Below are positions 1-64,000 of a stretch of 64,000 bases of DNA, piece by piece. Position 1 is the first letter of the stretch, and each line of letters begins with the position of its first letter. The translations under genes were made by a program, and so were the position numbers. Origin of the DNA: a bacterium (GTDB lineage Bacteria; RBG-13-61-14; DATKZS01); the NCBI GenBank assembly GCA_963674965.2, contig CAXXFL010000006.1:224001-288000 (forward strand). The letters are read 5' to 3'. The notes beneath the pieces were generated by a model. It saw only the letters and a list, made by a program, of their open reading frames with translations. It made no database searches and was not told where the DNA came from.

Positions 1-814
1 AGGTATAGCCGGACTGGGGGTCCACCATGGCGGCCCAGCCGGCGGACACGTCCATGACGCCCTTGCCCACGAAGTTCATGTAGCGAACGATCAGAAGCTC
101 GCGCTCGTAGTCGGGCTGCCAGTTGAAGCTCGAGGCCAGCCCGAACATGACGTGGTATTTTTCCGGCCATATGCTGGTGGGGTTCATGGGCACGGCCAGG
201 TAGGCTTTTTCGCTCCAGTCGTTCTCGCCCACTTTTTGGGACTTGTCGCTGAAATCCATTTGAGTGACCGACCATATGCCCCAACTGACCTCCCGGTCGG
301 ACACGTTTTTCATGAACGACTCGAGCTCGAGCCGGTTTGATCCGTCCCTCAAGGTGATGACGCGGCTTAACTGGACGCCGGCGTAGCCGCCCGAGTCTCC
401 TCCTACGAGCTTGATGGATACCTCCGGGCCCTCCTTTTTCAGTATCTCGTACTTGTGGGGCGCGGTGATGGCCGAGTCGCCGGGGCCGGGCCACAGGTCG
501 GGTCCGCTCCATCCCTGGGGCGCGGGCCAGAGCTTGTCGCCGCCGTAGTTTTTCCATCTTTCCATACAGTCGTTTTCCTCGGGGGCAAAGACCTTGCCCG
601 CCAGGGACCGGTTGACCCAAAGCCACTCGTTGCCGTCAACCTTATACTGGATTATCCTGCCGTTAAGCTGGGGGGCCACCAATACCTCGGTGGTCTCGTT
701 TTTAAGGAGAACGCACTTCCAGCCGTTATACTCGACGTCCTCCTCGATAACCGCGGCCATGGCCGCCAGGGGCAGCAAACCGATCATAACCATAAGCAAA
801 AAGGCAAATTTCAT
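1..814 (-). CDS. Secreted protein, DUF4380/galactose-mutarotase-like (runs off the window start)
   Basis: Manual translation from ATG 814 with SD GGAGGAG: MKFAFLLMVMIGLLPLAAMAA (signal peptide)...GRIIQY...NYGGDKLWPAPQ, a motif I recognise from DUF4380-like proteins. Absent from the ORF track because it is partial. Confidence 0.65.
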   Translation of the reverse strand, partial: MKFAFLLMVMIGLLPLAAMAAVIEEDVEYNGWKCVLLKNETTEVLVAPQLNGRIIQYKVDGNEWLWVNRSLAGKVFAPEENDCMERWKNYGGDKLWPAPQGWSGPDLWPGPGDSAITAPHKYEILKKEGPEVSIKLVGGDSGGYAGVQLSRVITLRDGSNRLELESFMKNVSDREVSWGIWSVTQMDFSDKSQKVGENDWSEKAYLAVPMNPTSIWPEKYHVMFGLASSFNWQPDYERELLIVRYMNFVGKGVMDVSAGWAAMVDPQSGYT

Positions 815-961
815 TAAACTCCTCCACGCCGTATTCTATGGATAAATATGTACCAGACAACGGGTTATTGCAAGTTCGTTTCCGCTCCAAAACAGGGCGC
901 TCCGGAAAACGCCCCGAGACTGGCGGCTGCCGGTTCGGGCAAAGACGGGAAGGCTCGGAGC

Positions 962-3900
962 TTAATCTCCATCCCCCGCGTCTTCATCCAGTATTTCCCT
1001 TATCTTGGCCGTGAGCGCTTGTACGGTGAAGGGTTTCTGGACGAAATGGATACCCTCATCGAGCACGCCGCGATGGGCGATGACGTTATCCGTATAACCC
1101 GACATGTAAATAACCTTGATATCTTTATATTTTTTAATGATTTCACCATGCAGCTCCCTGCCGTTCATCCCCGGCATGACGACGTCGGTCAATAGGAGGT
1201 GGATTTGTCCGGAGTGGCCGGCCGCGATCCGAAGGGCCTCATGGCCGTCTCTGGCCGCGATAACCTGATAGCCGTGACGCTCGAGAACGGCCGCGGCCAC
1301 CGCGCGGGCTTCCTCATGGTCTTCAGCCAGTAGTATGGTCTCCGAGCCGGAAAGGCCGCTAGATTTCTTTCTCTTCGCCCCCTCCTCAACGGGCGCGTCG
1401 TCGCGGGCGGGCAGGTAGACCTTGAAGACCGAGCCCTTGCCAGGCTCGCTGTACACCAGGATGTTTCCACCGTGCTGTTTCACGATGCCGAACACGGTGG
1501 CCAGGCCCAGGCCCGTTCCTCCCTCTCCCTTGGTGGTGAAGAAAGGCTCGAAGACCTTGTCCAGGGTATCTTTGTCCATGCCCTGGCCCGTGTCGCCCAC
1601 CGCCAGCATGAAATAGGGGCCCGGTTTCACGTCCGGCCGCGAGGCGGCGTACTCTTCGTCGAGTTCCGTCATGGCGGTCTCAATGGTAAGCTTGCCGCCC
1701 TCGGGCATGACCTCGGCCGCGTTCACCGCCAGGTTCATGATGACCTGCTCGATGAGGCCCACGTCCGCCATGACCGCCCTTGCCTCGGGAGACAGGGCGA
1801 TAACAATCTCGACGTCCTCCGGGATGGTACGCCGGAGCAGTTTCTCGAAGTCCAGGACGATCTTGTTAACGTCCACCGGCTTCATCTCCAGCGTCTGCTT
1901 CCGGCTGAAAGAAAGGAGTTGGCCCACCAGGTCACGGGCGCGAAGCCCGGCCTCGAGCATGTCCTCCAGGGACTCCCGCGCCTCTTCATTGAGGCTCGAA
2001 TCTTCCAGCAAAAGCTCGCCGTAACCGATAATGGGGGAAAGAAGGTTGTTAAGGTCATGAGCCACCCCGCCGGCCAGTCGGCCCACCGCCTCCATCTTGC
2101 GGGTCTGAACGAGTTGATCCATAAGTTGCTCCCGCTCGGCCAGCGCTCTTTTTTGCTCGGTAACGTTCAGGTAAGTGCCGCACACGCGGAGGGGGGAACC
2201 GTCGGCGCCCCGCTCGATGACTCGCCCTTTTATCAACACCCAGACGTAATGGCCCTCGCGGTGCATGAATCGGCTCTCGATCTCGATGGAATCGGATTGG
2301 CCCTCAAGATGATCCATTACGTTTTTTCTTAATTCGGGCAAGTCCTCGGGATGGGCCAGCCCACTCCAATCCTTCACGCTTAATTTCAGCCCGTCCGCCT
2401 CGCGCCCGAATATCCTCGTCCAATTCTCGTTGAAAGAAACCGTCTCGGACTTGACGTCCCAGTCCCAGGTGGCCAGGTCCGCGCCCGCCACCGCCAGTTC
2501 CGCCCGGTCGCGGGCCTCGACGAGCTCCCGCGCCCGCTCGTCCACCATCTCCTCGAGTTGCCCGCGCTTTCTCTGGGTGGACCAGCCCAGGGCGGCCAGT
2601 GACAAGGTGATCGTCATTCCCGCCAGTCCCACCAGCCACCAACTCTTGGCCGGATACAGGCCGATAAAGTCTTTCCCCTCCCGGGCCGTGATGATAAAGC
2701 ACTCGCCGAAGACGAACACGGGCCGTCTCACGGGCCGGAGGTGCTCGGGGGCGCGTTCAAAGTCGGGGGAGGAGGCCAGGATTATGAAATCCCCCAGCGG
2801 CCGCCCAAGAGATATCATCATCGGCGCCGCTCTATCGGGACCCGAGGTTGACAGGAGGTTTTCGGCCGGAATCTCGGCGGCCGCGAACCCCCGCGGGTCA
2901 TGGGATTCATCGTGAGAGAAAACGGGCCGGAAGAAAAGCAGCGTCTCGATACCTTTTGTTTCTTCTTCCAGGCCGGGACTGGGGCCTCGAAATATCACCC
3001 CGGGCCTTTTTGCCGAGCTTAGTATCTCTCTCGATCCGGGGTCGAAGCCCAGATCGTAACCCAGCTTTTTTTCATTGTCCCCAAGGGGGGCCACCCTCAT
3101 AACCGGATAATAGACCTCGCGTCCCGAGGCTGGGGAGCGTTTCCCCTCCCCGCCGCTTTCCCATATTTCAAACCCCGCCATTCCCTCGGCCCGGCACTCG
3201 CTCTCGATTCTTTCCTTTTCCCGGTCCTCGATGGGCCTGATCCATTCCCAGGACTTGACCGCCCGGTTTTCCAGGAGATAGTCGGTATAGTCCCGGAACT
3301 CATGGGGACTGACGTACACGCTGGCCTCGAAGAACCGGGCCACGGCCTCGAGCTCCACGTCCTGAAGCGTTTCGAGGGTCTTGGCCGCGGCTTTTGTCTT
3401 GGCCTCGGCCAACTGCCGGAAGGCGTCGCCGCGCGCGTCCGCCTCTTTTTCATGAGCTATCCAGGCGGCTAGAACGGTCAGGAAAAGACCGACGACCGCC
3501 GCGAAAAAAGCGCTCTCCCAATGGCGGGGAGGGTATTTGACGCGCCGTGAAAATCGGACGATCAGTCCCGACCCTAAAGCCGTTATCAAGACCATGGCCA
3601 GCGCGAATAAAATGGGAGGCCACGCCGTCCCCAACAACCTCATCTTCCATTCATGGGCCGCCACGTCCATACCCAGCACGGCGGCCAATTCTCCCGTATC
3701 GGGATCGACGATCGGGACCATGGCGCTTACCCAGGTCCCCCATCGGTCCGCGGACGGACCCGAGGTCAAGGCGACTTTTTGATCGAATACCCGCCGATCC
3801 TCCTCCGTAATCTCGTCGTAGACCTGGCCGGCGGGCGACTCGTCCTTCGAGCCGACCGGCTCGCCGTCGACGAAAAAAAACACTTGGTTGTCGCCTCGTC

Positions 3901-4225
3901 TTCCCATCAGGTATATGAAACGGCAGTTCCGATAGGCGGCCTTGGCCGAGGCCAGTTGTCGTTTTAAGAGGAGGTAGTCCGGTGAGGTCAGGTCGGCCCG
4001 GGTCCCGGTGAGTGTGCCCACCAGGTCGTGGTCCACCGCCTGTGCCGCCATCCGGGCCCGATAAAGCAGATCATCCCGCATGTGCCGGTCATAATGCCCG
4101 GCCATCCACCACGCAAACCCCGCGCCCGCGATCAGGAAAAATACTATCGCGAGAAAAGCGCGAAGGCGCGTTCCCCCGGGCTGGTATGTCTCGTCCGTGT
4201 TCTTGCCGAAAGCGTCGCCTCTCAA
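962..4225 (-). CDS. Membrane hybrid sensor histidine kinase (extracytoplasmic sensor + CHASE-like + PAS + HisKA/HATPase + REC)
   Basis: H-box GVAHDLNNLL, N-box NLAVNA, G-boxes DTGQGM and GTGLGL, C-terminal REC (LLLTDVVMPGMNG), PAS (TWDWD...HPED), several TM segments. Confidence 0.92.
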   Translation of the reverse strand: MRGDAFGKNTDETYQPGGTRLRAFLAIVFFLIAGAGFAWWMAGHYDRHMRDDLLYRARMAAQAVDHDLVGTLTGTRADLTSPDYLLLKRQLASAKAAYRNCRFIYLMGRRGDNQVFFFVDGEPVGSKDESPAGQVYDEITEEDRRVFDQKVALTSGPSADRWGTWVSAMVPIVDPDTGELAAVLGMDVAAHEWKMRLLGTAWPPILFALAMVLITALGSGLIVRFSRRVKYPPRHWESAFFAAVVGLFLTVLAAWIAHEKEADARGDAFRQLAEAKTKAAAKTLETLQDVELEAVARFFEASVYVSPHEFRDYTDYLLENRAVKSWEWIRPIEDREKERIESECRAEGMAGFEIWESGGEGKRSPASGREVYYPVMRVAPLGDNEKKLGYDLGFDPGSREILSSAKRPGVIFRGPSPGLEEETKGIETLLFFRPVFSHDESHDPRGFAAAEIPAENLLSTSGPDRAAPMMISLGRPLGDFIILASSPDFERAPEHLRPVRRPVFVFGECFIITAREGKDFIGLYPAKSWWLVGLAGMTITLSLAALGWSTQRKRGQLEEMVDERARELVEARDRAELAVAGADLATWDWDVKSETVSFNENWTRIFGREADGLKLSVKDWSGLAHPEDLPELRKNVMDHLEGQSDSIEIESRFMHREGHYVWVLIKGRVIERGADGSPLRVCGTYLNVTEQKRALAEREQLMDQLVQTRKMEAVGRLAGGVAHDLNNLLSPIIGYGELLLEDSSLNEEARESLEDMLEAGLRARDLVGQLLSFSRKQTLEMKPVDVNKIVLDFEKLLRRTIPEDVEIVIALSPEARAVMADVGLIEQVIMNLAVNAAEVMPEGGKLTIETAMTELDEEYAASRPDVKPGPYFMLAVGDTGQGMDKDTLDKVFEPFFTTKGEGGTGLGLATVFGIVKQHGGNILVYSEPGKGSVFKVYLPARDDAPVEEGAKRKKSSGLSGSETILLAEDHEEARAVAAAVLERHGYQVIAARDGHEALRIAAGHSGQIHLLLTDVVMPGMNGRELHGEIIKKYKDIKVIYMSGYTDNVIAHRGVLDEGIHFVQKPFTVQALTAKIREILDEDAGDGD

Positions 4226-4481
4226 ATCTTCACTTGGTTATGAAAAATTCACCTCAAAATTACAGGAGGCTCAAGTGAAACATATATACCACGTCAGCTT
4301 ACATTATCCCAAGCGGGTTTGCAGAAAAAAATACCAGCCCGCCGCGAGGAGGTCAAGGCGTTTATTGGAAGCGGGCAAGTCAAGGCGGGTGTGGAGAAAC
4401 CGGACTTTGATTAAGAATTTGCCGGTCAGTAAAACCCCTGAACACAAAAAAGGCGATGAAAAAGGACGGTCTCCTACCTCC

Positions 4482-5948
4482 TTACTTTGCGGCGTTCATC
4501 ATCATCCGGATGTAGAAGTTGACCGTTTCCCCGTAGTTGTCCGCGGCTATCCTCTCGTTGGTCCCGTGGATTCTTTTCAGGTCCTCCCCGGTGAGGCGGG
4601 AGGGAAGATACCGGAGCACGTTGTCGCAAATGGGACAATAGTGCCTGGCGTCGGTGGCGGCCATGACCAGGTAAGGGGCCACGATGGTCTCGGGAAAAAC
4701 CTCCTTGATGGTCACCGCCAGTTTCTCGAAGGCCGGCGAGTTGACGTCGGACATGGCCGAGGCCTCGCTCGGCGGGTGGTCGCCCATCGTGACCTTGACC
4801 CTCGGGTCGCCGATCACCTTGTTGACCCTGTCCATGACGTAGTCGATACGGTCGCCGGGAAGCAGCCTGAAGTTGACCACCGCCTCCGCCTTGGGGGGAA
4901 GAACGTTCTCCTTCTCCCCCGCGTGGATGATGGTGACCGCCGTGGTGGTGTGAAGGCTGGCGTCGGTCGCCTTCGAGGCCGAAAGCTGACTCACGATCAG
5001 GGGCTTGAACAGCCAGCGGTTGGCCATGACCATCTTCATGCCGTAGGGCATTTCTGGTCCCACGAAGTCTAAAAGGAGCATGGAATGGTCAGCCCTTTTA
5101 GGGAAGGGGTTTTCCTCGAGCTTGGTGATGGCCGCGGCCAGTATGCCGATGGCCGTCTGGCGCGGCGGCATCGAGGAGTGGCCGCCCTCGGCCTCGACGC
5201 TGAGCCTCACGGTCATGTATCCTTTTTCCGCCACGCCGATGAGGGACACGGGCGACTTGACGCCGGGCACCATGCCCTCGGTGATGGCCCCCGACTCATC
5301 GAGCGCCATGAAGGCCCTGACGCCCCTTTTCTGGAGGAGCTTCACTATCTCGGCCGCCCCGGCCCTCCCTCCTATTTCCTCGTCGTGGCCAAAGGCGAGA
5401 TAGAAGTCTCGCTCGGGCCTGAATCCCCGCGAGAGCAGCCACTCGGCCGCCTCCATTATGCCCATGAGGCTGCCCTTGTCGTCCAGGGTCCCCCGGCCCC
5501 AGATATAGCCGTCGGCTATGACGCCGGAGAAGGGCGGCTGGGTCCAGTCCTTCTCCGTGCCCGAGGCGATGGGCACCACGTCCTGGTGGGCCATGAAGAT
5601 TACGGGCTCGAGCCCCGGGTCCTTGCCCTTCCATTTGTAAAGCAGGCTGTGGCCGCCTACTATCTCGCGCTCGAGCGAGGCGTGGACCAGGGGAAAGCTC
5701 TCGATCAGGTATTGCCGGAAAGCCTCGAACTCTTTGAAGTCGACCCTGGCCGCGTCTTGGTAGGAAATGGTCTTGAAACGCACCGCCCCCCCGAGTCGCT
5801 CGGCCGCCGCGTCCGTGCCCTTAAAGACGCGCGCCGCGGGCTCGGGTGAAAGCTGCCTCGAGGAAAAGACGCTCGTCTTGATAAAAACGACCGCCGCAAG
5901 GACGGCGACAAAACCCGATAAAAATATGGCGAGCTTCTTTTTCATCAT
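4482..5948 (-). CDS. M20 family metallopeptidase (carboxypeptidase S/PM20D1-like)
   Basis: Motifs AHQDVVP, GRGTLDDKG, GHDEEIGG, GGHSSMP, HGTNERI; N-terminal membrane anchor. Confidence 0.9.
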   Translation of the reverse strand: MMKKKLAIFLSGFVAVLAAVVFIKTSVFSSRQLSPEPAARVFKGTDAAAERLGGAVRFKTISYQDAARVDFKEFEAFRQYLIESFPLVHASLEREIVGGHSLLYKWKGKDPGLEPVIFMAHQDVVPIASGTEKDWTQPPFSGVIADGYIWGRGTLDDKGSLMGIMEAAEWLLSRGFRPERDFYLAFGHDEEIGGRAGAAEIVKLLQKRGVRAFMALDESGAITEGMVPGVKSPVSLIGVAEKGYMTVRLSVEAEGGHSSMPPRQTAIGILAAAITKLEENPFPKRADHSMLLLDFVGPEMPYGMKMVMANRWLFKPLIVSQLSASKATDASLHTTTAVTIIHAGEKENVLPPKAEAVVNFRLLPGDRIDYVMDRVNKVIGDPRVKVTMGDHPPSEASAMSDVNSPAFEKLAVTIKEVFPETIVAPYLVMAATDARHYCPICDNVLRYLPSRLTGEDLKRIHGTNERIAADNYGETVNFYIRMMMNAAK

Positions 5949-6178
5949 GTCCTCCAGTCCATGGGCCGCCCGGCCCGCGCGTGGAACAAGGGCGGCGGCG
6001 TTCTCCAGTATAACCCGATCGGGGCAAAATCACGCAATCCATATTTAGCCGTCTCCATTTAAATATGCGTGGCGTTATTATGCCGGCCTTTTTTTCGGGT
6101 CATTTGGATATTATAAAGATAGGGAAGAGATTCGGAAAGGAAGAGATTCTGTTAACAAGTCATCAAGAGCGCGACCAT

Positions 6179-6267
6179 CCCCCCGCAGGGGGGTACCTTG
6201 AATAGCCGTAGGCTGGAAGCCTACGGAAAGCTTCCCGAAGAAAAGCGCCCCTGAAGGGGGCGAGCAA
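6179..6267 (+). repeat. REP-like three-hairpin element, left flank of the Y1 transposase
   Basis: CCCCCCGCAGGGGGG...TGAATAGCCGTAGGCTGGAAGCCTACGG...GCCCCTGAAGGGGGC; an inverted copy lies at 6955-7047. Confidence 0.75.
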
Positions 6268-6360
6268 TGTAATAGCCATGAGGTAGTCCAGTATATCCAG
6301 TCATTAAGGAACCCTGTTCTTTATTTTATAGAATTGGCCGTAAACGCCGCGTCTACGTCT

Positions 6361-6807
6361 CTACGGAAAATATTTCTCTTCAATTTCGACTCCAGCTTCC
6401 TCAAGCATCCTTCTGAGTTCCTCCTGGAATGAAATCTTCTTGTGATGTTCTTCCTGCTTCTTTATATAATCGATAATGGCGTTTTTTTCATTGATCGAAT
6501 GGGTAAACCCTCCATAATTGTCCTGCCAGCCATCGAAACCGGGGAAAAGGCTTTTATCCTTAATGTATCTCGATGACGAAGACTTTATTTCTCTGACCAA
6601 GTCGGCAAGGGCGACCGTGGGATGAAGACTCGTGAAAATATGGACATGGTCGTCAGCGGCGTTTATGCGGTACAGGTGGCATTTGTTGTTCTTCAGTATG
6701 CCCCAGATATAGCGGAAAAGAACCTCTCGGTTCGGAGCGGCAAGCACCGGGCGACGGTTCTTCGTTGAAAAAATAATATGGTAGTATATTTGCGTGTAGG
6801 TAGTCAT
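6361..6807 (-). CDS. tnpA: IS200/IS605-family Y1 (HUH) transposase, RAYT/TnpA-REP-like
   Basis: YHIIFSTKNR, HUH motif DHVHIF, WQDNYGGF, catalytic YIKKQEEHH; AT-rich relative to neighbours; no tnpB. Confidence 0.88.
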   Translation of the reverse strand: MTTYTQIYYHIIFSTKNRRPVLAAPNREVLFRYIWGILKNNKCHLYRINAADDHVHIFTSLHPTVALADLVREIKSSSSRYIKDKSLFPGFDGWQDNYGGFTHSINEKNAIIDYIKKQEEHHKKISFQEELRRMLEEAGVEIEEKYFP

Positions 6808-6954
6808 CGTAATGTTGCCCCTTTATTTTAGTTGCCGCCAAGGGATTATTCAAGAACAAGGCGAGCCAATTTGAACGACCGCGGGCGCGGACAATTAGGC
6901 TAAGCACAATATTGGTTAAAAAGTGGAGCGCAAAGAAGATCATTCAACCAATTT

Positions 6955-7047
6955 TTGTCCGACCCCTTCGGGGCCGGCAAATGTAGCGAATTGTTATCCG
7001 TAGGTCGATGACCTACGGCTATTCACGTTATCCCCCTTCGGGGGCAA
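6955..7047 (-). repeat. REP-like three-hairpin element, right flank (inverted)
   Basis: Reverse complement reads CCCCGAAGGGGG...TGAATAGCCGTAGGTCATCGACCTACGG...CCCCGAAGGGG; 14-bp perfect inverted match 6199-6212 / 7012-7025. Confidence 0.75.
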
Positions 7048-7087
7048 TAATGACGCGATGACTCGACAAAAAGAAGCGGTCAGAGTA

Positions 7088-10000
7088 CTAGAAAAGTTTA
7101 AGCTGCTCGGCCCTTGGCGGCTCCTTTTTCTTTCTCTTTTCGGAGGCGGTCATCTCGAGGAGGTCCTTCTCGATTTCCTCGAGGAAGGGGGAGGGCCTTC
7201 TTCGCGAGACCTTGCTGGAGACGGCCCTCCTCGCCGAGTGGCTAAGATACAGCCGCTCCATGGCCCGGGTCATGCCCACGAAAAGAAGACGCCTCTCCTC
7301 GTCAACGTCGGCCGCCTTGTCCCTGGCAAAGCGGAAGGGCAGTATCCCGTCCTCCAGCCCGACGATAAAGACAACGGGCCACTCGAGTCCCTTCGAGGCG
7401 TGCAGGGTCATGAGAGAGACGCGGTCAGCCCTCGGGTCCCAGGCGTCGACCTCGGCGCCCATGGCCAGGGCGTTTATAAAGCCCGCCTCATCTCCCGAGT
7501 GGGACCTGGCCGCGTACTTTAATAGCTCGAGGGCGTCATCGACCACTTCCCTTTCCGGGCCGTCCTTTTCTCCGCCGTCCACAAGGAAACGGGCCGCGCT
7601 CTCGAGCCGTCCCTCGAGCGTCTCGCCGCCGGCCTTGCCGATGGCCGCGATGATCTCCGCCACGCCCGGTCTTGCCAGCAGGCGGTCGTGAGACCTTTTC
7701 TGGAAGGGTATGCCCGACCTGGAAAAGGCCTCGACGAGAGGCGCCGCCAGGGCCTCGGTCCTGTAAAGCACGGCGAAGTCGGAAAAGGAGTAGTCGCCTT
7801 CCCGGCCTTGTTCCGTCCTTCCGCTGTCAATGGAGAAGAAGGTGTGGCCGCCGATCAGCTTCTCGATCTGGTGGACCGCGTTTTCCGCCTCGGCGGCCTC
7901 GGTCGGCGCCCGGTGGAGGACCACGCCTCCCGGATCGGAGATGGCCGCCTTGAAGCTCCTGCCCTCCACTAAAGAAGCGGGAGCGATGGCCTGGAGCGAC
8001 GCCTCGAGGATATTGCCGCCCGAGCGGTAGTTGCGCTCGAGCTCGACCACTTTCGCCCCGGGAAAGTCATCCTTGAAGCGCAGGAAAAAGCCCACGTCCG
8101 CTCCCCGGAAGCCGTAGATGGACTGGTCCGGGTCGCCGATGGCGCAGATGGCCGAGTCCGGAGCGGCCAGGGCTTTGACCAGGCCGTACTGCCTTTCGTC
8201 CACGTCCTGGTACTCGTCGATGGACGGCCAGGGCCACCTGTCCCGGTACCGCTCGGCCAGGCCGGGCTGGGAGGAAAATAATTCGAGGGGCATGGAAATG
8301 AGGTCGTCGAAATCCACCATGCCCCGGGCCGCGAGTCCCTTTTCGTAAGCCCCGAGACTCTCGGCCACTCCCTCCTCCGGCTCGGTCCCACCTTTGGCCC
8401 CGCTTATCTTGCCAAGCGCCTTTTCGGCCTTGGACCGCGTCAGCCCGAGGGAGTCCATCAGAATCCGGACCCGCTCGGTCTCGCTTGCCACCCGTACTCT
8501 CCTGCCCAGACCCAGGGCCCTCGAGTTCTCCTCGATGATCTTGAGCCCGAGGGCGTGAAAGGTCATGACCGGAAAGGAGCCCGCGTGCTCGGGCAGCAAT
8601 GCCTCGAGTCTCTCGAGGGCCTCATGGGCGGCCCGCCGCGTGAAGGTGATGACCAGACACTGGTCGGGGCGGGCTATCCCCTTTGCCACCAGATGAGCCA
8701 CGCGGTGGGTCAGGGTCCGGGTCTTGCCCGCGCCCGGACCGGCCACGATCAGCAGCGGCCCGTCCATGACTTTGGCGGCCTGGAGCTGCTCCTCATCCAG
8801 GCCGGAGAGGATGGCGTCCACTCCGAACAGCGGTTTTTGCGCCGCGGGCTTTTGGGGCTTTTTGCAAGATTCGACCTTTTGCGCCGTCTTTGGCTTTGCT
8901 TCCGACGGAGCGCGATTTTCCTCGTCCTTTTCATCGTCACCGACGCGCGGGAGTTCTTCCTCCTTGGGCAGCTCGAAGAGCAGTCCGGCTGAGGGCGAAC
9001 CTTTCAGCTCTCCTTCCTCGAAGAGCTTGATCACGCCGTACTCCCCGTCAAAGCCGGCTTCCCTTATCACCCTGCCCTCGCGCATCCTCGAGACGGCCTC
9101 GGCCATGGTCTCCGAGCCCAGCCGGGCCACGTCCTCGAGGGGGGCGTCGTTGAGGATGAAAAGCTCGGGACCCACCCGCGAGACCAGGGCCTCATAGGTC
9201 TTCATCACCCCCTTGGTGGCCGGGCCTTTTCCCAGTATCTCGGCGATGACCTCGGCCAGGGGGATGAGGCCGCGAAAGTCTCCCGCCCCTTTCGGCTTCA
9301 CGCCCTCCGCCCGGTCGGCCAGTTCCTCGACCCGATACAGGACGCCGATGGTGAGGGGCTTGCCGCATTTGGGACATACGCCTTTCGCTTCTTTGGTCTG
9401 GACCGGGTCCAGTCTGACGCCGCATTTTCTGTGCCCGTCGGCGTGGTACTTGCCTTCCTCGGGGAACATCTCGATGGTGCCGCCGTAGTTATCTCCGGTT
9501 TCGAGGGCCCGTTTCATGGCGAAGTAATCCATCTCGGTATTGAAGACGCAGCATTCCCTTCCCAGCTTGGCGGGCGAGTGGGCGTCGGAGCTGGACACGA
9601 GGCGGTACTTGTCCAGGCTCGAGAGTCTCCAGTTCATGGGCGGGTCCGAGCTTAGCCCGGTCTCGACGGCGAAGATATGGGAGGCCAGGTCCCCGTAGCA
9701 TTCGTCGATCGAGTCGTAGCCGCTCTTGCTTCCCATGGCCGAGAACCAGGGCGTCCAGATATGGGCGGGCACGAGGAAAGAGTCCTGGCCCGACTCGAGG
9801 GCTATCTCGAGGAGGTCCCGCGAGGGAAGGCCCAGGATGGGCCGTCCGTCGGATTTGATATTGCCGATTCTGTCCAGGGCCCTCCTGAACCTGTCCGCGC
9901 TCTCCACGTCCGGCGCGTGGATGACGTGATGGACCTTCCTGGTTTTGCCGTCCCGTTTGTAGATGGTGGATATCTCGACGGTAAGGGTGAAGCGGGTCTC

Positions 10001-10252
10001 GCCCTCCAGGCCGGGCCCGACCCGCGCCGCGACCTCCCTCTCGAGGGGGGGCGCCAGCCGGAAAAGACCAGGCTCGGCCGGACGGAGCTTTTCCTTTATC
10101 TCCGCGAACCAAGCGGGGTGGGTGAAGTCGCCCGTGCCGATGACGGAGATGCCCTTTTTGGCGGCCCAGATGGAAAGGTTCTCCAGGTCGCATTGCTTGC
10201 TGGTGGCCCTCGAGTACTTGGAATGTATGTGAAGGTCGGCGTAAAATGTCAT
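7088..10252 (-). CDS. Endonuclease Q-like PHP domain fused to UvrD/REP (SF1A) helicase
   Basis: N-terminal DLHIHSKYSRATS, GTGDFTHP, AHIWTPWFS, SDAHS and Zn finger C-x-x-C; C-terminal Walker A AGPGAGKT, DEYQD, GDPDQSIYGFRGA, TLHASKGLEW, EERRLLFVGMTRA. Confidence 0.9.
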   Translation of the reverse strand: MTFYADLHIHSKYSRATSKQCDLENLSIWAAKKGISVIGTGDFTHPAWFAEIKEKLRPAEPGLFRLAPPLEREVAARVGPGLEGETRFTLTVEISTIYKRDGKTRKVHHVIHAPDVESADRFRRALDRIGNIKSDGRPILGLPSRDLLEIALESGQDSFLVPAHIWTPWFSAMGSKSGYDSIDECYGDLASHIFAVETGLSSDPPMNWRLSSLDKYRLVSSSDAHSPAKLGRECCVFNTEMDYFAMKRALETGDNYGGTIEMFPEEGKYHADGHRKCGVRLDPVQTKEAKGVCPKCGKPLTIGVLYRVEELADRAEGVKPKGAGDFRGLIPLAEVIAEILGKGPATKGVMKTYEALVSRVGPELFILNDAPLEDVARLGSETMAEAVSRMREGRVIREAGFDGEYGVIKLFEEGELKGSPSAGLLFELPKEEELPRVGDDEKDEENRAPSEAKPKTAQKVESCKKPQKPAAQKPLFGVDAILSGLDEEQLQAAKVMDGPLLIVAGPGAGKTRTLTHRVAHLVAKGIARPDQCLVITFTRRAAHEALERLEALLPEHAGSFPVMTFHALGLKIIEENSRALGLGRRVRVASETERVRILMDSLGLTRSKAEKALGKISGAKGGTEPEEGVAESLGAYEKGLAARGMVDFDDLISMPLELFSSQPGLAERYRDRWPWPSIDEYQDVDERQYGLVKALAAPDSAICAIGDPDQSIYGFRGADVGFFLRFKDDFPGAKVVELERNYRSGGNILEASLQAIAPASLVEGRSFKAAISDPGGVVLHRAPTEAAEAENAVHQIEKLIGGHTFFSIDSGRTEQGREGDYSFSDFAVLYRTEALAAPLVEAFSRSGIPFQKRSHDRLLARPGVAEIIAAIGKAGGETLEGRLESAARFLVDGGEKDGPEREVVDDALELLKYAARSHSGDEAGFINALAMGAEVDAWDPRADRVSLMTLHASKGLEWPVVFIVGLEDGILPFRFARDKAADVDEERRLLFVGMTRAMERLYLSHSARRAVSSKVSRRRPSPFLEEIEKDLLEMTASEKRKKKEPPRAEQLKLF

Positions 10253-10319
10253 GGCCCGCTCCCGAGGCGATCATTTTAGCCCGGAACGGCGCCAATGGAA
10301 ACCGATAAAGAGGATGAAA

Positions 10320-10733
10320 ATGGATAACGCGACTCAGGATAAATTGAAAGCCAGAATGGACGAGGACCCCTACGCCAAAAAACTGGGCATGCAACTGGTC
10401 GAGCTCAGACCCGGCTACGCCAGGGTCAAGATGCGGGCCTCGAGCGACGTGCACAACTTTTTGGGTTTCGTGCATGGCGGCGTCATCTTCTCGCTCCTCG
10501 ATTACGCCTTCTCCGCCGCCAGCAACTCCCACGACGAAAGCGCCGTGGCCATCAGCATGAGCGTCCAATTTATCAACGCGCCCGAGCCGGAGGGAGAGCT
10601 TACGGCCGAGGCCCGCGAGATAAGCAAAAGCCGCAAGCTGGCCCTCTACGAGATGACCGTCTCCGGCGAGGACGGCGGACTCGTCTGCCGCAGCGACGGC
10701 CGCGTGTACAGGATAGGCAAGCGGATAACCTAG
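10320..10733 (+). CDS. PaaI-family hotdog thioesterase
   Basis: HNFLGFVHGGVIFSLLD motif; start chosen after AGAGGA (alternative ATG at 10314). Confidence 0.85.
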   Translation: MDNATQDKLKARMDEDPYAKKLGMQLVELRPGYARVKMRASSDVHNFLGFVHGGVIFSLLDYAFSAASNSHDESAVAISMSVQFINAPEPEGELTAEAREISKSRKLALYEMTVSGEDGGLVCRSDGRVYRIGKRIT

Positions 10734-10853
10734 GAGGCGGGGGAGTTGATTGCCCGGCAGGGCGGCCCACCCATGTGGTCCGCCAAATCGAGAAACCGGT
10801 AACCCGGATAGCCAGACGGGTTACCCCTGCGGCGGCCGGCCGAGGAGGAAGAG

Positions 10854-11810
10854 ATGGAGAGGCAAAAGGTTTTCATCACTGGAATGGGCGGGTACCTGGC
10901 GGGGGTGCTCTGCCGGGAGTTGGAACGTCTGGACTGGGTCGAGTCCATCCACGGCATGGACGTGAAAAAGCCCCTTTATAAATTCAGACGCGCCGAGTTC
11001 AGGACCATGGATATAAACTCACCCGACCTCGTCTCGTGGGTCCGGGAGCTTCGGCCCGATGTCTTCATCCACCTGGCCTTTATCGTGGACCCGGTCCCGG
11101 ACGAGGACCTCATGCGCCGGGTCAACGTGGAGGGCACGCGAAACGCCCTGGCCGCCGCCGAGGCCTCGGGCGCGGCCAAGGTCATGGTGGCCAGCTCGGG
11201 CACGGCCTACGGGGTATGGCCGGACAACCCGGTACCTCTCAAGGAAACCGACGCCATCCGCGCCCATCCCACCTTTCGCTACGCCAACGACAAGTCTCAG
11301 GTCGAGTCCCTTTGCGCCGAGTGGGGGAAGGCCCATCCCGACGTGATCATGAGCGTCATCCGTCCCTGCGTGGTTTACGGGCCGCTGGTGAACAACTACT
11401 TGTCCAACCTGTTCAACATGGCCGTGGTTACGGTCCTGAAGGATTACAACCCCCCTCTCCAGTTCGTGCATGAGGACGACGTGGCCGGCGCCATTGTGGC
11501 CATCCTCGAGAAGGAGGGGAAAGGCGCCTTTAACGTGGCCCCCTCCGATTACGTCACGGTGAGGGAGTCGGTCGAGATATCGGGGAAGCCGTCCATTTTT
11601 TTGCCCGAGTGGGTGATCGAGCCGCTGGTCAAGCTTAGCTGGAAACTCCAGCTTCCCATACTGAAGGCCCCGCCCAGCTTTCTGGACTTCATGCGGTATC
11701 CGTGGGTGATGTCCAACGAGCGCCTAACGGGTGAGCTTGGATACGAGTTCCGCTATTCCACGCGGGAGACCCTCGAGATAATGCTTCGGGCCAAGGGGAT
11801 AATCGAGTGA
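10854..11810 (+). CDS. NAD-dependent epimerase/dehydratase (extended SDR)
   Basis: ITGMGGYLA Rossmann motif, YANDK (YxxxK), RPCVVYGP, QFVHEDD. Confidence 0.85.
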   Translation: MERQKVFITGMGGYLAGVLCRELERLDWVESIHGMDVKKPLYKFRRAEFRTMDINSPDLVSWVRELRPDVFIHLAFIVDPVPDEDLMRRVNVEGTRNALAAAEASGAAKVMVASSGTAYGVWPDNPVPLKETDAIRAHPTFRYANDKSQVESLCAEWGKAHPDVIMSVIRPCVVYGPLVNNYLSNLFNMAVVTVLKDYNPPLQFVHEDDVAGAIVAILEKEGKGAFNVAPSDYVTVRESVEISGKPSIFLPEWVIEPLVKLSWKLQLPILKAPPSFLDFMRYPWVMSNERLTGELGYEFRYSTRETLEIMLRAKGIIE

Positions 11811-11923
11811 AGACGCGGGCGTCGGCTGATTATAAAAGGGACTTTCATCTTCCATGTCTTCTCCCGCCTTACGGGGTCATGAATTCCATGATAGAATGCC
11901 TTATGCAATACGGGAGGTTATAG

Positions 11924-12610
11924 ATGCCCCTTTTAAGCGTGGTCATTCCGGTGTACAACGAGAAGCGGACCCTCGAGGACGTGCTCCGGCGCGTCGAGGC
12001 CGTGCCCATCGACAAGGAGATCGTCATGGTGGACGACGGCTCGACCGACGGGACCCTGGATATTCTGAGGGGCCTCGAGTCCAGGCCGGGATACAAGGTG
12101 ATCTATCACGCGCGAAACCGGGGAAAGGGCGCGGCCCTGCGCACCGGCTTCGCGGCCTGCACGGGAGACATAGTTATCGTCCAGGACGCGGACCTCGAGT
12201 ATTTCCCCGAGGAGTACCCCGGACTGATCGAGCCGATCGAAAAGGGCTGGTGCGAGGTGGTCTACGGCTCGAGGTTCCTGGGCGGAAAGCACCGCGTGCT
12301 CATGTATCATCACTACCTGGCCAATAAATTATTGACTTTTCTTTCCGACCTGACCACCAACCTGAACCTGACGGACATGGAGACGTGTTACAAGGTGTTC
12401 AAGCGCGAGGTCATCCAGTCGATACCCCTCAAACAGGACAGGTTCGGCTTCGAGCCGGAGATAACGGCCAAGATCGCGAGAAGGAAATACCGGGTCTTCG
12501 AGGTTTCCATCAGCTATAACGGCCGGACCTACGAGGAGGGCAAGAAGATCGGCTACAAGGACGCCTTCCAGGCCCTGTACTGTATTTTCCGCTACGCCTT
12601 TTTCGACTGA
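11924..12610 (+). CDS. GT2 glycosyltransferase (DPM1-like)
   Basis: [45 protein letters not shown]. Confidence 0.9.
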
Positions 12611-12782
12611 CGCGTTTTACCGTATGACCCTCGTCTAGTACTCTGGAGGTTTTTATTCGCTTCCCGGCGGAGTAGGAAAACCCTGACGGTGCGAGGAAAT
12701 CAGCCCGCGGCTTGCGCCGCCCACGCCGGATGCATGGGCGACCGCGGTCCTCGAGCCGTCTTGCCCTGCGACCCGCGTCGCT

Positions 12783-14285
12783 TCAGGCGCTCCATTCGTC
12801 GCTCGTCTCGACCAGCCTCTGGCCGACCCTGTCCGCCAGGGCCATGATGGTCAGGTAGGGGTTGACGTGGGAACTCTTGGGAAAGAGGCTCGCGTCGGCC
12901 ACGTAAAGCCAGTCCTGGCCGTGCACCTTGCCCCAGCCGTCGGTCACCGAGTCCCTTTCGTCCCTCCCCATCCTGGCGCCGCCCTGCGGGTGGGCCGAGG
13001 AAAGAGGCATCTTGATGGGAATGAAGTTTCGCTTGTCGATGAATTTCTCCAGGTCCTCGTCCGCCACCTCTCCCTTCTTGAAGACCTTCCTGTCCGCGCA
13101 GGGCATGATCGCCTTTTCGCAGCCGGCGGCGAAGAATATCCTCGCGGCCTGGGCCTGGGCGTGACAAAGTGACTCGACCGTTGCCTCGGAAATCTTATAG
13201 TTGAGGACGGGCCTGCCCTTCTTGTCCAGCTCGATCCGGTTAGTGGGAAGGGCCTCGTCGTGGTTGAGGATGATCATGGTCATGAAGCGGTCGTATTGCT
13301 TCATGGTGTTTTTCAGCTCCATGCCCCAGAGCCCGAGGTGCTTGGTGCTCACGAAGGGATAATAAAAGGCCGTCTCGATGTAATGGCCGTGGCTGTCCGA
13401 GAACTTGGGCGTGTAATAGGTCTTGGGAAAACCGCGATAGTTCTTGATCGGCCCCGGATATACGCCGTACACGGTGAGGGCGGGATGGACCGTGAAGTAT
13501 TGGCCCAGCGTCTTGAGGCTCGAGCCGAAGCCCGAGCGAAGCAATATGGCCGGCGTGCCGGGCGAGCCGGCGGCCAGCACCACGCGGCGGGCGCCGATCT
13601 CGACTCCGCCCGCGGGCCACGGGCCGGGCCTCGAGCCGTCCGGCGCCTCGGTCACCCGGGCGTAAACCTTGCCGCCGGCCACTCGCTCGACCTCGCAGTT
13701 GGGGATGATATCTATACCCGCCTCGATCGCCCGCGGAATCTGGACCTCGAGGGTACCCCGTTTGCCGCCGGCGGCGCAGCCCAGGTTGCAGTAGCCGTTC
13801 TGGTCGCAGCCCTTCAGGTTGAGGCGGATGGTCTCGACCGGCCATCCGAGCTTTTCGCAGCCCTCCTTGAAAAGGCGGTTGTTGTCGTTGACCATGTCCT
13901 CGCCGGGCGTGATGACGTTAATGTCCTTCTCGATCCGGTCGAAGCGCGGGGCCAGGTCCGATGAATCCAACTCCGGGACGGCCCAGTCCTCGAGTACCTC
14001 GTCCGGGACCCGGAAGGTCACGCCCGTGTAAACCACCGTGCTGCCGCCGACCGCCTTGCCCGCGGCCAGCGTGATCGAGCCGTTTTTCAGCGGCCAGGCG
14101 CCGCCGTACCAGAAAAGGCCCATCATCTCGAGCTCCCGCTGAGTGAAGTCCTCCTTGGTGAAGTGCGGCCCGGCCTCGAGGACGGCTATCTTCGCGCCCT
14201 TTTTCGCCAGGGGTATAAGACGGTCCGCCACCGCGCCGCCGCCGGCCCCGCTGCCCACCACCACCACGTCGTACTCGCGGGTCAT
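12783..14285 (-). CDS. GMC family oxidoreductase
   Basis: VVVGSGAGGG FAD motif, GKAVGGSTVV, C-x4-C-x2-GC, SAHPQGGARMG, NPYLTIMALA; start overlaps the upstream stop (ATGA). Confidence 0.88.
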   Translation of the reverse strand: MTREYDVVVVGSGAGGGAVADRLIPLAKKGAKIAVLEAGPHFTKEDFTQRELEMMGLFWYGGAWPLKNGSITLAAGKAVGGSTVVYTGVTFRVPDEVLEDWAVPELDSSDLAPRFDRIEKDINVITPGEDMVNDNNRLFKEGCEKLGWPVETIRLNLKGCDQNGYCNLGCAAGGKRGTLEVQIPRAIEAGIDIIPNCEVERVAGGKVYARVTEAPDGSRPGPWPAGGVEIGARRVVLAAGSPGTPAILLRSGFGSSLKTLGQYFTVHPALTVYGVYPGPIKNYRGFPKTYYTPKFSDSHGHYIETAFYYPFVSTKHLGLWGMELKNTMKQYDRFMTMIILNHDEALPTNRIELDKKGRPVLNYKISEATVESLCHAQAQAARIFFAAGCEKAIMPCADRKVFKKGEVADEDLEKFIDKRNFIPIKMPLSSAHPQGGARMGRDERDSVTDGWGKVHGQDWLYVADASLFPKSSHVNPYLTIMALADRVGQRLVETSDEWSA

Positions 14286-14749
14286 TGGGTCACCTCCATT
14301 TCGCCGGAGCAAAGCTTCCTGGCCACCGGGTCCGCGTATTGGCGCTCGGGCAGGAGCGGCCCTCCATAGTTAATGGTTGGCCACACGTCCTCCCTGGTGT
14401 AGTAGCCCATGCACACGTAGCTCTTCAGCCCGAAGAAACCCATGCGCAAAGGAGGGATGGGACAGCTTTCCATCCAACGTAGCTGCCGGTCCTTGGCACC
14501 GTCGCCGTTCATGGTGAAGGGAAGTCCTCCGAAAAATATCCCTAAAACCTCGACCCCCAGAAGAAGGCCGAGAAGCTGTTTCCGAAGAGAGTCGTCGATG
14601 CGGCGCATGGCCCAGTCCACCACCCCGGCCGCGGCCATGGTCCCGCCGCCAGGACAGTCGGGCTCGGGCGGGATGATACGGTCCGCCACGGCCAGGAAAA
14701 CCTTGAGCTTTCGCCCCCGCAGATACTCGAGTCTGTAAACGTCGCTCAT
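14282..14749 (-). CDS. Gluconate-2-dehydrogenase subunit-3-like partner of the GMC oxidoreductase
   Basis: ADRIIP...LKSYVCMGYY...VWPTINYGGP pattern; translationally coupled to the GMC gene. Confidence 0.65.
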   Translation of the reverse strand: MSDVYRLEYLRGRKLKVFLAVADRIIPPEPDCPGGGTMAAAGVVDWAMRRIDDSLRKQLLGLLLGVEVLGIFFGGLPFTMNGDGAKDRQLRWMESCPIPPLRMGFFGLKSYVCMGYYTREDVWPTINYGGPLLPERQYADPVARKLCSGEMEVTQ

Positions 14750-14918
14750 CTTGTAATGCCTCCGAAAAATCTCGTCGCCGACCCTCGCGAGCCGACTCCT
14801 AATCTATCACGCCCGGCTCGATCTAAAAAGAGATAAATCATTCGGCTGACTCGGATCGCCATTTAGCGGCGCGGGACCCGCGCGGTTTCTTCGAAATCGG
14901 AGGTGTCATCCGTCGTTA

Positions 14919-15024
14919 AGTCCCGTAGGGACGGCGGTCTATAGCCCATGGGTGGAGGCCGCGACCGGCGGACGAAACCCTGGGAAAAGATGGTAATAAA
15001 CAGATGAGTCCCGAAGGGACGGCG
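14919..15024 (+). repeat. Stand-alone REP-like element
   Basis: AGTCCCGTAGGGACGGCG (14919-14936) and AGTCCCGAAGGGACGGCG (15007-15024) flank an ATAGCCCATGGG...CCCTGGG hairpin. Confidence 0.6.
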
Positions 15025-15416
15025 CAAATGAAGAAAGGAATTTTGGGCCGCGCTCGATAATATTTCTTCACCTCCTCCCGGGGTCCCGGAAGCTCCCGCG
15101 CCCTCCCGCGGCCATAAGGAGAATAATCAAACCCTCGATAAGCTTTGAGACGCTAAGCCCGTTCGCTACGCTCACCCACGCAAAACGCGTGGGCGACCCT
15201 GATTCGCGCGGCGGCTGGAAATCAGGCCAAGAGCTTCAAGCCGGATAGGTACATCGGCAAGATGGCCAGGAACGGTGGAAAGATGAGGTCGCTCGGAGAG
15301 TCTTCGACGCCCGTACATAGCGGAGCTATGGGATACGTATGGTGGACCTCGCCCCATCCCGCCGCGCGGGACCCCGCTTATTTATCCCGGCGTTGTCGCG
15401 TTTTTTTGGTTGGACG

Positions 15417-17936
15417 TTAACGGCATTCGAGGTTTATGGACTGGTATCTCTCGAGGGTGATCTCGTCCGAGCCCGACGGGAGTTGGCATTTGCTATTTCC
15501 TCCCAACCTGGCGGTCCTTTCCTGTCCGGCCAGGTTCACAAGGCGCGCCGTGAGGGCGCCTCCCGGCGTTGGTTTCAGCGACTCGACTATAATATCCGGG
15601 TTGCTTGTCGTGATGGGCGGCTCGGGCATGGGCCGGTTTGACCCTCCGGCGGCCGCGACGAGGGGCCGAGCGACCTCGAGTCCACGCCGGGAGTTCTCGG
15701 CCGGGTCGTATTCGCGGTGGGGGAAGAGCGCGTAGCGAAATCTCGTCACGCCCGGCTGATCGGCCTTGTAGTTCGTCTCCCAATAATTGTTCATGACGTA
15801 GGAATAGATGGAGCCGTTATGCTCGGTTTGGCGGAGCCATTTTACGCGCGTCGCGTCCGCGGTTATGGCGCCGGCCTCGAAGAGGGGCGCGTCGATAAGC
15901 GTTATCTGCAGTCCATGCCCCGGGCCGGAGACGTCCACCCACCGCAGCGGGGTGAAGTAATTCTTGCACGCCCCGGTTATCTGGTCCTTATCCACCTCGG
16001 CCGCTCCCCAGGCCAGGTCGTAACGAACGGCGGGGCCGTCCGCCTTTACTGGGAAGGCGAAATGGACGCCCTCCTTGGAGCGGACCCGAGGCCGATCCAG
16101 CTCGTTTATGAGATCGATCCTGTCCAGACCCGCGTATATGGCAACCTCGGTTTTGAGGGAGTCGGTCATGGGCGCCCGCCTTTCCACCTCGATCGAGCAG
16201 ACCAGGGGACCGGACTCGAGGACCCGGAACCCGGGCCTTGGGTCCCGCGATTTTCGTTTGCCCAATCTCGGCGAGCGGCCGCGCACGTAGACGTACTCGT
16301 TAAAGCCGTCCTCGAAATCATTGTTGACGTACTCGGTCCCGCTCCTTTTATCCAGTATGCTCGAGACGTTTCCCCGTTCAGTATCTAGGACGACCTTAAA
16401 GTGTTCGTTCTCGAGCCAGTTCTCGCCCACCTTGCACCCGGCCTCATCAGGGGAAGAGGGAGGGCCGTCGGTCAGGAGATAGCGATTCTCCGTAAAGCCA
16501 TCAACATCCCCGGCCATGAAGAAAAGACGTCCGCCGGCAAGCACCTGGGAGGGGACGGGTTTTCCGTCCGAGGTTTCTACCCTGAGGCCCGCGGGGTTGG
16601 GGAGAACGACGGGACCGGAGACGGTCCAGGAATGGGGGTTGATGACCGAGACGCGGTCGCCGGCGCCGTCCGCTTTTAGAATCTCGCCCAACAAATCCTC
16701 GGCCATTTGATCGGCCTCGAGGGCTCGGGTCTTTTTCCAGTCCCATTGGCTTTTGACGAATTTCGCGTCGGGCACGGTGATCGAGTTCCACGCTCCCCAG
16801 GTGTGCTCGTTGAAGAGCATGACCTGATTCCAGGCCTGGTGGAACCTCGCCTCCGGAAAGCCGCCCGGATCGAGCAGGGACCATAGGACCTGGGCCGTCT
16901 CGAGCTTCTCCGCCGCGTTCCTGGCGATAGCCGTTTCCCTGGCGGTGGAGGCGGCCCCGTCCTCCCAGTAGGGAGTGAAGTCCCCCGTGAAAACGGGCAG
17001 TTCCTTTCCGTGCCTCCTCTCGAACTCGGAAAAGGACTCGGACACGGTGGTCAGCCTCACCTGGACCCGGGGATATTTCTCGTTCCACTCGGCTACTACG
17101 CGCGAGATTTCCGGGTCGGGCGGTCCGTTGTCCGCGCCCACGGCGTAGCGGATGGGAAGTATCGAGTAGGGGTAACCTCGCTTATCGAGTTCCCTTAAAT
17201 ACCGGAATAAGCGGCCGGGGGTGAACTTGTTGGGCGGATTCGTCTCGCCCGTCAGCAGGGTGACGGGGGTATGGAACCATGAATAACCCTTGCCGTGAAT
17301 GAAAACCAGCACCCGGTCTTTCCCGGTGGGAGAGGTCCAGTAGAAGGGCTTGTCGCCCCAGTCCTCCAGTACGTGTCCGATCCGGTGGCCGGCGTTGGTC
17401 CCTATCGAGAGATACTTGACGCCGTTTTGGGAAAGGGCCGCGCCCAGGCCCCAGCTCCAGCCGGGAACGTCGGTGATCATGGCCGAGTCGATGGGCTTGC
17501 CGGTCATCAACTCGAGCTCGCCTTTATAGGCCAGGGCGCGATAGAACTCCTCCGGCCGCATAAGACCGGTGAGCATGTTGCTGAACATGGCGTCAAGGCC
17601 GACCGAGCCTTGCCTGACCTGCCGGATGAAGCGGTCCTTTTCGTCCTCGCCGGCTTGATCGAGCCAGGTTTCGATGGCCCAGTTGACCTCGGGGTTCCAG
17701 CGGAAGCGGGCGGGCTCGGGCATGTCGGCCGAGGCGTCGGCCAGGTCCATGGCCGTCTCGAGGTTTCTCCATTGCTTTCGCATGACCTCGTCCTGGGTAT
17801 TGGTATAGCCTATGTCCACGTGAGTGTGATGGATAAGGTGAATCTCCCAATCCCGGCCCGGTTCGGAGGGGCTGCCGTTTCCCGGCGCGAGGCCACAAAA
17901 AGCCAGCGCTATGAGCGCTATGATAGAATTCTTCAT
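15417..17936 (-). CDS. Secreted GH38-family glycoside hydrolase (alpha-mannosidase-like)
   Basis: HHTHVDIGY metal motif, ITDVPGWSW nucleophile region, EHTWG, YVMNNYWETNY; signal peptide from ATG 17936. Confidence 0.8.
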   Translation of the reverse strand: MKNSIIALIALAFCGLAPGNGSPSEPGRDWEIHLIHHTHVDIGYTNTQDEVMRKQWRNLETAMDLADASADMPEPARFRWNPEVNWAIETWLDQAGEDEKDRFIRQVRQGSVGLDAMFSNMLTGLMRPEEFYRALAYKGELELMTGKPIDSAMITDVPGWSWGLGAALSQNGVKYLSIGTNAGHRIGHVLEDWGDKPFYWTSPTGKDRVLVFIHGKGYSWFHTPVTLLTGETNPPNKFTPGRLFRYLRELDKRGYPYSILPIRYAVGADNGPPDPEISRVVAEWNEKYPRVQVRLTTVSESFSEFERRHGKELPVFTGDFTPYWEDGAASTARETAIARNAAEKLETAQVLWSLLDPGGFPEARFHQAWNQVMLFNEHTWGAWNSITVPDAKFVKSQWDWKKTRALEADQMAEDLLGEILKADGAGDRVSVINPHSWTVSGPVVLPNPAGLRVETSDGKPVPSQVLAGGRLFFMAGDVDGFTENRYLLTDGPPSSPDEAGCKVGENWLENEHFKVVLDTERGNVSSILDKRSGTEYVNNDFEDGFNEYVYVRGRSPRLGKRKSRDPRPGFRVLESGPLVCSIEVERRAPMTDSLKTEVAIYAGLDRIDLINELDRPRVRSKEGVHFAFPVKADGPAVRYDLAWGAAEVDKDQITGACKNYFTPLRWVDVSGPGHGLQITLIDAPLFEAGAITADATRVKWLRQTEHNGSIYSYVMNNYWETNYKADQPGVTRFRYALFPHREYDPAENSRRGLEVARPLVAAAGGSNRPMPEPPITTSNPDIIVESLKPTPGGALTARLVNLAGQERTARLGGNSKCQLPSGSDEITLERYQSINLECR

Positions 17937-18115
17937 AGAGAATAAATTAGCATATTGGAGGTGGTCATGGCTAGCGATCGGCTTCGGCCCTGCATTTTTA
18001 CATCGGCCAAAATACATTTTAAATTAAATTATACAATAGCTTAGTAGCGATTTATATATTTACAAACCTGGGCCTGGCATAGGAACGACAAAGTTGATAA
18101 CGTTGAAAAAAAGTC

Positions 18116-18144
18116 TTGAAATAACGATCGATATATTGTATAGT
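18116..18144 (+). promoter_or_regulatory. sigma70-type promoter candidate for 18217 ORF
   Basis: TTGAAA-17 bp-TATAGT in an AT-rich divergent intergenic region. Confidence 0.55.
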
Positions 18145-18216
18145 GCCGCCATGGTATGCAGTTCGGGTTAATCTGTTTTAGACGGACGCCCAAAGGCGCT
18201 TGGGGGAGGACCGCGC

Positions 18217-18771
18217 ATGGAAATGGAAGTAAAAGGGACGCTGATCCTGGATTACGTCAAGTTTGTCAGGGCCAACAAGGACAAGCACTGGGATAAATGG
18301 CTGACGCCCCAGGACTGGGACGTGGTCAATTCTCTTGTCCTGGCCTCGAAATGGTATCCCTTCGAAACCTGGCAGCGCCTGGGCGCGGCCGTGTTCAACG
18401 AGGTGGCGGGCAAGAACTTATCCCTGATCCAGGCTTACGGGCCGGTGGTAATGGGAAACCTCCTCAAGACCTACAAGAACGTCCTTGTTGAGGGCGACCC
18501 CCTGGCCAGCATTGACAAGTTCGAGTCCTTAAGGAGGAATTTCCTCAGGGGTACCGGATCGGACCTTGAAGTGGTAGAGAAATCCGGGCGGAGCGTCAAA
18601 ATCAAGATGCACGTCAACGAGATGGACCGCAAAATAGGAGAGCCAGAAGGGTTTGCCTACGCCGTGTCCGGCAGCGTCCAGGAGTTGGTCAAAAGGGCCG
18701 GCGGCAAGACCCCCACCACAACCATCACCCCCGTGGAGGGCGGATACGAGTTGGTGGTTACCTGGGAATAG
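18217..18771 (+). CDS. Conserved hypothetical protein (possible V4R/HNOB-like ligand-binding fold)
   Basis: Strong SD GGAGGA, host-like codons, VKGT...KWYP pattern; the fold assignment is a guess. Confidence 0.6.
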   Translation: MEMEVKGTLILDYVKFVRANKDKHWDKWLTPQDWDVVNSLVLASKWYPFETWQRLGAAVFNEVAGKNLSLIQAYGPVVMGNLLKTYKNVLVEGDPLASIDKFESLRRNFLRGTGSDLEVVEKSGRSVKIKMHVNEMDRKIGEPEGFAYAVSGSVQELVKRAGGKTPTTTITPVEGGYELVVTWE

Positions 18772-19137
18772 TCTCGCCTTTTCAAAAAAAACGGGCCTGA
18801 GTACTGAATCCGCCTCACCGTTAAGGAATGCCTGAAATTATCCAAAATAGCGCCACAATTTCGGCGCATCTTTTTTATATAACGCGGACGTCATGGCTAA
18901 ATCGATATCTTTTGGTCTTGCCCATCATGTTGGAGGCCTCCTGGAAGTCGAGAAAAACGCCTCGAATACCTCTCCTTTTTATCGCGCTGTTAGTGTATAC
19001 CGGGGCAACCCTTTCCATGAAGTTAGTATTGATCGTCCTGCACACCATAGGGGCCATCAGTCAATATGGGTGCTGAATGGCCCGCTAGGTTTCGGGGAAA
19101 CCGGGCGGGCCGCCATTCCTTTGGGCCTGCGGCTTCA

Positions 19138-21543
19138 CTAGGGCGCGATAATCAGCTCTCCCATCATTTGGTCGCGGTAGTCTTGCTCGTCCATGCTCAT
19201 GATGAAGTATTGTCCTTCCAGCCAGGCGGGCATGAGGTTGTTGTATCTCGCGGACCTGGGGTTGTCTCCGTTTCCTGAGGTGGCGTTGAAGATGATTTTT
19301 CTGGGGTCGTCGAAATCGACGATGATCCGGGAGGACGGCCCGACGAAGTCCATGTACCCGAGGGGTCCGAGGCCGAAGTGGTTGGCGGCGTTGATGGTCT
19401 CTCCCGTTCCGGGTACCGGGTAGGGACCTTTGGAATATTTTTTCGTGGCGCCGGGAATGGACACGAAGGCGGGGGAGAGGGTGAGGACGGACACGTCTCC
19501 CCACCGCCACCTCGAGGCGAGGAGGCCCTGGTTCCGATACATCCGCTTCATGGCCCTTCGCATGGTCTTTCGCGTTATGTCCTTTCTGGTCTCCCGCTTC
19601 ATGGTCCTCACGTCGTCGTACCAGGCGTTGTCCGGGTCGTCGATTATCTTGTTCAGCCCCTCCTGCATGAGGCTGGACGCCCGCATGGCCACGGTAAGGG
19701 TGCCCTTCAGCTCATCCCCGAACACGGCCTCGGGGAACTTGGTAGTAAAGAACTCGTAAACGCAGACGCCCCTCGAGTCCAGGTCCGCCCGGTATCCCCG
19801 CCCTTCCCATTCCCGCAGGATGGCGGCGGCCTTTTTAAGGACCGGGTCGGAAGTCCCCTCCAGGTCGCCCAGGATGAGGGGGACCATGGTCCGGGCGCTG
19901 TATACCGAGACGTCGTACTGGATGCGCTTCATGTCCTCCGCGTCGTGGATGGGTTTTTCCTCGATCAGCTCGGAAATCCTGTGGGCCCGGCTGGGTCCGA
20001 TGTATCCCTGGGTGATGTAATAGGGATAGTCCGGCGTCTCGACGCGGTTGTTGGCCGTCGCGATGTAACCCTTCTTCGGGTTGACCAGGTGGGGGTTGTC
20101 CTGGAAGGGCACAAACCCCCGCCAGTCGCTTTCCTCCTCCCATCCTTTCCTGGCGATCGCGCCCTGGTTGTCGGAGCGGATGGGGATATGGCCGCTGGTC
20201 CAGTAGGCGATGTTCCCGTCCGCGTCGGCGTAGGTATGGTTCCAGGCGAAGGGGCCCATGGACATGCCCGCCGCCCCGTCTTTCCACTCCTCGAGGTTTT
20301 TCGCCCGGGCCATCTCCTGGTATCCCTTGAAAAAGGCGGCGTAGTCCATGTCCACGAACCTTATGGCCATGACCTCGCCGGGCTCGGATGGCACGTTCCA
20401 TCCCAGGAGGTCCTTTTCGATGACCACGCCGTGCCTGGTGTGGCGCATGTCGTAGGCGAGCGGTTTTTTGCCGCTGATCTTTACCTCTCCCTTTTCGATC
20501 TCGAATGGTACCCACTCCCCTTTGGCCATGTACTCGGAGGGGTCGTCGGGATTGACCTTTTCCCTCCACAGGTCCACGTAGTCCATGCCCACGTTGGTCA
20601 GGACCCATCCGAGCTTGCCGTTGGTGGCGGCGCCATAGCAGGGGAAGCCAGAGAACATGAGTCCCATCACGTCGTAATTGGGGCTCTTGATGTGGCAGTG
20701 GTACCAGAAGGTGGGCGCAATGGTGATGGGCACGTGGGGGTCGTTGCAAAGGAGGGGCTTACCCGATCTTGTCCTATTTCCGGCCAGGGCCCAGTTGTTC
20801 GAGCCGAGGCCCTCGAGCGGCCCGGGCAAAAAGGGCCTCGGTGCGGCGGCCAGGAGCGGCTCGTCCCGCGTGATGATGACCCAGTCGTCGGGATAATGGG
20901 GCATGAAGAAGTCGCGGACCTCGTCCCCATGGTCCCGCCTGATCCGCTCGAGATAGTACTCGTCAAGGTAGGCCGAGTAGGACATGGTCAGACCCATGAG
21001 TCCCGCCACCACGTAGCCGTCCTCCATGGTCCAGGGCGCGGGCTCCTGGCCAAAGGTGGCGTTGAATTGAATGCCGCGCCCGCCGCTCTCGAGGTACTTG
21101 TTCACGCCCCGAGTGAAGGCCTCGAGCAGGGCCCGGCTTTCCGGGTCCATGGCGGCCACGCCCTCCTTGGCCGAGCGCTCGAACTGGAGCGTCCGCGCCA
21201 TGATGTCGATATGGGGAAGGTCCACGCCGAGAAGCTTGACGGGAGAGCCGATCAACTCGGACAGGCGTCCGGCCCCGGCCCTTCGAAACATCTCCATCAT
21301 CATGAACCTGTCCTGGGCCATGGAGAATCCCACCGCGTAGAACAAGTCCTCATCGTTTTCCGCCGCGATATGGACGCACCCGTTCTTGTCCCTGACCACC
21401 GAGACGGGGGCGGACACGTCCATGCCCGTCAGCTCTCCCTGGACGGGATCGTACCTGTCCAAGTCCGGCACGGAGCAGGCCATGACCGAAACGAGAAGAG
21501 CCAGGGCCGCAAATCTTGAAGTGAAATAGAAAAGCCTCGCCAT
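19138..21543 (-). CDS. Penicillin acylase family Ntn-hydrolase (S45), lipoprotein
   Basis: GSNNWAL autoproteolytic Ser, NDPH, AQDR, TANN; lipobox-like VMAC. Confidence 0.9.
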   Translation of the reverse strand: MARLFYFTSRFAALALLVSVMACSVPDLDRYDPVQGELTGMDVSAPVSVVRDKNGCVHIAAENDEDLFYAVGFSMAQDRFMMMEMFRRAGAGRLSELIGSPVKLLGVDLPHIDIMARTLQFERSAKEGVAAMDPESRALLEAFTRGVNKYLESGGRGIQFNATFGQEPAPWTMEDGYVVAGLMGLTMSYSAYLDEYYLERIRRDHGDEVRDFFMPHYPDDWVIITRDEPLLAAAPRPFLPGPLEGLGSNNWALAGNRTRSGKPLLCNDPHVPITIAPTFWYHCHIKSPNYDVMGLMFSGFPCYGAATNGKLGWVLTNVGMDYVDLWREKVNPDDPSEYMAKGEWVPFEIEKGEVKISGKKPLAYDMRHTRHGVVIEKDLLGWNVPSEPGEVMAIRFVDMDYAAFFKGYQEMARAKNLEEWKDGAAGMSMGPFAWNHTYADADGNIAYWTSGHIPIRSDNQGAIARKGWEEESDWRGFVPFQDNPHLVNPKKGYIATANNRVETPDYPYYITQGYIGPSRAHRISELIEEKPIHDAEDMKRIQYDVSVYSARTMVPLILGDLEGTSDPVLKKAAAILREWEGRGYRADLDSRGVCVYEFFTTKFPEAVFGDELKGTLTVAMRASSLMQEGLNKIIDDPDNAWYDDVRTMKRETRKDITRKTMRRAMKRMYRNQGLLASRWRWGDVSVLTLSPAFVSIPGATKKYSKGPYPVPGTGETINAANHFGLGPLGYMDFVGPSSRIIVDFDDPRKIIFNATSGNGDNPRSARYNNLMPAWLEGQYFIMSMDEQDYRDQMMGELIIAP

Positions 21544-21610
21544 AATTATTCTCCCTCCATGGGATGAATCCTATTACGGCGAGGCTTTATTTGTCAATTG
21601 GCAAAATCAA

Positions 21611-22582
21611 TCAGGCCGGCGGATAATGCAGGGAATACAAGCTCCTCCATCCCTTGGTAAAGGGCTTTTTCAGCACGGCCTCGATCTCTTCTTTTGGGCG
21701 CTGGGACATTTCCTCGGCCGGCGGCAGAACGCCCGCGGGAAAGCGCTCCATTATGTCGCCAATCAATTTCTCGATGTAATCGAGGAGCGCCTCGATGCCG
21801 GGCCTGGCCTTGTCCGCGTCGGCTAAAGAGGTCTTGCCCACGCATCCCTCCGGATAGGCGGCGAACTCGACGGGACCGAGTCCGACCTGTCCGTACCAGG
21901 TAATGGGACGATGGAGCAGGCACCCGGCCTTGTCCACGTGGCCGTCGGGCAGGTATCCACGCGGCTGAGTGTCCACGGCGTCGTCCATCTTGATCATCTC
22001 GGGGAAGAGCCCGAGGGACCAACTGGTCTCGACCTCGTCGGCGTGGATGAAGTCGGTCTGGTAGGGCCCTCCGTCCTTCTCGAGCTTGAAGTGTTGGGGC
22101 ACGGCGTGATACCAGTTGAGGTTGACCAGGACCGACGGCACCTGGTAGGTCTTGGCGAACTGGTGGATGGCCGTGGGTATGACGTACTCCTGGCCGTGGC
22201 CGTTTAATAGTATCTGCTTCCTGAACCCCATGTTCCACAGGCCGGCTATCATGCTCTTGACCATGCCCGTGAAGATTTCCTCGGGAACGACAACGGTCCC
22301 GGGCATGCCCATGTGATGGAAGGGGTGGCTTCCGTACCACAAAGGCTGGGCCACGGTGCAGCCCGCGGCCTTGGCCACCTGCTCGGCCATGCGGGTAACC
22401 AGGAAGGTGTCCTCCCCGATGCAGGCGCAGGGGCCGTGGTTCTCGGTCGAGCCGAGGGGAACGATGATAAGGTCGCAATCGTCCAGCCTCTCGCCAATTT
22501 CCTTCATGGTCATATTCTGGAGGTAAACTCCACTGGCCAGGTCCATGTGTCCGCCCTGGGGAGGTATTTGCCATTTGCTCAT
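21611..22582 (-). CDS. iolN: 3-dehydro-scyllo-inosose hydrolase (creatininase family)
   Basis: GSTENHGP, GEDTFLVTRMAEQVA, NGHGQE, HADEVETSWSL, HRPITWYG; closely resembles Thermotoga IolN as I recall it. Confidence 0.8.
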   Translation of the reverse strand: MSKWQIPPQGGHMDLASGVYLQNMTMKEIGERLDDCDLIIVPLGSTENHGPCACIGEDTFLVTRMAEQVAKAAGCTVAQPLWYGSHPFHHMGMPGTVVVPEEIFTGMVKSMIAGLWNMGFRKQILLNGHGQEYVIPTAIHQFAKTYQVPSVLVNLNWYHAVPQHFKLEKDGGPYQTDFIHADEVETSWSLGLFPEMIKMDDAVDTQPRGYLPDGHVDKAGCLLHRPITWYGQVGLGPVEFAAYPEGCVGKTSLADADKARPGIEALLDYIEKLIGDIMERFPAGVLPPAEEMSQRPKEEIEAVLKKPFTKGWRSLYSLHYPPA

Positions 22583-22768
22583 GTCTGCATCTCCTTGTCC
22601 ATAGAATTGATATCGCCTGGGGACCGGCCATCATATCCGGTCCGATCATACACATTATAGCAGTATTATCGGAAAAGGGACCAAGCCATGAGACGGACTT
22701 CAAAGATGAATAATGCAGGTTGTACTCCGCTTGGTAGGCGTAAGGCGATGAGTTCGATCATGGGCGCG

Positions 22769-23005
22769 TTACTCGCCCGATTCATTTATTGCGTCAAATA
22801 TGTTTTCCACCAGCCTATATACGGTCGTGCCCGTTGTCCTTGGCCAGTCTTCGCAAGGAGGATTGTCAATTTCCTTGGCGCGCCTTACCGCGTCTTCGAT
22901 TCTCTCCCAGTTGAAAAGGCTTGACCGGATTCCTTTATCGTAGTCGGGACAATGCCTTTTCAATCTGTCCTTACAGACTCTGGCGCTGGTTACGTTATCA
23001 ATCAA
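22769..23005 (-). pseudogene. RloB-like C-terminal fragment
   Basis: LKRHCPDYDKG...IEDAVRRAKEID...TGTTVYRLVENI resembles RloB C-termini; the frame has an upstream stop and no N-terminal half. Confidence 0.5.
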
Positions 23006-23164
23006 GGATGTAGCTTTCAGGACGAGCTTCGGACTTGGTCCGGAGAAAACAGAGAATCAGGGGCCAAACAGAGAAAGAAAGGCGGGAGAATGGGGAGAAT
23101 CGGCGGTGCGGAGAGGTGCTTTGGAATGATGTAAAACAGGCGCAACCCCTTTAGAAACAAGGGG

Positions 23165-23212
23165 AAAAAGAAAAACCGTCACCCCGGAGAATGACCCCAG
23201 AGAGACGGGTTT
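23165..23212 (-). terminator. Rho-independent terminator after the displaced tmRNA-like 3' end
   Basis: Minus strand AAACCCGTC...GACGGTTT hairpin followed by TTCTTTTT. Confidence 0.6.
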
Positions 23213-23224
23213 GTCTTTTCTAAA

Positions 23225-23254
23225 TGGTGGAGGCGGCGGGAATCGAACCCGCGT
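23225..23254 (-). repeat. att site: tmRNA (ssrA) 3'-end fragment with CCA
   Basis: Minus strand ACGCGGGTTCGATTCCCGCCGCCTCCACCA = T-arm + acceptor strand typical of tmRNA; 25 bp are identical to 47864-47888. Confidence 0.82.
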
Positions 23255-24334
23255 ATTTTCGGGGTCGGACACACCACTTAACTCTCTGTATCCATTAGTA
23301 AATTCGGTTCCGTCGATTTCGATTGTGTCATCGCTGGACACACATTGGACACACTTTCCAAGGTCCGAAAATAGTCTTTCGGTGAGTTCTGAGAGCCTCG
23401 CGTGTGAAGTCTTGGCATAGACGTTCATGGTGAGGTCCGGGGTTGAATGCCTGGCCAGAGTTTGTACTTCTTTTACGTTGGCTCCCACTTCAACCGTCCT
23501 GGTGATGAAGGTTGTTCTGAACGAATGGAAATCGATCTTTCCTTCTGAAGTCCATTTGGGGATGTCCGCTGCCTCCATGTCCTTGTCGAGTTCTCGGGCC
23601 GTGTGAGACGGAACATAAAGGAGTGGCTTGCTCGGAGACAGGCCGGTCGAATGCTTCACCAGCTTGTCCATCAGCCACTGGGGTATCGGTTGGACGCCTC
23701 TTTTTCTGTTCTTGGTCCAACGAGAGCGGAGGGCGAGAGCGCCCAACTCCGGCTTCAAGTCCTGCACGGTCAATGAGCGAATCTCATTAGCGCGAAGTCC
23801 GGTGTTGAGGGCCACCTCATAAAGCAAGCGGCGATCATCCGGGGCGACCTGAAGAAGTTTTAGAATTTCTTCTGTAGAAAGAGCACGTCGGTAGCTTTGA
23901 GGGCGGGTATCATAGCTTGTGAGTTTCGTAAGCGGGTCTTCGGACAGGTAGCCACGATCAACCGCCCAATTGCAAAAGGCGCAAAGCGCTTCACTGTAGT
24001 TCTGGAGGGTCTTTCCACTCAGGCCTTCTTTTTGAATATCCCTGAGAATCGATTCAACCCGTGGCAGGATGCCGTAAAGCTCACCCAGGGTAGTTAGACC
24101 GAGTTGCTCCTTCCACCATTGCAAGTGGGCCTTTCGCATCCGGGCATGGACATCACCCCAGGGAAGGCCACCGCGACCACCCTTGGATTCTCCCCAGGCC
24201 AGGTACTCGTCCATCACTCTGGAGACAGGACGGGTCCGTTCCTTGTCGGACTTCTTCGCAGGCGGCCCTCTGTGCCAACGTAGATGAGACACTTCCCCTA
24301 TGTTAAATTACTGTAGGGCGGGGGAGGTATTAGG

Positions 24335-24874
24335 ATGTATAGAGAGATGGATGAAGACAGGAAGAAGGCAGGGATTGTTGGGGAGACGGAGGGAGCCCGT
24401 AGGGCGACCGGAGTCTCCCCAACCGGGACGGCCGAGCCGGAGGACACTCCGGCCAAGCGGCCCGAGCGGGGAGGGGCGCCGATCATTCTTCCCGAGCCGG
24501 AGGTCCCGGAAAAGCCCGCCCGGCGGCGCTTCACCGCGGCTTACAAGCTCGCAATCCTCGGGAAGGCCGACGCCTGCTCGGGGCATGGCGAGGTCGGCGC
24601 CCTGCTGCGCCGGGAGGGCCTTTATTCGTCGCACCTGACGGCCTGGCGCAAGCAGCGGGACGAGGGGGCCTTGAAAGCGCTTTCGCCCGTAAAGCGGGGC
24701 CGCAAGCCCAAGGCCAAAAACCCGCTGGCCGATGAAGTGGCCCGCCTCGAGCGCGAGAACCGGAAGCTCCAAAAGCGGCTCGAACAGGCCGAGATGATAA
24801 TCGACTTCCAAAAAAAAGTTGCCGATCTGCTGGGGATACCCCTGGCCAAGCCGCCCGGCGAAGAGAGCGAATGA
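24335..24874 (+). CDS. IS3-like OrfA (HTH + coiled coil)
   Basis: RRRFTAAYKLAIL, LLRREGLYSSHLTAWR, leucine-zipper-like LERENRKLQKRL; the true start may be downstream. Confidence 0.8.
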   Translation: MYREMDEDRKKAGIVGETEGARRATGVSPTGTAEPEDTPAKRPERGGAPIILPEPEVPEKPARRRFTAAYKLAILGKADACSGHGEVGALLRREGLYSSHLTAWRKQRDEGALKALSPVKRGRKPKAKNPLADEVARLERENRKLQKRLEQAEMIIDFQKKVADLLGIPLAKPPGEESE

Positions 24875-25887
24875 TGGAATCGGCAAGCACGGCCGCTCCC
24901 CGGGTCGGCGTCAAGGCCGCCTGCGAGGCCCTGGGCCTGTCGCGGGCAACGTTTGACCGCCGCGCTAAAATTCCCTTCGGGCCTCCGCCGCCGAGGCGCG
25001 CGGCCAAGCCGGCAAGGTCGTTGAGCGAGGACGAGCGGCGCCGGGTGCTGGACGGACTCCACTCCGAGCGCTTTGCCGACAAGGCCCCCCGCGAGGTCTG
25101 GGCAACGCTCCTGGACGAGGGGACATGGCTGTGCTCGGTCCGCACCATGTACCGCGTCCTCGACTCGGAAAAGGAAGTCAGGGAGCGGCGCAACCAGCTT
25201 CGGCATCCCCGATACAAAAAACCCGAGTTGCTGGCCGAGGCCCCCAACCAGGTCTGGTCCTGGGACGTCACCAAGCTCAAGGGACCGGCCAAATGGACCT
25301 GCTACCAGCTCTACGTGATCATGGATATCTTCAGCCGCTGCGTGGTGGGCTGGATGATCGCCCGCCGCGAGAGCGCCGAGCTGGCCCGCCGCCTGATCGG
25401 GGACAGCATCCGAAAACAGGAGATCGAGCCGGGACAACTCACAATCCACGCCGACCGGGGGAGTTCGATGAAATCAAAGCCGGTGGCCTTCTTGATGGCC
25501 GACCTGGGCGTGACCAAGAGCCACTCGCGGCCCCACGTGTCCGACGACAACCCCTACTCGGAAAGCCAGTTCAAGACCATGAAGTACCGGCCCGAGTTCC
25601 CGAGCCGGTTCGGCTCCATCGAGGACGCCAGGGCCTTTTGCGTGAAGTTTTTCGATTGGTACAACCGCGAGCATCGGCACACCGGGATCGGCCTGATGAC
25701 GCCCGAGATGGTCCATTACGGAATGGCGAGCGAGATCGTGGCCGCCCGGCAAAAAACGCTCGACCACGCCTATGAAAAAAACCCGGAGCGCTTCGTGAAA
25801 AGACCGCCGACGGCGCCGGAGTTGCCCGGCAAAGCGTGGATCAACCCACCGGAGAAACCGGAGGAAACAAACAGTTTGCCACACTAA
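24871..25887 (+). CDS. IS3-like OrfB DDE transposase (rve)
   Basis: WSWDVT, IHADRGSSM, DNPYSESQFKT; ATGA overlap with OrfA. Confidence 0.9.
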   Translation: MMESASTAAPRVGVKAACEALGLSRATFDRRAKIPFGPPPPRRAAKPARSLSEDERRRVLDGLHSERFADKAPREVWATLLDEGTWLCSVRTMYRVLDSEKEVRERRNQLRHPRYKKPELLAEAPNQVWSWDVTKLKGPAKWTCYQLYVIMDIFSRCVVGWMIARRESAELARRLIGDSIRKQEIEPGQLTIHADRGSSMKSKPVAFLMADLGVTKSHSRPHVSDDNPYSESQFKTMKYRPEFPSRFGSIEDARAFCVKFFDWYNREHRHTGIGLMTPEMVHYGMASEIVAARQKTLDHAYEKNPERFVKRPPTAPELPGKAWINPPEKPEETNSLPH

Positions 25888-26311
25888 ATTCAGGAAAGGC
25901 GTGTCTCATTTTGCTTGACACATTCCGCGGACGATACCCAAGCCGAATCTGGCGGTGTTCGTCCTCAAGCCGGTCAGCCATTCTCCTGGTTTCGGCCCGG
26001 TTCTTGGTTCCTTCGAAGAACTTCCGCTTACCATTCTGGTCCGTGAACCAGCCCTGGTATTTACCGTTCTTTCTAGGTTTTTTTCTTACCCCTGCCATGT
26101 TAAGCTAATTCCCCCAAAGCCACTGTTTAAGAGGCTCAGCGCTGATTATGAGTATACCACAGATCCAGAAAATTTCAGCAAAAAAATCTACTATCAGAGC
26201 GAAAAAATTGTCCATGCCGATTGTTGTAGTTGTTGTGTTCAGATTATGTTGACTATCTGTTTTGTATTGTCAATTTTTCTAATAGAAATTTGCCCGCCAA
26301 TTTATTGTTTC

Positions 26312-26420
26312 TTACTTCAATCCCAGCTTGTTCAATCGGTTGTTGAGAGTCTTTCGCTTTATACCGAGAATCTCAGATGCTCCGCCAAGGCCTCCGATAT
26401 TGCCGTTGTTCTTCACGACT
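26312..26420 (-). pseudogene. Fis-type HTH remnant of a sigma-54 activator
   Basis: Manual translation NGNIGGLGGASEILGIKRKTLNNRLNKLGLK*; no upstream AAA+ domain. Confidence 0.55.
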
Positions 26421-26649
26421 CAAACAACCATAGGCGGATCATGCCGAAGGAATTTGACGCGATTTTTCCAGAAGACATTTTCCATAATCGTATGCTCGAA
26501 CTACTACAGCACGCAAAGCTATACAACGCCACCGGCTCTGTTGGATGACTCTACTGAATATTAAAATCATCTCTCTTGCATCGGATTTCATGATTCCTCC
26601 TATTGTGATGACCTGCCTCCCCCCCCCAAACCGGTCCAAGCTTAAAGCT

Positions 26650-29600
26650 TTAACCTGGACGGGAGTCATCATCCACCGCCGCCGGTTTTCCCATACGGAC
26701 GAGGACCCGGTGCTTTACCAATTCCCGATTCAGCATGATCAGGCCATCGTTAACGCGCTGACCGTCCAGTTCCACCAGGACAACGCCCCGTTCAGAGTGT
26801 TCCGCGTTCTCGACCTGGATTTCGTAGATCGCCTCACCATGGCGGTAGCTCAACTGAAAACCATCCCACCATCCGGGGATTACCGGATCTATCCGCAAAG
26901 TTTCTCCGCGCACTTTCAAACCCAGAATTTCCTCCACCCAGGCTCGGTACATCCATGCCGCTGAACCTGTATACCAGGACCAGCCGCCATGGCCGACCCA
27001 CCCGGTCAAATTATAGACGTCGGCCGCGACCACATAGGGCTCGACACCGTAACGCCAGACAGTTTCCGGATCTCGGGAGTGCTCGATCGGGTTGAGCAAG
27101 CGCATTATTTCTGCCGCCCTGGCGCCGTCTCCACTACGCGCCATTGCCATGGCCAACCACACGGCTCCATGGGTATACTGGCCTCCGTTCTCCCGCACCC
27201 CGGGAGGGTAATCCTTGATATAACCCGGAGATGGTTGTGCCTGGTCAAAGGGAGGATCAAAGAGCAGCACCAGCCTCTCGTCCTCGCGAACGAGATGGCG
27301 CCAGGCCGATTCCAGAGCCTCTCCGGCTCGGTCCCGGTCGCCGCCTCCAGATAGCCAGGCCCAGGATTGAGGCAGCGAATCGATCCGCGCTTCGAGATTC
27401 TTCTTGGCGCCTAGAGGCGAGCCATCATCAAAGAACGCTCGAAGATACCACTCACCGTCCCACGCGGATTGTTCCACCCTCTGGATCAGCTCTTTGCGAT
27501 CTTGCATATAGGCATCTCGCAGGTCGGTACAACCCAGGCTTTCAGACATCTGCGCCATCCCCTTGAGCACGTCCGCCAGAAACCAGGCCAGCCAAACGCT
27601 CTCTCCCTTGCCTCCGGCCCCCACGAGGTTCATTCCGTCGTTCCAGTCTCCGGTTCCCATCAAAGGCAGTCCGTGGACGCCAAAGTTTTGGCCGCGCCTG
27701 ACCGCTCTCTGACAGTGCTCGAAGAGGGTGGCCCGTTCGGATGAGGTCATCGGGGATTGATAGCTCTCGTGCTGTTCGTCCTTGAGGGGCGGCGCATCGA
27801 TAAAGGGGACCAACTCGCTCAGGATGTTCGAGTCGGCGGTGATCCTCAGGTATTGGGCAACGACAAAGGGCAGCCACAACAGATCGTCGGTGATTCGGGA
27901 GCGGATGCCCTCGCCGCGCGGCGGATGCCACCAGTGCTGGACATCGCCTTCCGGAAACTGACGGCCAGCGGCGAGCAGGATGTGCTCGCGCGCCAAGGCC
28001 GGGTTGGCGTAAAGCAGGGCCATCACGTCCTGCAACTGATCGCGGTAGCCGAAGGCGCCCCCGGACTGGTAAAAGGCGGAACGTCCCCAGACGCGGCAGA
28101 CCAGGTTTTGATAGGGAAGCCAGTGGTTGATCATGAAGTCCGCAGCCAACTCGGGGGTGTGGACTTTAATCGCTCCGAGTTGTTTGTCCCACCAGGATTG
28201 GGTCTGCCGGAGCGCTGCCTCTACCGCTTGCGCGTCACGATAGGCCGTAACCAGTTCATGGACCTCGGCCGTTGACGAGGCTTGGCCGAGCATGCAGGTG
28301 ATTTCGGCCCGCTCGCCGGGAGCCAGTTTGAGTGCGACCTGCAACCCGGCGCAGGGGTCCAGTCCGGCGCCAGTCCGGCCCCAAAGCCCGATCAGATCCA
28401 TCGCCGTCGGGTTAGCCATCGAGCGGTTGCGCCCAATGAAGGCGGTGCGGTCTCCAGTATAATTCTCCGCAGGCGCGCTTAACGCCGCGAAAGCTAATCG
28501 ATCCGCATAGTCGGGATGATAGCAATTGCGTGCGGTCACGGCTTGGACTTCGCCGTCCCAGTCGGTTACGACATGCATCTGGGAAGATTCTCGCGATTCA
28601 CCGAGGGTCCACTCCGCATAATATGTGACCGATAAATTGCGCGTTCTCGCGGTATCGTTTCGGAGAAAGAGCCTCGAGAGCTTAATCGGTTCGCCTCCGT
28701 GGTCATCGACTGGCGCGAAGACCGTCAGTTCCTGCTCGATGCCATGGCTGTTATGCTCGAAGACAGTGTACCCCGCCCCATGCCTGGCTCGGTAAGCGGT
28801 TTCCTCGCGGACAGGGGATGCTGTCGGCGTCCAATAGGCCCCGGTTTCCTCGTCCCGCACATAGATCGCTTCCGATGGTGAATCCATTACCGGGTCGTTC
28901 GACCAGGCTGTAATACGATTGCGCTGGCTGTTGCCCTGCCAGGTGAAACCTGCTCCGGTTTCGCTAACGAGGGTCCCGAAGGCTGGGTTGGCGATGATGT
29001 TGACCCAAGGCGCGGGCGTGTTCATGCCCGGCCCTAGATAGATGGCGTATTCCCGGCCATCCGGAGTAAACCCGCCCAGGCTGTTGAAGTAATCGAGTTC
29101 GAGAAAAGGGAGCGCTGCGGAAGGGTCCCTGGGATCTCTTTTGCCGACCATGGGTCGGAGCAGGTCGGGAGCTTCCGGAGAGACGCTCAATTGTTGAGGA
29201 AGAGCTCCACGGGCCGCGACCATCACCACGCTCGCCGCTGCCCGCAAAAGAGTCAGGTCGTCGGCGGGGATAAGATCAACGCCGCGCAAATGCACTCCCC
29301 CGGGACGGTCGATCCCGGTATGGGCCGAATGTGCCTGGATCAGGTGTTCGAGCTGTTCACGCAGAGGCTGCTCATAACCTCCGGCTTCCGCGTTGAGGAT
29401 GATCAAGTCGGCGCTTAATCCATGCAGGCGCCAATAAGCGTGGGCCTGGAGCATTTGGCGGACCAGTATCAAATCACTTGTCTCGTTAATGGCGACGAGG
29501 GCAATGGGCAAGTCGCCCGAAATTGCATAGGTCCACAACCCGGCCTGGCCCTTCCTGTTGTCGAGAATGCACTGTCTGGCGGAGCGTAGCAGCGGGTTGG

Positions 29601-32600
29601 GATAAAGAAGATGGCTGGCCAGTTGCTGGAAGCGGCGCGCGTCGTCGGGCTGGACTCGCAAAAGACGCAGCTCCAACTGGCTCGATGCCCAGGCCAGGTC
29701 CATGGCCCGGTCGATTGCCGGGGGATCTCCATATTTGTCCATTAAGTCCATGACTTGCTGGCGGGTTTCGCCGGCGGCCAGAACCAGACAAGCCTGGACC
29801 CTTTCGCCCGGCTTCAATATTATGCTTGCGCGCAGGCTGAGGATGGGGTCGAGGACGAAACCCTGGCTGGCGCTGGGTTCCTGCAAAGCGCCCATTGGCC
29901 GGGCGAGCGTTCGGCCACGACCGATGAAGCGTCGTCGGTCAGTCTCGAAACGCAATTCGGCTTCCGGGTCCTGCTCCAGCGTAAAGCGATGCGCGACATG
30001 GATGGGATGGTCGCCGGATCCGCGCGGACGTCGGTGAGCCAGGAGCGCCCGTTGTTCGGGCACCGCCTCGGTCTGGATGAAAAGCTTGTTGAAAGCCGGA
30101 TGCTGCCGGTCCGCATTGTGCGGCGCCAGCGCCAGCTCAATATAACTGGTCAACTCCAGCCGGCGACTGCGTAAGGAGCGATTGATCAGGGTCAACCGTC
30201 GAATCTCGACGTCATCGTCCGGCGCGACAACCACCTCGGTTTCACTCTCGATGCCATAATCAACTCGCCTGAACATGGCCCGATCAAGGGTGAAGTTGGC
30301 TAAATATTCGGAAACCTTGCCGCCGGTCGGCTGGTAAGTGTTGCACCACAACCGATCCGTGCCTCTCTCGTGGATGTAACAGAATGTCCCCCACGAATCC
30401 CTGGTCCGATCCGATCGCCAGCGCGTGATTTCGATATCTTTGAAGCGGCTGTAGCCGCCGCCGGCGTTGGTCAGCATCAGGCCATAGCGGCCATTGGACA
30501 ACAGTTGGGTCTTGGGCGTGGTGGTATGGGGAGTTTCGAATTGGCTGACTGAAGGCGCGACTTCGCCGAGGCCCGCCACCGACGAGACTCGCTCCCGTGT
30601 GGAAACGTGGTGTAGAGGGGGGAGGTTAGGTATGCGCTCCTGAAGCAGGGGCTCGACCGATCGTATCCTCAGGTCGGACTGGAAATGGCGCTGAAGGGAA
30701 TTGTCGTGCAGAAAATTGGTCAGCGCCAGAAAACTCATGCCCTGATGATGCGCCATGTAGGCCCGCACTATCGCCCCGCGCTCGCCCTCGTCGCTTGATG
30801 GCTGGCTGTAATCCAGGGCTTCGTAATACCCATAATCTTCCAGCAGTCCCAACTTGGCCATTCGTTTCAGATTCCGCACCGCTTTGCGAGGCTCGATGCC
30901 CACCGCCAGCAGGGTGGCATAAGGAGCGATCACGATCTTGTCGGCCAGGCCGCGTTTGAGGCCGAGTTGCGGCACTCCGAAAGCCTGGTATTGATAGGTC
31001 TTATGTATGTCCAGGTCCGCGTAGGCGCTCTCCGAGATACCCCAGGGCACTCGGTGCTTGCGCGCGTGGGCGATCTGGATATCCACGGCTTCACGGGCTG
31101 ATTTGTCCAAAAGCGAATTTTCGTACGAGCGCTGAAAAAGCAGCGGCATCAGATATTCGAACATGGTCCCGCTCCAACTGAGCAGCGCCCGGCGTCGGCC
31201 GATGGAGCCGTAGGGCCGATTCATGGCGAACCAATGCTCTACCGGTACGTCCCCCCGGGCAATGGCGACAAAACTGCCGAGCCGCGCTTCGCTCGCCAAC
31301 AGGTCGTAAAAGGCCCGGTCCAGTCGTCCTTCCGAGACATTAAAACCGATTGAAAACAACCGGCGTTCGGCGTTATAGAGGAAGCCCATATCCATCGAAG
31401 CCGAGAGCTCGCGCGCCCATTGCCGGAGTCGCTCGACTCCTGCCAGAGTTTCTCCGGCCAGCCACTTGGACTTGTTAAAGGACAAAAGTATGCGATCGAT
31501 CCAGTCCTGGAGGGCAGCGTCAACGGATGACGTTTTCTTTCGGATAGCCTGGAGGTAATTGATGCAGTCGACTTGTCCGTTTGCAAGATCCAACAGCGAT
31601 GGCGCATGCTCGAGAGCTTGGCGAAAAGCCGGAAGGGCGTCGGGGTCCAGCCGGGCGACTTCATCGGTTGTCTTCTCCGATAGAATTTCAATCCAGGCCA
31701 GATATCGGTCCGCGAGGCCATGCCAGGCCGCGAGTTGGCTTAAAATCTGTCCGGCCCAATCGGACGTTCCCTTTAGTCCGGCGCCGGGTACTCCGGCCTT
31801 GGCGGAGAGGTCTCGGAAATAGCTCTCTCCCTGTCTTAACCGATCCGAGGCGTCGAAGATCAGATCCGGCGGCGCCTTCCACCCCTGCAGCAATTCATCA
31901 AGGGTTAACACATCAACCCCAACGGCCTTCTCGTCCCGGATCACTTGTCTCAGGACATTACCGGCATCGCACAGTCCTGCAAATACTCTCCCGCCCCAAA
32001 GCGGCGCCCGCGTCAGCGCTTCCAGTCCGGGTTCGAGCGCCCACAAGGCTCCCAGCAAATTACCGCTGTCCACGGTGGAAACGTAGCGTGGTTCAAGCGG
32101 CGTCAGTGTCTGAATATCGTACCAGTTAAGCAAATGGCCCTCGTGCCGCTCAAGTTTGTCGACCATCCCCATCGTCAGCGTCAGTTTACGGACGATCTCA
32201 TCCAAGGTTGCGTATCCAAAATCATGCGCGCTGAGTACAGTGACCAGATAGAGGCCGATATTGGTCGGGCTCGTCCGCATGGCCAGTTGATCGTTGTAGG
32301 CGACCTGGTAATTGTCCGGAGGCAGCCACGAGGTCTCTTCCGTCACGAAGTCCGAGAAGTAACGCCAGGTTCGCCGAGCTACATTCCTTAAAAATTGTCT
32401 GTCCTCGGCCGGAAGCTGCAATTGGGGCGGCTTTCTGGATGGTCGTCGGTTAAGGAGCCATCCAATCAGGGGGCAGAAGAACCAGAGAGTCAGCCAAGGC
32501 GCGGCCACCCAAAAGATCTCCGGTCGAAAGAACCAAATGGCGCCACCGCCAAGGACGCTGAACAGGCTCGCCAGGCCCATTGCAAACAGAAACATGGGCA

Positions 32601-35600
32601 CTTTGGCCTGTGCTCCGCCATTAGTCGCATGGGCTGAAGTCCATTCCAGCATTCCTCGATGCGAGATGTTTTTACGGTAGAGAACCCTGGCCACTGCGTC
32701 CAGTCCCATCCAGGCCTGGCATGGAAGCAGCGCCGCTTCAACCAGCGCCCGTAGCAGATCATGGGCCTTTTCTCGGGGTGAGACGGCCTTTATACTCTGA
32801 CCCTTTATCGCCCAGGTGAAAGGTTGCACCAGGGAGTGAAAGAACAGTTGGGCGCCGACAACCAATGTAGCGATCCACCCGGCCCGAGCGGAGATCAACC
32901 AGGCGACCAGCAACAGAGCCATACTTGCCGCGGGCAGTAAACTTCGCCGCAGATTGTCCAGGATTTTCCAGCGGTCGAACATTCCGAGCGGATTTTGGGT
33001 TTTCCCTCCGCCGGATTTAGGGACACGGGGCAGAATCCAGTCCACTATCTGCCAGTCGCCGCGAATCCAGCGGTGCTGCCGCTTGGCGTAACTTAAGTAA
33101 TCCTGGGGAAACTCGTCGAATAGCTCGATGTCGCTGGCCAAACCCACCCGGACGTGAGCGCCTTCAATCAAATCATGGCTCAAAAGTGTCGCCTCGGGAA
33201 ATTTACCCGAGAGCACGCGGCTGAATGCGCGCACGTCATAGATGCCCTTCCCGTGATAGGAGCCCTCTCCGGTTAAATCCTGGTAGACGTCGGAAGCCGC
33301 GCTGGTATAGGGATCAATGCCGATGGGGTCGGAAAAGAGCCGGCTGAAGGGTGAACCGTTGGCGCTGGACAGGGAGGGACTCACCCGCGGCTGAATGATC
33401 GTATAGCCGGAGAGGACCCGGCCGGCGTCATCCAGGCGCGCCCGGTTCAAGGGGTGAGCCAGGGTCTCGATCATCCGTCGGGCGGCGTCATGCGGCAATT
33501 GGGTGTCGCTGTCAAGAGTGATGACGAACCTGACATTCGATAGTTGGTCGGGGTCGCCGACATAAACCAGTCGGTGAGCGGAACCAGACCTCGTGCCGTC
33601 AATCAGGCCGTTGAGCTCTTCGAGCTTTCCCCGTTTACGCTCCCACCCTATATACTTCTGCTCGGATTCGCTCCATTTGCGCTCCCGGTGGAACAGGAAA
33701 AACCGCTCGCCGCCATGACGCCGGTTGAGGCCTTCGATGCGTTGGGTAATGGCCTCGAGCAGGGGCGCGTCCGTTTCACAATGCGCCTCGTCCGCGTCCT
33801 GGAAATCCGAGTAAAGGCCAAAGAACAGATTCTCCTCTTTATTGACCAGATAACGGACCTCCAGTTTTTCCGCCTCTTCCTCAATGGTTTTTTGGTCCAC
33901 CAGCATCATTGGCACGACCACCAGCGTTCGGCAGGCGTCGGGAATCCCAGAGGCCCGGAAATCCATCTTTGGCAAGATACGCGGAGGCAAGAGCCTTGTC
34001 ACCAGGTAATTCATCCCTTCCAGCGCGAGCTGGCTCGCGGGGATGAACAGGAGAGCGGCAAGGACAATAAAGGTCCACGGGGCATGGGCGCTCAGTCCCA
34101 AAGAAAGAGCCACGACAATTAATGCAGCCGAAAAAAAAGTCAGCCCGATGAAGTATACCGCCGAATGATGACGATAGGTCCATTGCCTGGCGCGGGTCCC
34201 CCAATCGTCATGGCACTCGATGAGTCGAGCCAGGTCTTTTCTTTTTTCGCCAATTAAATAGGCGCCGACGTGACTGGCCTCTTCGCCCTGGCCGGGATCG
34301 CGGCCGGCCCGGGTTGCCATCTCAAGGGCAAGGCGGGCGACTTGATCCTCTGATTGCCCTGATCCGCGGTGTAGGTCCTCAACCACACGGCGATAACGGT
34401 CGCGGGTGGCGAAATCCATCCGCGGATAGACTCCGGCGGGATCTTGCCGCAGCGTCTGCTCCACTCCGGAGAGTTTCTCGAAGCATTCCTTCCAATCGAG
34501 CTGGGCGAGATGACGCAGGCTGTTAAAGGCATTACCAACTGAAATTTGATCCTTGTTCTGGCGGTTTTTCTCGCGCAATCCGAGTTCGGCGAGGGATTTG
34601 TTGAAAGTGCGTTCCAGCCAGGCCTGCACCGGAGCCAGCGCCGCTGCTTCGTCATAAAGGTAATCGATCAGTTGCGTCGCTAAATAGGGGCTTGGCCGCG
34701 CTTGGGTTTCGGTCAGTTCCGCCAGGATCGAGAACAACTGGTTGGGATCTCTGCGGCTTGCGGTAATGAGCCGGTTTGCCCAGAAATCGGCGAATTCCCC
34801 TTCACGCAGTTCCGTCAGGGCCCGCTCGGCGATTAGCTGGATGTTTTCGATCAGGACGATCCTCAGCATCTGGGGGACGGCCCAGAGTTCGCCGATCGAA
34901 AGCGGACTCACCGTTTGATAAGACCCGATATAGTCAAGGATGTTTTCCTGATTCAGTCGCAGGTCGGTCTGAGACGCTAGCTCCCGCGCCATACTGTAGA
35001 TGCGCGGCAACCCCTGGCAGGGCTCACTTGCGAGCGCCGGCAGTTTTCGGTAGAAGCGCCGGGGAAGGTTCAGCCGGACGTCACGCGCGTTGCCCTCGAA
35101 GATATATTCGTTGTCGAGGAGCCACTCGGCGGTCGGCGGCGCGCATTGTTGAAGTAGATAAGCTTCGGAGAGATCCAGACATGCTTTTTGAAACCACTGA
35201 CGGCGCAGCTCGAGTTGCTTGAGCAATTTGGTGTCCCGTATCGGTTTGGGGTCCAACTTATGTTCCGCGGCCAGGCGAAGAGCATGGTCCCGCACCTGAG
35301 ACGAATTGGGTGGCTTTTCCTCACGGCTCCACTCCTCTCCGGCGGGACTGTCGCGGCGGGGGTGAAGGACAAAGACCGCGGGCGGTCTCTCACCGCTTGC
35401 CAAAAGCAGGACAAAGGGCGGACGCAGGGTTTTGATCGGCCCCTGGATGATAATGACGATTTCTCCTGGAAACAGACGGCGCGAATGATTTTCAATTAAT
35501 TCTTTATCGACGCCGAACCTCGATCGTCGTGTCCACACCCCGTTAACCAGGAACCCTAGCAGTCCACCCGCCAGAAATGGGAGAAAATAAACCGGGCCAA

Positions 35601-35847
35601 AACCAAGCATCGGCGTCGGTAGTCCAAGCCACATTGAAATTGCCTCGGCCAGAACTCCGAAAAGAATAATTGCCAACACGGCGCGCACGACCCAAATTCG
35701 GCGAAAGGGATCCATCTTTTGGAGTTTTCCTTCCACGCTTTTGCTCACCAGCGCAATTTGACGGATACTCTCTCCTTGCAATTTGGCGAAGGCTTCACGA
35801 GCTTCATCTGGTTTCGCGAAGTAGCTTATGAGGATGCCTTTTTTCAT
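26650..35847 (-). CDS. ndvB: Cyclic beta-1,2-glucan synthetase (GT84 + glucoamylase-like + GH94), NdvB/ChvB/Cgs
   Basis: WLLDN, GWERKRGKL, ITLDSDT, LLSHDLIEG, RWIRGDWQ, YDLLASEARL, SWSGTMFEYLMP, YQSGGAFGYRDQLQD, GDWNDG, RENGGQYTH, WYTGSAAW. Confidence 0.93.
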   Translation of the reverse strand: MKKGILISYFAKPDEAREAFAKLQGESIRQIALVSKSVEGKLQKMDPFRRIWVVRAVLAIILFGVLAEAISMWLGLPTPMLGFGPVYFLPFLAGGLLGFLVNGVWTRRSRFGVDKELIENHSRRLFPGEIVIIIQGPIKTLRPPFVLLLASGERPPAVFVLHPRRDSPAGEEWSREEKPPNSSQVRDHALRLAAEHKLDPKPIRDTKLLKQLELRRQWFQKACLDLSEAYLLQQCAPPTAEWLLDNEYIFEGNARDVRLNLPRRFYRKLPALASEPCQGLPRIYSMARELASQTDLRLNQENILDYIGSYQTVSPLSIGELWAVPQMLRIVLIENIQLIAERALTELREGEFADFWANRLITASRRDPNQLFSILAELTETQARPSPYLATQLIDYLYDEAAALAPVQAWLERTFNKSLAELGLREKNRQNKDQISVGNAFNSLRHLAQLDWKECFEKLSGVEQTLRQDPAGVYPRMDFATRDRYRRVVEDLHRGSGQSEDQVARLALEMATRAGRDPGQGEEASHVGAYLIGEKRKDLARLIECHDDWGTRARQWTYRHHSAVYFIGLTFFSAALIVVALSLGLSAHAPWTFIVLAALLFIPASQLALEGMNYLVTRLLPPRILPKMDFRASGIPDACRTLVVVPMMLVDQKTIEEEAEKLEVRYLVNKEENLFFGLYSDFQDADEAHCETDAPLLEAITQRIEGLNRRHGGERFFLFHRERKWSESEQKYIGWERKRGKLEELNGLIDGTRSGSAHRLVYVGDPDQLSNVRFVITLDSDTQLPHDAARRMIETLAHPLNRARLDDAGRVLSGYTIIQPRVSPSLSSANGSPFSRLFSDPIGIDPYTSAASDVYQDLTGEGSYHGKGIYDVRAFSRVLSGKFPEATLLSHDLIEGAHVRVGLASDIELFDEFPQDYLSYAKRQHRWIRGDWQIVDWILPRVPKSGGGKTQNPLGMFDRWKILDNLRRSLLPAASMALLLVAWLISARAGWIATLVVGAQLFFHSLVQPFTWAIKGQSIKAVSPREKAHDLLRALVEAALLPCQAWMGLDAVARVLYRKNISHRGMLEWTSAHATNGGAQAKVPMFLFAMGLASLFSVLGGGAIWFFRPEIFWVAAPWLTLWFFCPLIGWLLNRRPSRKPPQLQLPAEDRQFLRNVARRTWRYFSDFVTEETSWLPPDNYQVAYNDQLAMRTSPTNIGLYLVTVLSAHDFGYATLDEIVRKLTLTMGMVDKLERHEGHLLNWYDIQTLTPLEPRYVSTVDSGNLLGALWALEPGLEALTRAPLWGGRVFAGLCDAGNVLRQVIRDEKAVGVDVLTLDELLQGWKAPPDLIFDASDRLRQGESYFRDLSAKAGVPGAGLKGTSDWAGQILSQLAAWHGLADRYLAWIEILSEKTTDEVARLDPDALPAFRQALEHAPSLLDLANGQVDCINYLQAIRKKTSSVDAALQDWIDRILLSFNKSKWLAGETLAGVERLRQWARELSASMDMGFLYNAERRLFSIGFNVSEGRLDRAFYDLLASEARLGSFVAIARGDVPVEHWFAMNRPYGSIGRRRALLSWSGTMFEYLMPLLFQRSYENSLLDKSAREAVDIQIAHARKHRVPWGISESAYADLDIHKTYQYQAFGVPQLGLKRGLADKIVIAPYATLLAVGIEPRKAVRNLKRMAKLGLLEDYGYYEALDYSQPSSDEGERGAIVRAYMAHHQGMSFLALTNFLHDNSLQRHFQSDLRIRSVEPLLQERIPNLPPLHHVSTRERVSSVAGLGEVAPSVSQFETPHTTTPKTQLLSNGRYGLMLTNAGGGYSRFKDIEITRWRSDRTRDSWGTFCYIHERGTDRLWCNTYQPTGGKVSEYLANFTLDRAMFRRVDYGIESETEVVVAPDDDVEIRRLTLINRSLRSRRLELTSYIELALAPHNADRQHPAFNKLFIQTEAVPEQRALLAHRRPRGSGDHPIHVAHRFTLEQDPEAELRFETDRRRFIGRGRTLARPMGALQEPSASQGFVLDPILSLRASIILKPGERVQACLVLAAGETRQQVMDLMDKYGDPPAIDRAMDLAWASSQLELRLLRVQPDDARRFQQLASHLLYPNPLLRSARQCILDNRKGQAGLWTYAISGDLPIALVAINETSDLILVRQMLQAHAYWRLHGLSADLIILNAEAGGYEQPLREQLEHLIQAHSAHTGIDRPGGVHLRGVDLIPADDLTLLRAAASVVMVAARGALPQQLSVSPEAPDLLRPMVGKRDPRDPSAALPFLELDYFNSLGGFTPDGREYAIYLGPGMNTPAPWVNIIANPAFGTLVSETGAGFTWQGNSQRNRITAWSNDPVMDSPSEAIYVRDEETGAYWTPTASPVREETAYRARHGAGYTVFEHNSHGIEQELTVFAPVDDHGGEPIKLSRLFLRNDTARTRNLSVTYYAEWTLGESRESSQMHVVTDWDGEVQAVTARNCYHPDYADRLAFAALSAPAENYTGDRTAFIGRNRSMANPTAMDLIGLWGRTGAGLDPCAGLQVALKLAPGERAEITCMLGQASSTAEVHELVTAYRDAQAVEAALRQTQSWWDKQLGAIKVHTPELAADFMINHWLPYQNLVCRVWGRSAFYQSGGAFGYRDQLQDVMALLYANPALAREHILLAAGRQFPEGDVQHWWHPPRGEGIRSRITDDLLWLPFVVAQYLRITADSNILSELVPFIDAPPLKDEQHESYQSPMTSSERATLFEHCQRAVRRGQNFGVHGLPLMGTGDWNDGMNLVGAGGKGESVWLAWFLADVLKGMAQMSESLGCTDLRDAYMQDRKELIQRVEQSAWDGEWYLRAFFDDGSPLGAKKNLEARIDSLPQSWAWLSGGGDRDRAGEALESAWRHLVREDERLVLLFDPPFDQAQPSPGYIKDYPPGVRENGGQYTHGAVWLAMAMARSGDGARAAEIMRLLNPIEHSRDPETVWRYGVEPYVVAADVYNLTGWVGHGGWSWYTGSAAWMYRAWVEEILGLKVRGETLRIDPVIPGWWDGFQLSYRHGEAIYEIQVENAEHSERGVVLVELDGQRVNDGLIMLNRELVKHRVLVRMGKPAAVDDDSRPG

Positions 35848-35986
35848 TCACTATCCTTAAGGAGAGAATTAGCCGGAAGGCTATCGATCAATCGCGGCGC
35901 GGACCGATCAACGAACTTCGCTATCCCTGCTTCAAGAAGTTTATTGAAGACGGTGATTTCCGTCGCGCCGATCCAAAAGCATTCCT

Positions 35987-37012
35987 TTAGCATTCCTCCG
36001 TTTCCCCTGATCGCGCCGGGCCCAATACGACCCGGTTCTTGCCGATCCTCTTCGCCTTGTAAAGCGCCTGGTCCGCTCTTTCGACAAGCGCTTGAGTCGA
36101 AGTTATCGTGTGGTCGCATACGGCAACTCCCACGCTAACGGTAATTCCTTGTCCCTGACCAGTCAGGCTTTCGACGCCTTTCCTGATTCTTTCCGCGATT
36201 TCGAGCGCTTCGCCGGCGTTTTTTGTGGACGGCAGAATCACCGAGAATTCCTCACCGCCAAAGCGGCAACAAATATCCGATTCTCTTACTTGCTCTTCCA
36301 TCGTTTTAGCAACTTCGAGAAGTATCCGGTCTCCTTGTTGGTGGCCATACTGATCGTTGATTGACTTGAAGTCATCAATGTCCATCAGAATCAAAGACAA
36401 GCCGGCTCCATATCGTCTGTGGTTTTTCAACTCCAGCTCAAGCAACTCGTAACAGCTCGAGTGGTTGAAAAGGCCCGTCATTCCGTCGCGCATCGAAAGA
36501 TTCGCTAATTCTGAAACATAAACCTCGGTGATCAGTGTTGGCCTCTTCAAGGACTTCGTAATGTTCGAAAGGTAGTCCAATGTGGCGACGGTAATGCGTA
36601 CGTCTCTGCCCAGTTTTTCCGACACAAGGTACTTGTGAGACAGGATTTCTCTCCATAAACCCTCGGCAATCTCGGGTGCAAAGTATTGGTGGGAAATAGA
36701 ATATAAAAGATCAGAATAAAACGCGCTTCCTCTACTGTCCTTCTGTATACGTATGAGGGTCCTTTCCGCCTCGGAAATTTCACGGTCTCCTGCGAAAGCA
36801 GACACTAATTTAATGCTCATGGCATTGGGAGTTATCGTTCTCCTTAACCGATCAGCATTGTTTTCGTTTTGTGAAATTCTATTAATTTCACCGCCGCTGC
36901 CAACCATAAGTTGTTCTCCTTTAGCAATTACTTCTTTTTTATCTGTTTCGGCCAAAACCTCAAGTTTCCTCCATGTGCATGATGAAAAAGCGCTTGTATA
37001 CTCGGACGGCAT
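35987..37012 (-). CDS. Diguanylate cyclase (GGDEF domain)
   Basis: DGMTGLFN, DIDDFKSINDQYGH, RFGGEEF with RESD I-site; start uncertain (may be 36910 or later). Confidence 0.88.
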   Translation of the reverse strand: MPSEYTSAFSSCTWRKLEVLAETDKKEVIAKGEQLMVGSGGEINRISQNENNADRLRRTITPNAMSIKLVSAFAGDREISEAERTLIRIQKDSRGSAFYSDLLYSISHQYFAPEIAEGLWREILSHKYLVSEKLGRDVRITVATLDYLSNITKSLKRPTLITEVYVSELANLSMRDGMTGLFNHSSCYELLELELKNHRRYGAGLSLILMDIDDFKSINDQYGHQQGDRILLEVAKTMEEQVRESDICCRFGGEEFSVILPSTKNAGEALEIAERIRKGVESLTGQGQGITVSVGVAVCDHTITSTQALVERADQALYKAKRIGKNRVVLGPARSGETEEC

Positions 37013-37101
37013 TCATCAGATCGCCTTTCGAATGGCTTGCTCCGCGGACTTTGCCAGCCCGAGCGAGAATCGGCAAAATCCGAAAGGACAGCCATATTTG
37101 T

Positions 37102-38064
37102 TTACGCCATCTTGGCCAGGGCCGGCTCCGGATTGTCGAGCGGATCTCTCACCGTCTGGTCAGCCTCGATCATGGCGGTTCGCATTTGTTCGGTCAGGGA
37201 GGTGAGATTGCCCGGAGAGTGCGGAATTAGAATAGCGTTCGATCGCGACGAGGCGCCGATCTCCTTTAGCATGTCAAAGTACTGAGTCATGAGGATAAGA
37301 TTCATCACGTCCTTGGCCGTCGTGCCGGGCACGGACTTCTGGAACTCGTCCACTGAATCGCGCAGACCAGCGACGATGGCCTGTCGTTGATCGGCAATGC
37401 CGCGGCCTTGCAGGGCCTTGCTCTGGGCGTCGCCCTCCGCCGCCTTGACCTTCAGAATTCGATCCGCTTCCCCTCTCTCGGTAGCAGCCACTCGCATCCG
37501 CTGAGCCGCGTTGATTTCGTTCATCGACGCCTTCACCATCGCGTCCGGGTCGATGTCCGTAACAAGAGCCTTGAGAATCCCGTAGCCAAAGCCCTCCATG
37601 ACCTGGGCAAGCTCGCTCATAACGATGTTGGCGATGTCATCCTTCTTCTCGAAGACGTCATCGAGTTTGATCTTCGGGACCTGAGCGCGCACGACATCAA
37701 AGACGAACGAAGTGATCTGACGGTTGGCGTTGTCCAGTTTATAGAACGCCTCGTAGACCTTTTCCGGCAGGACGTAGTACTGCACGGCGACCACCATGCG
37801 GACGAACACGTTGTCTTCCGTCTTGGTCTCGATCTCGACGTCCAGTTGCTGGACGCGCAGGTTTACACGGCCGACCACCTTGTCGATGAAGGGAATCTTG
37901 ACGCGGACGCCGGGTTCGGCTTGCCGTATGAATTTTCCCAGCCGCTGGACGATCGCGGTTGTCCGTTGCTCCACGGTAAAAATAGTGGCTGTAAGAAACG
38001 GTACCGCCGCGGCTACCAATAAAATCGCGATGATGACGAGGTAGTTCATTGGTCCAATTTGCAT
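37102..38064 (-). CDS. SPFH/band-7 domain protein
   Basis: VQRLGKF, ETKTEDNVFV, FDVVRAQVP, MNEINAAQR, TQYFDML; SD AGGAGA before ATG 38064. Confidence 0.9.
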   Translation of the reverse strand: MQIGPMNYLVIIAILLVAAAVPFLTATIFTVEQRTTAIVQRLGKFIRQAEPGVRVKIPFIDKVVGRVNLRVQQLDVEIETKTEDNVFVRMVVAVQYYVLPEKVYEAFYKLDNANRQITSFVFDVVRAQVPKIKLDDVFEKKDDIANIVMSELAQVMEGFGYGILKALVTDIDPDAMVKASMNEINAAQRMRVAATERGEADRILKVKAAEGDAQSKALQGRGIADQRQAIVAGLRDSVDEFQKSVPGTTAKDVMNLILMTQYFDMLKEIGASSRSNAILIPHSPGNLTSLTEQMRTAMIEADQTVRDPLDNPEPALAKMA

Positions 38065-38095
38065 GAGATTTCTCCTGTTTGATTTTCTGGTCTTA

Positions 38096-38344
38096 TTAAA
38101 TTTTGCCACGCTTTCCTGACTTTTTCTTTTCTTTTTCCGATTCGTCTTCAGCATAGCTATTAAGGATTTCACCTTGTTGCATTAGGCTCTCCCATTGATT
38201 TTTGTCCACGTTGGACAGTTTGTGTGCATAGTTGAAAACTTTCTCCCGGGTGAAGCCCTTAGCGTAAAGGGCCTTAGCGCAACGACAAGCTTTGACGCCA
38301 TCGTTTGTATTGATTGCGTCTTTCAAAGCATCCTCGATTTTCAA
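38096..38344 (-). CDS. Hypothetical protein
   Basis: 82-aa ORF with SD AGAGGT, co-directional with neighbours. Confidence 0.45.
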   Translation of the reverse strand: MKIEDALKDAINTNDGVKACRCAKALYAKGFTREKVFNYAHKLSNVDKNQWESLMQQGEILNSYAEDESEKEKKKSGKRGKI

Positions 38345-38542
38345 TTTCTTACCTCTTTATTGTATTCAATGAAGCAGATTAATGGCTTGTCATATCCGGT
38401 GGCGCGGCATCTCTCTTATGTCGCGCCATGTTCGAGCGACCGTTCGCGCGAGTGACGCGACCCTGGAACAGCTCCGGTTCGAGGGGACGCGACCTCTCCA
38501 GCCGGGCTGTCCTAGGGACGGTCCTTGCGGCGTCGTGGCCGA

Positions 38543-38794
38543 TTAATCCCGAGGCTCGAAATGGGCCAGCGCCAGATTCACTTGAGCGTCAAATAGCTCC
38601 TTCTTCGGGACCACGGATTTCACGATGTTATGAATCTGCGACCTGGAGTACCGCGCCTCGCGAGTGTCCGGGTGATCGGACATGACGCCCTTGTAAAGAT
38701 CAAGAGCCCCATGCAGGTCCTTTTCAGTGTAGTGCGCCGCATATGCCGCCGCGTACCGCATGCCCGCTTCAGAATGTTTTGTTTCGTTCTTCAT
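38543..38794 (-). CDS. Small TPR-like hypothetical protein
   Basis: YAAAYAAHY...ALDLYKGVMSDHPDTREARYS; SD AAGGAG. Confidence 0.65.
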   Translation of the reverse strand: MKNETKHSEAGMRYAAAYAAHYTEKDLHGALDLYKGVMSDHPDTREARYSRSQIHNIVKSVVPKKELFDAQVNLALAHFEPRD

Positions 38795-38959
38795 TATTAT
38801 TCTCCTTATTCTAAATATTGTTTACGGATAAAACGCTTGACCTCATGATTAAGCGTATATCCGTATCGTCGGGACATTCTTCCTTTAAACCGCTTCTCCC
38901 GTCCTCATGATTCCATCGCGCCGAAACCTTTCAGCTTGCTGCTACGTCTCGGGGGAAAA

Positions 38960-40453
38960 TTACATACTCCTTTCTTTACTTTCACTCCCGATTTTTGACA
39001 GGGAGACCGGCGCCTGGTCCTTGAACCGTTGCACCAACCCGGCGATTTCTTCGCGGGTCTTGTTCCAGGTGAGGTTTACACGGTCCTCGGCTCCCGTCTT
39101 CATCTGTTTAACCACTTCATTGTAAAAAATATTTTTGGTTACCCACTTCCTCTGGAGGTTCCGGCTGTAAGTACGGAGGAATACGCCAATCATGTCGAGT
39201 TTGGAGATGCTTTTTAATATTTGTCCTGTTGAGTAGAATTTACCAAGAGCCTTTATGGTCTCCACTTGAAGTTCGAGAGGGGTTATCCGTTTAGGTTCAT
39301 GCACTACGTGGAGGGCGTCGTAGAGACCCCAGTCCTTGGTCAAAATCCTTCGTTCGGCCTTAAGCTCATCGTATTGCTTTGATCCGGGCAAGGGGGTCAG
39401 GATCATGAACTGGACCGTGTCCAATTCGTTCTTTTTGGCAAACCGAACCGTTTGCTTGACCGTGTCGACCGTATCTTCATCGCTTCCTAAAACAAACATG
39501 CCATGCACCCGGATACCATGACTGTGAAATAGGGCTATTGACTCCTCTATCTGCTCCACGGTGATCTTTTTATTATAGGCGGTCAGGCTGCTCTGGTTTA
39601 CCGATTCGATTCCCACGTAAGCGTAAAAGCAATTGGCTTTGCGAAACAGGTCCATGAGTTCACGGTCACGGGTCACGTCTGCCCTGACCTGGGCCGTCCA
39701 GCGCGGAGTAATCTTCTCCGCGATCATCATCTCGAGAAGTTCTTTAGTGCGCTCGCGGTTGGCCGCGAAGTTGTCGTCGTAGAAGAAGATTTTCTTCTTT
39801 CGGTCGATGCCTCGGAGTTCGCGGAGCACGTTCTCCTTTGACCTGAAGCGATACCCGCGGCCGAACATCCTGGTGACGGTACAGAAGGAGCAGTTGTAAG
39901 GACATCCCCGCGAGGTCATCACCGGCCGGATCGTACCGATCGGTTTCCGGATCAGGCTCAAGTCCGGAAAAGGCAACGTATCGAGTTCCTGGCAGGAATG
40001 ACCCGGCTGGTTCTGGTAAATAATATTGCCCTCTTTGAAGCTCAGGCCCGGGACGTCTTCAAAGCCCTCGCCGCTTTCCATGGCCTGGACAAACGGCAAA
40101 ATCGAATTTTCCGCTTCCCCTCGGAAAACATAATCGGCGTACTCGAGGGCCTCTTCGGGCAGAAAGGTGACATGGGGACCACCGAGTATCACGGGGATAC
40201 CGCTTTTTTTGATCTGAGAAGCAAGGGCATAGGCGCGGGGAGCGGTCGAAGTAATGGTCGAGATGGCGACAAGGTCAGCCTCGAATACGGACTTGAAATC
40301 AATCGGCGCTATGTCCTCGACAAACACTTTCACGAAATATCCTTGCCGCTCCAGGATGGCTCCCAGGATCAGACATCCCAGGCGGGGTAGCCGGTACCGA
40401 CTGAAAACATGGTAATCGGGCGAGCGCGGTTCGATAAAAACAATATTTTTCAT
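38960..40453 (-). CDS. B12-binding radical SAM protein
   Basis: GGPHVT, RGEAE, SRGCPYNCSFC (CxxxCxxC), FYDDNF, GIES, TPLPGS; alternative GTG start at 40480. Confidence 0.9.
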   Translation of the reverse strand: MKNIVFIEPRSPDYHVFSRYRLPRLGCLILGAILERQGYFVKVFVEDIAPIDFKSVFEADLVAISTITSTAPRAYALASQIKKSGIPVILGGPHVTFLPEEALEYADYVFRGEAENSILPFVQAMESGEGFEDVPGLSFKEGNIIYQNQPGHSCQELDTLPFPDLSLIRKPIGTIRPVMTSRGCPYNCSFCTVTRMFGRGYRFRSKENVLRELRGIDRKKKIFFYDDNFAANRERTKELLEMMIAEKITPRWTAQVRADVTRDRELMDLFRKANCFYAYVGIESVNQSSLTAYNKKITVEQIEESIALFHSHGIRVHGMFVLGSDEDTVDTVKQTVRFAKKNELDTVQFMILTPLPGSKQYDELKAERRILTKDWGLYDALHVVHEPKRITPLELQVETIKALGKFYSTGQILKSISKLDMIGVFLRTYSRNLQRKWVTKNIFYNEVVKQMKTGAEDRVNLTWNKTREEIAGLVQRFKDQAPVSLSKIGSESKERSM

Positions 40454-40531
40454 TCCAATACCAATCCTTTCCTTGTCCACCTTGTTGAATTGCTTGTGTC
40501 ATCATTAAGGACCCGGCCCTTGTCCGCGGTC

Positions 40532-40561
40532 CATGCCCCCGGCCCCATGGCCGGGGGCATG
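40532..40561. terminator. Perfect 13-bp GC-rich hairpin between ompA-like and radical SAM genes
   Basis: CATGCCCCCGGCC-CCAT-GGCCGGGGGCATG; no clear U tract. Confidence 0.4.
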
Positions 40562-40623
40562 ACACTCCCCCTTGCAATTTTCCAATCATTAATGTTGGAA
40601 AATTATCAAACCGACTCGTTGTC

Positions 40624-41670
40624 CTATTTCACGATGACGGTAAACAAGACCCTCATGTTGGACTTGGCCGCATCGGATTCAAGGTCGTCGGGATACGGCT
40701 CATAGGTGGCCGGTTTGTTCTCGCCATAACCAACGGTCACAAGGCTGTCCGCGGGAATGCTTCCATTCTTGACAAGATAATCTTTGACCGCGGCCGCGCG
40801 TCTCTCGCTTAACTTCTGGTTGTATTCATCGGTGCCGCTGGCGGAAGTATATCCTGCGATCAGGATATCAACATCCGGGTTGTCCTTCAGGATTTTGATA
40901 TTTTTATCAAGAATCTCTAGCCCTTCCGGAGTGATTTTCGAGCTGTCGAATTCAAAATGCGCGTCCCTGAGCTCAACCAGGGCCAGCCGGGGTTTCAATT
41001 TGGGTGTGGGCGGGGGTAGCGCGGCGGCTTTTTCCGGAGGGAAGATGTAATCCACCAATCGCTGGACTTCGTCGGAGGATTTCAGGTCGGAGCCGAGCAA
41101 ACCCAGGCCGCAGCGGCCAGCAAAAGCGATATCGGCGAGCAAATCTGCCCCCCTCTTATCGTCTCCGTACAGGACCGTGAAAATGCAGACCTTGTCGCCG
41201 AACTCACGCTTGATTCTTTTGGCCTTTTTAACTGAGTTGACCCAGCCGTTGTTCTTGCCGTCGCTCAACAAGATGACAGCGGTTTTCCCTCTGGAATAGG
41301 CCAAGGCATCCCTTGCTTCCTCCAGAGAGGCTCCGATCGGTGTGGTGCCGTTGCCGTCAACGATTTTACCGGCTGCGGTTTTGAAACGAGCCCTGTCCCA
41401 GGCGCTCACTGGATACCACCAGTTCATCTGCGGCCCATCCTTGTGTCCGAAGGTCAAGAGACCGGCGGATTTTACGTAAGAGGGAAAACGGTCATTCATG
41501 TCCTGCACGAGCTTTTTTGCCGCAGGCACGTGCTTGCCCTGGCTCATGGTCCAGGAGACGTCAGTAACAAAGAGGATGCTGTCATGACGGTCCTGCGCCA
41601 ATACGGGCAACGCGGCCATCACCACCAACAGTAACCCTAACCAGATCGTCGCTTTTATCATGTTTTTCAT
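40624..41670 (-). CDS. VWA domain + OmpA-like peptidoglycan-binding protein
   Basis: Signal peptide, MIDAS-like DVSWTM, TPIG, LLSDG; C-terminal HFEFDSS, GYTSASGTDEYNQKLSERRA. Start 41670 or 41661. Confidence 0.85.
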   Translation of the reverse strand: MKNMIKATIWLGLLLVVMAALPVLAQDRHDSILFVTDVSWTMSQGKHVPAAKKLVQDMNDRFPSYVKSAGLLTFGHKDGPQMNWWYPVSAWDRARFKTAAGKIVDGNGTTPIGASLEEARDALAYSRGKTAVILLSDGKNNGWVNSVKKAKRIKREFGDKVCIFTVLYGDDKRGADLLADIAFAGRCGLGLLGSDLKSSDEVQRLVDYIFPPEKAAALPPPTPKLKPRLALVELRDAHFEFDSSKITPEGLEILDKNIKILKDNPDVDILIAGYTSASGTDEYNQKLSERRAAAVKDYLVKNGSIPADSLVTVGYGENKPATYEPYPDDLESDAAKSNMRVLFTVIVK

Positions 41671-41793
41671 TGAAATGATCCCTTTTTTTCTCATCGCTAC
41701 AGTTATTGACACCAACCCTAACAACTTGGCCTCGGTGTTAAACCTAACTTTCTCCATGGCCCAAAATATTTGCCCCCACTTTGGAACGCCAAG

Positions 41794-42618
41794 TCATTCG
41801 ATGGCCATCAAATTTTTCACCGCCAGCACGCCGTTAATGTCGTTGGTGAGGAGGGTTGCCAGGGTTTTCTCGGCCGCGTTCTTTGCCGTGCCTGACAAAG
41901 TGACCACACCCTTGTTCGTTTTCACCTTGGTCTTGAGGGCGCTGGTGGAGCGATGGGACAGCAATGCATACTTGACCTGGGCGGTTATTGACGCGTCATC
42001 AACGGTATACGCCGCGTAATTGAGCGCGCTATTGGCGGAGCTAGACGCGTCATCAACGGCATCCCCCAAGTAATCTTTAGCGATATTGTAGGTCGCTTTC
42101 CAGGAGCCGGACACGACCATCTCGTTCTTGACTTTTTTTACGCCATCGACGTCTTCGGCGTATGCTGTCGTCAATTCCTTTTTGGCCTGGCTGGCTGTAA
42201 AGCCCTTCAGAAAAATGACGCCGTCTTTGGCGGAAACGTCAATTTTGCTGTCGTTGACGTTTCGATGCACCGCTAGCGTGATTTCCACCTTCTCTTGAAT
42301 CCACGCATCCGAGTTGGCGGTGGCGGCCTCGTCCTTGACGGTCAGTCGGTTGTCCACTTTTTTGACCCCGGGCATAGCCGCGGCGGTCGTTTCGGCCAAT
42401 AGTGCGCGGGAGGCCCCGGCGACGACCCCGGTCAAAGTGACCACCCCGTCCTGGGCCTCGACTTTAATGTCGTCATTTGCGAGGAAAGTTTTGAAAACGT
42501 ACGTATCCTCGACGGATTCCACGATTTGAGCATCCGTCGCGGACGCTTGCGCAGGCAAGATGATCGTCATCATAACGACCATAGCCGCCATAAAAGCCAT
42601 ATGATATTTTCCCTTCAT
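41794..42618 (-). CDS. Triple BON-domain (OsmY-like) protein
   Basis: Three repeats of DAxI...GVVTLxG...GVxxVxN; signal peptide; paralogue at 61643-62467. Confidence 0.9.
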   Translation of the reverse strand: MKGKYHMAFMAAMVVMMTIILPAQASATDAQIVESVEDTYVFKTFLANDDIKVEAQDGVVTLTGVVAGASRALLAETTAAAMPGVKKVDNRLTVKDEAATANSDAWIQEKVEITLAVHRNVNDSKIDVSAKDGVIFLKGFTASQAKKELTTAYAEDVDGVKKVKNEMVVSGSWKATYNIAKDYLGDAVDDASSSANSALNYAAYTVDDASITAQVKYALLSHRSTSALKTKVKTNKGVVTLSGTAKNAAEKTLATLLTNDINGVLAVKNLMAIE

Positions 42619-42921
42619 TTACTTGTCTCCCATTGTATCCTTAGCCCCTGATAATTCTTTGAAAGAGGCTTCGAGGTTCTCCCAATTTTCCTCAATGTCG
42701 GACTTGAAGCCGTCCCACTTCTCGCTGCCCGCCGCTTTGACCTCGTCCAACTTTGCCCGCGCCTCCGCGAGCTTTTGCTTGAGCGGATCAATGCGCTGGT
42801 GATGGGCGGCCTTGGTCTGAGCGTCGGTCGCCTCGGTCTTGTGCACAAGCGAGTCGAGTTTCTCCTCCCACCGCTTGATCAGCTTTTCCATCTTTTTCAC
42901 GTTTTCTTCCATCTTGGTCAT
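42619..42921 (-). CDS. Coiled-coil stress protein (sll1863-like)
   Basis: KMEKLIKRWEEKLD...AGSEKWDGFKSDIEENWENL; paralogue at 43745-44026. Confidence 0.7.
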   Translation of the reverse strand: MTKMEENVKKMEKLIKRWEEKLDSLVHKTEATDAQTKAAHHQRIDPLKQKLAEARAKLDEVKAAGSEKWDGFKSDIEENWENLEASFKELSGAKDTMGDK

Positions 42922-42957
42922 GAATCTCTCCTTGCGGTCTCGGATTCGAGCTCGGCG

Positions 42958-43459
42958 TTATTCTTGCGCCGAGGCCACGATTAGTCCCCATTCCGCCTGG
43001 GGGGCGTCATTTACGGTGAGGGATAGAGAATACTTTCCTTCCTCTAGTTCCGTCGGAAGGGCGAAGGTCATGCCGCCGACCACTTCCCCCTCGTTCACGT
43101 TGTGGTCGAGGAGCGAAACAACGCGGCCGTCCTGGTCTTGGATCAAGACCTCGACCTCGGCGTCAGCCGGGGCGCGCCCGCGCAGAGCGAAGGCGAACTC
43201 CTGGCCGGGAGCCACTTTCATGGTCGTGCCGGATTCGTAAATGCCCCCTGTGGCATAGTCAACCACCAGCGCAACCACGCCCGGGACCACCGCCGCGAGC
43301 AGCCACAGGCAATCCATAATTAAGGCCGAATTGTCAATAGTACCGCCCGTCTGCCCTTTGCGCTCCGGATGCATAAGAATCCCGCAGTTTACGGTTGCCA
43401 AGGTCAATGCGGCCATTATCGCCAGCGTCAAAACCTTGTTTTTCAATAAACGTTTCATT
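42958..43459 (-). CDS. Lipoprotein, hypothetical
   Basis: Lipobox-like TVNC followed by GILMHPERKGQ and a hydrophobic helix with VDYATGGIY. Confidence 0.7.
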
Positions 43460-43561
43460 ATTTTTCCCTTTCTTGAGATGCACCGGACCGTCAAGCGACC
43501 GGATGCTTCTCGGTTGATAACCCTAACCGTTACAAAGGGGTTATAGTCAAACGAGCGCTTC

Positions 43562-43720
43562 CTAGAACGCCCTTCGACCCTGTATGACTCGCACCAGCAC
43601 CGCGATAATGGCCGCCACCAACAGAAGGTGAATGAGCCAGGCCATGCCGCCGACCGAAACGTGGGTTAATAAACCCGCCAGCCACAGAATCACCAGAATT
43701 GCCACAATCATCCAAAACAT
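43562..43720 (-). CDS. lmo0937-family (DUF5670) small membrane protein
   Basis: Manual translation MFWMIVAILVILWLAGLLTHVSVGGMAWLIHLLLVAAIIAVLVRVIQGRRAF (52 aa), SD AGAGGA; below the ORF-track cutoff. Confidence 0.8.
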   Translation of the reverse strand: MFWMIVAILVILWLAGLLTHVSVGGMAWLIHLLLVAAIIAVLVRVIQGRRAF

Positions 43721-43744
43721 TTGATCCTCTTTTCGATATTGCTA

Positions 43745-44026
43745 TCATTTCATCATCTCTTCAAAGGCGTTTTCGAGGTCCTTCCAGGCGGCCTCGAGGC
43801 CCGCCTTGAGGCCGTCCCATTTCTCGCCGTCCGCTTTTCGGAACTCCTCGAACTTCACCCGTGCCGCCGCGCGCTTCTGCTTTATTAAGTTTATCCGCTT
43901 GTGGTACTCGATTTGAGGCTGTGCTTCGGCCATGGCGGCCCGATCTTTAAGGTCCAGCCGGTTGAATTTCGTTTCCCATCTCTTAAGTTGCGCCTCCATC
44001 TTCTCCACGTTTGGTTCCGTTGTCAT
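43745..44026 (-). CDS. Coiled-coil stress protein (sll1863-like)
   Basis: KMEAQLKRWETK...ADGEKWDGLKAGLEAAWKDL; SD AAGGAGGG. Confidence 0.7.
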   Translation of the reverse strand: MTTEPNVEKMEAQLKRWETKFNRLDLKDRAAMAEAQPQIEYHKRINLIKQKRAAARVKFEEFRKADGEKWDGLKAGLEAAWKDLENAFEEMMK

Positions 44027-44067
44027 CACTCCCTCCTTTCTCATTCGCAAACCCGAGGGTCTGCCAT

Positions 44068-44280
44068 TTAAGCCGCATCTAAATGGGTTTTCTGCCGAGG
44101 ACGCGCCAGGAATACTATCTCGCGACCATCCATGCGCATGACGTCGCCGAGCATGATGGCGACCAGAGGTCCTTTGGTCGGGTCTGAAAGAGGGAGTTCG
44201 TCAACTTCGTCGTAAAGGGCTTCCACCATATCCCCCAGAGTGCATCCGAATTCTCGATCCTCCATTGGGCAACTCATCAC
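44068..44280 (-). CDS. Small conserved hypothetical protein
   Basis: CTLGDMVEALYDEVDELPLSD; a conserved paralogue at 62585-62795 supports coding. Confidence 0.7.
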   Translation of the reverse strand: MMSCPMEDREFGCTLGDMVEALYDEVDELPLSDPTKGPLVAIMLGDVMRMDGREIVFLARPRQKTHLDAA

Positions 44281-44321
44281 TTTTCCCCCCTTTTCGGGAA
44301 ATGGTTTAAAAAGGCCATCTG

Positions 44322-44999
44322 TTATTTCAAGAATAGCCGTTTGGATATCACGTCCTCGGGTTCGGATGCCTCGTTCTGACTATCGAGCCGTAGAGCCAGG
44401 GCATGAGGGTTTTTCCAGGCCCATCCGTTCTCTCCCTGAAGTTCGGCCTGGTACGCGGCTTCGTGCCGGAAGGCGGTGATCGCCGACTCGATATGACTGA
44501 CCAGGACCGGCGTCGAAAAGGGCTTGGGCAGAAAAGCGTATCCTCCTCGCTCGATGACGGCTTGACTGATGGTCTCGGGGTCATCGCCGGAAATTACAAT
44601 GACCGGCAGCTCGGGACGTTGGCGCTTGAACTCGCTCAAGAGGTCCAGGCCGCTCCCGTCGGGAAGTTGCACGTCCAGCACCGCGGCGTCGGGGGCATGC
44701 ATATTGTATATCTCCCGTGCTTCCGCCAGGGTGTGGGCCAACAGGAACTTCCACTGGGGTCGGATTTCATTCATATACCGAGTGGCGGTCTTGACCAGGT
44801 CGATGTTGTCATCCAAAAATAGCAGCTTCGTGGGCATGATTGTTTCTCCTTCCCGTGTTGAGGGCATTTCCCGCGCTTGTCCATTGATTCTCCACTTGCG
44901 CTGTAATTTTTCAGCCACCTTAGTCAGTTTGGAATCAGAGGCCCGCGGGAAATGACGTCTTAAAATGTTGATGATGATTTCGCTTCTGACCTGTGTCAT
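44322..44999 (-). CDS. Response regulator (REC) with N- and C-terminal extensions
   Basis: FLDDN, LDVQLPDGSG, ISG, KPF; paralogue at 62839-63521. Confidence 0.85.
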   Translation of the reverse strand: MTQVRSEIIINILRRHFPRASDSKLTKVAEKLQRKWRINGQAREMPSTREGETIMPTKLLFLDDNIDLVKTATRYMNEIRPQWKFLLAHTLAEAREIYNMHAPDAAVLDVQLPDGSGLDLLSEFKRQRPELPVIVISGDDPETISQAVIERGGYAFLPKPFSTPVLVSHIESAITAFRHEAAYQAELQGENGWAWKNPHALALRLDSQNEASEPEDVISKRLFLK

Positions 45000-45125
45000 T
45001 TTTCTCGCCTCCTTGATTCCGCGCTTTGATCCGGCACATGGTAATCGGATACTGGTTTCATTCATCGCCCTTTTTCCTGTAGTCCATCCGCCCTACCTGG
45101 CAACACTCCAGCCGCCCGCTGTCCG

Positions 45126-45440
45126 TTACTTAAGGATATTGACGCCGACCAGAAATTGATAGGGGTCAGCGGAGGACTGCGGGCGGGCAATGCACCAACT
45201 CACTTTAATCGGGACTTGTTCCATTTCGCATGAACTGGGCAACCGAGCAAAAAGAACGCCGCGCAGTCCCGGCTTTATATTGGCAACTGACGACAGACCG
45301 ACCCCGGTGGAAGTCACATCTCTTATTTTCACCTCGTTCAAGGCCCCTCCGAAAACGGCAAACCCCTCAAAGTTGAATCGCATTCTGTGTTCAGCGCGTC
45401 TATCTTTCATCGTGATGATCCTTTCCTCTTCGGGGAACAT
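45126..45440 (-). CDS. PilZ-domain protein
   Basis: RRAEHR (RxxxR) and DVTSTG (D/NxSxxG-like). Confidence 0.7.
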   Translation of the reverse strand: MFPEEERIITMKDRRAEHRMRFNFEGFAVFGGALNEVKIRDVTSTGVGLSSVANIKPGLRGVLFARLPSSCEMEQVPIKVSWCIARPQSSADPYQFLVGVNILK

Positions 45441-45458
45441 ATAGCCGCATTATTGACT

Positions 45459-45746
45459 TCAATTAACAACTTCAAGAACCCTGTAATCAGTTATCCGGAT
45501 TGTTCTAATCCCCGTTTTCGCCGCCCGGATGAAACCCTTGACCTCGACCCTCTTTCGAATATGATCGAAGAGTTTATCTCCCATTGCGTCCCGCTCAATT
45601 ACAAAATCCAACTCCTTGTCGGTGGATAAAACGATAGATGCCATGGCCGAATGCTCATCTCTGTCGCCGGGGATAATGACCCCCTTAAGGAGTAATTCTT
45701 TTCCCCTTAATCCCGCTTCCAGTATCTTATGCTTATCGTTGTTCAT
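45459..45746 (-). CDS. Hypothetical OB-fold-like protein
   Basis: 95-aa ORF at the head of the co-directional cluster. Confidence 0.6.
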   Translation of the reverse strand: MNNDKHKILEAGLRGKELLLKGVIIPGDRDEHSAMASIVLSTDKELDFVIERDAMGDKLFDHIRKRVEVKGFIRAAKTGIRTIRITDYRVLEVVN

Positions 45747-45777
45747 CGATCTTTTTCGTTGTCCTTAGTTATTACTA

Positions 45778-45793
45778 TTCATACATCATGCCA
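45778..45793 (-). promoter_or_regulatory. sigma-54 (-24/-12) promoter candidate
   Basis: Minus strand TGGCATGATGTATGAA (GG-N10-GA against consensus GG-N10-GC), just upstream of the 45746 ATG and downstream of an EBP gene. Confidence 0.5.
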
Positions 45794-46059
45794 ATTATCT
45801 AAGTACCTGATATTTAAACATTCACTTAACAACATGGGCCATGTTTTGGAACGAGGAAGTCCGATTTACGTATGCGTTGCGGTCCTCAAACAGGGTGAGA
45901 AAGATGGAACCGGCAAAGTTTGCCCCGGCCGCGCCTTCCCGAGTAAATCCCCGGCAGGCAGAAAGGACTGAAAAAGTTAACTTAATATTCGGTCTGAATT
46001 CGTGGAATCAGGAGAATTGCGTAAAAAGAATGGAAGGACTGGGCGAGTGGATTTGGGCC

Positions 46060-47505
46060 TTAAAGTTCCGATTTTTTCTTTTTGCTCTTCCGCCGGGGGG
46101 ATTTGTATTTGGCTTTATCTATCTTATATTTTGTCAACAGCTTATTAAGTTGGCGGACCCCAATCCCCGCGGCCAGAGCGGATTCATCGATTCTTCCCTT
46201 GTATTCGGCCAGCAGTTGCTTCAAGTATTGGCGGCGGACGCTGTCGATGGCCTCCTGCGTGACTGTGGCCATGGGGAGCGCGGTGTTGAGATGGATTTGG
46301 GCCGTCGAGCCCCCGGAAAAGAGTTCGGACGGAAAGCTCTCCGGGGTGAGTTCGCTGGATTGCTCCACAATATGGGCGCGCTCGATCAGATTCTCCAACT
46401 CGCGGATATTTCCAGGCCAAGGATATCTCAGCAAGGCTTCCATGACGCCGGGATGGATCGAAAGAATTTTCTTGCTGCGCTCGCGATTGCACTTGTCTAA
46501 AAACTCCTGGACAAGAACATCAATGTCCTCGGCTCTCTCCCGCAGCGGAGGGATCTCGAGCGGGAAAACATTCAAGCGGTAATACAGGTCCTCCCGGAAA
46601 CTCCCCTCCTGGATCGCGGCCTGCAGATCCAGGTTGGACGCGGCGATTACGCGAACATCCGCTTTAATCGTGGCCTCGCCGCCGACGCGGGAATAGATTT
46701 TTTCCTGCAAAACCTGTAAGAGTTTGATCTGGATCGATTGGGCCACGGTCCCGATCTCATCGAGAAAAATTGTTCCGCCCTGGGCGATTTCGAACTTGCC
46801 CAGTTTTTTTGTGATCGCGCCGGTGAACGCTCCTTTCTCGTGGCCGAACAGTTCGCTCTCGACCAGGGTTTCGGGGATGGCGCCGCAATGGACGCTGATG
46901 AATTGACTCTCGTTGCGGCTGCTGTGGCGGTGGATGAGCTTGGCCATGACCCCTTTGCCCGTGCCGGTCTCTCCGGTCAAAAGGACGGTGGTCAGGGTCG
47001 GGGCCACCGACCGGATCTGGTCGATGACTTTTTGCATCACAGGGCTTTGGGTGCGGACAATGGAGCCGGATTCGTCTTTCCAGAACTGGTCGCGAAGGTA
47101 CTCCAACTCTGAATGAGTTCTGATGGTCTTCGTGATGTTCTCCATAACCAGGCGCACTTCTTCCTGATCAAGAGGAGAGATGAGATAATCGTTGGCGCCT
47201 TCCTTCACTGCCTGAACAAGTTCGCGGATGTTGTTCTGAGGCGACGTCACTATGATCGGAGTCAGGGGAAAGACTTTCATAAACGGTCGGAAGGCCTTGT
47301 TGTAATCGACCTTGGAGCGGGACTGGCCAAGCGGAGCTAAAATGGTTAGATCAATGAAAATGACTGAACACTGCCGTTCGAGGAACTTGGCCAGACCTGA
47401 TTTCCGGTCTCCCGCGGTCTCAAAGACATACTCTTCTTCTCCCAAATATCTCTGGAGGGAGGAGACCATGGCATCATCTTTGGTGACTATGAGAATAGTG
47501 TTCAT
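46060..47505 (-). CDS. sigma-54-dependent transcriptional activator, NtrC family (REC-AAA+-HTH)
   Basis: [50 protein letters not shown]. Confidence 0.93.
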
Positions 47506-47799
47506 CCAAGACTTGATTTTATCACACTTCCAATCTCATTTTAAAGTGGTGAGGACATGGATCGAGGCGTGGGCGCTGATTGTCCGGAGTTTTTTCGAAG
47601 GAGAAAATCCTGATGAATGATCTTGCGAAGAACTCAATCGTGGATGTCGTTCTTCAATGCCCAGAGGAGGGTTCAGCAAAATATTCTTAGGTCGTCCTTT
47701 GCAATCTGATTGGACACAAAAAGGCTGTTAATTTTTGAAAATACTCAGTGACAGAAAATTAAAATCAAATTATTTCAGAAGGTTGTAAGGAGGAAAAAT

Positions 47800-49077
47800 T
47801 TAAGGCTGCGGGATCATACCCGCAGCCTTTCGCTCTCTAAATACCTGAATTAAATCAATTAAATGGAGGCGGCGGGAATCGAACCCGCAAGCCATTTGGC
47901 GATTTTCGTCTTGTAACACAAGGGATTTTAAGGGGTTTTTGGTGTGCACAGGTGCACGAGCATCGTCATGGTGCACGTATTTAGCACACCTTTTTTGTTC
48001 ACTTATGTCCCTGGACAGCTTCTCTGTCAGTTGGGATAACCTTTGATGCGAGGTTTTGGCATAGGTGTTCATCGTCAGTTCAGGAGTGCTGTGCCGGGCC
48101 AATGCCTGGGCCTCTTTAACGTTTGCGCCAGCCTCGATCACCCTGGTGATAAAGATTGATCTGAAGGAATGGAAGTCTACTTTTCCTTCCGGAGTGGACT
48201 TGGGGATATCGGCGGCCTCCAAATCCTTGTCGAGCTCACGAGCGGTATGAGAAGGGACATAAAGGAGAGGAGAGCTTGGAGGTTTGCCGAAGGATTCTTT
48301 TTCCAGTTTTTCAAACAGCCATCTCGGTATTGGCTGAATGCTTTGCTTCCGGTTCTTGGTCCAGCGAGCGTGAAGGTTGAGCCCGCAAGCGTCCGGGTTC
48401 AGGTCCTTCACCTTGAGTGAGCGTATCTCTTTGGCGCGAAGGCCAGTGCTGAGAGCTACCTCATAGAGCAAGCACCTATCTTCGGGCGCGGCTTCCAGGA
48501 GTCTTTGTATTTCTTCCGGGGTCATTGCCCGCCGGTAACTGCGAGGCCGGGTATTGTACCCGGATAAATTCTTCAGCGGGTCTTCCAACAGATAGCCTCG
48601 ATCAACTGCCCAGTTGCAAAAGGCGCACAAGGACTCGCTGTAGTTCTGAAGAGTCTTCCCACTCCGGCCTTCAGCATGGAGTTTCCTCATGGCTGATTCG
48701 ACACGTGGAAGGATTCCATCGAGGTCGGCAAGGATGCGAAGACCGAGACGTTCTTTCCACCATTCAAGATGAGCCTTCCTCATCCTGGCGTGGACCTCGC
48801 CCCAAGGCATGCCGTTTCGTCCACCTTTGGACTCACCCCAGGCCCTGTATTCATCCACGACCTCGGAGAATGGGCGCTTTCGCTCTTCATGAAATTTTTT
48901 CGGAGGAGGCCGATAACCGAGGCTTACCTGGCGATGCTCGTCCTCAAGCCGCTCGGCCATCCGCTTGGTTTCGGTCCTGTTCGTAGTGCCGGTAAAGAAC
49001 TTCCTCTTTCCCTTGGAGTCATTGTACCATGCTTGGTACTTCCCGTTCTTAAGCGGTTTTTTTCTTACCCCTGCCAT
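47800..49077 (-). CDS. Tyrosine integrase B (intact)
   Basis: TGLRAKE, TKNR, HSFR, ARHS and TY catalytic motifs; close paralogue of integrase A; ORF crosses the att core. Confidence 0.92.
   Translation of the reverse strand: MAGVRKKPLKNGKYQAWYNDSKGKRKFFTGTTNRTETKRMAERLEDEHRQVSLGYRPPPKKFHEERKRPFSEVVDEYRAWGESKGGRNGMPWGEVHARMRKAHLEWWKERLGLRILADLDGILPRVESAMRKLHAEGRSGKTLQNYSESLCAFCNWAVDRGYLLEDPLKNLSGYNTRPRSYRRAMTPEEIQRLLEAAPEDRCLLYEVALSTGLRAKEIRSLKVKDLNPDACGLNLHARWTKNRKQSIQPIPRWLFEKLEKESFGKPPSSPLLYVPSHTARELDKDLEAADIPKSTPEGKVDFHSFRSIFITRVIEAGANVKEAQALARHSTPELTMNTYAKTSHQRLSQLTEKLSRDISEQKRCAKYVHHDDARAPVHTKNPLKSLVLQDENRQMACGFDSRRLHLIDLIQVFRERKAAGMIPQP
47802..47829 (-). terminator. Terminator hairpin after the att core (island A end)
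   Basis: AAGGCTGCGGG-ATCATA-CCCGCAGCCTT perfect 11-bp stem; AAATTTTT follows on the minus strand. Confidence 0.65.
47864..47888 (-). repeat. att core (tmRNA 3'-end-like), junction of islands A and B
   Basis: TGGAGGCGGCGGGAATCGAACCCGC, identical to 23228-23252. Confidence 0.85.
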
Positions 49078-49620
49078 GATAAGCTCATTCGCTGTAAAGC
49101 CACTGATTAAGCGGCTTAGCGCTGTTTATGATTATAGCACAGATGCAGAAGATTTCAGTAAAATAATTGACCTGGAGATCCCAAAATTTGTCTATGCTGG
49201 GGATTGTAATGGTTGTGTGCGGCTTTTGTAGGTTGTTTGTATGATTTCGGATTATCAATTTTACCCATAAAAATTTTCTTTTTGCTTTCATAATCCCCAA
49301 CGGTGGTTTCTTCATGATGAGCTCAAACAAATGCATTCAATAGTTATCCGGTACTGTGGGACTTGAACCCCCACAGGAGAGGTGTGCTCATACCGATGCA
49401 AAAAGAAATTTAAGCTATTATATCAGCCACTTACAGGCAAGATAAAATATGTTAGGGAAATCACAATAACGGTAGAATGCGGGTTTGCTGCGATTTTTTT
49501 TGGTAGACTTTTGGTAGAGTACCGATCGGTACAACTGATCGAACGGTTGGTAAACAAGCACAACGAGGCTGGACGAGATCACGAAGTCTCTGGCACGGTC
49601 TGCAGCCATGCCGATGCGCA

Positions 49621-50514
49621 TCATTTTGCCTCTTTGCTCAGCGCTTCGAAGCCTGAAATAACGTCGAACAGTTCCTCATCGATCCCGCTCTGGCGCAAAC
49701 GATGGAATGTCCCGTTGAGGTCCTCCAGCAATTCGTCGATGTTTTTGTCCGCGCGTTGCATAGCCGCCAGGCGGCTCGCGTTCTCGCTGGCGAGGGATTC
49801 GGCGCACGCCCGGAAGAGTGAGACAAAAAGATATTCGCGGATGAGCGCCCGCAAGGTCGCGTTGCCGCCACCCATAACCTCGGGCAAGTTTCCCGTCGGC
49901 CAGGGGAGTTCAGCCAGTTTTAGACGCCAGGCTTCATCCAGCGGCAGCAGCCGCTTGGTTACGGGCGCATAAACCGCCCCGGATGTAGGACGGTTGTAGA
50001 AGAGATGGAGTTCGCCGACCTCGCCCCGGCTGTGACGTGTCTCGCTCTCCACGAGAATCTGCCCGACAAGCGGGGTGATGGCCTTGACGGAGTTCGGCAC
50101 GGTGAAAACGCTCAGCAGCGGCAGGCCCGCGTCCGCCATCCGCGCATGAACGCGCTCACCGACGGCCCAAATTTCGGGTTTGCCCGGCAAAGCCTCCAGC
50201 GTCTTGACCGCATAATCGGCCACCACATCATTAAACTGGCCCACCAGTCCCTGGTCTGAACCAAACACGACCGCGCCAATCGCTCCTGTAACTGTTTGTT
50301 TTTTCCGCTCCGCGATTAAGGGCGCCGAACCGCCTTCCCTGAAACATGCGCCCAACCCCAGTTCCACAATGTGATAGTAGTCGGCCAAGGCGCTCACCGA
50401 TTTTTCGTATTGTCCGATGCTCGAGGCGGCCACGACCTTCATCGTGCGGACGACGGATTGGAGATCTCCCGCGCCTTCAATCTTTCGGCGCAGACTCGCC
50501 GTGGTTTCGCTCAT
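49621..50514 (-). CDS. atpG: N-ATPase gamma subunit
   Basis: [44 protein letters not shown]. Confidence 0.92.
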
Positions 50515-52115
50515 GTCTTTCCCTCTGGTTCAGGCTTATTAGGTTTAGGTTTGACCTCCGGTTGGACTTCCTGTTTGGACTCTGGCTCAGGCTTGGGCTG
50601 GAAGCGAGCAAGCGACTTGCGAGCGAGTTGGATAATCGTTTCACGGTCATCGTCGCTCAATTTTTCGGCGGTATCCAATCGCTCGCTCACTTCGGCCGGA
50701 ATATCGGCTGCCGCCTCGCGCAAAGCCTGCTCGGCGTCCGTCATCTGTTCAAGCGGCACGCGGTCGAAGAGTTCCGCAGTCAACGCCAGCAGCACTGCTA
50801 TTTGCTCGGGCACGGACACCGGGGTGAATTCCGGCTGTTTGAGGCAAGCGCGAATTCGCCTTCCGTGCTCGATGATCTTGCGGGTGTCTTCATCCACGCG
50901 GGCTCCGAACCTGGAAAAGGTTTCGAGTTCCTCAAACTGCGCGTAACCGAGTTTGAGGTCGCCCGCGACTGCACGGTAGGCCGCGCGTTGCGCTTTACCG
51001 CCAACGCGCGAAACGGATTTTCCGACATCGACCGCGGGCAGCACGCCCAGTTCGAAGAGCGACGGCGAGAGGTAGATCTGCCCGTCCGTGATGGAAATCA
51101 AGTTGGTCGGAATATAGGCGGAAATGTCCTGCGCTTCGGTTTCGATGATGGGCAGTGCGGTAAGGGAGCCGCCGCCAAGCTCCTTGCGCAAGTGCGTCGA
51201 GCGTTCGAGCAGCCGCGAGTGGATGTAAAAGATATCGCCGGGAAACGCTTCGCGACCGGGCGGACGGCGGAGCACAAGAGAAAGTTCGCGGTAGGAGCGC
51301 GCGTGATGGGTGAGGTCGTCGTAAACAATCAGTACATCTCGGCCCGCTTCCATGAAAGACTCAGCGATGCTGGTTGCGGCGTAAGGAGCGATATAAGCGA
51401 GACCCGGCGGGTCGTTGCCCTCGGTCACGACGACGACGGTGTAATCCATTGCGCCCTTTTCCCGCAAGGTTGCCACAGCTTTTGCGACGGCGGACGCGCG
51501 TTGACCGATCGCACAATAAACGCACAGCATCTGGTGGTTGCGCTGATTGAGGATGGTGTCGATCGCAATGGCGGTCTTGCCCGTCTGGCGGTCGCCGAGA
51601 ATCAACTCGCGCTGGCCGCGCCCAACGGGAATGAGCGCATCGATGACTTTTAGGCCGGTCTGGAGAGGCGCTGTGACGGGAGCACGGTCCATGATAGGCG
51701 TGGCGGGGCGTTCAACTGGCAGACGCTTGCTGGAATCCACCGGACCGTTGCCATCAAGTGGCCGACCGAGCGGGTCGATGACGCGTCCCAGCAATCCGTC
51801 GCCCACAGCCACGTCCATGACACGGCCCGTGCGCTGAACTTCATCTCCAGCGTGGAGATGCCAGTATTCGCCGAGCAGAACGACGCCAATTTCGTCTGCG
51901 TCCACGTTGAACGCAATGCCGAGCACAGCGCCGGGAAAGGTTACCAGTTCATCATATTCAACGCCCGGGAGTCCCGACACCTTGGCAATGCCGGTGGAGA
52001 CACTGGTGATCGTACCCACCTCCCGTGGCGTCAGTTGTGGCGTGAATACTTCCCGCACTTGGCTGATTCCATCAAACGCGCTGTCGAAAACTTTCTGGAG
52101 GCTCTCAGGTTCCAT
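50511..52115 (-). CDS. atpA: N-ATPase alpha subunit
   Basis: [46 protein letters not shown]. Confidence 0.95.
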
Positions 52116-52120
52116 GTTTA

Positions 52121-52939
52121 TTAGCTCTCCGTTTCGGGCTCAGGTTCTTCAGGTTTAGGCTCGGCTTTAGCTTCAGGTTTTTCCTTCTCTTTCAGAAGTT
52201 CAGCGACGCCCTTTTCCAGCGACGTCAGATAATCCGCGATGCTCCACGCCACCTTTTGTCCATTCGTGGTGAGTTCAATGCCGCTGATCAGGTCCGGCGC
52301 GGTCTCGAATCGGACGTGGATTTCAGCCGAGAAAGTTTCGTTGAGCGCGTTTTGTATCGCCGCGCGTTGTTCCGCGGGCAGATCAAACGTGCTGCGCACG
52401 AGCGCTGGGTCGGACGCTGTCTTAAGGGCCTCGGCGAGGCCTGCTTTCGCCTGGCCGTCCATCTCTCGCAAGCGGCGAGTGAATACCTCTCCCAGGCGTT
52501 CTTCCAGACTTGTCGTGGCGAGATCCGTCAGCGCCTTTCGCGCGATGGCAAACACTTCCTCCCGGGTCCGGCGACTGATGGCTTGGTTTAAGCTATGCGC
52601 GTCGTTTCTCATCGTTTCCATCCGATTGGCACTTAAGGCCTCTGCCTCCTGCCGCGCTTCGTCGAGGAGCCGCTGACGTTCGGCTTTCGCCTCGGCCGTC
52701 GCCTTGCTCAAGAGTGTGGCGCGATGCTGGTCGAACTCCTCATTTTTGTGCTTGAACTCATCACTCTCCTTTTGGGCTTCGGCCTTTTTCTGGTCGGCGT
52801 TTGCGAGTTCTGTGGCGATCCGCTTCTCCCGCTCATCGATGGCGTGAAGGATGGGTTTGAAAAGGAAGCGCTTCATCAACCACACCAGGATTAGAAAGTT
52901 GAGCGCCTGTGCTCCAACTGTGAACCAATCGATCAACAT
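52121..52939 (-). CDS. atpF: N-ATPase b subunit (long form with delta-like C-terminus)
   Basis: [18 protein letters not shown], coiled coil, DLISGIEL...WSIADYL. Confidence 0.9.
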
Positions 52940-52943
52940 AGGT

Positions 52944-53225
52944 TTACTTTCCTGTGGCTTGGGCGATGACGTGGTTCCAAAACGGGTTGGCGAAAATGAG
53001 AATCATCGAGACCACGAAACAGTAGATGGCCGTTGACTCGATCATCGCCAGGCCCACGAACAAGGTCCGAGTTATGGTAGCGGAGGCATCAGGCTGCTGG
53101 GCCAACGAACTCAGTGCCGTTGCGACCGCCTTCCCTTCCGCCAGCGCAGGCCCCATAGTGCCAAAACCGGTGGTGATGCCGGCGATGACAATCGATGCCA
53201 CCGCGATAATAGTCATGTTATCCAT
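52944..53225 (-). CDS. atpE: N-ATPase c subunit
   Basis: PALAEG, QQP loop, ESTAIY. Confidence 0.93.
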   Translation of the reverse strand: MDNMTIIAVASIVIAGITTGFGTMGPALAEGKAVATALSSLAQQPDASATITRTLFVGLAMIESTAIYCFVVSMILIFANPFWNHVIAQATGK

Positions 53226-53285
53226 AGTATCTCCTATGATGGTTGTCTACCCAACCTTTTAAATTAGCTGAATTATTTTACAAAC

Positions 53286-54302
53286 TCAGCCTTTCGCTAT
53301 TACTCCGTTCGGGAAGTCCTCCCAAATCAAGTTTTCCTGTAAAGTGATGTAAATGATCTTCAAAAATTTGCGAGCCAGTGCGATGATGGCCTTGCCCGCG
53401 CCGCGCCTGGCCTTGATACGCTCGTAGAAGCTCGACAAATAAGGGCTGTAACGCTTGGCGATGAGGGCGCATTGGACCAGGGTAGTGCGGCCGAGTTTGT
53501 TGCCCCGCTTCGTGATCCGGCCCGAGCGGCTGGTCTCGTTCGAGTTGCTAACCCGGGGGACGATGCCGAAGTAGGAGGCCAGCTTGCCCTCGTCGGGGAA
53601 GTCCTTGACGTCAACGATCACCGACAAAAGTATGGCCGAGCCAAGGTCCCCGATACCCTTTATGCTCTTCAAATTCTTGTGACCGGGAAGCTGATTGCCC
53701 GAGTCCTTGATGGCGGCCTCAAGCTCCTTGACCCCGGCGTTCAAGCCCCGAATCTGCTCCACCAGGACGCGGACCTCGGTCTTGACCATGGGGTCGAAAG
53801 GTATCTCCTGCACCGTCTCAAGGCCCTTCTCGCTGGAAAGATATTCCTTCTTCAGGTTGATGCCGTGGGCCGAGCAGATGTTGTTGATCTTGTTCTTCAA
53901 GGCCGTGCGAAGCTTCACCAGCTTGTCCCGGCTTTGAGTGAGGCTTTTAACCTGAGCGTGTTCCTTGTTCGGCATCCTCACCTCCGGCAAAAGGCCCTTG
54001 GACAAAAACAGGGCAAGGCGTCTGGCGTCGTTGCCGTCCGTTTTGTTGACCGACTCGCTGATGACCTTGAACTGGCGAGGGTTGACAACCACGACGCGGG
54101 AAACGAGGCCGCGAACGGCGTCGTAAAAAAGGCGGACGTTGCCCGTGACCTCAACCGCGATCTCGTCGGACTCGCGAAGCGTCGAGCAAAACTTCTCCAA
54201 ATCCTCGAGACGCCAGTCCTTGAGATAGTTCCGTCCGTTCTCGGCCAGGACGCAAGAGGTGAAACAATTCCTGTGCAGATCGATTCCAATGTACCTTCCC
54301 AT
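53286..54302 (-). CDS. IS110 DEDD recombinase/transposase
   Basis: GIDLH, AVEVTG, KTDGNDA, SIKGIG, YFGIVPRVSNS, ITKRGN, IALARK. Confidence 0.93.
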   Translation of the reverse strand: MGRYIGIDLHRNCFTSCVLAENGRNYLKDWRLEDLEKFCSTLRESDEIAVEVTGNVRLFYDAVRGLVSRVVVVNPRQFKVISESVNKTDGNDARRLALFLSKGLLPEVRMPNKEHAQVKSLTQSRDKLVKLRTALKNKINNICSAHGINLKKEYLSSEKGLETVQEIPFDPMVKTEVRVLVEQIRGLNAGVKELEAAIKDSGNQLPGHKNLKSIKGIGDLGSAILLSVIVDVKDFPDEGKLASYFGIVPRVSNSNETSRSGRITKRGNKLGRTTLVQCALIAKRYSPYLSSFYERIKARRGAGKAIIALARKFLKIIYITLQENLIWEDFPNGVIAKG

Positions 54303-54314
54303 TTCCTTACTCCT

Positions 54315-54535
54315 CCCTAGAAATAAATTTGATCTAAGGTCGGAGTAGACACGCTTTGAGGGGCCGCCAAACTCCTATACAAGGTCTAGCCTTACGGTGG
54401 CGCTCCAGTCGCGGGGCTGACTAATCTCCTTTACGAGGTCATAAGCCTCACGAAAACGATCCAGCCCACGACCCGCCTACTCCAATAGATCATTCCTAAC
54501 CTAGTTGAAGTATTTACCACCTCAAAACTCTTCAT
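54315..54535 (-). ncRNA. Predicted bridge RNA of IS110 copy 1
   Basis: Nested stems GGAGTAGGC/GTCTACTCC, GTCGTGGGCTG/CAGCCCCGCGAC, GAGG/CCTC, AAGG/CCTT; carries target match AAAGGAGAT (54424-54432) and donor match ATAGGAG (54372-54378). Ends approximate. Confidence 0.7.
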
Positions 54536-54563
54536 TCATACCATCTCCTTTTTATGTCTGGGT

Positions 54564-54873
54564 TCATGCCTCAATGTTTTCCTCGGGTTCAGGCTCGGGC
54601 TTACGGACTCGCGTGGCGGCCGCGATATAAACCGCTGTCAGAATACTGAAAATGTAGGCCTGAACCATGCCGGTGAGCAGACCGAGCGCGGTCATGATGA
54701 TCGGAAAAATATAGGGCACAATTGTGAGTAGAATACCGATAATCATGGCGCCGCTCATCATGTTTCCGAACAGACGGATGGCCAGGGCCAGCGTGCGCGA
54801 AAGTTCGCTGATGATGTTAAACGGCAGCATGATGAACGTCGGCTTCACATAGGACTGGAGGTAGTCGCCCAAA
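54564..54873 (-). pseudogene. atpB: N-ATPase a subunit, 5'-truncated
   Basis: Only about 100 C-terminal residues remain (LPFNIISELSRTLALAIRLFGN...VQAYIF), directly abutting the pgm stop. Confidence 0.85.
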
Positions 54874-54886
54874 CGCATGTTTGGGT

Positions 54887-56569
54887 TCAATCATGTTTCT
54901 TCCTCAAGCCATTTCCCGGCGGCGCATCCTGCGCAAGAGCGTCGTCGACAATCGTCTGGGCTTCCGAAAGGATGCGGCGCAGATGATCCGCTCCCCGGAA
55001 GCTCTCTCCGTAAATCTTGTAGATGTTCTCGGTCCCGGACGGACGCGCCGCGAACCAGCCGTTATCGGACACCACCTTCAACCCGCCAATCGCCGCTCCG
55101 TTGCCGGGCGCGTTGGTGAGGACCGCCAGGATTTTTTCGCCCGCCAGATCGCTCTGCTTAACCTGCTGTGGTGAGAGTTTCGCCAACGTTTTCTTTTGCT
55201 CCGGAGTGGCTGGCGCCTCAACGCGGTCATAGGCTGGCTCACCGAACTCGCACGTGAGTTCGTGGTAGATTTCGCCGGGATCGCGGCCCATCCGGGCGGT
55301 AATCTCCGCAGCCAGCAAAGCCGGGATAATCCCATCTTTGTCCGTCGTCCAGACTCCGCCATCCAACCGCAGGAAGGACGCGCCCGCGCTCTCTTCGCCT
55401 CCAAAACCGAGCGAGCCGTCCAGCAAGCCATCCACAAACCACTTGAATCCGACCGGCGTCTCGTGGAGCTTCCGGCCCAACTTCGCGGTGACCCGATCAA
55501 TCATCTGGCTGCTCACCACCGTCTTGCCGACCGCCGCTTTCTGGGACCACTTCGGTCGGTGCTGGAAGAGGTAGAAAATGGTGGCGGCCAGGTAATGATT
55601 GGGCGGCATCAATCCCGCGCTGCGGGTGACGATTCCGTGACGGTCGGCGTCCGTATCGCAGGCAAAGGCGATCTCGAACCGGTCCTTCAGGCCAATTAAC
55701 CTCTGCATCGCATAGGGGGATGAAGGGTCCATGCGGATCTGACCATCCCAATCCACCGTCATGAAACGAAAGGTCGGGTCAACGGCCTCGTTGACGACTG
55801 TGAGGTTCAAACCGTAGCGCTCGGCAATCTGCCCCCAGTAATGGACCCCGGCGCCGCCGAGCGGATCAACCCCCAGGCTGATCTTCGCGCCGCGAATGGC
55901 GTCCATGTCCAGCACGTTCTCGAGATCGGCCACGTAGGCATTGAGATAGTCGTGACGGTGCGTCGTGCCCGCGCGGAGCGCTTTTTCCAGAGCCATACGT
56001 TTTACGCCCGCAAGCCCCTGCTCGATAAACTCGTTGGCCTTGGCCTCGATCCAACCAGTGACGGAGGAATCCGCCGGCCCGCCATGGGGCGGATTGTATT
56101 TGAACCCGCCGTCGGGTGGCGGATTGTGCGACGGGGTGATAACGATGCCGTCGGAGAGGCCGGTCTTGCGTCCACGGTTGTATGTGAGAATTGCGTGGGA
56201 AACGGCAGGGGTTGGGGTATATTCATCCCCCTCTGAGATCATGACTTCGACCCCGTTTGCCGCCAGCACCTCAAGCGCGCTGGCAAAAGCCGGCACGGAA
56301 AGGGCATGAGTGTCCAGGCCAAGGAACAACGGGCCGTCGATCTTTTTCTGCTCCCGGTACAGACAAATGGCCTGACTGATGGCGAGAATATGCCATTTAT
56401 TGAAAGCCTTGTCGAAGGCGGAACCGCGATGTCCCGAGGTGCCGAAGGCAACCCGTTGCGCCGGCGCTGAAGGGTCAGGCTCCTCCGTGTAATAGGCCGT
56501 GACGAGTCTGGGCACATCCACCAGCATTGATACTTCGGCCGGCTTTCCGGCAAAAGGACTTACAGTCAT
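54887..56569 (-). CDS. pgm: Phosphoglucomutase (alpha-D-glucose-1,6-bisphosphate-dependent)
   Basis: [35 protein letters not shown]. Confidence 0.95.
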
Positions 56570-57702
56570 GACTCGTCCGCCAAATGTGGCGATGACCTTT
56601 GCGCCAAGGCTTCCATCAGCTTGTCGAACGGCTGGTTGAATTTCTTGACCCCTTCGTCCTCAAGCTGCTGCGTCACATGGTCGATATTGATGCCGAGTTC
56701 CGGCAGTCGTTCTAATATTCGGCGGGATTCCTCGACATCTTGCTCCAAGCGGGCCTTCGGGTCGCCGTGGTCGCGGTAAGCGTCGAGGGTTTTTACCGGG
56801 ACCGTGTTGACCGTGTCCGGTCCGATGAGGGCCTCGATGTATTTAACGTCGCTGTAGTCCGGATTTTTGGCGCCAGTGCTGGCCCAGAGAATCCGCTGTG
56901 TGCGAGCACCCTGGCCGGCAAGTTTTTTAAACCGGTCGCTCTCGAAGATTTCCTTGTAGATCTGATAGGCCATCTTCGCGCTGGCGATGGCAACCTGACC
57001 GCGCGCCTTCTTCGCTAGATCCGCCTCCTTGCCGCCTTGCGCGATAAGTTTGTCCAGCAGCGGATCCACCAGCACGTCAATGCGACTTACAAAGAAGCTG
57101 GCCACCGAGGCGACCTGCTTCACCAGCTTGCCTTGGACCACGCGCGCCTCGATGCCGGCGAGGAAAGCTTCCACCACTTGCAGATAACGTGGTAATCCAA
57201 AAAGCAACGTCACATTGACGTTGATACCTTCGCTGATAAGTTGCTGGATAACGGGCAGTCCATCGGCCGTCGCCGGGACTTTGATTAAGACATTGGGCCG
57301 GTTCAGCGCGGCCCACAACCGGCGGGCCTCCTTCATCGTACCTTCGGTGTCGTGCGCCAAGTGGGGATTGACCTCCAGGCTGACATATCCATCTTGGCCG
57401 TCAGTCCGGTCATAGAGAGGCTGAAACTCGTCGGCGGCGCTCTGCACGTCGCGCTGGCTGAGGGTTTCGTAGATTGCCTGAGCGCCTTTCCCCTTTGCCG
57501 CGATGGCCCGAATGTCCTCGTCGTATTCGTGGCTGTCCGCAATGGCCTTCTCGAAGATGGATGGATTCGAGGTCATCCCCCGCATTCCATCATCCTCGAT
57601 CAGACGCCTGAGCCCGCCGCCAGCGATCAAATCTCGTCGGATGTAGTCCAGCCAAATGGATTGGCCGAGCATTTCCACTTGTTTCAAAGGATTGCTCTTC
57701 AT
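56566..57702 (-). CDS. tal: Transaldolase
   Basis: [27 protein letters not shown] (Schiff-base Lys), [15 protein letters not shown]. Confidence 0.93.
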
Positions 57703-57743
57703 GCTCGTGCCTCCACGCTTTCTTTCAGATTGCGTTCCCGCGG

Positions 57744-58151
57744 TTAAGCGGGGTAACTGTGCTCTCTTTTCGTTTCCGGCGGGCCTGGCTCTCGGACCCA
57801 CTCCCAGGCTTCCTCTAGTTGCGGGGTGGAAAAGAACTTTACTTCTCCTTGAATGAAATGGGAGCTGAACCGGACCCCCCACTGAAACCACTCCGGCCCG
57901 CCCACCACCGCCATTTTTTCCAGGTGGAAGCCTCCCTCCACCAGGCCGAACTTGACGTCATCTATCATCGCCTTGACCTCAAAGCCCTCGAAGTCATCCT
58001 CCGCGACGAATATGACCCGGATCCGGCCGTGGCTATGGATCACCTCTTCCAGCCGGGGGGTCAGGACCTGCTCGTAATCCTTTCCGCTCAGTCGGCCGCT
58101 AGCTTTAATCCCTAGAATATTGCCTTTGCTTTCTTTTAGAATCTCAATCAT
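57744..58151 (-). CDS. STAS/SEC14 (SpoIIAA-like) domain protein
   Basis: IKASGRLSGKDY, EKMAVVG, EAWEWV. Confidence 0.8.
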   Translation of the reverse strand: MIEILKESKGNILGIKASGRLSGKDYEQVLTPRLEEVIHSHGRIRVIFVAEDDFEGFEVKAMIDDVKFGLVEGGFHLEKMAVVGGPEWFQWGVRFSSHFIQGEVKFFSTPQLEEAWEWVREPGPPETKREHSYPA

Positions 58152-58296
58152 TGGTTGCCTCCATCTCACCCGCGCGGGGCGATCAATTCTCGGCCGGGGC
58201 CAGATTCACTCCGGCAATGATTTTGCGCCAAAAACTCCCTCATGAGTCTCCTTTAGGGACCCGGTTGGGTTGGCGCGGTCGCGGCCGAAATGCACA

Positions 58297-59718
58297 TCAC
58301 ATCAGCGGCGACAACAGCCGGGCGAAGCTGTCTTTCAGTTTTGCCAGGTAACCCCTGCGATCAAGGTCCTCTTCGGTCACCTCCTTGCTTACCGCCTGGT
58401 CGCGGTGGAAGCGAGCTTCCAATTCGCCCGCGAACACCGGGTCCAGTACCAGGCCCCCTAGTTCGAAGTTGAGTCGGAAGCTGCGGATGTCGAGATTGGC
58501 GCTTCCAACGATGCTCCATCGGTTATCGACCATCAATGTCTTGGCATGGAGCATGGAAGGCAAATACTCGAACACGCGCACGCCCCCGCGCGTCAGCGAT
58601 GGGAAATACGATCGCGCCGCCGCGCCCACCAAACGAATGTCACCCTTGCCAGGCACTAGTACACGTACGTCCACCCCTCGCATGGCCGCGCTGATCAGGG
58701 CCTTTAAAATGGCGTCATCCGGGATGAAATAGGGGCTGGTCAGATAAATCTTGCTCCGGGCCGAGGCAATGCCGGCGAAGAAGACAAAAGAGTTGGCGTT
58801 ATGTTCCTGATCGGGCCCGCTCGGTATCACCGCCACGATGGAAGCGTCATCCGCTTCGGGCAGCGGGTGGGGCGGCGGCGACAACTGCTCATCGGCAGCG
58901 AAAAACCAGTCCTCCGCAAAGGTCTGCGCCAGTTCGCCCACCGCCGGGCCACGCATCATCAGGTGGGTGTCGAGAAAGACCATGTCCCCTTTCCGCCGTG
59001 ACGATCCAGAGTATTCGTCGCCGACGTTCATACTGCCGGTGAAACCGATTTTGCCGTCCACGATGATAATTTTACGGTGGTTGCGCAGGTGCACGGACCA
59101 GCGCCGACGCAGGGGGTTGATAGGCAGGAAGGCTTCCACCTTGCCGCCCGCGGACTTGAGGGCCTTAAGCCGCGCCGCGTCCAGGCCCATCGAGCCCAGG
59201 GCGTCATAAAGAAGTCTGACCTCCACCCCCGATCCGGCCCGCTCGGTCAGGGCATCAAGAAAGCGATGGCCGGTCTCGTCGTTATTAATGATGTAATATT
59301 CCGCCCAGATGCTGTGTCGGGCGGACGAAACCGCGGCCATCATCTTTGCAACCGCATCCTTGTTGTCGGCCATCAGTTCGACCCGATTGCCGGCCGTTGG
59401 AGCCAGTCCGGTCAGACGGACCGCGAGTTGCAGCAGCGAGCCTTCCAGCGCATCCACGGAGAGCCCCGGCGCGGCATGCCCCTGCCGGCTAAGGGTCCTC
59501 CGCAATGTCATGGCCGAGATGCGCTTGCGTCGAGTGACGCGCCTGACCCCGGCCCTGGTGAGCAACAGGTAAGAAACGGCGCCCACCACCGGCAGGGCCA
59601 CGATGGCGAACATCCAGGCCAGGGTCGCCTCCACCCCGTGCCGCCGCGATACCGCGCGGAACAGGGCGTAGGCGGAGAGCGTGTAAACGCACACCCAGAA
59701 CAAAGTCATCTTGCTCAT
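58297..59718 (-). CDS. cls: Cardiolipin synthase
   Basis: PLDc_N TM hairpin and two HKD motifs (HRKIIIVD, HAKTLMVD), GSANLDIRS. Confidence 0.92.
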   Translation of the reverse strand: MSKMTLFWVCVYTLSAYALFRAVSRRHGVEATLAWMFAIVALPVVGAVSYLLLTRAGVRRVTRRKRISAMTLRRTLSRQGHAAPGLSVDALEGSLLQLAVRLTGLAPTAGNRVELMADNKDAVAKMMAAVSSARHSIWAEYYIINNDETGHRFLDALTERAGSGVEVRLLYDALGSMGLDAARLKALKSAGGKVEAFLPINPLRRRWSVHLRNHRKIIIVDGKIGFTGSMNVGDEYSGSSRRKGDMVFLDTHLMMRGPAVGELAQTFAEDWFFAADEQLSPPPHPLPEADDASIVAVIPSGPDQEHNANSFVFFAGIASARSKIYLTSPYFIPDDAILKALISAAMRGVDVRVLVPGKGDIRLVGAAARSYFPSLTRGGVRVFEYLPSMLHAKTLMVDNRWSIVGSANLDIRSFRLNFELGGLVLDPVFAGELEARFHRDQAVSKEVTEEDLDRRGYLAKLKDSFARLLSPLM

Positions 59719-59739
59719 TGGCGGCCGAACGACCAAGGC

Positions 59740-60228
59740 TTACCCGATGTTTGAGTCATGCGATCTCCTGCGCCGGGTCAAAGGTTGGGAGCCTGATTTC
59801 TGTCTTGGTTTTGCCTTCGGGGAATTATCTTTAAACCACTTTCGAACCTTCGCCGTGATCTGACGGTCCGTCATCTTGTCAACGGTTTCAACGCCCACGA
59901 TGCGGTCGTCAAGATTGTTAGTTTCGAGACGTTTGCGCAGTTCGTCTTTTGCCTCGCCAGGACCGAATATCAGGATTGCCTCCGAATTGCTAATACTCGC
60001 GATTACGGCATCGTAGAAAATGTTGAGCTCTCCCTCAAATTTTCTCTGGCGGCTATCGTCCTCCGGCACTAGCTGTGATTCATAGGGACCCTCTAGAGGC
60101 GAATCACCGGAACGACGGAGTTGTTTTTCAACCTTCGAGAGGATCAGCCTCACCTCTTCCCCTTGATCCGTAAGCGCCACTATTCTGGCCTTCTTGTGGT
60201 CAATCCATAGACCCACTTTGGTTCTCAT
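59740..60228 (-). CDS. Host-attachment/baeRF (eRF1 domain 2-like) protein
   Basis: GLWIDHKKA, ILIFGPGEAK, DKMTDRQ; ATG 60228 lies 5 nt after AGGAGA. Confidence 0.7.
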   Translation of the reverse strand: MRTKVGLWIDHKKARIVALTDQGEEVRLILSKVEKQLRRSGDSPLEGPYESQLVPEDDSRQRKFEGELNIFYDAVIASISNSEAILIFGPGEAKDELRKRLETNNLDDRIVGVETVDKMTDRQITAKVRKWFKDNSPKAKPRQKSGSQPLTRRRRSHDSNIG

Positions 60229-60289
60229 CAATCTCTCCTATGATGGTTGTCTACCCAACCTTTTAAATTAGCTGAATTATTTTACAAAC

Positions 60290-61306
60290 TCAGCCTTTCG
60301 CTATTACTCCGTTCGGGAAGTCCTCCCAAATCAAGTTTTCCTGTAAAGTGATGTAAATGATCTTCAAAAATTTGCGAGCCAGCGCGATGATGGCCTTGCC
60401 CGCGCCGCGCCTGGCCTTGATACGCTCGTAGAAGCTCGACAAATAAGGGCTGTAACGCTTGGCGATGAGGGCGCATTGGACCAGGGTAGTGCGGCCGAGT
60501 TTGTTGCCCCGCTTCGTGATCCGGCCCGAGCGGCTGGTCTCGTTCGAGTTGCTAACCCGGGGGACGATGCCGAAGTAGGAGGCCAGCTTGCCCTCGTCGG
60601 GGAAGTCCTTGACGTCAACGATCACCGACAAAAGTATGGCCGAGCCAAGGTCCCCGATACCCTTTATGCTCTTCAAATTCTTGTGACCGGGAAGCTGATT
60701 GCCCGAGTCCTTGATGGCGGCCTCAAGCTCCTTGACCCCGGCGTTCAAGCCCCGAATCTGCTCCACCAGGACGCGGACCTCGGTCTTGACCATGGGGTCG
60801 AAAGGTATCTCCTGCACCGTCTCAAGGCCCTTCTCGCTGGAAAGATATTCCTTCTTCAGGTTGATGCCGTGGGCCGAGCAGATGTTGTTGATCTTGTTCT
60901 TCAAGGCCGTGCGAAGCTTCACCAGCTTGTCCCGGCTTTGAGTGAGGCTTTTAACCTGAGCGTGTTCCTTGTTCGGCATCCTCACCTCCGGCAAAAGGCC
61001 CTTGGACAAAAACAGGGCAAGGCGTCTGGCGTCGTTGCCGTCCGTTTTGTTGACCGACTCGCTGATGACCTTGAACTGGCGAGGGTTGACAACCACGACG
61101 CGGGAAACGAGGCCGCGAACGGCGTCGTAAAAAAGGCGGACGTTGCCCGTGACCTCAACCGCGATCTCGTCGGACTCGCGAAGCGTCGAGCAAAACTTCT
61201 CCAAATCCTCGAGACGCCAGTCCTTGAGATAGTTCCGTCCGTTCTCGGCCAGGACGCAAGAGGTGAAACAATTCCTGTGCAGATCGATTCCAATGTACCT
61301 TCCCAT
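60290..61306 (-). CDS. IS110 DEDD recombinase/transposase
   Basis: Protein identical to 53286-54302. Confidence 0.93.
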   Translation of the reverse strand: MGRYIGIDLHRNCFTSCVLAENGRNYLKDWRLEDLEKFCSTLRESDEIAVEVTGNVRLFYDAVRGLVSRVVVVNPRQFKVISESVNKTDGNDARRLALFLSKGLLPEVRMPNKEHAQVKSLTQSRDKLVKLRTALKNKINNICSAHGINLKKEYLSSEKGLETVQEIPFDPMVKTEVRVLVEQIRGLNAGVKELEAAIKDSGNQLPGHKNLKSIKGIGDLGSAILLSVIVDVKDFPDEGKLASYFGIVPRVSNSNETSRSGRITKRGNKLGRTTLVQCALIAKRYSPYLSSFYERIKARRGAGKAIIALARKFLKIIYITLQENLIWEDFPNGVIAKG

Positions 61307-61318
61307 TTCCTTACTCCT

Positions 61319-61539
61319 CCCTAGAAATAAATTTGATCTAAGGTCGGAGTAGACACGCTTTGAGGGGCCGCCAAACTCCTATACAAGGTCTAGCCTTACG
61401 GTGGCGCTCCAGTCGCGGGGCTGACTAATCTCCTTTACGAGGTCATAAGCCTCACGAAAACGATCCAGCCCACGACCCGCCTACTCCAATAGATCATTCC
61501 TAACCTAGTTGAAGTATTTACCACCTCAAAACTCTTCAT
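61319..61539 (-). ncRNA. Predicted bridge RNA of IS110 copy 2
   Basis: Same sequence as copy 1; target guide 61428-61436, donor guide 61376-61382. Confidence 0.7.
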
Positions 61540-61642
61540 TCATACCATCTCCTTTGTCTATTTGCTTATCCTCTGGCAGCGCCAACATTTCGCGTCGCGC
61601 CGGCCGCCAACGAACCGGCGTCATAAGTTCTGAAACTCAGGC

Positions 61643-62467
61643 TTACTCGATGGTCATCAGGTTTTTTACCGCCAGCACGCCGTTAATGTCGTTAGCGAGC
61701 AAGGTGGCCAGGGTCTTTTCGGCCTCGTTCTTGGCCGTGCCGGACAAGGTGACCACGCCCTTGAACGTTTTCACCTTGGTCTTGAGGGCGCTGGTGGAGC
61801 GATGGGACAGCAAGGCGTACTTGACCTGGGCGGTGATGGACGAGTCGTCAACGGTATACGCCGCGTAATTGATTGCGTTTTTGGCGGTTCTGGACGTGTC
61901 ATCAACGGCGTCCCCCACGTAATCTTTCGCGTCAATGTAGGTCGCTTTCCAGGAACCGTTCACGACCATCTCGTTCTTGACGCTTTTTACGCCATCGACG
62001 TCTTCGGCGTATGCAGTCGCCAATTCCTTTTTGGCCTGGTTGGAGGTGACGCCCTTCAGGGTAATGACGCCGTCTTTGGCGGAAACGTCGATTTTACTGT
62101 CGTTCACGCTTCTATGAACGGCGAGCGTAATTTCCACCTTCTCTTGGATCCACGCATCCGAGTTGGCGGTCGGGTCCTCATCCTTGATGGTCAGCCGGTT
62201 GTCCACTTTTTTGACCCCGGGCATGGCCGCTACGGTCGTTTCGGCCAATAGTTTGCGGGAGGATCCGGCGACGACCCCGGTCAAGGTGACCACCCCGTCC
62301 TTGCACACGATTTTAATGTCGTCGCCCCTGAGAAAGGTCTTGAAGATATACGAATCCTTGACGGACGACATGATTTGAGCATCCGTCACGGACGCGCGCA
62401 CCGGCGTGACCATCGTCATCAGAACGGCAATGGCCGCCATCAGAAACACGTTATGTTTTGCTTTCAT
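61643..62467 (-). CDS. Triple BON-domain protein (paralogue)
   Basis: Same length (274 aa) and collinear with 41794-42618. Confidence 0.9.
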   Translation of the reverse strand: MKAKHNVFLMAAIAVLMTMVTPVRASVTDAQIMSSVKDSYIFKTFLRGDDIKIVCKDGVVTLTGVVAGSSRKLLAETTVAAMPGVKKVDNRLTIKDEDPTANSDAWIQEKVEITLAVHRSVNDSKIDVSAKDGVITLKGVTSNQAKKELATAYAEDVDGVKSVKNEMVVNGSWKATYIDAKDYVGDAVDDTSRTAKNAINYAAYTVDDSSITAQVKYALLSHRSTSALKTKVKTFKGVVTLSGTAKNEAEKTLATLLANDINGVLAVKNLMTIE

Positions 62468-62584
62468 GATACTTCCCCCTTTTCTTGTTGCGTTTGTTGC
62501 TTGGTCGTTTTGCGGTGAAAAACTTCAGTCCTATCACCGCCAGCATCGGGTAAAGCCGCATATCATCACGGAGACTCCCCGCTT

Positions 62585-62795
62585 TTACGCCGCCTCCATA
62601 TGATTATTTTTCCGAGGATTCTCCAGGAAAAATATCTCGCGACCGTCCTGGTTTATGATGTCGGCGAGCATGATGGCGACCAGGGCCTTTTTGGCCTGGT
62701 CCGAAAGCGGGAGTTCGGCCACTTCATCATAAAGAGCTTCCACCAGGTCTCCCAGAGAGCATTCGTCATTTCGATCCAGCCGTTCGTAATCCATG
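62585..62795 (-). CDS. Small conserved hypothetical protein (paralogue of 44068-44280)
   Basis: CSLGDLVEALYDEVAELPLSD; SD GAGGAGG before MDYER. Confidence 0.7.
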
Positions 62796-62838
62796 GCTGT
62801 TACCTCCTCTTCTGGTAAGGGTGAAAAATTTCCATCCA

Positions 62839-63521
62839 TCATTTTAAAAAATACCGAATATCCTTAACTGCCTCCGGTTCAGAGACCTCGATTTTTTGAA
62901 CCTCGGACCGGAGAACCAGGGCGTGTGGGTTTTTCCAACCCCCGCTGTTCCCCGACGCCGGCTCCGCCCGAGCATTATCTTCGTCCTGATACGCTGCGAT
63001 CGCCGACTCAATATGACTCACCAGAAGCGGCATCGAAAAGGGCTTTGGTAAAAACGAATACCCCCTCGCTCAATGGCCGCTTGACTGATGGTCACTGGGT
63101 CATCGCCTGAAATTATAATTACCGGCAGCTTTGGGCTGTTGCGCTTCAACTCGCTCAAGAGGTCCAGGCCGTTGCCGTCGGGCAGGCCCACGTCCAGCAC
63201 CGCGGCGTCGGGGGGGTCATATTGGTTGTAGATCCGGCGCGCCTCCGCCAGGGAGTGGGCGAGCATGAACCGCCACTGCGGCCGGATTTCGTTCATATAC
63301 TCAGTGGCGGTCTCGACCAGCATACGGTTGTCGTCCACAAATAACAGGGTCGTAGGCATGACTTTTTCTCCTTCCAGAGACGGGGACACTTGAAACCCCT
63401 GGCCGTTCATCCCCAATTTGCGCTGCAATTTCTCAGCAAGCTTGGCCAGTTTGGAATCAGGCGCCCGCGGGAAATGGTGTTTTAAAACATTGATGATGAT
63501 TTCACTTTTGGCCTGGCTCAT
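62839..63521 (-). pseudogene. Response regulator paralogue with a 1-nt frameshift
   Basis: G5 run at 63061-63065; adding one G gives GGYSFLPKPFSMPLLVSHIES, matching the paralogue GGYAFLPKPFSTPVLVSHIES. Confidence 0.8.
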
Positions 63522-63573
63522 TTTTTTCCTCCTCCCGCGATCTGTTCGGGGACCTCATAATCAGTGGTCCGAA

Positions 63574-64000
63574 CTACTCGCCGCCTTTATCCAAGATGAT
63601 GGTAAACAGGACTCTCCGGTTGGCCTGGGCGGCCCGTGACTCAATGTCCTCGGGGAACGGTTCATACTCGGCCGGCCGATCCTCTCCATATCCGATTTTC
63701 TTGAGCCGATCCGGGGCAATGCCGCCATCATTGATGAGGTATTGCCTGACCGCGGTTGCTCTTCTTTCGCTCAGCTTTTGGTTATATTCGTCGGCGCCGC
63801 TGGCGGAGGCATATCCGGCAATCAGGAAACGAAGAATCGGGTTGTCTTTCAGCGTCTGGATGTTTTGATTCATGATCGCCTGCCCTTGCGGAGTAAGGCT
63901 CGAACTATCGTGGGCGAAATGAGCATCATCAAGCTCGATGAGCACTACCGGCGCCGTGGTAAAGCTCCAGGCGCAACTGGTATGCAGGACCTTGCCTTCA
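63574..64000 (-). CDS. OmpA-domain protein, 5'-partial (preceding domain ends WSFTT, Ig-like)
   Basis: Frame is open to the window end: EGKVLHTSCAWSFTTAPVVLIELDDAHF...GYASASGADEYNQKLSERRA. Confidence 0.85.
   Translation of the reverse strand, partial: EGKVLHTSCAWSFTTAPVVLIELDDAHFAHDSSSLTPQGQAIMNQNIQTLKDNPILRFLIAGYASASGADEYNQKLSERRATAVRQYLINDGGIAPDRLKKIGYGEDRPAEYEPFPEDIESRAAQANRRVLFTIILDKGGE

Follow-up and report, generated by a model that had tools for sequence, protein, structure and literature searches.

Gene Content and Insertion Sites of the Window

The window, a stretch of 64,000 nucleotides, carries on its minus strand two copies of an insertion sequence (IS), each a net insert of 1314 bp. 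Copy 1 runs from 54544 to 53231 (53231..54544) and copy 2 from 61548 to 60235 (60235..61548); they are alike over 53231 to 54551 at an offset of 7004 and are 1 base apart. The left end reads ATGGTATGAATG and the right end CCATCATAGGAG; these are not inverted copies of one another, and a search with a minimum length of 30 reported no inverted repeat. Copy 1 encodes a transposase (recombinase) of 338 aa (53286..54302, minus strand) with DEDD RuvC-like and Tnp domains, and copy 2 has its transposase gene at 60290..61306 (minus strand).

An atpE-like gene for ATP synthase subunit c (93 aa; 52944..53225, minus strand) lies downstream of copy 1, and upstream is a 108-aa ORF (54564..54890, minus strand) whose match to the profile of ATP synthase subunit a is confined to the C-terminal half (positions 114-216 of 217). 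For this 'atp operon' copy, the adjoining atpB is truncated, and a complete atpB-atpE pair is found elsewhere in the genome. Copy 2 is followed by a gene for a protein of 162 aa, counted from its ATG (59740..60228, minus strand), whose product matched no Pfam family, and is preceded by a BON-domain gene in the same orientation (61643..62467, minus strand) that ends 87 nt before the target.

Read on the minus strand, the left junctions consist of cataaAAAGGAG followed by ATGGTATG at copy 1 and of tagacAAAGGAG followed by ATGGTATG at copy 2. The host half of the target, AAAGGAG, occupies 54545..54551 at copy 1, where it precedes the left end of the element, and 61549..61555 at copy 2 (both minus strand). 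At the right junctions, CATCATAGGAG is followed by AtactATG (the atpE start, 53225) in copy 1 and by AgattgATG (start, 60228) in copy 2. The right-end AGGAG of copy 1 (53231..53235, minus strand) is the Shine-Dalgarno (SD) sequence of atpE, with the ATG 5 nt past GGAG; at copy 2 the ATG stands 6 nt past the regenerated GGAG. AGGAG(A) is present at both junctions of each copy and no ORF is interrupted, as had been predicted for a 1314-bp element with both copies in one motif. Our empty sites also agree with those proposed before; they are reconstructions, and no allele with an unoccupied site turned up for this strain. A putative mini-ORF (ATG AAT GAA GAG TTT TGA; 54522..54539, minus strand) lies in the left end of copy 1, 5 nt past the host GGAG.

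The Encoded Recombinase

The transposase matches the Pfam families DEDD_Tnp_IS110 (PF01548, E 2.5e-15) and Transposase_20 (PF02371, E 1.6e-21), and it scores 221.5 bits against the NCBIfam model NF033542 'IS110 family RNA-guided transposase' (cut-off 140), which upholds the family named in the original prediction. Matches in the PDB are IS621 (8wt6, E 6.6e-13) and ISCro4. Residues D8, E51, D89, D92 and S254 show no variation among 21 relatives and align with the IGID, xExTG, NKTDxxDA and Ser region of IS621. We take the aligned IS621 positions to be the catalytic D-E-D-D and serine residues. Among the features of the IS110 type, the element possesses an N-terminal RuvC-like DEDD domain, a C-terminal Tnp domain and a structured non-coding region upstream of the gene.

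Copies in the Genome and Among Relatives

The whole genome contains 10 copies at 9 independent sites, one of which holds a head-to-tail dimer; over 1314 bp each departs from window copy 1 at 0-1 positions. On a per-contig basis, the IS has about 10x the depth of the flanks (159-178 vs 16.7). A junction of right end and left end (RE-LE) was seen in the tandem dimer and in a contig of a second sample, circle and dimer being indistinguishable; a promoter scan of the RE-LE junction of the tandem dimer called no sigma-70-like site. In one RNA run the flanks were covered and the IS was not; its contigs are 90-95% alike and hence come from other organisms.

The host left flank ends in AAAGGAG at 9/9 sites and every right end is CATCATAGGAG, so that AGGAG is present at both junctions throughout. 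The right-end GGAG is followed by A in six cases, by G in two and by T in one. Since the left junction always continues with the A of the element while this right-end base varies, the crossover should lie 5' of position +1. At seven of the nine sites a start codon follows GGAG after 5-8 nt and opens an ORF of 93-354 aa, an arrangement present at only 416 of the 2030 AAAGGAG sites of the genome (20.5%; binomial P = 3.7e-4), so that the placement exceeds chance, as anticipated. The further claim that the element is always inside a transcribed unit did not hold: two of its nine sites are not convincing as gene starts (at C2:65269 a start codon is missing, and at C3:21908 the ORF, set among other IS sequences in an IS-rich stretch, is only 9 aa long), and relatives with the guide ACACGGAG form a subgroup inserted at CCACGGAG, away from a gene start, in 4/5 loci.

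A scan of genome contigs yielded 383 stretches encoding a relative, and we studied the best 80 of them, which come from about 57 assemblies and stand at 62-71% protein identity. Among these best 80 of 383, the left junction NAAGGAG followed by ATG(G/A)NATGAAT was present in 76/80 and the right junction was found in 74/80. In 44 of the 67 right flanks that could be evaluated, a start codon lies 3-10 nt on, most often at a spacing of 6, and opens an ORF of 80 aa or more. The target logo shows A at -7 in 61/81 and at -6 in 71/81, AGGAG from -5 to -1 in 80-81/81, and A (46/79) or G (20/79) at +1, with no fixed base further on. Together with the junctions in the genome, those of the relatives bear out that SD core and spacing are preserved for the gene downstream. 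At every site the transposase reads in the same direction as that gene, the co-orientation foreseen by the original prediction. The ATGAAT of the left end is kept across the family; beyond it the mini-ORFs vary in length and sequence.

Non-coding Region and Predicted Guide Segments

The 5' non-coding region of copy 1 (54303..54544, minus strand; 242 nt) is a candidate bridge RNA with an MFE of -92.9 kcal/mol (z = -4.38). RNAalifold on 56 distinct sequences gave 42 pairs, 17 of them with compensatory changes, and two internal loops; no Rfam family matches the region. We identified one guide per loop, in the sense orientation only and on the 3' side of both loops. The predicted target guide AAAGGAGAU (54424..54432 in copy 1 and 61428..61436 in copy 2, minus strand) lies in the first loop and has the sense of the target top strand. 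The predicted donor guide AUAGGAG (54372..54378 and 61376..61382, minus strand) lies in the second loop and matches the right end CATCATAGGAG. Top-strand guides like those of IS621 were not found, and neither a search for antisense matches nor one by mutual information produced a usable result.

The target guide varies together with the host flank. Across 136 loci, guides other than AAA at -7..-5 match the flank exactly in 37/47 cases (10/47 do not), a value reached by 0 of 20,000 shuffles, and AAA guides match exactly in 75/89. Where the guide departs from the majority base, matches number 34/40 at -7, 9/11 at -6 and 5/5 at -5; position -8 gave no covariation signal in the same 136 loci. In the genome set alone, 16/21 variant guides match the flank. 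Natural guide changes are to GAAGGAG, GTAGGAG, AGAGGAG and even CACGGAG. Base-by-base natural reprogramming is visible across more than 130 loci. The donor guide agrees with the right end in 104/107 loci (ATAGGAG in 91, ATGGGAG in 13); with two states only, this covariation may reflect a single evolutionary event. The covarying target segment lies about 115 nt from the element end. This covariation between host flank and an internal segment of the RNA indicates that targeting is RNA-guided, as the original prediction had it. On the evidence of its sequence, the element is a bridge-RNA-guided IS110 type whose predicted target guide spells the Shine-Dalgarno consensus.

Proposed Mode of Insertion and Alternatives

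These data make it very likely that we are dealing with an active or recently active IS110-type element whose 5' non-coding region supplies the RNA (bridge RNA or seekRNA) that guides the recombinase and whose crossover falls inside the host SD sequence. The AAAGGAGAU segment of the first loop, being the sense of the target top strand, would pair with the bottom strand, and AUAGGAG of the second loop would correspond to the right end of the element. The joined ends (CATCATAGGAG followed by ATGGTATG) would recombine with the host AAAGGAG(A), and a crossover within GGAG would leave the motif at both junctions. The host gene would retain AGGAG at the original distance from its start codon, and the original SD would then face the left end of the element, which is itself start-like (GGAG-N5-ATG). 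As the motif is polar and a single strand of it is read by the guide, the element would always be co-oriented with the gene behind the SD; it could be transcribed by read-through, and the downstream gene would have to be. The simplest reason for the excess at gene starts would be that the 7-8-nt target equals the SD consensus, combined with loss of intragenic insertions. Targeting of the SD may thus be no more than the outcome of a short guide and such loss, or it may be an adaptive 'safe harbour'.

More tentatively, and with less than even confidence, we suggest that a mostly acidobacterial clade has its guide fixed on the SD consensus and crosses over inside the SD, so that one SD serves the host gene and the other the start-like left end of the element. 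Such an element would travel as a polarity-neutral 'operon passenger' sustained by the transcription, and perhaps also the translation, of its host, its target of about 7-8 nt being read by a single sense guide per loop, an arrangement simpler than, or permuted relative to, that of IS621. As part of the same tentative proposal, the natural guide changes might represent target reprogramming in the wild.

A rather less probable explanation of the excess at gene starts is that true translation-start regions are preferred mechanistically, beyond the 7-8-nt motif, through melting of an AT-rich SD-ATG spacer, the transcription or translation state, or an unrecognised right-half guide. Consistent with this, 0/9 of the element's own insertions are intragenic compared with 1561/2030 AAAGGAG sites (by crude gene calls), and copies at most 1 base apart have left little time for selection. 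Compared with all AAAGGAG sites, the nine have flanks of higher AT content (Mann-Whitney P = 0.002), but AT-rich flanks are typical of SD regions anyway. Strict gene starts at 44/67 sites of the relatives exceed the roughly 50% of non-intragenic motif sites of this genome that are SD-like, whereas the 7/9 of the element itself does not differ significantly from that 50%. Moreover, the right flanks of the one element have no fixed base beyond +1 and its ATG spacing is spread over 4-9 nt, which argues that the ATG is not read at a fixed distance, and the C2 copy and the ACACGGAG subgroup sit away from starts.

We regard it as unlikely that insertion at the SD is an adaptation serving the element's own expression, with host SD and transcription driving the leader ORF, the bridge RNA and the transposase, akin to the hed proposal for IS900; Doran (1997), by its title as cited elsewhere, argues that IS900 targets initiation signals to express hed. 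GGAG-N5-ATGAAT is kept at the left end in nearly all relatives, no promoter-like site was called on the sense strand of the integrated element, and the sense orientation at every site would suit this idea. However, the conserved left end doubles as donor half-site, so that its conservation needs no translation, the mini-ORFs diverge after ATGAAT, and a strand-specific guide alone would yield the sense orientation.

It is highly improbable that a staggered cut produced the AGGAG of the two ends as a plain target-site duplication and that specificity resides in the protein rather than in RNA. A direct repeat of 5-6 nt does flank each copy, but its sequence is identical at every site, and the pair of bases preceding AGGAG is consistently AA, from the host, at the left junction and AT, from the element, at the right one. 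The enzyme belongs to the DEDD IS110 recombinases and not to the DDE transposases, and a segment about 115 nt inside the element covaries with the flank. Most improbable of all is that the copies stem from duplication of an IS-plus-gene segment or from an assembly artefact and not from independent insertion; the tandem dimer and a 48-nt left-end remnant, whose flank is 76-81% like that of the dimer, would suit this, but the nine sites have different left and right flanks and unrelated downstream genes, loose ends in independent contig sets show the flanks of other copies, and the IS depth is about tenfold that of the flanks.

Relation to Known Elements

Guided insertion into the SD, the reading that we prefer, links two bodies of work, since the landing of IS900-type elements on translation-initiation signals, known since the 1990s, would be tied to the bridge RNA mechanism of 2024 through a guide that itself spells the SD. 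Insertion of the IS110-family elements IS900 and IS901 of Mycobacterium avium between the SD sequence and the start codon is in print (PMC2942039), and the IS900 target motif is given as CATGNNNNNNTCTCCTT, the reverse complement of AAGGAGA-N6-CATG (PMC8141618). The original supposition that such targeting was not described is therefore correct only in part; the sense orientation and the large, mostly acidobacterial clade are apparently new. Judged from target motif and published descriptions, the element resembles IS900 in its SD word and enzyme family, and it shares with IS900 and IS901 the lack of inverted repeats and, as described there, of direct target repeats flanking the insertion, as well as the rarity of copies within genes. 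For IS900, the signals of the host are reported to act for hed, an ORF on the other strand from the transposase, which would place the transposase antisense to the target gene, in contrast to the sense arrangement seen here. The printed IS900 site also lies between SD and ATG, whereas here the crossover would fall inside the SD, leaving an SD at both junctions.

Natural IS621 sites are REP elements. The bridge-RNA-guided IS621 of E. coli (Durrant 2024; 8wt6-8wt9) resembles the present element, as far as its published description goes, in recombinase family, an upstream non-coding region with two internal loops matching target and donor, and a few bases common to donor and target where they cross over, although the protein similarity reaches only about E 1e-13. 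The wild-type genomic target given for IS621 is ATCAGGCCTAC with a CT core; here the target is AAAGGAG(A), of about 7-8 nt, and GGAG is the shared part. IS621 has four guides, the left ones on the 5' side pairing with the bottom strand and the right ones on the 3' side with the top strand; Durrant 2024 puts the bottom-strand-pairing guides on the 5' side, whereas the sense guides here are on the 3' side of the loops. Many bridge RNA models depart from the IS621 structure, according to a 2026 preprint.

IS1111-type elements, as presented by Siddiquee 2024 (PMC11187229), likewise have RNA-guided (seekRNA) DEDD transposases and site-specific insertion; their circle junction creates a promoter, and groups can differ in the order in which the RNA matches the strands. 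Those types carry the non-coding region downstream of the gene together with subterminal inverted repeats. Assignment to the IS1111 type was rejected, since here the 242-nt non-coding region is upstream and only 55 nt follow the stop codon.

For annotation, guided insertion into the SD would explain the presence of such elements in operons without broken genes, and for engineering, the recombinases of this clade seem to work with a target of very few nucleotides and a guide RNA of different layout. Whether the lack of intragenic copies stems from selection or from mechanism is a testable evolutionary question. The hosts of the relatives, in contrast to the mycobacterial hosts of IS900, are mostly Acidobacteriota, and the element is common in soil bacteria.

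Two nearly identical insertions and their recombinase

The two copies of the IS110-family element lie on the minus strand of the window, and the sequence from 53231 to 54551 recurs at an offset of 7004 nucleotides, identical bar one base. The net inserts run from 54544 down to 53231 (copy 1) and from 61548 down to 60235 (copy 2); both start with ATGGTATGAATG and end with CCATCATAGGAG. In both copies the left host flank terminates in AAAGGAG. The right host flank reads AtactATG into atpE (52944-53225) for copy 1 and AgattgATG into a gene for a 162-amino-acid protein, to which no Pfam family could be assigned, for copy 2. The junctions of both copies thus bear out the empty sites reconstructed in the original prediction, its insert size of 1314 bp and the occurrence of AGGAGA at both junctions of the window copies.

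Each copy encodes a 338-amino-acid protein (53286-54302 in copy 1) that possesses the DEDD_Tnp_IS110 and Transposase_20 domains, scores 221.5 bits against the NCBIfam model "IS110 family RNA-guided transposase" (cut-off 140), and finds its closest solved structures in IS621 (8wt6, E 6.6e-13) and ISCro4. Residues D8, E51, D89, D92, and S254 show no variation in 21 relatives and align with IS621 motifs; we take their IS621 counterparts to be the catalytic residues of that enzyme.

Copies of the element across the genome

By blastn analysis of the element's own genome we found the element complete in 10 copies, along with a 48-nt remnant of its left end. Over the 1314 positions, none of the ten shows more than one difference from window copy 1, which indicates that the expansion is recent. 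Since two of them (loci L001 and L012) are joined as a head-to-tail dimer on contig C7 (C7:6724-9359; junction CATCATAGGAG|ATGGTATG), the copies represent nine independent sites. The host left flank ends in AAAGGAG at all nine, and every site has the right end CATCATAGGAG. The first host base past the right-end GGAG is A at six sites, G at two and T at one; at the left junction, the next base is always the A of the element. The bases preceding AGGAG are the host-type AA at the left junction and the element-type AT at the right one, so that the crossover must lie inside AGGAG. In relatives with the right end TTCATGGGAG, position -5 (counted from the end of GGAG) is that of the donor at the right junction and that of the target at the left one, and this narrows the crossover to GGAG.

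At seven of the nine sites an ATG follows 5-8 nt past GGAG and opens reading frames of 93, 162, 354, 278, 131, 211, and 272 amino acids. The copy at C3:21908 faces a 9-amino-acid ORF in a stretch that holds an IS630-like gene, and the copy at C2:65269 lacks a start codon in its vicinity. Two occurrences of a 16-nt direct repeat, spaced by 32 nt, directly follow the right junction of the C3:21908 copy on its downstream side (C3:20530-20585), with the IS630-like transposase ORF about 600 nt beyond; this region looks as if it had been reworked by other mobile elements.

Because an insertion leaves a perfect target (AAAGGAG followed by A) at its own left junction, re-insertion there would give rise to dimers. 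The C7 dimer shares its joint between right and left end with a contig that was assembled from another sample of the same study. The solo left-end remnant (C6:1074153-1074200) sits behind AAAGGAG, about 170 nt downstream of an apparent tRNA 3' end. The left flanks of this remnant and of the C7 dimer are 76-81% alike, which suggests a paralogous site that was once occupied and in which the element was later truncated. A DNA search of 40 related genomes gave no copy of the element, just two weak matches in one of them (G003), and an empty-site allele of this strain was not found in public sequencing runs. Alignments in these runs that skip 1341-1345 bases were rejected as empty sites; they include 28-32 other letters and stem from contigs that are 90-95% alike, and hence represent spacers of other organisms.

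Association with start codons

As a background for the motif we used the genome with the IS copies masked, which contains 2030 AAAGGAG sites. A start codon at 3-10 nt followed by an ORF of at least 80 amino acids is found at 416 of these (20.5%), and the same arrangement follows 7-18% of the occurrences of control words. The seven of nine insertions at gene starts are far above this background (P = 3.7e-4). Insertion of this element into Shine-Dalgarno (SD) motifs is real and general.

When classed by crude gene calls (4738 ORFs, 89% coding), 236 of the 2030 AAAGGAG sites are SD-like, 1561 are intragenic and 233 fall into other intergenic DNA. None of the nine insertions is intragenic, as opposed to 77% of the motif occurrences. 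About half of the non-intragenic sites are SD-like, and seven of nine is not significantly above that rate; the SD association therefore needs only a 7-8-nt target together with the missing of intragenic copies. The flanks of the nine sites are AT-richer than those of the motif at large (P = 0.002), a finding that fits both selection and mechanism as the cause of the gene-start bias.

A clade of relatives with the same target

Among 8000 candidates scored, at least 4,456 protein homologues had E values below 1e-30; for most of them the contig measures 1.3-2 kb, the length to be expected of a collapsed repeat. We then scanned one genome per species, obtained 383 stretches encoding a relative, and kept the best 80 (62-71% identity), which derive from about 57 assemblies as counted by accession prefixes. 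The hosts of these best 80 are mostly Bryobacterales, Terriglobia, and other Acidobacteriota; a few are labelled Hydrogenedentota, Scalindua, Sumerlaeota, Udaeobacter, Tepidisphaeraceae, or Deferrimicrobiaceae. Two more carry the labels Bathyarchaeota (a contig of 2810 bases) and Clostridia (1192 bases), for which we suspect mis-binning.

Within the best 80 of the 383 loci, the left junction NAAGGAG|ATG(G/A)NATGAAT was present in 76 and the right junction, ..TAGACA..CATCATAGGAG| or TTCATGGGAG|, in 74. On the right flank, 44 loci have a start codon at 3-10 nt that opens an ORF of at least 80 amino acids, 14 have a start with a closed ORF below 80 amino acids, and nine have no start at this distance; these 67 flanks were evaluable. 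Set aside were three loci whose ORF runs off the locus, six in which the right junction was not found and four with a right flank shorter than 20 nt. In at least three of the nine flanks that have no start codon at 3-10 nt, one is found further out, at 11-15 nt, preceded by a second SD-like run. The spacing between GGAG and the start is 4-9 nt with a mode of 6 (47 flanks with an ORF of at least 80 amino acids or one running off the locus end), and this spread rules out that the ATG is read at a fixed distance.

A pooled target logo (81 left and 79 right flanks, with our own sites counted in) shows A at position -7 in 61/81 and at -6 in 71/81 flanks, AGGAG at positions -5 to -1 in 80-81 of 81, and A (46/79) or G (20/79) at +1; past +1, no base is fixed. 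At the right junctions of three loci (L070, L105, L161), the last 16 or so right-end bases (ACAAACATCATAGGAG) form a tandem pair ahead of the host gene start; excision followed by re-insertion, or a dimer that was later lost, could have left such a scar. Several relatives (L016, L022, L027, L030, L047, and others) are 1.5-1.6 kb in length; between the stop codon of the transposase and the right end they hold 200-300 additional bases, rich in G+C palindromes such as GGGGCGCTGCCCC, which the window element lacks.

A candidate bridge RNA that matches target and donor

The 242-nt region from the left end to the start codon is predicted to fold with -92.9 kcal/mol (z = -4.38 against shuffled sequences). 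A consensus fold of 56 distinct sequences comprises 42 pairs, 17 of them with compensatory changes, arranged as a closing stem and two successive internal loops, each bearing an apical hairpin. A scan of window positions 53000-55000 against Rfam (E up to 1) gave no match. On the 3' side of the first loop lies a putative target guide, AAAGGAGAU (54432-54424, minus strand), equal to the target sequence; on the 3' side of the second loop lies a putative donor guide, AUAGGAG (54378-54372, minus strand), equal to the right-end sequence.

Guide and host flank covary. In 75 genome loci with both guide and flank, 16 of the 21 guides that deviate from AA at -7/-6 have the identical two bases in the host flank. 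We added 61 metagenome loci, retrieved with a pattern in which four positions were left free. In the combined set, guides other than AAA at -7 to -5 match the flank exactly in 37 of 47 cases, a number that none of 20,000 shuffles reached, and AAA guides do so in 75 of 89. Guides with a minority base are matched by the flank in 34/40 cases at -7, 9/11 at -6 and 5/5 at -5; position -8 gave no signal of covariation. A segment about 115 nt inside the element hence matches sequence outside of it, as RNA-guided target choice predicts. We consider it highly probable that insertion into AAAGGAG(A) is RNA-guided, with the crossover inside GGAG. In 104 of 107 loci, donor guide and right end are the same (ATAGGAG in 91, ATGGGAG in 13); with only two states, this agreement may go back to a single event.

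Five loci (L118, L130, L139, L159, L167) possess the guide ACACGGAG, and four of these sit at CCACGGAG. In L159, the sole long contig among them, the site lies behind a convergent gene and not at a start. Such loci off gene starts indicate that SD targeting resides in the guide and can disappear. The target of the ACACGGAG loci is (C)CACGGAG, and their left flanks are alike (CCTACC.., TCCACC..), possibly through a repeated host sequence.

For guides that pair with the top strand (right guides), inspection by eye and the mutual information of RNA columns with right-end positions were dominated by shared ancestry and yielded nothing usable. The right ends of relatives hold GGAGTAGACA. These ten bases are identical to the 5' strand of the RNA closing stem and complementary to its 3' strand GTCTACTCC (alignment columns 84-93 and 263-270); they may make an additional contact with the donor, or simply represent a -35-like TAGACA/TTGACA.

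Comparison with IS621, IS1111, and IS900

For IS621, Durrant et al. describe one core common to all four pairings, with the guides for the bottom strand on the 5' side of the loops. In the element studied here, by contrast, it is the 3' side of both loops that holds the sense segments, which would pair with the bottom strand, and an antisense partner was not found. Strand matches follow opposite orders in the IS1111 and IS110 types (Siddiquee et al., 2024; PMC11187229), and many bridge RNA models are reported to depart from the IS621 fold (a 2026 preprint); a different arrangement is thus not unprecedented.

The original prediction was aware of no earlier description of SD insertion. This behaviour is not wholly undescribed, since an SD-aimed member of the IS110 family, IS900, is already in print. 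According to PMC8141618, the IS900 target motif CATGNNNNNNTCTCCTT is the complement of AAGGAGA-N6-CATG, the element disrupts genes rarely, and its hed ORF, opposite the transposase strand, is without a ribosome-binding site or start of its own. The orientation implied there is antisense, whereas that of our element is sense. Full-text searches on IS110/IS900-type insertion at SD or ribosome-binding sites turned up neither this clade nor a sense-oriented IS110 element aimed at the SD, and no bridge RNA guide with the sequence of the SD; a Geobacillus paper was rejected as a precedent, as it concerns IS701 elements in a selection assay. Relative to the known SD-aimed element, what appears to be new is its sense orientation, a crossover that falls within the SD, the way in which the guides are arranged, and the large environmental clade.

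An antisense ORF of 282 amino acids runs through the transposase gene of both window copies (53472-54320 and 60476-61324, plus strand). Unlike hed of IS900, it is not faced by a host SD, and it is probably a by-product of G+C-rich coding sequence.

Transcription, translation, and the host genes

Insertion regenerates ATAGGAG(N) in place of AAAGGAG(N) at the same distance to the ATG, so that SD core and spacing are kept for the downstream gene, as had been proposed. Transcription of that gene would have to cross 1.3 kb of IS; the IS lies outside the coverage of the public RNA run. A promoter scan of the integrated copy called a single site, on the opposite strand. According to PMC11187229, abutted ends create a promoter in the IS110/IS1111 families. 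The scan called none at the junction of right and left end in the C7 dimer; by eye, this junction reads TAGACA-17 nt-TATGAA preceded by TG, which falls outside the rule of the scan. The element holds four terminator-like sites (1.7 +/- 1.5 expected), none of them convincing on the sense strand. A terminator-like hairpin with a weak 5-bp stem and a T-run is located at 53241-53256 (plus strand) in the right end, opposite to the strand of the element; it would stop antisense transcription from the side of the downstream gene.

The displaced host SD now faces GGAG-ATGGT-ATG AAT GAA GAG TTT TGA (54539-54522). GGAG-N5-ATGAAT is conserved across the clade and the remainder of this mini-ORF is variable; it may be translated, or conserved solely as the donor half-site.

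As an example of insertion into an atp operon, copy 1 is less strong than it seems. The atpE gene does lie downstream of it, but the upstream 108-amino-acid ORF (54564-54890) corresponds to the C-terminal half only of ATP synthase subunit a and directly follows a phosphoglucomutase gene (54887-56569). A complete atpB (266 amino acids) and a second atpE are present on another contig (C1:535894-536945), and the atp cluster of the window may be a partial second set.

Follow-up and report, generated by a model that had tools for sequence, protein, structure and literature searches.

Bridge recombinases are under development as programmable tools for genome rearrangement, and their rules have been drawn almost wholly from IS621 and its close relatives. 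IS900, a mycobacterial member of the same IS110 family, inserts at ribosome-binding sites in one orientation; it has a consensus target and comes to lie with the ribosome-binding site on one side and the start codon on the other. For the IS621 bridge RNA, PMC11208158 (Hiraizumi et al. 2024) places the left target guide (LTG, A50-U58), which pairs with the bottom strand and so repeats the top-strand sequence, 5' of the inner hairpin, and the right target guide (RTG, G77-G80) 3' of the same hairpin. For the IS1111-type seekRNAs (ISEc11, ISKpn4, ISPa11), PMC11187229 (Siddiquee et al. 2024) describes a segment complementary to the top strand that lies 5' of the segment complementary to the bottom strand.

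The window analysed here is a 64,000-nt stretch of bacterial DNA that includes an IS110-family recombinase gene with a long non-coding region upstream. An earlier note, made from the sequence alone, had proposed a candidate bridge RNA with twin stem-loops in this region, and the proposal is now supported from three sides: the RNA adjoins a recombinase of the right family, it has two covarying loops, and one of its guides tracks the insertion site. Because of this combination we consider it very probable that the stretch encodes an IS110-family bridge (seek) RNA, which guides insertion of its own element at ribosome-binding sites. The system is of a known kind, in an unusual guide order.

The element and its insertion sites

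The following features define the element and its surroundings:

53231-54544, minus strand: insertion sequence copy 1, IS110 family, 1314 bp (comparison of flanks, 10 copies)
60235-61548, minus strand: insertion sequence copy 2, same length as copy 1
53286-54302, minus strand: recombinase gene, 338 aa, DEDD RuvC-like domain and Tnp domain (Pfam, NCBIfam)
54545-54551, minus strand: left target half, the Shine-Dalgarno sequence (AAAGGAG) from which the subunit c gene is now parted
53223-53230, minus strand: right target half, with the spacer ATACT followed by the ATG (53225-53223) that starts the subunit c gene
53244-53249, minus strand: candidate junction promoter within the right end, read by eye as TAGACA (in many relatives TTGACA)

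The genome contains 10 near-identical copies of the element with at most one base of difference, two of them in the window; copy 2 differs from copy 1 by a single A/G change at element position 1166, within the recombinase gene. The length of 1314 bp counts the shared AGGAG once, with the right end, and is backed both by a tandem junction and by a contig that "goes back 1314". Copy 1 leaves 243 nt of non-coding sequence upstream and 54 nt downstream of the recombinase gene, and is flanked by a fragment of ATP-synthase subunit a on one side and by the subunit c gene on the other (left flank ...AAAAAGGAG, right flank ATACTATGG; for copy 2 ...ACAAAGGAG and AGATTGATG). In this genome AAAGGAG is the left flank of all 9 full copies that are not preceded by another copy, and in 8 of these 9 an ATG follows 5-9 nt past the right end. 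At copy 1 the right end of the element provides a new AGGAG at the original distance from the start of subunit c. The same preference is seen across the family, with an ATG at +4 to +11 in 57 of 77 distinct downstream flanks against a background of 9.3%. The family inserts within Shine-Dalgarno sequences, in the same direction as the target gene.

The boundaries are confirmed by comparison with joined and uninterrupted forms. The joined form, with the right end running into the left end, exists as DNA: it was found in a tandem pair (contig 7) and in one contig of the sequencing run X3, where contigs from sequencing runs are compatible with a circle or a tandem junction alike. In the tandem junction, as in the X3 contig, the stretch between the right and left ends has AGGAG once and lacks AAAGGAG. 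In the uninterrupted site of a relative, ...AAAAGGAG runs straight into ATACTATGG, with a single AAAGGAG. A search of 40 other genomes for an empty site at the ATP-synthase locus found none, its two distant matches both lying outside the same family. The exact point of crossover cannot be read from the sequence, because AGGAG is present at both junctions. The repeats that flank the junction are just 3-4 bp long (CAT...ATG or TCAT...ATGA), and the element ends of the parsed loci showed no subterminal inverted repeats of 7-17 bp. In the joined form TAGACA or TTGACA stands 17 nt before the TATGAA of the left end, and the pair might act as a junction promoter; neither the tandem junction nor the window yielded a call for one in strict sigma-70 scans. 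A separate joint in run X1, from 53235 to 54577 (depth 6.19, side of 24 letters), was set aside as possibly belonging to another organism.

The recombinase

The recombinase matches both Pfam domains of the family above the cut-off (PF01548, DEDD_Tnp_IS110, E 2.5e-15; PF02371, Transposase_20, E 1.6e-21) and scores 221.5 bits with the NCBIfam model NF033542, "IS110 family RNA-guided transposase", against a cut-off of 140. Its relatives are numerous: at least 4599 proteins from many phyla are related to it at E <= 1e-20 among 8000 scored candidates. The only relatives with solved structures are IS621 and ISCro4, and the alignment is confined to the C-terminal part (E 6.6e-13); IS5075 is at a similar distance from IS621 (E 1.4e-12), again in the C-terminal part only. 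With IS5075 itself the recombinase is 26% identical over the full length. A tblastn search against plasmids returned IS5075/IS4321 and other IS110-family genes at 23-29% identity, and one at 50%. The protein comparison took in three annotated loci, and pairwise identities were about 25% among all collected IS110-family proteins.

A conserved predicted RNA ahead of the recombinase

The region upstream of the recombinase folds into the following elements:

54343-54522, minus strand: structured core of the predicted bridge RNA (consensus structure of 55 leaders; bounded by a long-range helix, 5' arm, and by the outer stem, 3' arm)
54483-54512, minus strand: 5' stem-loop (MFE fold; family consensus part 54483-54498)
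54475-54482, minus strand: outer stem (helix 3), 5' arm GAGTAGGC = GAGUAGGC
54343-54350, minus strand: outer stem (helix 3), 3' arm GTCTACTC = GUCUACUC
54409-54471, minus strand: target-binding loop (closing stem 54471-54462/54419-54409, 5' strand, inner hairpin 54450-54434, 3' strand)
54365-54402, minus strand: donor-binding loop (closing stem 54402-54398/54369-54365, inner hairpin 54394-54380)

The positions 54343-54522 are the limits of the structured core and not mapped RNA ends. The 243-nt leader has a predicted folding energy of -92.9 kcal/mol (z = -4.64), which none of 200 shuffled sequences equalled. The comparison of 55 distinct homologous leaders revealed that 90.9% of cells are paired, as against 32-48% in slid controls, and that double changes occur in 24 of the 53 pairs; none of 500 shuffles reached any of these measures. 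The support extends to the individual helices. The 5' stem-loop (helix 2) is 92.1% paired, with double changes in 5 of 6 pairs; the outer stem (8 pairs) is 99.5% paired, with double changes in 2 (U-A to C-G); helices 4 and 5 of the target loop are 98.0% and 93.8% paired, with double changes in 4 and 1 pairs, respectively; and helices 6 and 7 of the donor loop are 98.2% and 96.8% paired, with double changes in 6 of the 8 pairs of helix 7. The recombinase gene is preceded by a conserved predicted RNA, in which a 5' hairpin is followed by an outer stem around two twin internal loops, and the enclosing stem GAGTAGGC/GTCTACTC reported in the earlier note, like all of the module strings it had quoted, is present on the minus strand.

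The leader contains further hairpins beside the recombinase's own GGAGG. Helix 8, a hairpin adjoining the recombinase start, was dropped, as it is 45% paired on the alignment. A search of Rfam 15 at E <= 10 returned no bridge-RNA family and two sub-threshold chance matches.

Target and donor guides

In these two loops we recognize the following modules and strands:

54453-54424, minus strand: module 1, containing the guide AAAGGAG followed by AT
54426-54432, minus strand: 3'-side target guide AAAGGAG, equal to the upstream flank
54424-54425, minus strand: AU in the place of the IS621 handshake guide (A81 U82), equal to the first two bases of the element
54451-54461, minus strand: 5'-side target strand GAUCGUUUUCG, with U at 54450; G/U-rich, putatively for core, spacer and start codon on the sense strand
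54397-54370, minus strand: module 2, containing the guide ATAGGAG
54372-54378, minus strand: 3'-side donor guide AUAGGAG, identical to the right end of the element over its last 7 bases
54394-54398, minus strand: 5'-side donor guide ACCGU, complementary to the element start ATGGT with one G-T pair

The target guide AAAGGAG is identical to the upstream flank; its pairing partner on the strand antisense to the recombinase would be 5'-CTCCTTT-3', which comprises the CT core and 5 nt. At the two copies in the window module 1 matches the rebuilt target over 9 and 8 nt, respectively, exactly as had been noted before, and the flanks of both copies bear this out. The check proposed at that time, namely covariation between guide and flank among homologues, gave a clear answer. 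In 69 of 76 distinct element/site pairs, drawn from about 80 relatives, the upstream flank is the same as the 7-nt 3' guide of loop 1. Of the 22 naturally changed guides 19 match, a result that none of 10000 shuffles equalled. The changed guides that match include the non-Shine-Dalgarno sequences TATCCAG (L076) and AAAGCAG (L062), and also AAGGGAG; in addition, TAACCAG (L075) was seen by eye to track its flank. Guide and target therefore covary. The AU that follows the guide accompanies an element start of AT in 74 of the 76 pairs, which is conservation only, with no covariation; judged by its position, it would be the counterpart of the IS621 handshake guide.

The complementarity of the 5' strand of loop 1 to the downstream spacer and start codon is weaker than the signal of the 3' guide, yet significant. 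Over the family this strand can pair at a mean of 7.42 positions with its own flank, versus 6.72 with the flanks of other elements, and none of 5000 permutations reached the observed sum; examples are L033 (11/11), L027 (10/10) and the four sites of one element, L066-L069 (9-10/11). Copy 1 pairs at just 6 of 10 positions. Within this genome the 9 occupied sites score 7.11 and the free sites 6.39 (P = 0.044, marginal). The previous judgement that the complementary guides match only weakly is borne out in part: the pairing of the target strand is significant across the family and marginal in this genome, and in loop 2 ACCGU is complementary, one G-T pair included, to the five bases at the start of the element.

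In loop 2 the guide of module 2 equals the last 7 bases of the element, which is the match to the circle junction that had been pointed out from the sequence. The right end (...ATCATAGGAG) is conserved in the parsed loci and the donor guide is invariant except in two of them; because neither varies, donor recognition is seen as a match and not as covariation. The 5' donor guide is short (4-5 nt, with no core pairing) and covaries at one position only: at the fourth guide position C goes with ATGG starts and U with ATGA starts, and 51 of 55 leaders are compatible with this rule. The covariation is weak, since it amounts essentially to a split between two clades. No tracking of the target flank is seen in the pair of bases that follows the donor guide (both agree in 11 cases, one in 32, none in 23; n = 66), so we make no claim of a handshake for loop 2.

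Proposed mechanism

Taken as a bridge RNA, the transcript would be made together with the recombinase mRNA, either from the joined form or by read-through from the host; among the sequencing runs listed as containing the sequence, none is an RNA run. Loop 1 would read the target, with AAAGGAG pairing to 5'-CTCCTTT-3' antisense to the recombinase gene and the G/U-rich 5' strand pairing to the sense strand from the core through the spacer and often into the start codon, and loop 2 would read the donor junction, with AUAGGAG pairing to CTCCTAT of the right end and ACCGU to ATGGT of the left end. Strand exchange by the recombinase would take place at the last two bases of the Shine-Dalgarno sequence, AG/CT, and would put the element behind the ribosome-binding site and ahead of the start codon, co-directional with the gene. 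From the element's right end (…CATAGGAG) the downstream gene would receive a new ribosome-binding site at the old distance. We infer the transcription, the strand paired by each guide, the position of cleavage and the handshake role of AU; the strand assignments are made by analogy, because the layout departs from that of the only solved complexes, IS621 and ISCro4.

If this reading is true, the same loop architecture can be wired to its cargo in the opposite orientation, a long guide can occupy the 3' strand, and specificity splits into a strict half (Shine-Dalgarno) and a wobble-degenerate half. It would also explain how an insertion sequence can reside inside an operon, here that of the ATP synthase, without loss of the translation signal of the downstream gene. 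As a near-target in its own right, the rebuilt site would account for the origin of tandem copies.

Alternative explanations

Both AAAGGAG and AUAGGAG are good ribosome-binding sequences, and with the additional hairpins beside the recombinase GGAGG one might regard the motifs as Shine-Dalgarno-like signals in a structured mRNA leader, serving translation control or ribosome binding, with the protein alone picking the site. A translational signal would not track the insertion site, yet the loop-1 motif follows the flank even where neither resembles a Shine-Dalgarno sequence (L076, L062, L075), which makes this explanation very improbable. We give even less credence to the idea that the identity of flank and guide is an artefact of misplaced ends, with the upstream 7-mer being a terminal repeat carried by the element. 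The AGGAG found at both junctions is what might suggest it, but the tandem and X3 junctions, with a unit of 1314, have a single AGGAG and lack AAAGGAG, the uninterrupted spacer of the relative has one AAAGGAG followed directly by the right flank, and in 57 of 77 sites a start codon lies at ribosome-binding distance from the junction.

A more serious alternative accepts the guide RNA and concerns its classification: the element could be a member of the IS1111 type whose guide RNA has moved upstream, in which case the reversed guide order would be normal for that type instead of a new layout. The guide order and the 338-aa length agree with the IS1111 type, and PMC11187229 mentions a few IS1111-type members with an upstream non-coding region, exceptions in ISfinder such as ISMtsp17, whose guide order is not given in the sections consulted. 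The recombinase can be aligned with IS5075 from end to end at 26% identity, and its distance from IS621 is like that of IS5075 (E 6.6e-13 and 1.4e-12). A second IS110-family element of the same genome (4 copies, L095-L098, with a 361-aa recombinase) points in the same direction: its non-coding region is downstream, its guides are same-sense with the junctions and its inner hairpin is almost identical. TTGACA lies near its right end, its protein is 26% identical and its target is a repeated ...GCTATGGGTTAC... site instead of a ribosome-binding site. A search for the inner-hairpin motif near other IS110-family genes found it in this 4-copy element only. Against such a classification, the subterminal inverted repeats of 7-17 bp are absent, the junction having 3-4 bp only, and the recombinase is about 25% identical to all the other IS110-family proteins collected as well. 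We regard this alternative as a genuine contender with somewhat less than an even chance of being correct.

Comparison with known systems

The bridge RNA proposed here resembles that of IS621 in many respects. The recombinase has the same DEDD and Tnp architecture, with sequence likeness to the IS621 protein in the C-terminal part only (E 6.6e-13). In both cases the RNA is encoded upstream of the recombinase, in the long non-coding end, and its 5' hairpin precedes first the target loop and then the donor loop; each loop is built of stem, strand, hairpin and strand, and the core is CT (PMC11208160, Durrant et al. 2024; PMC11208158). Even the region of the IS621 RTG has its counterpart, with a GU linker, 7 nt ending in AG, which pairs with the CT core, AU in the place of A81 U82 and a 4-nt linker (PMC11208158). 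One difference lies in the order of the guides. Here it is the 3' strand that carries the guide identical to the upstream flank, in IS621 the 5' strand, so that the CT core is on the strand antisense to the recombinase gene; the earlier note had given the IS621 arrangement as the opposite one, correctly, as LTG (A50-U58) is 5' (PMC11208158). The upstream-flank guide is on the 3' side in all 78 parsed loci, opposite to the order given for IS621 and ISEc21. The 3' guide has 7 nt here and 4 nt, extendable to 7, in IS621, and unlike in IS621 the 5' donor guide is short and without core pairing, and an outer stem surrounds both loops and is crossed by a further long-range helix.

With the IS1111 type, as presented in PMC11187229, the element shares the guide order, the size of the transposase (338 aa versus 330-350 aa) and a putative circle with abutted ends; however, IS1111-type RNAs lie downstream of the transposase gene and the elements have subterminal inverted repeats of 7-17 bp, whereas here the RNA is upstream, in every locus where it was found, and the repeats are of 3-4 bp. 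ISEc21, of the IS110 type, shares the upstream non-coding region and a short RNA matching both strands of a linear target, but its top-strand match lies 3' of the bottom-strand match, the reverse of the order here (PMC11187229). The upstream RNA and the lack of long subterminal inverted repeats are features of the IS110 type in the narrow sense. In the portions of the IS621 bridge-RNA and seekRNA literature at hand, the combination of an upstream RNA with the IS1111-type guide order was not found, and the portions of IS110 literature searched gave no prior account of bridge RNAs that target Shine-Dalgarno sequences, although supplements may list such elements.

IS900 offers a parallel for the insertion site. 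PMC8141618 describes an ORF opposite to the transposase that lacks its own ribosome-binding site and start codon, which fits a transposase pointing against the target gene, whereas here recombinase and target gene share one direction. The portions of literature searched contained no description of a guide RNA for IS900.

These comparisons suggest, tentatively and with a likelihood that we place a little under one half, a third layout of RNA-guided IS110-family elements, in which the upstream position of the RNA is that of the IS110 type, the reading of donor junction and target is that of the IS1111 type, and both are coupled to homing on translation start regions. In such a layout a 7-nt guide would serve the Shine-Dalgarno sequence and a wobble-rich guide the spacer and start codon, the ribosome-binding site would be restored by the right end, and co-orientation would let host transcription feed the guide RNA and the recombinase and still reach the downstream gene. 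Seen on the circular form, the third layout would stand one inversion of the junction away from an IS621-like element and one move of the RNA gene away from an IS1111-like element, and would thus be a link between both.

The element and its relatives

The recombinase of the studied element scores 221.5 bits against the NCBIfam model NF033542 ('IS110 family RNA-guided transposase'; cut-off 140). The host genome contains 10 full copies of the element, differing by at most 1 base, located within the recombinase gene, and, as a further trace, some 40 nt of left end. Comparison of the flanks of all copies defined the ends of the element.

53231-54544, minus strand: studied element, 1314 bp, starting ATGGTATGAAT... 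at 54544 and ending ...CCATCATAGGAG at 53231
53286-54302, minus strand: recombinase gene, 338 aa, with both IS110-family recombinase domains (PF01548, E 2.5e-15; PF02371, E 1.6e-21)
60235-61548: second copy of the element in the window

Since AGGAG is common to both junctions, the crossover point lies somewhere inside this string. In contig 7 of the host genome (6724-9359; loci L006 and L010) two copies are arranged head to tail, with a 1314-bp unit and a single AGGAG where right end and left end meet, and an identical junction was found in a 445-nt contig of the sequencing run X3. Hence, the 7-mer upstream of the element belongs to the target and not to the element. With respect to the joined form, a circle and a tandem copy are indistinguishable from these two sequences. 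The tandem pair looks like an insertion into the rebuilt, RBS-like right end of an older copy; the rebuilt site at L010, ATAGGAG, exhibits one mismatch to the guide. The solo left-end remnant (L011, contig 6, about 1074153-1074200; about 41 nt) follows AAAGGAG, and upstream it has a flank similar to the one before the tandem pair, though with differences; we take it to be a truncated copy within a duplicated region.

Among 8000 candidate proteins scored, at least 4599 are related to the recombinase at E <= 1e-20, and the best 120 exhibit 67-85% identity, except the window's own protein (100%). A scan of genome contigs yielded 80 loci with recombinases 56-71% identical, in Acidobacteriota, Planctomycetota, Hydrogenedentota, Desulfobacterota-like bacteria, Lentisphaerota, Clostridia and others. 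Almost all relatives keep the leader upstream of the gene, and almost all have ATGGTATGAAT or ATGAGATGAAT at the left end and ...ATCATAGGAG at the right end.

Predicted structure of the leader RNA

All strings quoted by the earlier note, which proposed a bridge RNA with two look-alike modules, were found where it had placed them. Each module opens with a lead-in (CGU), a hairpin of 4 bp and a linker (GU); after these comes AAAGGAG-AU in loop 1 (predicted to bind the target) and AUAGGAG-UU in loop 2 (predicted to bind the donor), and the proposed outer stem (8 bp) does enclose both. The leader folds with -92.9 kcal/mol (z = -4.64; 0 of 200 shuffles equal it), and a search of Rfam 15 with the leader returned no family matches. 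Covariation was assessed for one specified structure in an alignment of 55 distinct leaders (A2). Standard pairs occupy 90.9% of the cells, compared with 32-48% in controls with partners shifted by 1-3 columns; both sides change in 24 of 53 pairs, and on none of the five measures was the observed value reached by any of 500 shuffles. Good support was obtained for the 5' hairpin, the outer stem (where U-A is replaced by C-G), the stem and hairpin of loop 1, and the loop-2 hairpin, with double changes in 6 of its 8 pairs. The G-U pairs, e.g. those of the loop-2 stem, are compatible with the sense strand only.

The alignment revealed also an extra helix between GGCGG, before the 5' hairpin, and CCGCC, between loop 2 and the 3' arm of the outer stem.

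about 54522-54517 with 54363-54359 (A2 columns 30-35 with 242-247): long-range helix, GGCGG/CCGCC in most relatives

It is paired in 82% of cases, with double changes in 4 pairs, and it crosses the outer stem, so that either the two form a pseudoknot or the leader can fold in another way.

The 5' arm of the outer stem (54475-54484, minus strand) reads GGAGTAGGC here and GGAGTAGACAGG in relatives, nearly the same string as is found at the right end (53244-53256, minus strand; GGGTAGACAA here, GGAGTAGACAA in relatives), where it overlaps a -35-like hexamer. A candidate junction promoter was recognized by eye (TAGACA or TTGACA, 17 nt, and TATGAA preceded by TG); a strict promoter scan of the junction did not call it.

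Probable target and donor guides

Covariation between guide and target among homologues, by which the earlier note proposed to check its reading, is evident for the 3' strand of loop 1. The 7-nt guide was compared with the adjoining upstream 7-mer in 78 of 90 loci, corresponding to 76 distinct flank/guide pairs; the remaining 12 loci were left out due to pattern failure or an absent flank, including the truncated L032 and L079 as well as L075, whose guide TAACCAG equals its flank by eye. Guide and flank are identical in 69 pairs, one base off in 5 and two bases off in 2. Among the 22 pairs with a guide other than AAAGGAG, 19 match exactly, with guides such as CAAGGAG, TAAGGAG, GAAGGAG, GTAGGAG, AGAGGAG, TGAGGAG, AAGGGAG, AAAGCAG and TATCCAG; the final AG is invariant. 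The mismatches total 9, compared with a mean of 57.2 and a minimum of 39 for shuffled pairings, none of which came down to 9 in 10000 trials.

The 5' strand of loop 1 (10-12 nt) is highly variable, G/U-rich and frequently starts with CAU. Its antiparallel pairing with 'AG + downstream flank' was scored with G-U allowed and a shift of 0-2 for 66 distinct pairs, omitting 5 loci (L013, L084 and L086, with the hairpin unplaced, and two with an element-end flank). The mean number of paired positions is 7.42, compared with 6.72 for the flanks of other elements, 6.46 for the shuffled strand and 6.29 for the reversed strand; the summed score is 490, compared with 445 +/- 8.4 for permuted pairs (0 of 5000 reach 490). 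The clearest cases are L033 (11/11), L027 (10/10) and L016 (10/11), and one element pairs 9, 9, 10 and 9 of 11 positions at 4 of its 5 sites (L066-L069), where the terminal CU of the strand faces the AG core and the internal CAU faces the start codon. The strand of the studied element, GAUCGUUUUCGU, pairs 9/11 at L004, 8/11 at L008 and L009, 8/10 at L003 and only 6/10 at the copy studied here. In the host genome, the 9 occupied AAAGGAG sites score 7.11, compared with 6.39 for free sites with ATG (resampling P = 0.044) and 6.20 for all free sites (P = 0.020). From these pairing scores we read the 5' strand as a genuine guide, deliberately loose.

The 3' strand of loop 2, AUAGGAG, has the sequence of the element's final 7 bases; this candidate donor guide matches the right end without covariation, because both are invariant in the family except at two loci. 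The 5' strand of loop 2 ends with (C/U)C(A/G)U right before the hairpin and is pairable with positions 1-4 of the element: where elements start ATGG the variable base is C, and where they start ATGA it is U. This holds for 51 of 55 leaders, but the pattern is essentially a two-clade split. The two bases after AUAGGAG are variable and do not track the target flank (both agree in 11, one in 32 and none in 23 of 66).

Insertion sites

In the host genome, AAAGGAG is found directly upstream of all 9 full copies not preceded by another copy, and in 8 of these 9 an ATG lies 5-9 nt past the right end. On either side of the studied copy lie an ATP-synthase subunit a fragment and the gene for subunit c: the original AAAAGGAG is retained in the left flank, while the right end provides CATAGGAG, followed by ATACT and the subunit c ATG. 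An X3 contig from a related organism exhibits the same spacer without the element, with one AAAAGGAG followed directly by ATACTATGG (sense strand). An ATG start lies 4-11 nt past the junction in 57 of 77 distinct downstream flanks, compared with 9.3% for random 16-mers from the same loci; thus, the whole family homes to ribosome-binding sites, always co-directionally with the target gene. AAAGGAG occurs 2049 times on both strands of the host genome, compared with about 608 expected from base composition; 10 occurrences precede an element left end, and 455 of the 2039 free sites have an ATG at +4 to +11, so the element fills a small fraction of the possible sites.

Of the subunit a gene beside the studied copy (54564-54890, minus strand), only the part for the C-terminal 108 aa is present, corresponding to Pfam positions 114-216 of 217; it adjoins a phosphoglucomutase gene (54887-56569) at the stop codon of the latter, and a full-length gene for subunit a is located elsewhere (contig 1:536337-536945). 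The second ATP-synthase operon, that of the window, may be rearranged or decaying. A Pirellulales MAG (L056; recombinase 64% identical) carries an element at apparently the same site as window 60219-61564, with the flank ...AATAGACAAAGGAG and a downstream gene starting MRT..., which suggests either an old insertion or repeated hits. In L015, L037, L042 and L059 the downstream flank is a GAGGAGGAG... repeat in place of the spacer and start codon; either the element entered a purine repeat in these cases or the sites are of another kind.

Comparison with known systems

Judging from the fold and the guide/flank matches, the leader is very probably the bridge RNA of an IS110-family element, i.e. 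the system is of a known kind. The novel features are the layout, the split between strict and loose reading of the target, and the homing to translation starts, where the element restores the ribosome-binding site. Among IS110-family elements, the IS900 group is known to target ribosome-binding sites. Passages of PMC8141618 describe the opposite-strand ORF of IS900 as being without its own ribosome-binding site and start codon.

In IS621, according to the sections on its target loop in PMC11208158, the 5' part runs through a stem, linker C47-U49, the left target guide A50-U58, U59 and a hairpin, and the 3' part through linker G72-U73, the right target guide (RTG) G77-G80, handshake guide A81 U82 and linker U83-U86; the RTG is extendable from position 74 and pairs with the top strand, G80 facing C8 of the CT core. 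The 3' strand of loop 1 studied here (GU, seven bases ending with AG, AU, four bases, stem) shows the spacing described there, and its letters are identical to those of IS621 where core and handshake fall. This places AAAGGAG in the RTG slot, where it is expected to pair with 5'-CT-CCTTT-3'; the canonical CT core would then lie on the antisense strand of the recombinase gene. The AU following the target guide corresponds to the element's first two bases, which agrees with what the handshake model would predict after strand exchange. In IS621 the left end gives rise to the RNA and comes to adjoin the left target (relevant passages of PMC11208160). With AAAGGAG in the RTG slot of an IS621-like 3' strand, the loop architecture is conserved and the cargo is reversed relative to the loop; the guide order opposite to IS621, which the earlier note gave, was right.

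According to passages of Siddiquee et al. (PMC11187229), IS1111-type elements have the non-coding region downstream, with the top-strand-complementary segment 5' of the bottom-strand one, and transposases of 330-350 aa; ISEc21 (IS110-type) has the region upstream and the segment order reversed, and there are exceptions in the position of the region, e.g. ISMtsp17. The recombinase studied here, possibly a member of the IS1111 clade, aligns with IS5075 over the full length (26% identity), is as distant from IS621 as IS5075 is, and shares about 25% identity with each of the other IS110-family proteins collected. The junction inverted repeats in the family are only 3-4 bp.

The host genome harbors also a second IS110-family element (L095-L098, contigs 2 and 6; 4 copies, 361-aa recombinase), located in a repeated ...GCTATGGGTTAC... 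sequence, and two more single IS110-family genes (contig 7:513695-514687 and contig 6:897284-898240). The four-copy element has a downstream non-coding region, its guides are same-sense and its inner hairpin is almost the same, features in keeping with a link to the IS1111 type.

An upstream RNA combined with the IS1111-type order was not found in passages of PMC11208158 and PMC11187229, nor in the IS1111 passages of Durrant et al. (PMC11208160) or a section of a 2026 preprint on 32,190 predicted bridge RNAs; the supplements may contain cases. The family described here shares the upstream position of the RNA with the IS110 type and the guide order with the IS1111 type.
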